From: Candidatus Heimdallarchaeota archaeon
Lineage (GTDB): Archaea > Asgardarchaeota > Njordarchaeia > Njordarchaeales > JAMOTR01
Length of the DNA: 14,777 nt
Direction: 5' to 3'
Assembly (NCBI GenBank): GCA_027068385.1
Contig: JAMOTR010000022.1
Span: forward strand, 1-14,777
Shown: in pieces, positions 1 to 14,777 of the stretch
How the letters are laid out: every line of letters starts with the position of its first letter
How positions within the stretch are numbered: position 1 is the first letter of the stretch
Made by a program: the position numbers and the translations under genes
The notes under the pieces: model-generated
What the model saw: the letters and a program-made list of their open reading frames with translations, nothing else
Database searches by the model: none
What the model was told of the DNA's origin: nothing

Positions 1-245
1 CTATCGCCGCGATCCGCTATCCTTAAGGCCATACCCGTCCCCACAGCCGTCCGTCCTAAATCGAGGCCGTATTTATCGTAAAGGTAATCCTTAAGGAAAT
101 AGAGGAACCCGGTTGCGTCGAAGGAGGTCGTCGTGGAGAGGTATACGTACTTAGAAGAGGATGACCGATAATAGTATCCTACGACGGAAGAGCCTAGGAC
201 TATGCCCAGGAGAGCGATCGCTAATAATAAGCGCCTTTTATCCAT
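1..245 (-). CDS. N-terminal fragment (81 codons, runs off the left edge) of a membrane-anchored substrate-binding protein, TupA/COG2998-like (tungstate/oxoanion ABC transporter binding component)
   Basis: Hand translation of the minus strand from ATG at 245-243 gives MDKRRLLLAIALLGIVLGSSVVGYYYRSSSSKYVYLSTTTSFDATGFLYFLKDYLYDKYGLDLGRTAVGTGMALRIADRGD... It has a hydrophobic N-terminal anchor followed by the STTTS..D.TG.L...KYG...AVGTG.AL...RGD pattern remembered from TupA-type binding proteins. It is absent from the ORF track because it is truncated. Confidence 0.5.
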   Translation of the reverse strand, partial: MDKRRLLLAIALLGIVLGSSVVGYYYRSSSSKYVYLSTTTSFDATGFLYFLKDYLYDKYGLDLGRTAVGTGMALRIADRGD

Positions 246-265
246 GAGAGGCCCGACGCGAGTTC

Positions 266-1051
266 TCAAATAACGATAATTAAGAACCTTCGTTCTAAAA
301 ACCTCTTAAGCTCAGGGAGCGTCTCTAGCGTGTTCTTAAATAATATTTCCGCGACGTCTTCGACGGGCATGCGCTTGATTTCAGCGATGGTCTTTAACGA
401 TACCACCACGTTAGCCGGTTCGTTCTTTTCTCCCTTTACCGGAGCTAGTGCGGGAGCGTCGCTTTCTAATAATAAAGCGCTTAGCGGCAACGCTTTAACC
501 ATGTTCTTCTTCTGCTGAGAGCGGACGACGCTAGGGGGGACGGAGAACTTGAAGCCCAACATCGCTCCGCGTTTAGCGTACTTATAACTCCCGTCGAACG
601 CGTGCATGATTACCCTCTTCGGCTTATATTCGGCTAGTATCTCGATACAATACTTTCCCGCAGAGCGAGAGTGAATCACTAGGGGCTTATCTAAGTCTAT
701 AGCGAGCTCTATGAAGCGCTTAAAGACCTCCCTCTGCACCTTTCTTCTCTCCTCCTCGCGTACCCGATAATAGTCTAGACCGACCTCGCCCACGGCTACG
801 ATCTCGTCCTTATGGTCCTCGATGAACTCTATTACTCTCTCCACTAACGAGGAGTCCTCGGCTTTGGTCGGGTGTAATCCTATCGACGGGAATACCGGAG
901 AAAACTTCCTGGATACCTCCAAAGCCTTTTCGTAATCGTCTCCTTCGGAGCTAGTAACGATCGCTACGACCCCGGATTGTAGAGCCCTCTTTATCACGTT
1001 TTCTAAGTCCTCCATCATGTGTATATGAGAGTGGACGTCCACAAGGCGCAT
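266..1051 (-). CDS. TatD-family metal-dependent hydrolase (TIM-barrel amidohydrolase superfamily)
   Basis: 261-aa ORF. The N-terminal VDVHSHIH matches the TatD HxH metal motif. GEVGLDYY, VIHSR, MHAF and ESDAP follow in the order and spacing of the remaining TatD metal-ligand motifs. Confidence 0.85.
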   Translation of the reverse strand: MRLVDVHSHIHMMEDLENVIKRALQSGVVAIVTSSEGDDYEKALEVSRKFSPVFPSIGLHPTKAEDSSLVERVIEFIEDHKDEIVAVGEVGLDYYRVREEERRKVQREVFKRFIELAIDLDKPLVIHSRSAGKYCIEILAEYKPKRVIMHAFDGSYKYAKRGAMLGFKFSVPPSVVRSQQKKNMVKALPLSALLLESDAPALAPVKGEKNEPANVVVSLKTIAEIKRMPVEDVAEILFKNTLETLPELKRFLERRFLIIVI

Positions 1052-1094
1052 ATATGATGAGAGAAGAGCGATTTAACTTCACCGAGACAAATTC

Positions 1095-1463
1095 ATGGTG
1101 ACGAGGAAGGAACTTCGGAGGACGCTCACGATGAGCTCCATAATAATATTTATCCTCGCCATCGTTTCCGCGGCTCTAAAGGAGTTTAACACCATCAGTA
1201 ACGCTAAGGCTTATGCGATAGTTCAAGCCGTGGTACGGTCCCTAATACTCTTCTTCTTCCTCGTTCTTTTCTCATCCTTCCAGCAGTTAAGGCGTAGATA
1301 CGCGGGCATCGTCGAGTTCTTCCTTTCCCGGATAATATCCCTAGTGGGGTTCGGACTAGTTATAGGAGGATGCTCGGAGAAGCTACTAGGTCGGGGGGTA
1401 TTCTTAGTATTAGCTTTTGCGCTCACCGCGTACGTGCTCGCTCAAGGTTTCGAAGTTAAATAA
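1095..1463 (+). CDS. small hypothetical integral membrane protein (about 4 predicted TM helices)
   Basis: 122-aa ORF with four hydrophobic stretches (SIIIFILAIVSAAL, VVRSLILFFFLVLFSSF, IISLVGFGLVIGG, VFLVLAFALTAYVLA). I recognise no family. It is divergent from the TatD gene across a 43-bp spacer. Confidence 0.45.
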   Translation: MVTRKELRRTLTMSSIIIFILAIVSAALKEFNTISNAKAYAIVQAVVRSLILFFFLVLFSSFQQLRRRYAGIVEFFLSRIISLVGFGLVIGGCSEKLLGRGVFLVLAFALTAYVLAQGFEVK

Positions 1464-1491
1464 AGAAGATCAGCGTGACGGAGAAGTCTTG

Positions 1492-1497
1492 TTTTTT
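1492..1497 (+). terminator. oligo-T tract (T6), candidate archaeal intrinsic terminator for the 1095..1463 gene
   Basis: The tttttt run lies 29 nt after the stop codon. Archaeal RNAP terminates at oligo-T tracts. Confidence 0.3.
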
Positions 1498-1656
1498 ACG
1501 AAAACAATTTTGCGTTATTAAAAAAGCTCAAAAGATTTCTTCTGAGCTCTTTGTGTAATAAAACCGAGCGCTCAAAACCTTTGTCTTAATGAAGAAAATG
1601 ACGAGATAGCGCTAAAGGGGGTCACACCTAAAAAGAAGAAATATTAAGCGGAATGT

Positions 1657-2034
1657 ATGCTAGGCCTACACATCATAGCCGAATTCTATGGGGTGGATCC
1701 TAAACTCCTAGATGATGAGAAGTTCCTTAGGCGTACTCTTATAGAGGCCGCGAAGTATGCCGGAGCTAGGGTAATCGGGGAGACCTTCCACAAGTTCTCT
1801 CCCCACGGAGTAACCGGTGTCGTGGCCATAGCCGAGAGCCACATCTCGATCCACACCCGGCCCGAGTTCGGTTATGCCGCTATAGACGCGTTCTCGTGTT
1901 ACTCCGTACACCCTAGGAAGATCATGGAGTACTTAGTGAAGAAGCTTAAGCCGAAGCGCGTGGTGGAGGTCGTAATGCCACGTGGAGAACCATTCGTGGA
2001 GGAGTCTCCCGCCGCCGTAGCGTTAGAGGAGTAG
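1657..2034 (+). CDS. speH: pyruvoyl-dependent decarboxylase proenzyme of the SpeH/AdoMetDC class 1 family (S-adenosylmethionine decarboxylase or its crenarchaeal arginine decarboxylase paralogue)
   Basis: 125 aa. HIIAEFYGV at the N-terminus, the self-cleavage/pyruvoyl motif AESHISIHTRPE (E60/S61), and GYAAIDAFSC are the hallmark blocks of small archaeal/bacterial AdoMetDC proenzymes. Confidence 0.85.
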   Translation: MLGLHIIAEFYGVDPKLLDDEKFLRRTLIEAAKYAGARVIGETFHKFSPHGVTGVVAIAESHISIHTRPEFGYAAIDAFSCYSVHPRKIMEYLVKKLKPKRVVEVVMPRGEPFVEESPAAVALEE

Positions 2035-2664
2035 GTTTCCCGCGTATTTTTTATCTAGTAATATCCTACGACCGCGTATCTCTACCTCTATACGTTCGAT
2101 CTCTAGCCCTTCGGTTATAGGGGAGGAGAAATCTATAGTCGGTCCCCGACGGGTTTTAGCTATCGGCGTAATCGCGGGTAATATCGTTACCTCATATTTA
2201 TCGGTCCTCCCGTAGATCTTAGCTGGGAATACCTCGGATCCGATACGAACGGCCGGGTGTATGTGGCCCATAATGATCTTCGACGCCTCTTTAGGAGGTT
2301 CGCGATGTCCGTGTATAACGAGTATGTCTCCTATTTCGAACCCCTCTTCGTGCCGTTCTATGTTTAAACGCCTCGCCACGGGCCTGAGGTAGTTATCGTG
2401 ATTCCCACGGACTATTATTACGCGATCCACGAGCTTAGATACGTACTCGAGGACGTCGCGCGTCTTCCTTATCACCCTAGGTATGAGCTCGAATCCGTCG
2501 CGCACGTCACCGGCTAACACTAAATAACTCGGGGCGAAGCGTTCTATGAGTCTCTCGAGTTTCTTTTTAAGTACCTCCGAAGTGTCTATAAACGGCAATC
2601 CTAACACGTCTTCCACGCCTATATGTAAATCCGCTACGATCAGATAATCGTCCACGAGCTCCAT
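2023..2664 (-). CDS. calcineurin-like metallophosphoesterase, archaeal SbcD/Mre11-related small phosphoesterase type
   Basis: Ordered motifs are ADLHIG, GDVRDG, GNHD, HGH and GHIHP. I moved the start to the ATG at 2664 (MELVDDYL...), because the 22 extra codons in the ORF track read through the tRNA gene. Confidence 0.8.
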   Translation of the reverse strand: MELVDDYLIVADLHIGVEDVLGLPFIDTSEVLKKKLERLIERFAPSYLVLAGDVRDGFELIPRVIRKTRDVLEYVSKLVDRVIIVRGNHDNYLRPVARRLNIERHEEGFEIGDILVIHGHREPPKEASKIIMGHIHPAVRIGSEVFPAKIYGRTDKYEVTILPAITPIAKTRRGPTIDFSSPITEGLEIERIEVEIRGRRILLDKKYAGNLLL

Positions 2665-2690
2665 ACATATGAAAGTCCGGGATTTAGAAG

Positions 2691-2765
2691 TAGCCCGGCG
2701 GGGATTCGAACCCCGGACCTCCCGGTCCAAAGCCGGGCGCTCTTACCAGGCTGAGCTACCGGGCT
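2691..2765 (-). tRNA. tRNA-Gln (anticodon UUG), 75 nt, no intron, CCA not encoded
   Basis: The reverse complement is AGCCCGGUAGCUCAGCCUGGUAAGAGCGCCCGGCUUUGGACCGGGAGGUCCGGGGUUCGAAUCCCCGCCGGGCUA. It folds as a cloverleaf: 7-bp acceptor stem AGCCCGG/CCGGGCU, D arm GCUC/GAGC, anticodon stem CCCGG/CCGGG with loop CUUUGGA, and T arm CGGGG-UUCGAAU-CCCCG. Confidence 0.9.
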
Positions 2766-2790
2766 CTCCGCTAGATATCTCTATTTCGGC

Positions 2791-2800
2791 TAAAAATAAA
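2791..2800 (-). promoter_or_regulatory. TATA-box-like element (TTTATTTTTA on the minus strand) about 26 nt upstream of the tRNA-Gln 5' end; it may also act as the T-rich terminator of the L11 gene
   Basis: This AT-rich decamer sits in the 36-bp L11-tRNA spacer at the canonical archaeal distance from the mature tRNA 5' end. Confidence 0.5.
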
Positions 2801-2801
2801 C

Positions 2802-3299
2802 TCAATCCTCGAATTCCTTAAAGACGTCGTCGTATTTTCCTTCGTCGATCTCTTTAATACACTCTTTGGGGTTCTTACCCTCACACGTCACACCCATAGA
2901 GAGCATCGTCCCGAGAACGGTCTTCGTGGCGGCCTTAAGGTCGTCGGTGTTAAGATCGGGGAGCTTCTGCTTCGCTATTTCTATCACGTCGCGTATCGAA
3001 AGGTCACCTATTACTTCATGCTTAGGGTTATGGGCTCCCTTCTTCTTACCTAGTTTCTTTAGTATGAGGACGCTCGTGGGTATCTTACCGAGCCTCACTT
3101 CCCGTTGCCTCGTCTGAGGGTCCACCACGATCTCCACGGGTACCTTCATGCCCTCGTATTCCTTCGTGAGCTTGTTGATCTCCTGTACTACTTTCCCTAT
3201 AGGAACTCCTAGAGGCCCAAGCTGGCTAGTCCAGGGACCAGGTCTCGCTTGGCCTCCCCTAAACATAAGCCTCACTACGACTTTGTTATCCTCGGACAT
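2802..3299 (-). CDS. rpl11: 50S ribosomal protein L11 (uL11)
   Basis: 165 aa. The N-terminal domain GGQARPGP...LGPLGVPIGKVVQEINKLTKEYEGMKVPVEIVV and the C-terminal rRNA-binding domain (IAKQKLPDLNTDDLKAATKTVLGTMLSMGV) match archaeal uL11. Confidence 0.9.
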   Translation of the reverse strand: MSEDNKVVVRLMFRGGQARPGPWTSQLGPLGVPIGKVVQEINKLTKEYEGMKVPVEIVVDPQTRQREVRLGKIPTSVLILKKLGKKKGAHNPKHEVIGDLSIRDVIEIAKQKLPDLNTDDLKAATKTVLGTMLSMGVTCEGKNPKECIKEIDEGKYDDVFKEFED

Positions 3300-3400
3300 T
3301 CGGAAAGGAACAGTGAGAGCTTTTTTATGGTATTACCGTATCGTGAATTCCTAAGAAGCGAAGGCGACAACTCTTTTACGAACATCTTAATAAGCTAGCC

Positions 3401-4432
3401 ATGAGCAAGATACGTGTCGCCCTGGTGGGCGTAGGTAATCTCTCGGCTTCGCTCATACAACTTATAACGAAGGGTTCGGACCCCGCTGTCCGCGAGTGTG
3501 TAGGCGGATATAAGGTCTCCGACATAGAGATCGTTGGTGCCGTGGACGTAGACGCTAGAAAAGTAGGAAAGGACGTTTCGGAAGCCGCGTTCATAAGCGG
3601 AGACGCTCGGAAGGCCGTGGACGTTCCGAAGCTAGGGGTAGAAGTGAAAGCCGGAAAGCTCCTCGATGAGTTCCCCCGTGAGGCTTTTCCCGAAGGGGTG
3701 AAGGAGTCCGACGACTTCATCGACGCGTTTAAAGAGGCTGATATAGTGATAAACGCGATATACCCGAACGCCCCGAAGACCTCGAGGTTCTACGCGGAGA
3801 AGGCTTTGGATCTCAAAAAGGCCTTTATAAACGTTACGAACTCCCCCGTAGCTAACGATAGCGAGGTCCAAAAGAAGTTCTCTGAAGCCGGTCTTCCGAT
3901 AGTAGGGGACATGCTCCTAGGCCAAGCGGGCTCCGGAACTTTACACCGCGCCCTACTAGAATTCTTCATACGCCGCGGAGCAGTAGTAGAGGAGACTTAT
4001 CAGCTAGATATAGCCGGAGGAGTCGAAGGGTTCCTAAACTTCTACGAGCCCATAAGGGAGGACATCAAAGCGCGGCGCTCTAAGTTCGTACGTGACCATT
4101 TGAACATCGATCCCGAGATGGTCGTGAGCGGATCGAGCGATTACGTGGACTTCATGCGCAACTCTAGGACCTCTTACTTACGGTTCAAGGGACGCTCCGC
4201 TTTAGGAGCCCCGTTCGAGATGGATGTAAGATTCACTCATCGGGACGGTCCTGATGCCGTGGCGATATTAGTAGACGTGATACGTGCGACGAAGATCGCG
4301 ATGGATCGCAACGTGAGCGGATATCTCCTTAGCGTAGGACTCTATGGGTTCCAGATCGTCCCTACTTACGTCCCTCTACACGTAGCCGAGCGCATGTTCG
4401 ACGAATTCGTGCGCGGAGTGAGGTGTATATGA
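3401..4432 (+). CDS. myo-inositol-1-phosphate synthase family protein (COG1260-like), short and divergent form
   Basis: The N-terminal Rossmann block IRVALVGVGNLSASLIQ resembles VRVAIVGVGNCASSLVQ of bacterial/archaeal Ino1. The central TYQLDIAGGVEGFLNF aligns with the YQLNVGGNMDFLN block, though its conserved GGNxD is changed. Confidence 0.6.
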   Translation: MSKIRVALVGVGNLSASLIQLITKGSDPAVRECVGGYKVSDIEIVGAVDVDARKVGKDVSEAAFISGDARKAVDVPKLGVEVKAGKLLDEFPREAFPEGVKESDDFIDAFKEADIVINAIYPNAPKTSRFYAEKALDLKKAFINVTNSPVANDSEVQKKFSEAGLPIVGDMLLGQAGSGTLHRALLEFFIRRGAVVEETYQLDIAGGVEGFLNFYEPIREDIKARRSKFVRDHLNIDPEMVVSGSSDYVDFMRNSRTSYLRFKGRSALGAPFEMDVRFTHRDGPDAVAILVDVIRATKIAMDRNVSGYLLSVGLYGFQIVPTYVPLHVAERMFDEFVRGVRCI

Positions 4433-5385
4433 GCATAGTGGAGGAGGCTGTTAAGTCATGGCCGGAGGTTATAAGATCTTTTCTAAAGAAGTTTCCCGGG
4501 GTGGAGCTTCCCGTTAAGGAGCCTCGCTCTATAGTAATTTCCGGAATAGGCTCCTCTGCCGCGGGAGGGTTATTTCTCGAACCTATAAGTCCGGTTCCCG
4601 TGGTTATCTCTAGGGACGTAGTGTTACCGAGGTTTGTATCCCCCAAGGATCTAGTATTAATATGCTCCTATTCCGGTAACACGCCCGAGACTTTGTTGAG
4701 CTTAAGGGACGCCTTAGCTAGGGGCATAAATCCCGTAGTTCTCACATCGGGCGGTAAGCTCTTGAGCGTAGCCGAGGAATTAGGCCTCCCGCTAGTTAAG
4801 ATAGAGCCCGGTGGGTATACGAGCAGGGCCATGGTGGGCTTAATAATCACGGCTACGATCGCGACTGTTGACCCCATAGTGAACGCTCGGAACCTACTAG
4901 AAAAAGTCCCGGACGTGCTCGCTTGGGCAATTAAGGACGAAGAGAACATACGCTCTATCGCCTTAAGGATCGGAGGAAGGGCTATAGTATCCGTAGGTTA
5001 CGGCCCTTATAAGCCGGGAATGAAGCGTATCGTGGCGGAATTTAGGGAGAACTCCAAGCTTCCCGCGTTCTACGTAGAACTCCCAGAAGGAAATCATAAC
5101 TACTATGTTACTTTGGGCCACCCAGGCGTGATACATCTGTATCCTGAACACGAGCGGAGGTCGAGCCTAGCGAAGCACGCGTTCCGGCTTAACGATAAGG
5201 AGCACGTACCCATAAGGGTCTCGAATCGGGGATTCCTAGGAAACTTCGAGATCCTAATTAAGGCGGCACTATCCTCGATAAGACTAGCGAGGCTTCTGGG
5301 AAGGGATCCGGACGATATAAGAGCTATAGAGGAAATCAAAAAGAAGTTCTTGGAAGAAATGAAGGACGTTTTTAAACGAATATGA
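4429..5385 (+). CDS. bifunctional phosphoglucose/phosphomannose isomerase (crenarchaeal PGI/PMI, SIS domain)
   Basis: ISGIGSSAAGG, CSYSGNTPETL, and RIVAEFRENSKLPAFYVELPEGNHNYY (compare the NEFNENAK...LPEAHHN block of Pyrobaculum/Aeropyrum PGI/PMI). I prefer the ATG at 4429: it is preceded by GGAGTGAGGTG (SD-like) and forms an ATGA overlap with the upstream stop. A GTG at 4423 is the alternative. Confidence 0.75.
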   Translation: MSIVEEAVKSWPEVIRSFLKKFPGVELPVKEPRSIVISGIGSSAAGGLFLEPISPVPVVISRDVVLPRFVSPKDLVLICSYSGNTPETLLSLRDALARGINPVVLTSGGKLLSVAEELGLPLVKIEPGGYTSRAMVGLIITATIATVDPIVNARNLLEKVPDVLAWAIKDEENIRSIALRIGGRAIVSVGYGPYKPGMKRIVAEFRENSKLPAFYVELPEGNHNYYVTLGHPGVIHLYPEHERRSSLAKHAFRLNDKEHVPIRVSNRGFLGNFEILIKAALSSIRLARLLGRDPDDIRAIEEIKKKFLEEMKDVFKRI

Positions 5386-6100
5386 ACAGCGTCTCTTCTT
5401 CGTAATGCCTATCGAGCGTAATTCCTCCACGAATCCTTAATATGCGCTTACCTAGTACCCGACGTTCGAACTCCCTCACGCGTTTCTCTACGTCCCCTTT
5501 GAGGAACTTTATAGGAACGGTAACGAACAAAGGTCTCGCGGGCATCACGTGTCTAGTCGTCTTAGCCGGGAAGAGGCGACCCTCTAATGCCCTCTCTACG
5601 ACGCGATCTTTAGATAGTTCGTACGGCAACACCGCGAGCTTATCGGGTTCCCTATAGTGTAGGAACGCGATGTTTTCCTTGCCGTACTCAGCGTCTAGAA
5701 TCTTCACGGCCTCTTCCGATATCCTAAATACGTCCTGACCGTATACTATCCGCTCCCCCATAGGATCCTCGAAATCCTTAAGCTTAGCCTCCCGAGACCG
5801 ATCGTTAATGTGTCTTACCCACACGTCGAGTTTCACGATCTCGTAAGGTATCTTAAACGCGGGAATAAGGTCCAATCCCAACACCTTAGCGGCCGCGAGC
5901 CTATGCATTCCGTCGAGCACAACGTTCGTGTCCTTCTCCACTATGATCGGATGCTCTATGTATCCGGACCTCTTTATCGCCTCCACGAGCCTCTTAAGTG
6001 ATCCCTCAACGATCTCCTCATGAGGATATACTTCCTCTATAGGTAGGAGCGTAAGCTCGCACGCGTAGTACTTATCGTTATATTTTAGATGAAGCCGCAT
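5372..6100 (-). CDS. ParB/sulfiredoxin-fold domain protein; possible free serine kinase (SerK)-like enzyme
   Basis: 242 aa. The ParB-N-like core HPIIVEKDTNVVLDGMHRLAAAKVLGL has the DGxHR motif, and YPHEE lies near the N-terminus. Size and architecture resemble the archaeal ParB-annotated ADP/ATP-dependent serine kinases. The start codon directly abuts the argS stop (6100/6101). Confidence 0.55.
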   Translation of the reverse strand: MRLHLKYNDKYYACELTLLPIEEVYPHEEIVEGSLKRLVEAIKRSGYIEHPIIVEKDTNVVLDGMHRLAAAKVLGLDLIPAFKIPYEIVKLDVWVRHINDRSREAKLKDFEDPMGERIVYGQDVFRISEEAVKILDAEYGKENIAFLHYREPDKLAVLPYELSKDRVVERALEGRLFPAKTTRHVMPARPLFVTVPIKFLKGDVEKRVREFERRVLGKRILRIRGGITLDRHYEEETLFIFV

Positions 6101-7984
6101 TCACATCACCTCCACTATAGGTATCCCTAGGACATCTAGTAGAAGCTCCATCGCCTTTATGTAAGCCTTAACGATCCCTAAGCGTGCCCCGCGTATATGG
6201 TCGGGCTCCCCAGCTACGCGACAGGATTCGTAGAACTCGTTAAACCTCATCGCGAGCTCGTAAGCGTATCTCGCTAGAAGTTGAGGATCCATTTTCTCAG
6301 CCGCCTCCACGAAGCGTTCACGGATCTCTAATAGGGACCTTACAAGAGGCCGCTCCTTATCACACAAGAACGCTCCTTCGGGATCGAATTCTGCGGGCTC
6401 GCTCTTCTTTATTATGTTCTTCGCGCGTACTACGGAATACTGTATGTACGGCCCGCTTTCCCCGCTTAAGTTCATAGCCTCTTCTATGTCGAAGACCATG
6501 TCCTTGAGTCTATCGTACTTCAGCATCATGTACCTCACGGAGGCGACCATGATCTTACGTGCGATCTCGCGCGCTTCCTTTAAGTCGAGCTCGGGGTGTT
6601 TAGAGAGTATGTTTTCTAGGGCTATCTTCTCGATCTCATCGAACAAATCGTCCGCGATGATCCCGATCCCTTTGCGACCGGACATCTTCACGATCTCCTT
6701 CTTCGAGTAAATCCCGAACCTTTCCGCGGTCTTTTTGGATAGATGTACGACTCCATATGCGTAGTGTATGAAGTTCCTCGCTTGTTCTTCGTACCCCATC
6801 GCTTCGAGAGCGTATCTTATGATCGCTTGTAGTACGCCTTGGCGTATGTCGATCACGTTAATTACTATATCCGCCTTCCCGAATCCGTCCTTCTTCCCCT
6901 CAAAGCTAGTAGTCCGCAGCTCCTTACCGCTCGGATAGCGCATAAACACATCGTATAGGAAGTCCTTATCCACGAGTCCGAACTTCCGTAGCGTGTATCC
7001 TATGTCCTTCAATAAGTACGTGAACGTACCGTCGCTCCTCACTAACACCTTAGCTCCCTTATCGAGGGCCTTAAACTCGCGCTTATTAGGGAGCTTTATC
7101 ACGATCGCTCCGGAGAATTCGTCCTCCCCTTCCACCGCCACGCCTTTTTCTTTAAGCTTCCTCAGAGCCTCCTCAGCTAGTCCCAAGCGTATAATATGGC
7201 TCTCCCGGGTGAGTAGATCGTACTCTATTTCTAGCCTATACATGGTTTCTATGTGCCTCTTACATATGCGCCTAGAGACCTCGCGCGCGAACTCCGCGAG
7301 CTCCGAAGATCCGCGCTCTAGCTCCTTTAGAACCTCCCTTTGATACTTTACTAGCTCTTTATCTATTTCGTACCGCTTATTTACGAGCGTGTATACGTGC
7401 CGACAATACTTATCTAGAGGCTCGTATCTATCGAGATCTTCCTTCCTTAGTCCCCTTAAGAACCGGAGTCCCACCACAGTATCGGCTACTTGGACGCCCG
7501 TATCGTCGATGTAGTTTTGTACTTCTACGTCGTATCCGTATCTCCTTAATATCCTCGCTAGCGCATCACCGAGCACCGCGTTGCGTACGTGACCTATGTG
7601 AGCGGCTTTATTCGGATTTATGTTCGTATGCTCGACGACGACCTTCTTGTTCTTCTTCTCAAAGCTCAACGGGTCCCCTTGTAGCTCTTCTAGTAGGTCC
7701 TTTAGAGCCCTCTTTTTATCGAGAAAGACGTTTATGTATCCCTTCGCCACCTCCACTTTCTCTACGAAATCGAGCCCCTTCACCACCTCCGCGGCCTCTT
7801 TCGCTATATCTTCAGGAGGCCTCTTAAGGACCTTCGCGAGAGAGAAACCGATGGGGGTCGCTATGTCGGCTACCTCAAAGCTCGGCGGAGGAGTAAAGCG
7901 TATTTTCGGTTCTACCCCATACTTTTCCCTAAAGTATTCTCTAATTCTCTCCGCGATCTCCTTCTTATAATCATCTATCAGCAC
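6101..7984 (-). CDS. argS: arginine--tRNA ligase (arginyl-tRNA synthetase)
   Basis: 627 aa. It has the class I HIGH motif (NPNKAAHIGHVRNAVLGDALARIL) and the KMSKS-equivalent VKMSGRKG. The C-terminal DALR-type anticodon-binding helices end in the typical terminal Met. Confidence 0.95.
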   Translation of the reverse strand: MLIDDYKKEIAERIREYFREKYGVEPKIRFTPPPSFEVADIATPIGFSLAKVLKRPPEDIAKEAAEVVKGLDFVEKVEVAKGYINVFLDKKRALKDLLEELQGDPLSFEKKNKKVVVEHTNINPNKAAHIGHVRNAVLGDALARILRRYGYDVEVQNYIDDTGVQVADTVVGLRFLRGLRKEDLDRYEPLDKYCRHVYTLVNKRYEIDKELVKYQREVLKELERGSSELAEFAREVSRRICKRHIETMYRLEIEYDLLTRESHIIRLGLAEEALRKLKEKGVAVEGEDEFSGAIVIKLPNKREFKALDKGAKVLVRSDGTFTYLLKDIGYTLRKFGLVDKDFLYDVFMRYPSGKELRTTSFEGKKDGFGKADIVINVIDIRQGVLQAIIRYALEAMGYEEQARNFIHYAYGVVHLSKKTAERFGIYSKKEIVKMSGRKGIGIIADDLFDEIEKIALENILSKHPELDLKEAREIARKIMVASVRYMMLKYDRLKDMVFDIEEAMNLSGESGPYIQYSVVRAKNIIKKSEPAEFDPEGAFLCDKERPLVRSLLEIRERFVEAAEKMDPQLLARYAYELAMRFNEFYESCRVAGEPDHIRGARLGIVKAYIKAMELLLDVLGIPIVEVM

Positions 7985-8062
7985 GATCTTTTATATACGA
8001 TACTCCTCATAAACCCGATCGCTGAGTGGAAAAGCTGTTGAACGTCTCTTTATTTAAGTCCT

Positions 8063-9187
8063 ATGTTGATCGTAGAGAGCATAAGGTATACGGCTCCCTT
8101 AGGATCGATTAGATATTTCACGCTTATGGCAGCTCCGAGTGGTAACGACTTCTCGTTGTTGCTCTTCGATCCCGGTCCTCCTGGGACGGAAAAGATGATA
8201 TTATATCACGTGAGAAAGGTGGAGAAATACCTAAGAAGAAACCTTAACGCTAAAGTTAAGCGCGTTTATCTTCTACTCACGCACACGCACCCCACCACGG
8301 CCGGATCGTCGGGATCCCTAGAGAAGGCGTTGAGACAATATGACGTAAAAACGTACGCGCACGTCCGGTCGATTCCGCTCATAGAGAAAGGGAAGAAACC
8401 GGAAATGTGGTTAGAACACCGGTTCGAGCGGGATACTCATAGGAAGCTACGGCTTTTCTACAGCCTCTCTCCAGTGGTATATCGGCCGTACTATACGCGG
8501 TACGTATCGACGTACTCTCTACCCGAGAAAATAGAGCCGCTAATACCTACAGATCGGTCCCCGGAGACGTTCTCTCGGCATAAGCTCGACCTCGACGTGG
8601 ACGTCGATATAAGGTGGATGCGGACCGCGGGTCATACTTATGAGCACGTAGTGTATCGCGTCGATGGAGATGAATTCACCGCACTCGTGCTCGGTGACGA
8701 GGGGCCTGTGATACTGGGGGCGTTTCCTATATGGTATAACGACTCCACCTCCCGGGCGTTCGCGCTTAAGGATTTAGAGAAGCGCCACGACGCGATCCGG
8801 AATGGTATTGAAGAAGCCCGGGTATACCGGACTCACGGAGCTCACAGGTATACTTATGAGGAGCGGAAGGTCATGGTCACGAGATATCTAAATGCGCTAT
8901 GGGAGGCGGCTAGCACGGAGTTCGAGTCCTTAGAAGAGGCTATAAGGATGCGCGTCTCAGACGCGGCCGCAGCGATGCTCTTGTGGGACTACTTCTCTAA
9001 ATATCCCGAGACCATAAAGCGCTCGAAGATACGTAAGACGCATTACATAAACGCGGAAAACTTACCTATATTTACCACGAGAGCGGCTTTAATATATCTA
9101 AACGGCCGCGGTCTTCACAGAAAAATCGTCACGAGGAACTTGGATCCGAAGGGAAGATATCGGTACATCGAGGTGATAACGCCCTGA
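8063..9187 (+). CDS. hypothetical protein with a degenerate metallo-beta-lactamase-like fold and a possible C-terminal winged-helix
   Basis: The MBL-like order of blocks is LLLFDPGP, LLLTHTHPTTAG (HxHxDH with D and H both replaced by T), AGHTYEH, LVLGDEG and THGAH. The C-terminal LIYLNGRGLHRKIVTRNLDPKGRYRYIEV looks like a wHTH wing. Confidence 0.4.
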   Translation: MLIVESIRYTAPLGSIRYFTLMAAPSGNDFSLLLFDPGPPGTEKMILYHVRKVEKYLRRNLNAKVKRVYLLLTHTHPTTAGSSGSLEKALRQYDVKTYAHVRSIPLIEKGKKPEMWLEHRFERDTHRKLRLFYSLSPVVYRPYYTRYVSTYSLPEKIEPLIPTDRSPETFSRHKLDLDVDVDIRWMRTAGHTYEHVVYRVDGDEFTALVLGDEGPVILGAFPIWYNDSTSRAFALKDLEKRHDAIRNGIEEARVYRTHGAHRYTYEERKVMVTRYLNALWEAASTEFESLEEAIRMRVSDAAAAMLLWDYFSKYPETIKRSKIRKTHYINAENLPIFTTRAALIYLNGRGLHRKIVTRNLDPKGRYRYIEVITP

Positions 9188-10073
9188 TAAGCCTCCGAAG
9201 GCTCCGATTTACCGGGGCGTTTAACCCTTTATTTTCGGCTTTCTCCACGATCTTACCGTTTATCCGATCTATCTCCGTAGGCCTCCCGCTTAATACGTCC
9301 ATAGCCATCGAAGAATAATTGTTATACGTAAGCTCGATACCCCTTCTTACGATCGATATCATGTCGTCCGGAAGCTCTACCCCGTAAGCCTTCGCTACCT
9401 CGACCGTCTCCTCCGTCGCCCTTTTGACCACTTCCCAAGCGTCCTCGCGTTCTAATATTTCCCCGTTTTTAATCCTTAGAAGAGCAGTTACGGGGTTTAT
9501 CCCAGCGTTTATCGCGGCCTTAAACCGCTCTATGAATGGCGTCTCGTTGATCTCTACAGGTAACCCGGCTAGTTCCCGTAAGCGTTTGAACTCCTCACAC
9601 TTCCCTCCCTCGTCTCTACCTATGAGCGTCTTATTTATCCCGGCTATGAAGACCGTGTTCTTAGATTTCCTATACGCTCCGATCCCCGTCACTCCACGTA
9701 CAGGATTACTCACCGAACCGGCGACGAAGTCTAAGATATCGAGCCCGTTTTGTAGGAAGAGCGTGGGCCTCTCGAAGCCGCGCCTCTTAAGTTCTTTGAG
9801 CCTTTTTACTACGCTTCCTAAATGGTAGGCCTTTACCGTTACGATGACGAGCTCGGGTCTCTTCTCTAATATCTTTTGAATCCCCTCTTCTCTTTCCCGA
9901 TTTATAAAGAGCGCGTTATAACGTCCGCTTAGACCTTCTATATCGCTTTCCGCGAAAATTATGTTCTCCTTCACGTCGCTCCTCGTAAGTATTATTACAT
10001 CCACGCCCGCCTTAGAAAAAAGCGCTCCTAGAGAGAGGCCTATAGAACCGTTTCCCACTATCGCTACCCTCAT
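9129..10073 (-). CDS. panE: 2-dehydropantoate 2-reductase (ketopantoate reductase, PanE/ApbA family)
   Basis: It has the N-terminal Rossmann MRVAIVGNGSIGLSLG, the FKAAINAGINPVTALL block with the catalytic Lys, and SSMAMDVLSGRPTEIDRINGKIV (SMxxD...TEID signature). The ATG overlaps the stop of the upstream 796-aa gene (ATGA at 10070-10073). Confidence 0.8.
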   Translation of the reverse strand: MRVAIVGNGSIGLSLGALFSKAGVDVIILTRSDVKENIIFAESDIEGLSGRYNALFINREREEGIQKILEKRPELVIVTVKAYHLGSVVKRLKELKRRGFERPTLFLQNGLDILDFVAGSVSNPVRGVTGIGAYRKSKNTVFIAGINKTLIGRDEGGKCEEFKRLRELAGLPVEINETPFIERFKAAINAGINPVTALLRIKNGEILEREDAWEVVKRATEETVEVAKAYGVELPDDMISIVRRGIELTYNNYSSMAMDVLSGRPTEIDRINGKIVEKAENKGLNAPVNRSLRRLIRALSPRCTDIFPSDPSSS

Positions 10074-12460
10074 ATCTCGATGAGTCTTATATACCGTTTA
10101 TTACCTCCCTTAGCGATAAGCGGCAGGTATCCCTCGGAGATGTTTCTGAAGAAGGAGCCGAAGTACTCTTGGAGTATGCGCTCGTCCCTTACGGGCATCC
10201 GCCCTTTCGAAGCCTCCGATAAGAACGATGTGTCGAAGGGAGCTACGTCCCTAGCGGCCACTTTATATGCTACGTCCTGGAAGTACGATGTATTTACTAT
10301 TCCTACAGAGCCGTTACGGTAAGCTAGCGTCACTACGGTCTCCGCTTCCCCATAAAGGCTCACGTATCCGAAATTAGACGCGATGTTAAACAATGAGTAT
10401 AGCGCCTCCTCGAACGTGATCGTGCGCTTCACGAGCATCGATAACTCCATCACCTCCCTAAGCCTCAGGGGCCTCAACCTCTCCTCTTTAATCTCGTCCC
10501 GTAAGGAGAGCGTTAGTCCGCTCGAGGCGGCTACCTTAAAGAGGTGTATATGTACTTTATCGATCACGTACGGCTTAGAATTGAGGGCATAACGCAACTT
10601 CGTGAAGATCTCCTCAGCGTCACCGTGAGCTATGTATAGGACGGACTTAGAAGGATGATCGCCCACGAAGTCTATGTACTCTAAGAGCTCCGAGAGGCTC
10701 TCACCGTAATAGCTCGTAATTAACGCTAAGGGTATCGAGAAGAGTACTATAGGATGAATGCGTATGAGATACAAGAAGCGCTTCTGGGAACCTATGTACT
10801 TCTTCCGGAGCTTTATGAACTCCCTTATGAACTTCGACGTATACCTTTCCGCTACGCTCGCGGGCCGTTCGTGTTTTCCTCCTGGCGAGTTCCGATCTAG
10901 TATCCCCCGTACGATCCAAGAGAAGGCGAATATATCGGAGAGCAAGGGGAAGCTAGTTTCTAGTATCCGCTTCGTCGAAGCTATTTTCGTGCTTCTCACA
11001 TACTTTAACCGGGTCCTACCTTTATCGTAGAAGATCTCCGCGGAACTTAACCGCCCCGTCTGTAGCGCGTCGGCTACGAACGTTAATAGTCTATATCCCG
11101 TCCGCTTACGCATAGGCGAACCCAATGAATATATGAAGTTCAACGCTACGGAGGCGTCCACAACGGCCGTGCGCTCTTTAGCGAACGTCTTCTTTAGTAG
11201 CCGTAGCCGGAATGGGAGCTCGAAGATCACGTCATCCATATATTTCACGTCGAAGGCCTCGAAGTTCTTCCTAAGGAACTCATATAGCGGGGTGTCCTCG
11301 CCACCGGGAACGCGCCTGATGCCGTCTTCCGTAATGAGGCCCGTCGGTATGTTATTTACTTGATCGCTCGAGTATACGTAGGAAAGTGCCTTATAGAGCG
11401 CGCTTAACGCATCCCCTATGAGGAGTTTTATGTTATCTTCCTCTACCATGCGCGACAACGTCTTACGTCTCAGATCTACGACCATCGCTAGTCCTAAAGC
11501 CTTCGCCTCGGATGAGGTAAGCGAACGCTTTAATGCCCTCTCTATGATACTAGCCGGTGAGATCCCCTCTTTACCGAAATAACGGTCACCGTCCGACCTA
11601 TACCGAGACAACGCGTCTAAGAGTATATCATGAGTAACGGGCATCGTCCGGTAGAGGCGTTTATCATATTGTAACATCCGAACCTTCTTCTTAAGACCGG
11701 GTATACCGACGTAGAACCCCAAGAGCGTTATGAAAGATAGTATGTCCTTCCTTTCGAGGCCCCGTAACCGTGATGATAACGATTCTACCTCGTCGAGACC
11801 GGGGCTAAATGAGATAAGGCCGAGGACACCGTGGAGGAAAGTATCCGAAGGGGCCGAGACGACCCTATTGATATAAAGCGTCTCCGCTACTATTTGGTTT
11901 ATATACGGGCTCCTCGATCCTAATAGGGCCTCTAGGATTAGCGTGTTCTTACCGGTAACGATCTCGGGCTCGCTTACGATCGCTAACCCCTCGTTTTCGT
12001 CGAGCCGCACCTTATACATGGACTTATCGTTTAACATCCCTAAGACGCGGGATAAGAGGAGGGATAAGGAGATGATGACGCGCGGCTCATCGGCCCCTAT
12101 GGGTGAGAATAATCTTATTGGAACGCCATGGAGCCCGGTGTAGAAAGAACCTAAGAGCGAAGAGGCTACGAGCATCGAATACGTCCGCTTCGTTCCGTCT
12201 CCCGTCTGTAGCTCTTTCTCTAGTTCCTCTATGTCCTTCCGGGCGGGATAATCGGGTATGATGTTCACGCTACCGTGGGCGAACAACGCGGTCTTCGTCT
12301 CGTCTATAGCCTTCATTAACTCATACCTATCTATCTTGAGGAACTCGGAGAGCACGTCTATAGTCTTTTCTATCGTATCTTCCGGCCTCTTAGCCCTGAT
12401 CTTCGTGTTCTCTATCAAATACGCTAGTCCGGGGAGCCCGATGTGTTCAAGTACGCCCAT
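10070..12460 (-). CDS. large (796 aa) uncharacterised protein with no recognisable catalytic or nucleotide-binding motif
   Basis: This is an uninterrupted 2.4-kb ORF with codon usage like its neighbours. It has zero Cys, one Trp, no Walker A, no HD, no GGDD, no HxHxDH and no zinc-finger pattern. It is divergent from the RAMP cassette and translationally coupled to panE. Confidence 0.6.
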   Translation of the reverse strand: MGVLEHIGLPGLAYLIENTKIRAKRPEDTIEKTIDVLSEFLKIDRYELMKAIDETKTALFAHGSVNIIPDYPARKDIEELEKELQTGDGTKRTYSMLVASSLLGSFYTGLHGVPIRLFSPIGADEPRVIISLSLLLSRVLGMLNDKSMYKVRLDENEGLAIVSEPEIVTGKNTLILEALLGSRSPYINQIVAETLYINRVVSAPSDTFLHGVLGLISFSPGLDEVESLSSRLRGLERKDILSFITLLGFYVGIPGLKKKVRMLQYDKRLYRTMPVTHDILLDALSRYRSDGDRYFGKEGISPASIIERALKRSLTSSEAKALGLAMVVDLRRKTLSRMVEEDNIKLLIGDALSALYKALSYVYSSDQVNNIPTGLITEDGIRRVPGGEDTPLYEFLRKNFEAFDVKYMDDVIFELPFRLRLLKKTFAKERTAVVDASVALNFIYSLGSPMRKRTGYRLLTFVADALQTGRLSSAEIFYDKGRTRLKYVRSTKIASTKRILETSFPLLSDIFAFSWIVRGILDRNSPGGKHERPASVAERYTSKFIREFIKLRKKYIGSQKRFLYLIRIHPIVLFSIPLALITSYYGESLSELLEYIDFVGDHPSKSVLYIAHGDAEEIFTKLRYALNSKPYVIDKVHIHLFKVAASSGLTLSLRDEIKEERLRPLRLREVMELSMLVKRTITFEEALYSLFNIASNFGYVSLYGEAETVVTLAYRNGSVGIVNTSYFQDVAYKVAARDVAPFDTSFLSEASKGRMPVRDERILQEYFGSFFRNISEGYLPLIAKGGNKRYIRLIEI

Positions 12461-12499
12461 AGAATTATGTACTCCCGGGAGAGAAAAAGTAGTGAGCTC

Positions 12500-12555
12500 G
12501 ATGATGAGAGCGGGCTATACTGATCGTAGGATGAGGAGTGAATCCCAAGCTGAAG
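12500..12555 (+). ncRNA. archaeal C/D box sRNA (2'-O-methylation guide) with two 12-nt guides
   Basis: C box AUGAUGA (12501-12507), a 12-nt guide GAGCGGGCUAUA, D' box CUGA (12520-12523) and a 7-nt spacer. Then C' box AUGAGGA (12531-12537), a 12-nt guide GUGAAUCCCAAG, and D box CUGA (12550-12553). The 12-nt box spacings are the archaeal hallmark. It lies in a non-coding divergent spacer, and an AATTAT element at 12463-12468 could be its TATA box. Confidence 0.7.
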
Positions 12556-12563
12556 TTTAAGAG
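12556..12563 (+). promoter_or_regulatory. TATA-box-like element TTTAAGAG about 27 nt upstream of the ATG at 12587 (implies a leaderless or near-leaderless transcript for the RAMP cassette)
   Basis: The AT-rich octamer comes directly after the sRNA D box. Its distance to the first ATG of the 144-aa gene fits archaeal TATA-to-TSS spacing. Confidence 0.35.
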
Positions 12564-12586
12564 GTTTCTTTCTTATCGTTTGTATC

Positions 12587-13021
12587 ATGAAAAACAACCC
12601 CCGTAGGAGGGATATGGATAAAGAAGCCTCTCCGTGGATAACTAAGGACGATATCAGAAATCGGAACGAAGAGAGACTCATAGAGAAGATCGAGAAGAAC
12701 TTGAGCAGGCTTAAGGGTAGAAGGGAGCTAAGCAGAGGAAACGTGTATAACGTCCTTTATAAGATAAAGATCGCCCGCGTATACCTCGAGAACCTCGGGG
12801 AGGAGAACGATAAAGCTAAGAAGGCCGTTCACGACGCTATCTTGGAGTTCTCGAAGTTCTCGGTTAAATACCTAAATAGAAACACCTTAGAAGAGGTAAT
12901 CAAAGCTTATGAGGAAATGCTCCACGAGAACAACGGGGCGGAGGCGACGTTAAGGTTCTTAAAGGTCCTCGAGGAGCGGCTTACGACCCTCGCCATCCCG
13001 CTATATAAGAAGAAAGCCTAA
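12587..13021 (+). CDS. small, highly charged, predicted all-alpha protein; positional candidate for a type III small subunit (Cas11/Csm2-like)
   Basis: 144 aa, with K/E/R/L-rich heptad-like helices. It lies 3 nt upstream of the Csm3-like gene, in the slot csm2 occupies in type III-A operons. I see no sequence motif that proves this. Confidence 0.35.
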   Translation: MKNNPRRRDMDKEASPWITKDDIRNRNEERLIEKIEKNLSRLKGRRELSRGNVYNVLYKIKIARVYLENLGEENDKAKKAVHDAILEFSKFSVKYLNRNTLEEVIKAYEEMLHENNGAEATLRFLKVLEERLTTLAIPLYKKKA

Positions 13022-13024
13022 AGG

Positions 13025-13858
13025 GTGAGGCTTATGGAGAACGATAATAAGTACTCCTTCCAGCTCAGGATATACGTAGAGATACCCGTAGTCGTAGAGG
13101 TAAGAACGGGCCTGTTCATAGGCGGTTTAGAGAGCGACGTGGCGGATAATCCGATCATAAAGGATAAGTACGGATACCCCTACATCCCCGGATCCTCGAT
13201 CAAGGGGAGGATACGCTCTATACTAGAGTTGCTGAACGGAAACATAGACCCCTCAGGAGGGCCGCGGAACCCCGAGAAGGCGCTAAATTTATCCAATAAT
13301 CCTTCCCCTGATGAGTTACGTAAGGTATATGAAGATGTGCTCGCGAGGGTGTTCGGGTACAGTCCTAAGAACAATCGGTTCTTCGGCCCCACCCGCATAT
13401 ATATCGAGGACTTCGTGCTCGAGGATAAGGAGGGAAAGAGCCCGCTCGACTTCATGGAGCTGAAGCCGGAGAATCAAATAGATAGATACACGGGACAAGC
13501 TAGGAACCCGCGCATCGTGGAGCGTATCATCCCGGGATCGAGGTTCCGCGGTAGGATAAAGATCATAGCGTTCGACGTGAAGGAGGGGGATAAGCTCATT
13601 AAAGACGCTAAGAGCGAGCTTAAAGAAGCTCTGGAGTTAGCGCTAGTGGGTCTAAAGCGGCTCGAAAGGCTGGGCCTAGGAGGAAAAATCTCGCGCGGGT
13701 ACGGACAGATAAAGATAAGAGTAGGGAAGGTAGCCGGGAAGAACGTAGCGATATTCCCTAGCAAGATGGGCGGAAAAGAGTACGAAGAGAGTGAGATTAT
13801 AGAGCTCGTTAACAGCCTAATAGGAAAGTATCTCGGTGGTTCGGATGCAGGTGCCTAA
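13025..13858 (+). CDS. csm3: type III CRISPR RAMP backbone subunit, Csm3-like (Cas7 family)
   Basis: VRTGLFIGGLESDVADNPIIKDKYGYPYIPGSSIKGRIRS (glycine-rich start, candidate catalytic Asp, RAMP PGSS.KG..R motif). Also RVFGY, TRIYIEDF, ENQIDRYTGQARNPRIVERIIPGSRF and the C-terminal G-rich loop LGLGGKISRGYGQIKI. An alternative start is the ATG at 13034, preceded by GGTGAGG. Confidence 0.85.
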   Translation: MRLMENDNKYSFQLRIYVEIPVVVEVRTGLFIGGLESDVADNPIIKDKYGYPYIPGSSIKGRIRSILELLNGNIDPSGGPRNPEKALNLSNNPSPDELRKVYEDVLARVFGYSPKNNRFFGPTRIYIEDFVLEDKEGKSPLDFMELKPENQIDRYTGQARNPRIVERIIPGSRFRGRIKIIAFDVKEGDKLIKDAKSELKEALELALVGLKRLERLGLGGKISRGYGQIKIRVGKVAGKNVAIFPSKMGGKEYEESEIIELVNSLIGKYLGGSDAGA

Positions 13859-14777
13859 GAGGACCCTCTTGGGAGACGGTTCGGTGAAGCTTTCGATCGA
13901 GTTAAGGTTCGACGTTTTTAACGGCAAGGGCTTCTACTCGATACTCTCACAGACCACGAGGATCGAGAGCGCGATAGATCTCAAGCCCCTCAAGCTCTCC
14001 GACGTGGTAAAGAAAGCTTTCTACGCTCCGATATCGGGCGCTAATACCATTCATGAGGTGATAAAGCACCCAAACGGAACAGCGTACGTGCCTGGCTCCG
14101 CGTTAAAGGGGGCGATACGGACCACGATGGCCCTATCGGATCCGAACGCCTTCGAGCAGATATTAAATAACGTGAACCTCATGAGGGTTCTCGGGTACAC
14201 GTTCATCGTAAGGGACGTCGATATAGGGGAGCCGGACGTGATGGAGGCGACGCGCATATACGTAACCAACTGCCGCACGGTAAGGAACGTAAGGAGGCTT
14301 CAAGAAGTCCTCTCTAAGAGCTTCTCGTTCGATATACTCTTTAGGGAGGTGGACGTCCCCGTCGATAAGTTCGTCAAAACGATAAATAACAAGCTCCCGC
14401 CCGAGTCTCTAGAGGCGCTTCGGGATCTCAAGAGGATGGGTAACGTGATACGCGTATCCCCGAATCCTAATAAGTTTAAGGACGCGATCATAAGGGGGTC
14501 TCAGGAGATAAATAAGAGGCTCAAGAGGCGGCGCTCAATGGGCACTCGGTGCAAAAACATCGTCCGGAGCGGAGAGGCGAACTTCGCTTTAGGCTTCGGG
14601 AGCTCGTGTGTGACTAAAGTACTTAGGATCAAGAGGGCGCCCGGGAGGTTCTCTTGTTATAAGCGCAATCGGGTCATGGATAACTTCCATAGGAGCGGCT
14701 TTCCTCACTCCCTTTGGACCGTAAAGATCGACGACAAGTATTATCCCCTGGGGCTAGGAAAAATAGCGGTAAAATAA
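13836..14777 (+). CDS. type III RAMP protein, Csm5-like (Cas7-group capping subunit) or related divergent RAMP
   Basis: YVPGSALKGAIRT (compare Csm5 IPGSS.KGAIRT), the glycine-rich LGFGSS, and a C-terminal YPLGLGKIAV resembling the P.GW.K terminus of Csm5. It overlaps the csm3-like gene by 23 nt (GTG at 13836) or 14 nt (ATG at 13845). The stop codon is the last triplet of the window. Confidence 0.6.
   Translation: MVRMQVPKRTLLGDGSVKLSIELRFDVFNGKGFYSILSQTTRIESAIDLKPLKLSDVVKKAFYAPISGANTIHEVIKHPNGTAYVPGSALKGAIRTTMALSDPNAFEQILNNVNLMRVLGYTFIVRDVDIGEPDVMEATRIYVTNCRTVRNVRRLQEVLSKSFSFDILFREVDVPVDKFVKTINNKLPPESLEALRDLKRMGNVIRVSPNPNKFKDAIIRGSQEINKRLKRRRSMGTRCKNIVRSGEANFALGFGSSCVTKVLRIKRAPGRFSCYKRNRVMDNFHRSGFPHSLWTVKIDDKYYPLGLGKIAVK

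Follow-up and report, generated by a model that had tools for sequence, protein, structure and literature searches.

The largest open reading frame in the window (the whole stretch of DNA under analysis, 14,777 nucleotides) encodes a 796-aa protein that we regard, with evenly balanced confidence, as a resident protein peculiar to its lineage and transcribed together with panE, and not as a part of the neighbouring RAMP cassette. An initial annotation had left three options for this protein (a divergent, catalytically dead type III large subunit, a new effector partner, or an unrelated lineage-specific protein), and our analysis leans towards the last of these. The main features are as follows:

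9129..10073, minus strand: gene for a PanE/ApbA-family 2-dehydropantoate reductase-like protein (Pfam ApbA, ApbA_C)
10070..12460, minus strand: 796-aa orphan gene with an ATG start (open reading frame and translation)
10604-10645, minus strand: SVLYIAHGDAEEIF (aa 606-619), the segment previously proposed as GGDD-like
11231..11242, minus strand: YMDD (aa 407-410), invariant in the homologue
12497-12555, plus strand: putative C/D box sRNA gene inside the divergent intergenic region (boxes and conservation)
12587..13021, plus strand: gene for a 144-aa helical, lysine-rich protein in the csm2/cas11 position of canonical III-A operons
13025..13858, plus strand: Csm3 (Cas7) gene, called start ATG 13034
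13836..14777, plus strand: gene for a 313-aa Csm5-like RAMP (Cas7 group; PADLOC and NCBIfam Csm5 models, PGSxxKGxxR region)

The description of the open reading frame in the initial annotation (10070-12460, 796 aa, no Cys, one Trp, largest gene of the window, ATGA junction with panE) was reproduced in full, the runner-up in length being ArgRS (627 aa). The 796-codon frame was uninterrupted in four samples, and a 777-aa homologue (P0002), encoded in a related uncultured archaeon (locus L001) with gene order preserved, aligned across the full length of the protein at 49-51% identity with few gaps and with coinciding start codons. Comparison with this one homologue revealed purifying selection (pN 0.34 versus pS 0.71), the non-synonymous rate being about 2.4 times that of ArgRS. 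As the alignment runs from end to end and pN lies well below pS, the gene was concluded to be genuine, coding and constrained. Its GC, GC3 and synonymous codon usage were those of the neighbouring housekeeping genes, and it was therefore judged to be a resident of the chromosome and no recent import. A common foreign origin of this gene and the RAMP cassette was rejected, the compositional test having revealed no anomaly.

The encoded protein is basic (pI 9.3), contains no internal repeats by self-comparison and has a sole strongly hydrophobic segment at aa 563-585, as judged by hydropathy. At the Cys frequency of 21 neighbouring proteins (0.44%, with Trp at 0.24%), 3.5 Cys residues would be expected and the probability of finding none is about 0.03; the complete lack of Cys, which P0002 shares, is therefore just mildly unusual in this setting, and the single Trp is unremarkable. 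A motif scan found no Walker A, GGDD, MBL HxHxDH or CxxC motif, in line with the previous description of the protein as motif-free; that description had, however, passed over a conserved HD dipeptide (aa 277-278) and the YMDD element.

When 5.8 billion protein clusters were searched by a word index, the 796-aa protein itself and P0002 were recovered, and an exhaustive HMMER search with the family profile, run over 1.84 billion representatives, recovered just these two known members. GTDB genomes were scanned twice, the second time with ArgRS as the anchor, and JGI metagenomes, IMG/VR, plasmids and phages were scanned as well; none contained a relative. Pfam, NCBIfam, PADLOC and the sequences of the PDB likewise gave no match, whether queried with the 796-aa protein, with its homologue, with four overlapping segments or with the profile of the two sequences, the searches of Pfam and PADLOC having been extended to E<=10, with the four segments included. 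Among about 15 billion public proteins, P0002 is the single relative that could be detected, and the orphan status suggested earlier proved stronger than claimed, the family having two members in public protein space. As a separate observation on the organism, its uL5 was nearest to the archaeal uL5 chains of solved ribosome structures.

The identity of the downstream neighbour was clear from Pfam (ApbA, E 3e-19; ApbA_C, E 1e-32). The TGA stop of the 796-aa gene and the panE ATG run into each other as ATGA, so that the two genes share 4 nt, and the second genome keeps a 4-nt overlap between the homologue gene and panE (L001 2960 versus 2963). Elsewhere in the locus, 9 nt separate the Csm5-like gene from the deoxyhypusine synthase gene behind it, and such tight same-strand packing of unrelated pairs is the norm in this genome. 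Since equally close packing is seen between unrelated genes in other parts of the locus, the panE overlap provides no evidence for a common function, and the earlier argument that the ATGA junction speaks against a role in defence was weak. Three of the approximately 28 genes of the region encode large proteins with no Pfam match (505, 558 and 796 aa), and a further such protein has 374 aa. As big Pfam-less proteins are common in this genome, a large orphan adjoining the cassette is not very surprising.

The 796-aa gene is indeed divergent from the RAMP cassette, as had been reported, but the 126 bp between them are not empty. Archaeal C/D sRNAs carry a RUGAUGA C box, a CUGA D' box, a UGAUGA-like C' box and a CUGA D box, with guides of 10-12 nt, and span about 55-60 nt overall. 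At 12497-12555, all four boxes were found in order, together with two 12-nt guides, all on the plus strand:

12501-12507, plus strand: C box, ATGATGA
12508-12519, plus strand: first 12-nt guide (D')
12520-12523, plus strand: D' box, CTGA
12531-12537, plus strand: C' box, ATGAGGA
12538-12549, plus strand: second 12-nt guide (D)
12550-12553, plus strand: D box, CTGA

Blocks of 23 nt and 19 nt in this element were identical in L001 despite saturated synonymous sites; the boxes and the D guide were identical, and 11 of the 12 bases of the D' guide were kept. About 20 Rfam archaeal sR families matched it at 9-19 bits, mostly end to end and below their gathering scores, as is to be expected because guides are family-specific. 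No guide targets were found within the window. The element is therefore best read as a conserved sRNA gene, probably independent of both the 796-aa gene and the RAMP cassette. With an independent gene in the divergent gap and unrelated genes so tightly packed, neither the panE coupling nor the head-to-head RAMP genes make more than a weak argument in this compact genome.

Within the cassette, Csm3 was identified by TIGR02582 (130 bits against a cut-off of 90) and Pfam RAMPs. Its catalytic Asp is kept (D38, invariant in an alignment with six Csm3 homologues), and Csm3 looks catalytically intact. The 313-aa RAMP was considered as a Csm4/Cas5 protein and this was rejected, its hhalign probability being 0.2% against Csm4 and 89% against Csm5; it also matched Csm5 chains of PDB entries, though weakly. 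The 144-aa protein occupies the csm2 position in the canonical gene order, as taken from fetched III-A loci, and showed no detectable similarity to Csm2. Its positional counterpart in L001 (146 aa from M17) is about 23% identical (shuffle z 3.2-3.4). The flanks covered came to about 15 kb beyond the cassette and about 10 kb beyond panE, and neither a CRISPR array nor a cas10, csm4, cas6 or cas1 gene was found there; one 5-kb step along the contig was likewise free of cas genes. The cassette (144-aa protein, Csm3 and Csm5-like RAMP) thus stands alone as a stranded three-gene Csm remnant. An operon arrangement of the kind expected for Cas10 was not found, the 796-aa gene being divergent from the Cas7 and csm2-position genes, with the sRNA gene between them and no Csm4. 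Csm4/Cas5 is the subunit through which Cas10 attaches, and its lack in the cassette is a further point against counting the 796-aa gene with the Csm operon.

A direct likeness to Cas10 had been suggested for SVLYIAHGDAEEIF, which the initial annotation placed one residue off (aa 607-620, nt 10601-10642) and compared to the palm motif. The segment is partly conserved, its counterpart in the homologue being RVNIARGDAERIF. Reference alignments for Cas10, Csm2, Csm4 and Csm5 were built from six III-A loci; as the query for the 796-aa family consisted of two sequences (Neff 1.4), the following profile tests are low-powered. The HGDAEEIF segment produced no alignment with Cas10 Palm2 (hhalign probability 0.2%), aa 586-720 and 320-470 reached 0.6% or less against the Palm1/Palm2 columns, and the whole protein scored 0.4% against the six-sequence Cas10 alignment, <=0.4% against each of Cas10, Csm2, Csm4 and Csm5, and <1% against the 144-aa protein. 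Cas10 models (Pfam PF22335 Cas10-Cmr2_palm2 and PF18211 Csm1_B, NCBIfam, PADLOC) gave no match at default thresholds, and at E<=10 (Pfam, PADLOC) the whole protein, the homologue and the four segments all remained unmatched; as a positive control, the same Pfam models matched the Cas10s of the III-A loci. No PADLOC-DB family for Cas8 variants, Csf1, Cas10d, Csx or known defence proteins was matched at E<=10, a result of limited weight for Cas8 variants, Csf1 and Cas10d because these families are very diverse. The palm likeness of SVLYIAHGDAEEIF was not upheld.

Motif evidence agreed with the profiles. Neither the DxDNLG ... GGDD cyclase motifs nor recognisable degenerate versions of them were present, and the 796-aa protein contains no GGD[DE]. 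The four-Cys treble-clef zinc finger is ruled out because the protein has no Cys, which bears out the earlier remark that the Cas10 cysteines are missing and extends it to the homologue. A local match of 'NFIYS' to the Palm1 GIQxFI motif was examined and rejected, since the invariant G, I and Q are missing, the Asp is unconserved in the homologue and the motif order is wrong. AlphaFold2 models from the two-sequence alignment were unusable (pLDDT 32.5 at full length and 40.6 for aa 586-796), and Foldseek on them returned noise alone (E>0.1, TM<0.3). Judged by its sequence, the 796-aa protein appears to be no recognisable Cas10 nor any other known CRISPR large subunit.

Several observations nevertheless weigh against the preferred explanation. 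The cassette has no large subunit and yet a seemingly intact Csm3, which raises the question of a partner; the 796-aa gene is Cas10-sized and occupies the place of cas10 in III-A loci; and in subtype III-I a Cas10 without detectable sequence similarity was recognised by structure alone (PMC12669027). It is accordingly conceivable, if rather improbable, that the 796-aa protein is a large-subunit-like partner of this cas10-less, csm4-less cassette, either an extremely diverged, cyclase-dead Cas10 or an unrelated replacement, which would dock on the backbone of Csm3, the Csm5-like RAMP and the 144-aa protein and use crRNAs supplied in trans. Its position directly upstream of the csm2-position gene would fit this, as would the lack of any large subunit in about 25 kb of flanks beside a Csm3 with its catalytic Asp and motifs, the divergent small-protein gene that still adjoins the homologue in the second genome, and the basic, fast-changing nature of the protein (about 2.4 times the ArgRS non-synonymous rate). 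[quoted passage not shown] However, the protein is unlike every model or alignment of Cas10, Cas8 and Csx with which it was compared and has no Cys, GGDD or N-terminal HD motif; its gene lies on the opposite strand beyond the sRNA gene and is tightly coupled to panE in both genomes; and the Cas5 partner is missing. Between the two genomes, identity is about 23% for the small protein against 51% for the 796-aa protein, so that their rates do not co-vary. The L001 contig stops 67 nt past the small gene, before any RAMP gene could show; a 19-aa open reading frame fragment is found there, and its comparison with Csm3 is blind, as the true Csm3 N-terminus itself scores at background. The fuller proposal, in which the 796-aa and 144-aa proteins, Csm3 and the Csm5-like RAMP would together form an undescribed reduced type III-derived effector with no recognisable Cas10, no Cas5 and no array of its own, the 796-aa protein being a new large subunit possibly with a YMDD palm active site, is unlikely.

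It is very doubtful that the 796-aa protein is a palm nucleotidyltransferase, RT-like or cyclase-like, with YMDD and D350 as its active site and with the RAMP partnership optional. YMDD is the sole DD dipeptide of the protein and is flanked on both sides by hydrophobic, strand-like residues (FDVKYMDDVIFELPF), so that it may be said to resemble palm motif C, a resemblance that carries no statistical support. D350 (LLIGDALSAL) lies 59 aa upstream, and a collinear series with the spacing of an RT is apparent by eye (LLIGD350, ED(T/S)P.Y.FL at 388-396, YMDD at 407 and F-I-(Y/H)-SLG at 442-447). The best hhalign path of aa 320-470 against a group II intron RT placed KYMDD over RYADD and VPGGEDTPLY over TPQGGPLSPLL, but at a probability of 0.2% and an E value of 0.25; comparison with three group II intron RTs gave 0.1-0.2%, and Pfam RVT_1 and the PADLOC defence-RT models gave no match, nor did they when segments were searched at E<=10. 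The homologue does not conserve the P-G-G of the putative motif B, and a similar palm pattern can be read in aa 606-650, which indicates that such patterns arise easily by eye. Finally, that the open reading frame is a gene-calling artefact or decaying pseudogene, as the want of an annotation, name or domain in any source might suggest, has a negligible probability and is effectively refuted by the homologue alignment and pN/pS, the frame being open in all four samples and collinear with P0002 from a shared start, with typical codon usage.

Under the preferred reading of a resident, panE-linked protein, the gene, itself genuine and fast-evolving, would be restricted to one poorly sampled archaeal lineage, long resident in the chromosome and presumably expressed first in a two-gene unit with the PanE/ApbA-family reductase. 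Its location on the opposite strand, with the independent conserved sRNA gene between, would place it outside the Csm operon, and its closeness to the Csm remnant is most likely positional and not functional. The protein is predicted to be soluble, basic and largely helical and may bind nucleic acid. Its only candidate active site is the conserved strand-YMDD-strand element, preceded by an Asp at a distance of 59 residues, which, if real, would make it a palm-type nucleotidyltransferase.

Should the partnership with Csm3 and the Csm5-like RAMP be true, the result would be a type III-derived effector without Cas5 whose large subunit has no sequence relationship to Cas10, extending the reductive-evolution series of III-G, III-H, III-I and VII and offering a compact RNA-guided module. 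Should it be false, the 796-aa protein is another large ORFan of a barely sampled archaeal lineage. Its newness would then consist in having no detectable relative beyond P0002 and not in a demonstrated new system.

Compared with known systems, the protein is like Cas10/Csm1 of III-A in size, as the initial annotation had pointed out (796 aa versus 782-860 aa in the fetched III-A loci), and its gene is found directly upstream of a csm2-position gene, near a genuine Csm3. It is unlike Cas10/Csm1 in that the gene has the opposite orientation, is set apart by an sRNA gene and is presumably co-transcribed with panE; in its lack of N-terminal HD, GGDD, GIQxFI and zinc-finger Cys motifs; and in having no Csm4 partner beside it and no profile or HMM similarity. 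With reverse transcriptases (RVT_1; group II intron RTs such as GsI-IIC, PDB 6AR1) it shares Y-M-D-D with hydrophobic flanks, an Asp about 59 residues before it and an RT-like spacing, but not significant similarity, a motif B Q-G or recognisable fingers and thumb motifs. The extremely diverged Cas10 derivative of subtype III-I and the reduced variants III-G and III-H provide precedents both for large subunits whose palm domains are inactive or unrecognisable, with which the 796-aa protein may be compared, and for effector loci that have neither arrays nor adaptation genes (PMC12669027). Like the lineage-specific ORFans of sparsely sampled archaea, it belongs to a narrow clade, has native codon usage and sits in a housekeeping setting among other Pfam-less proteins, although its 796 aa make it unusually long for such an ORFan and defence-type genes adjoin it.

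The 796-aa ORF, called from an ATG start and rightly taken as the biggest gene of the window in the initial annotation, is a real gene. Its stop/start overlap with panE was seen as the same 4 nt in both genomes, the second being a related uncultured archaeon whose contig L001 encodes the 777-aa homologue P0002.

10070..12460, minus strand: gene of the 796-aa protein, an ATG-initiated ORF and the largest in the window
Downstream of the 796-aa gene: PanE/ApbA-family reductase gene (Pfam), its ATG overlapping the TGA stop as ATGA

The identical protein was found on contigs of four samples, and P0002 aligned with it from end to end, 49-51% identical; gaps are few and the start codons coincide. Comparison of the two genes gave pN 0.34 and pS 0.71 (ArgRS, same genome pair: 0.14 and 0.75), a non-synonymous rate ~2.4 times that of ArgRS, indicating that the protein is under purifying selection and evolves faster than ArgRS. 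In GC, GC3 and synonymous codon usage the gene was indistinguishable from neighbouring housekeeping genes, as were the RAMP genes, and by composition and codon usage neither showed signs of recent import. The count of 0 Cys and 1 Trp was confirmed; the lack of Cys is less telling, however, because the neighbour proteins (n=21; mean 0.44% Cys, 0.24% Trp) are themselves Cys-poor (3.5 expected in the 796-aa protein at their rate, P(0) ~0.03). The claim that known motifs are missing was upheld by regular expressions for Walker A, GGDD, HxHxDH and CxxC; a conserved HD dipeptide at aa 277-278 and a conserved YMDD at aa 407-410 had gone unlisted. The protein is basic (pI 9.3), has a single strongly hydrophobic segment (aa 563-585, kept in P0002) and showed no internal repeats on self-comparison.

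In keeping with its orphan status, neither a word-indexed search covering 5.8 billion protein clusters nor an exhaustive HMMER profile search against 1.84 billion representatives recovered anything besides the protein itself and P0002. No homologue was found on scanning GTDB species genomes, JGI metagenome contigs, IMG/VR, plasmids and phages, and Pfam, NCBIfam, PADLOC and PDB sequences gave zero matches, the Pfam and PADLOC searches being extended to E<=10 with four overlapping segments and with P0002. This distance from anything known reflects ignorance and does not demonstrate a new system.

The reductase assignment was clear (ApbA E 2.8e-19, ApbA_C E 1.1e-32). The overlap with panE had been read as a sign of co-expression with a CoA-biosynthesis gene and not with defence genes; it shows co-expression but not shared function, since unrelated same-strand neighbours are packed as tightly. 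Tight packing is the rule here: the deoxyhypusine synthase gene starts 9 nt after the Csm5-like gene on the same strand, a SerK/ParB-like gene comes directly after ArgRS (gap 0 nt), and a substrate-binding protein gene after TatD (gap 20 nt). Convergent with panE, and overlapping its 3' end by 59 nt, is the gene of a 374-aa protein (8063-9187, plus strand) with no Pfam hit; degenerate metallo-beta-lactamase-like motifs (LLLTHTHPTTAGS, AGHTYEH, LVLGDE) could mark it as a divergent and perhaps inactive member of the MBL fold, and its L001 ortholog matched Pfam Lactamase_B at E 0.29 only. A tRNA-Gln (anticodon TTG; 2690-2765, minus strand) is overlapped by a mechanical 235-aa TTG ORF at 2023-2730; of the two calls, the shorter one (213 aa) is the actual metallophosphatase gene. 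On L002, a further contig, a 558-aa neighbour of deoxyhypusine synthase (5124-6800, plus strand; no Pfam hit) looks like an archaeal surface glycoprotein by its >20 N-x-S/T sequons and C-terminal hydrophobic anchor followed by KRRR. The uL5 gene there (4286-5050, plus strand) was called at 254 aa, yet its match to uL5 chains of solved ribosome structures covers just residues ~19-185, so either the protein carries some 70 extra C-terminal residues or the gene end was mis-called.

The head-to-head arrangement with the RAMP cassette was borne out as divergent genes 126 bp apart, but the intervening region contains a predicted sRNA gene and is not a plain bidirectional promoter. Alignment with the second genome revealed two blocks, 23 and 19 nt long, without a single difference, while synonymous sites of the flanking genes are saturated between the same two genomes. 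Read along the plus strand, the blocks have the make-up of a textbook archaeal C/D box sRNA.

12497-12555, plus strand (L001 about 540-597, opposite to the 777-aa gene): candidate C/D box sRNA gene, unannotated (boxes, conservation, Rfam)
12501-12507, plus strand: C box ATGATGA
Between C and D' boxes, plus strand: first 12-nt guide
12520-12523, plus strand: D' box CTGA
12531-12537, plus strand: C' box ATGAGGA
Between C' and D boxes, plus strand: second 12-nt guide
12550-12553, plus strand: D box CTGA

The guides are GAGCGGGCUAUA and GUGAAUCCCAAG, and ~20 archaeal sR families in Rfam matched 12497-12555, all below threshold and most end to end. The 162-aa call divergent from the P0002 gene (L001 68-556, minus strand) has its GTG start inside the conserved sRNA; its true start is probably M17, for a length of 146 aa, close to the 144 aa of the window protein. 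Each of the two ATGs is preceded, at a distance of ~21-25 nt, by a TATA-like element (in the window TTTAAG, 12556-12561).

The 144-aa protein is helical and occupies the csm2 position of the cassette, with no similarity to Csm2; its identity to the 146-aa protein is ~23% (shuffle z 3.2-3.4, p 0.004-0.01). L001 ends 67 nt past the 146-aa gene, within a short ORF fragment. The cassette Csm3 is genuine (TIGR02582, 130 bits) and retains the invariant catalytic Asp, and the Csm5-like, Cas7-group RAMP gave an hhalign probability of 89% against Csm5 and 0.2% against Csm4. No cas10, csm4, cas6, cas1, cas2 or CRISPR array was found in the flanks covered, which span ~15 kb on the side of the cassette and ~10 kb on that of panE; within them the cassette is an isolated three-gene module. 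In the assemblies of two samples, ERZ27262631 and SRR32938004, contigs (L005, L006, L015, L016) end within csm3, at points that differ between the two, and ~20-26 codons lack coverage, which hints at strain-level variation mid-Csm3.

That the 796-aa protein is an unrelated, lineage-specific protein has about an even chance of being correct. A large-subunit-like partner of the cassette is the less likely but still serious alternative, with true Cas10 homology a minority share of it: the gene is cas10-sized and in cas10 position, its product is orphan, fast-evolving and basic, and the cassette is without a large subunit, yet its Csm3 looks intact. However, the gene is encoded on the other strand from the cassette and separated from it by an independent gene, belongs to a conserved operon with panE and has no Cas5 present as anchor for a Cas10; sequence and profile tests of the link were all negative. 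Large proteins that match nothing in Pfam are, moreover, common in this genome (3 of the ~28 genes around the locus), so an orphan of this size could well sit beside the cassette by chance. It is doubtful that the 796-aa protein is the new large subunit of a reduced type III-derived effector.

The profile tests used six canonical III-A loci, reached via homologues of the window's Csm3, all with the order cas10-csm2-csm3-csm4-csm5 on a single strand, from which Cas10, Csm2, Csm4 and Csm5 alignments were built. The orphan pair scored a probability of 0.4% against Cas10 and 0.3% or less against Csm2, Csm4, Csm5 and the 144-aa neighbour, negatives of limited power because the query profile held two sequences (Neff 1.4). 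The SVLYIAHGDAEEIF segment, previously likened to the Cas10 palm, is present one residue from its reported position, at aa 606-619 (nt 10604-10645), but the likeness found no support: aa 586-720 gave 0.6% or less against Palm1/Palm2 columns, as did the YMDD region (aa 320-470).

A palm-type nucleotidyltransferase, which would overlap both the lineage-specific and large-subunit readings, is improbable. FDVKYMDDVIFELPF holds the sole DD of the protein and is invariant in P0002; D350 (LLIGDALSAL) lies 59 residues upstream of the YMDD element, ED(T/S)P.Y.FL between them and F-I-(Y/H)-SLG 37 residues downstream, collinear with RT motifs C, A, B and E, respectively. When hhalign was run against RTs of group II introns recovered from the PDB, its best path for the restricted segment paired KYMDD with RYADD and VPGGEDTPLY with TPQGGPLSPLL at a probability of 0.2%; P-G-G of VPGGEDTPLY is not kept in P0002, and a comparable pattern can be read by eye into aa 606-650. 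The palm-like reading is a lead only, and not supported. That the ORF is an artefact can be dismissed as extremely improbable.

AlphaFold2 models had low pLDDT (32.5 at full length, 40.6 for aa 586-796), and Foldseek on them returned generic helical noise only. Compared with Cas10, the 796-aa protein is without treble-clef Cys, GGDD or N-terminal HD; subtype III-I has a Cas10 that is recognisable by structure only (PMC12669027).

Follow-up and report, generated by a model that had tools for sequence, protein, structure and literature searches.

The type III-A (Csm) operon has the order cas10-csm2-csm3-csm4-csm5, with Cas10 and Csm4 as its signature and obligate subunits. To our knowledge, all multi-subunit type III effectors described so far rest on a Cas10-Cas5 foot, with type III-E as the sole exception, and III-E is also the only class 1 effector known to us that manages without a Cas5-family subunit. 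Type III-E (Cas7-11/gRAMP) is a crRNA-guided RNase without Cas10 and Cas5, built from Cas7-like modules and a Cas11 module (bioRxiv 10.1101/2022.06.13.496011). Subtype III-G, like subtype III-H, has a cyclase-dead Cas10 with an HD domain, a Cas5 and a Cas7 without the catalytic aspartate (PMC12669027). No array was found at III-G loci, and their crRNAs are proposed to be recruited in trans (PMC12669027). In subtype III-I, the large subunit was recognized as Cas10 by structure only, its sequence showing no detectable similarity to Cas10 (PMC12669027). Type VII (Cas14-Cas7-Cas5) and type IV (Csf1-Cas7-Cas5) derive from type III by reduction and have another protein in place of Cas10 (PMC12669027, PMC8730458). 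In Thermus thermophilus Csm complexes without Cas10, the stoichiometry of the other subunits is unchanged (PMC5256923).

Here we describe a cassette of three co-oriented, close-set ORFs at positions 12587-14777 (+ strand) of the window, that is, the whole 14,777-nt stretch of DNA that was analyzed. The ORFs, all intact, encode a small helical protein, Csm3 and a Csm5 homologue, and they lie between a C/D-box sRNA on the left and the deoxyhypusine synthase gene (dhs) on the right. Two identities come into question for the cassette: a rare Cas10-free RNA-targeting module, or a leftover fragment of an ordinary locus. Tentatively, it is read here as a chromosomally fixed, selected, reduced derivative of type III-A that keeps the backbone subunits only.

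Identification of the cassette proteins

The csm3 gene (13034..13858, + strand; 274 aa) encodes the Cas7 backbone RNase and likely starts at ATG 13034, which has a GGTGA Shine-Dalgarno sequence, rather than at GTG 13025. Its product scored 130.4 bits against TIGR02582 (curated cutoff 90) and matched the PADLOC Csm3 profile (1.5e-39) and PF03787 (1.5e-20). In the PDB, the best of the Csm3 chains was that of M. jannaschii (4qts_C, 1.3e-23). The segment ADNPIIKD aligns with TDNPVIRD and IDNPVIKD of solved Csm3 structures, with the DNP motif in register and the catalytic Asp38 (in ADNP) kept, and the motifs IPGSSIKGRIRS and GLGGKISRGYG are conserved. By these profile and motif matches the protein is a genuine Csm3, passing the curated III-A equivalog model. 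Among the best 120 matches in a collection of 5.8 billion proteins, its closest relative is 37% identical and belongs to a complete III-A operon. The III-A operons of the nearest relatives have matching gene sizes (776-152-248-293-306 aa in L017). A scan of genome contigs with Csm3 returned distant type III loci only, and none from the window organism.

The third gene (13845..14777, + strand; 310 aa) likely starts at ATG 13845. It overlaps csm3 by 14 nt with no gene in between, in agreement with the first-pass annotation, which had csm3 running straight into a csm5-like gene. Its product scored 28.5 bits against TIGR01899, under the curated cutoff of 38.3, and matched the PADLOC Csm5 profile (9e-10). 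Alignment with hhalign gave 92.9% probability against the Csm5 profile (E 3.7e-7, 38 columns) and 1%, i.e. nothing, against the Csm4 profile. Likewise, BLASTP matched the Csm5 of L017 (1e-4) and gave no match to its Csm4. Three collinear Csm5 motifs were found across the full length in a MAFFT alignment (Y81VPGSALKGAIRT, L249GFGSSCVTK and PHSLWTVK..L302GLGKI), and a word-indexed search of 5.8 billion proteins returned no homologue. Judged by the profile alignment and the motifs, the 310-aa protein is a diverged but full-length Csm5 homologue. The first-pass gene calls, in which a clear Csm3 follows a small helical protein and precedes a Csm5-like RAMP, were right.

The small all-helical protein (12587..13021, + strand) occupies the csm2/cas11 slot directly upstream of csm3. 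Read from ATG 12587 it is 144 aa long; a start at ATG 12614, which has GGAGG upstream and was the one chosen by gene callers, gives 135 aa. No family match was obtained in Pfam, NCBIfam, PADLOC or PHROG. AlphaFold2, run on the single sequence, predicts a bundle of five helices (pLDDT 69.5), for which Foldseek found no significant match in the PDB; S. epidermidis Csm2 (8do6_C) appeared at rank 9 with a non-significant E of 0.9 (TM 0.41/0.48). No signal was obtained with hhalign against Csm2 profiles. A csm2 of 132-161 aa immediately precedes csm3 in each of the five complete III-A operons examined. The small protein is therefore a candidate Csm2/Cas11 by position, size and all-helical character only.

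Genomic setting and missing components

An exact look-up with the 796-aa protein encoded upstream of the cassette led to the parent contig; look-ups with two alternative Csm3 starts gave no match. This 326-kb contig (ERZ27262635:k141_92148) is 99.97% identical to the window. In it, csm5 is followed after 10 nt by dhs, and then by a secreted protein and ribosomal protein genes. The first-pass annotation had considered an ordinary locus cut at 14777, to be recognized by cas10, csm4 and an array directly past this position. That option is removed by the extension, since dhs occupies the place. No cas-like gene lies within 16.7 kb on one side and 22.3 kb on the other, and the rest of the 41 kb around the cassette holds housekeeping genes only.

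Searches for Cas10 with HMMs, Pfam and tblastn gave no match in either the window or 41.2 kb of parent contig. Cas6 gave no match in the window or the 41 kb, and neither Csm4 nor a Csm6/CARF gene was found in the 41 kb. Cas1/Cas2 were absent from the 41.2 kb of parent contig, and no CRISPR repeat arrays were detected in the window and 41 kb of parent contig (L001, L035 and L036). The ATTGAAAS tag is absent from the window, and no defence-island or mobile-element context was seen in the 41 kb. What the first-pass annotation found missing from the window (Cas10, Csm4, Cas6, adaptation genes and an array) is thus missing from the extended sequence as well; this result covers about 41 kb of one metagenome-assembled contig, and a complete type III locus with arrays may exist elsewhere in the genome and could supply Cas10 and Csm4.

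The left boundary of the cassette is formed by the C/D-box sRNA (12497..12555, + strand), which is not a cas component. Its boxes are C (12501-12507), D' (12520-12523), C' (12532-12537) and D (12550-12553), with two 12-nt guides. In the Rfam search, 21 of the 21 sub-threshold matches were archaeal C/D-box families on this strand. The score lies below every family's gathering score, as expected because the guides differ from those of family members. The core is invariant in three lineages, namely the window organism and two relatives, L006 and L029. From its box layout, the sRNA is a textbook archaeal C/D-box methylation guide. The first-pass annotation was correct in placing an sRNA in the slot upstream of the small protein. 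A crRNA-like role for it was considered and rejected, given the canonical C/D boxes and its occurrence in L029 without the cassette.

Directly after the sRNA, a TATA-like box can be read from the sequence (TTTAAGA, 12556..12562, + strand), 24 nt upstream of ATG 12587. In L006, TTTATTA lies 22 nt before the ATG of the small gene, and L029 has a T-rich box before dhs. We infer that TTTAAGA could be the promoter of a leaderless cassette-dhs transcript.

On the other side of the sRNA, and divergent from the cassette, lies the gene of the 796-aa orphan protein (10070..12460, - strand), a candidate partner of unproven membership. It gave no match in Pfam, NCBIfam, PADLOC or PHROGs, and none by sequence in the PDB. 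Word-indexed and exhaustive HMMER searches (1.84 billion representatives) found one homologue, P0002, with 49% identity, and a metagenome scan with the alignment of the protein found no match. No signal was obtained against Cas10 with BLASTP or hhalign, or against all ORFs of 11 type III loci with BLASTP, hhalign and hmmsearch. The divergent gene reported at first reading is present, and nothing in these comparisons ties its product to Cas10. An AlphaFold2 model from the two-sequence alignment was unusable (pLDDT 32.5); its low-confidence secondary structure is almost all helical. The protein has no HD, GGDD or zinc-finger motifs and zero cysteines. The gene overlaps the downstream panE/apbA gene by 4 nt, with which it looks to be co-transcribed, panE/apbA being a CoA-biosynthesis gene. 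A 374-aa protein is encoded in the same neighbourhood; a non-significant Lactamase_B hint (E 0.29) was seen in its L006 orthologue only.

Relatives and strain variation

A scan with an 18-mer of the sRNA returned 14 loci, 13 of them chance matches and L029 the real one. In L029 the same sRNA directly adjoins dhs, whose protein is 76% identical, and there is no cassette. The sRNA would thus predate the cassette at this site, and the cassette appears either to have been inserted between sRNA and dhs or else to have been deleted in L029. The second lineage, L006 (ArgRS 78% and L11 92% identical to the window organism), has at the same site a small ORF and the start of a next gene with the same GGTGA-ATG spacing, and the two small proteins share 24% identity. 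The L006 contig stops 67 nt past the small gene, and the full cassette was seen in one species-level population only. The databases held no Csm3 or Csm5 orthologue from the L006 organism (for Csm3, among the best 120 matches).

The GC3 and codon usage of the cassette match those of the neighbouring housekeeping genes. Of 13 strain SNPs in csm3 and csm5 together, 9 are synonymous, against a chance expectation of 23% (P = 5e-4), and 4 are non-synonymous; csm5 alone has 5 and 1, respectively. The counts are low, and assembly errors may account for some of the SNPs. A concentration of SNPs in the cassette was also considered and was rejected, as dhs and the downstream genes have equal or higher SNP density.

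Comparison with known systems

The order small protein-csm3-...-csm5 is that of III-A. Unlike III-A, the cassette has neither cas10 nor csm4, no cas6, cas1/2, Csm6/CARF gene or array lies in the 41 kb, and the small protein is not recognizable as Csm2. A further difference is the setting among housekeeping genes, in an apparent dhs transcription unit.

With III-E the cassette shares the character of a type III derivative without Cas10 and Cas5, made of Cas7-like and putative Cas11-like parts. III-E, however, is encoded as one fusion protein of some 1,600 aa next to an array and TPR-CHAT, whereas the cassette has its subunits in separate ORFs (144, 274 and 310 aa), and neither an array nor a protease gene is present. 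The Cas7-11e model NF041225 gave E 0.082 and 10 bits against the cassette, with a cutoff of 700. Like III-G and III-H, this locus suggests reductive type III evolution and has no adaptation module; unlike them, it has no Cas10 or Cas5 that could be found, and its Csm3 keeps the Asp, so that it belongs to neither subtype.

Types VII and IV both retain Cas5, which the cassette does not have. No Csf1 or DinG is present at the cassette. Type VII, which depends on the beta-CASP nuclease Cas14, was rejected because there is no Cas5 and no Lactamase_B/metallo-beta-lactamase or beta-CASP domain in the 796-aa or cassette proteins; the sole beta-CASP protein lies about 22 kb off, among housekeeping genes. 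The cassette resembles generic orphan cas loci in being a subset of effector genes without array or adaptation genes. It differs from them in having long stayed open, in its ameliorated composition and mostly synonymous SNPs, and in its conserved site in an operon with an essential gene.

Proposed function and alternatives

On the tentative reading of a reduced III-A derivative, the cassette would have retained the guide-coating subunits, namely the helical protein of the Cas11 slot, the Csm3 (Cas7) RNase and the Csm5 cap, and would have lost the Cas10-Csm4 'foot', Cas6, the adaptation genes and the array. The cassette and dhs would be transcribed as one unit from the promoter just after the sRNA. 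By analogy with Csm complexes, Csm3 protomers would polymerize along an RNA, with Csm5 capping its 3' end and the small protein lining the opposite face, and Asp38 of each Csm3 would cut base-paired target RNA at 6-nt intervals. In effect, RNA would be bound and cleaved, with neither cOA signalling nor HD-DNase activity. As its guide, the complex would most likely use a crRNA from an array located elsewhere in the genome. Assembly of the complex, the source of the guide, independence from Cas10/Csm4 and co-transcription with dhs are all predictions drawn from the locus and from known complexes. Type III-E and the T. thermophilus complexes without Cas10 are precedents for this reading. Against it, there is no Cas5-family subunit to bind the crRNA 5' tag, no similarity of the small protein to Csm2/Cas11 could be detected, the full cassette was seen in one species-level population only, and partial cas loci are common. 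The two other options of the first-pass annotation, a satellite module that borrows Cas10/Csm4 in trans and a reduced effector with a non-Cas10 partner, both survive.

The satellite module is the best of the alternatives, although we consider it unlikely. Here the backbone subunits would assemble on a crRNA together with the Cas10-Csm4 and Cas6 of a complete locus elsewhere. Exactly the Cas10-Csm4 foot is missing while all filament subunits are present, and the III-G loci without arrays, proposed to take their crRNAs in trans (PMC12669027), offer a precedent. Purifying selection is compatible with this role, as it is with any functional one. Nevertheless, Csm3 is at most 37% identical to any match listed, and assembly with such distant partner subunits is doubtful. 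With the nearest Csm3 this distant, any second type III system assembled and deposited for the organism must have a Csm3 of very different sequence, and this speaks against a simple sharing of subunits. Moreover, no second Csm3 from the 326-kb contig was among the best 120 matches.

A bolder form of the reduced-derivative reading, which we rate as more doubtful than the satellite module, is an unfused, Cas10-free and Cas5-free multi-subunit counterpart of III-E, maybe with the 796-aa protein as large subunit. It would act as an autonomous RNA-guided RNase or RNA-binding complex co-expressed with dhs.

That the cassette is a functionless remnant seems improbable. III-A leftovers would then be read through between a promoter and an essential gene after deletions. 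Partial cas loci are common in genomes. The loss of csm4 from the middle of the canonical order, leaving csm3 to abut csm5, has the appearance of a deletion; between two related lineages the small protein is no longer recognizable, and L029 does without the cassette. However, the three ORFs are intact, and Csm3 keeps its catalytic and structural motifs at 37% identity to its nearest relative. The strain SNPs are mainly synonymous (P = 5e-4), and the small ORF is still at the same site in L006. The composition is fully ameliorated, and the cassette is therefore old yet still open.

Slightly less probable again is a four-gene system in which the 796-aa orphan would be a large subunit of the Cas10 or Cas8 kind that has diverged to an extreme degree and perhaps takes the place of Cas5 too. 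Its length is in the size range of related III-A Cas10 proteins (726-896 aa), and its gene adjoins the cassette, with a 126-bp control region common to both. It was found only in the lineages of the window organism and L006, both with a small ORF at the cassette site. It evolves fast (49% identity against 78-92% for housekeeping proteins), and the III-I Cas10 is a precedent for a large subunit without sequence similarity to Cas10 (PMC12669027). Against this, there is no Cas10 sequence or profile signal, the HD, GGDD and zinc-finger motifs and cysteines are missing, and the low-confidence secondary structure is almost all helical. The 4-nt overlap with panE/apbA suggests a tie to the CoA-biosynthesis gene instead, and its neighbours, ApbA and the 374-aa protein, show a similar rate of evolution (54%). 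The C/D-box sRNA stands between the 796-aa gene and the cassette, which therefore did not arrive as one block.

Exaptation, in which a Csm3 filament expressed with dhs would bind or cut cellular RNA independently of CRISPR, is the least probable: the translation-related neighbours (C/D-box sRNA, dhs, ribosomal proteins and ArgRS), the apparent transcript shared with dhs and the 41 kb free of defence-island or mobile-element context agree with it, but the distribution is very narrow, with the close relative L029 doing without the cassette, the small protein evolves fast, which is seen more typically in defence genes, and no RNA emerged as a candidate non-CRISPR guide, the neighbouring sRNA being an ordinary C/D-box RNA that is also present in L029.

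Implications

As a leftover dependent on a full locus elsewhere, the cassette would be a minor curiosity. If it is selected and stably inherited, either a Csm backbone can be useful without its foot or this is a clean natural case of backbone subunits being shared in trans. Its placement in the dhs unit gives, by comparison of L029 with the window, an unusually clear before-and-after view of a cas fragment fixed in a housekeeping operon. Should the backbone work without the foot, it would be a Cas7-filament RNase of minimal make-up, and possibly an intermediate in the reductive evolution of type III.

Genes of the cassette and its surroundings

The window, with a GC content of about 50%, has an archaeal gene content that includes ribosomal protein L11, class I ArgRS, inositol-1-phosphate synthase, AdoMet decarboxylase, tRNA-Gln and TatD. 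A listed 235-aa Metallophos ORF (2023–2730) would overlap the tRNA-Gln (TTG; 2690–2765, − strand; 70.5 bits); the shorter 213-aa start of the gene callers avoids this. Abutting ArgRS is a highly conserved 242-aa protein (5372–6100, − strand), 84% identical in L006, a locus of a related lineage, and matched by ParB_N alone, below threshold (E = 6e-4; 20.2 bits, cutoff 26.3). Another conserved protein without a family (374 aa; 8063–9187, + strand) is 54% identical to its 368-aa L006 orthologue (3791–4897, − strand). It contains the strings THTHPTTAG and GHTYEH, reminiscent of a degenerate metallo-beta-lactamase, and the orthologue has a non-significant Lactamase_B match (E = 0.29).

The cassette occupies the right end of the window, on the + strand. 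The small-protein gene (12587–13021) is a 144-aa ORF; a second ATG at 12614, with GGAGG before it, gives 135 aa and is the start chosen by gene callers. In csm3 (13025/13034–13858) a GGTGA Shine–Dalgarno sequence precedes the ATG at 13034 (274 aa), and in the csm5-like gene (13836/13845–14777) GGTGG precedes the ATG at 13845 (310 aa). The small gene lies 12 nt from csm3 (ATG 13034), and csm3 overlaps csm5 by 14 nt.

Five public contigs were reached through the divergent 796-aa protein encoded beside the cassette. The 326-kb ENA contig ERZ27262635:k141_92148 agrees with the window over 14,708 nt except for 4 mismatches (99.97%). On this contig the ATG of the deoxyhypusine synthase gene, dhs, lies 10 nt after the csm5 stop, followed by a gene for a secreted 558/628-aa protein and then rpL5 and rpS4e. 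It was walked over 41.2 kb in total, covering 16.7 kb toward dhs and 22.3 kb in the opposite direction, and the content was ribosomal proteins, peroxiredoxin, ArgRS, LysRS, PGI, CTP synthase, an ABC transporter and similar genes. The sole cas-related Pfam match in the 41.2 kb was the Csm3 RAMP domain. Cas10, Csm4, Cas1, Cas2 and Cas6 queries from three complete loci gave no tblastn match there, none of its ten unannotated ORFs matches a cas family in NCBIfam, and neither the window nor the surrounding 41.2 kb contains CRISPR-like repeats. The absence of Cas10, Csm4, Cas6, adaptation genes and an array, noted in the first-pass annotation, thus holds across this region, and its suggestion that the rest of an ordinary type III locus lies past 14777 is therefore refuted. 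About 22 kb from the cassette (20164–20786 of the parent-contig locus), a beta-CASP/RMMBL metallo-beta-lactamase protein (449 aa, aCPSF-like) is encoded amid housekeeping genes. It is of interest since Cas14 of type VII is a beta-CASP enzyme; no link to the cassette was found.

The three cassette proteins

The original calls of a small helical protein, a Csm3 and a Csm5-like RAMP were borne out. By its profile scores and motifs, the middle protein is a genuine Csm3: it scores 130.4 bits against TIGR02582 (curated cutoff 90), 1.5e-20 against PF03787 and up to 1.5e-39 against the PADLOC Csm3 models, and matches solved Csm3 chains in the PDB with scores down to 1.3e-23. In a residue-level alignment its ADNPIIKD loop corresponds to TDNPVIRD and IDNPVIKD of the M. 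jannaschii and T. onnurineus Csm3 proteins. In characterized Csm3 proteins this loop bears the catalytic aspartate, which corresponds to Asp38 here. The motifs IPGSSIKGRIRS and GLGGKISRGYG are also intact. Among 5.8 billion proteins the nearest relative shares just 37% identity; all catalytic and structural motifs are nonetheless kept. All three of the closest relatives checked for context lie in a complete cas10-csm2-csm3-csm4-csm5 operon, accompanied by cas6 and cas1/2, which argues that the cassette derives from a III-A operon that lost cas10 and, internally, csm4. In Candidatus Tiamatella sp. (L010; WALV01000017.1, 9971–17610), the N-terminus of a RAMP is 47% identical to residues 19–72 of the window Csm3. 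This archaeal locus, in which ORFs of 179, 532, 340 and 1176 aa follow the RAMP, is probably another type III variant.

The third protein is a diverged Csm5. Its HMM matches fall under the cutoffs and span residues 60–100 only. It matches the Csm5 of a reference operon and not the Csm4, and hhalign assigns 92.9% probability against a Csm5 profile versus about 1% against a Csm4 profile. Aligned over its full length with four Csm5 proteins, it shows three collinear motifs: YVPGSALKGAIRT, LGFGSSCVTK (Csm5 consensus IGGGxGxxxKT) and PHSLWTVK...PLGLGKI (consensus SPHxLKCTK...EMGLCKI).

For the small protein, searches of families, PDB sequences and profiles gave no match. A single-sequence AlphaFold2 model (pLDDT 69.5) is a five-helix bundle for which Foldseek found nothing significant in the PDB; S. 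epidermidis Csm2 ranked ninth (E = 0.9) among generic helical bundles. All five complete III-A operons inspected have a csm2 of 132–161 aa directly 5' of csm3. The small protein is a candidate Cas11-slot subunit because of three things: position, size and helicity.

Chromosomal site and residence

Between the 796-aa gene and the cassette lie 126 bp with a canonical archaeal C/D-box sRNA (12497–12555, + strand). The C box ATGATGA (12501–12507) and the C' box TGAGGA (12532–12537) are each followed by a 12-nt guide (GAGCGGGCTATA and GTGAATCCCAAG), the D' and D boxes being CTGA at 12520–12523 and 12550–12553. The sRNA scores below the gathering threshold of every Rfam family, and its sub-threshold matches (21/21) are all to archaeal C/D-box families on the same strand. 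Its core is invariant across three lineages: the window, L006 (about 545–600, − strand) and L029 (480–531, + strand), the last located by a metagenome scan for the C box plus guide.

In L006, with housekeeping proteins 78–92% identical to those of the window organism, the sRNA is flanked on one side by a 777-aa homologue of the 796-aa protein and on the other by a 146–162-aa helical ORF, 24% identical to the window small protein. GGTGA-N4-ATG and 19 codons of the next gene follow this ORF before the contig ends. In L029 (1–1644 of JGI Ga0256833_1067876), dhs follows the sRNA after 28 nt (Dhs 76% identical) and a 159-aa membrane-protein ORF upstream runs into the C box; both the cassette and the 796-aa gene are absent from this site. 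The sRNA–dhs adjacency is thus conserved, and the window cassette lies exactly inside it. The difference would reflect either an insertion in the window lineage or a deletion in L029. The sequence TTTAAGA (+ strand), which is TATA-like, stands 24 nt before the ATG at 12587, and L006 has TTTATTA 22 nt before the ATG of its own small ORF; by inference, a promoter downstream of the sRNA may now drive a leaderless cassette–dhs transcript.

In GC, GC3 and codon usage the cassette genes are indistinguishable from adjoining housekeeping genes, which argues that the cassette was not recently acquired. Across seven strain-level contigs, SNP sites comprise four synonymous and three non-synonymous in csm3, five and one in csm5, and none in the small gene. 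In csm3 and csm5, 9 of 13 are synonymous against 23% expected at random (P = 5e-4), although counts are small and any bias toward transitions would make this P value less extreme. The dhs gene is similar in kind (11 synonymous, 1 non-synonymous), and the pattern remains that of expressed, constrained genes. In two samples the assembly breaks inside csm3, with the remaining half of the locus on another contig (L004 ends at window position 13251 and L005 at 13503; L033 and L034 start within csm3), which suggests that strains differ within this gene. SNP density is equally high in dhs and the downstream genes, so variability is not peculiar to the cassette.

Possible function

In Csm complexes, Csm3 polymerizes along the crRNA guide, and its Asp cleaves bound target RNA at 6-nt intervals. 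Csm5 forms the cap at the 3' end, and Cas11 subunits lie along the target strand. Cas10–Csm4 grips the 5' tag and supplies cOA synthesis and HD-DNase activity. The cassette encodes these parts except Cas10–Csm4, the small protein being the candidate for the Cas11 slot, and the expected product would be a Csm3/Csm5/small-protein ribonucleoprotein that binds and cuts RNA, with neither a signaling nor a DNase arm. That it is an autonomous multi-subunit effector without Cas10/Cas5 is a tentative reading, and a rather doubtful one. The main alternatives are that it uses a novel large subunit, has been exapted for a cellular RNA function, is in slow decay, or borrows Cas10/Csm4 from another locus; that no database relative of this Csm3 exceeds 37% identity speaks against ready exchange of subunits with other systems represented there.

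It is improbable that the large subunit is the 796-aa protein (10070–12460, − strand), despite its Cas10-like size, divergent adjacency, fast evolution and occurrence in the window organism and the L006 lineage, each with a small ORF at the cassette site. In both lineages its gene shares 4 nt with panE/apbA, the neighboring ApbA and 374-aa proteins evolve about equally fast (54%), and the ancestral sRNA separates it from the cassette. It matches no profile library and no PDB sequence, and word-indexed and exhaustive HMMER searches (1.84 billion representatives) found a single homologue, P0002 of L006 (630–2963; 49% identity). It lacks HD and GGDD motifs and any cysteine, so it has no Cas10 zinc finger, and comparison with Cas10 sequences and profiles gave no signal. 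The AlphaFold2 model from the two-sequence alignment has no usable fold (pLDDT 32.5). The role keeps its small probability because Cas10 can diverge past sequence recognition, as in subtype III-I of the 2025 classification (PMC12669027).

Comparison with known systems

The cassette would work most like a type III-A backbone, but the signature Cas10 and Csm4 are missing in cis. In subunit logic it resembles an unfused version of type III-E, which is fused. III-G/H keep Cas10 and Cas5 and have an Asp-less Cas7, whereas the cassette has neither of the former and its Csm3 retains the Asp. It also differs from types IV and VII, since it lacks Cas5 as well as Csf1 and Cas14.

How common partial cas loci are calls for some restraint here. 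The cassette is unusual in joining long residence, mostly synonymous SNPs, a retained catalytic site and extreme divergence, in a unit fixed inside a housekeeping operon, as documented by a relative without it.
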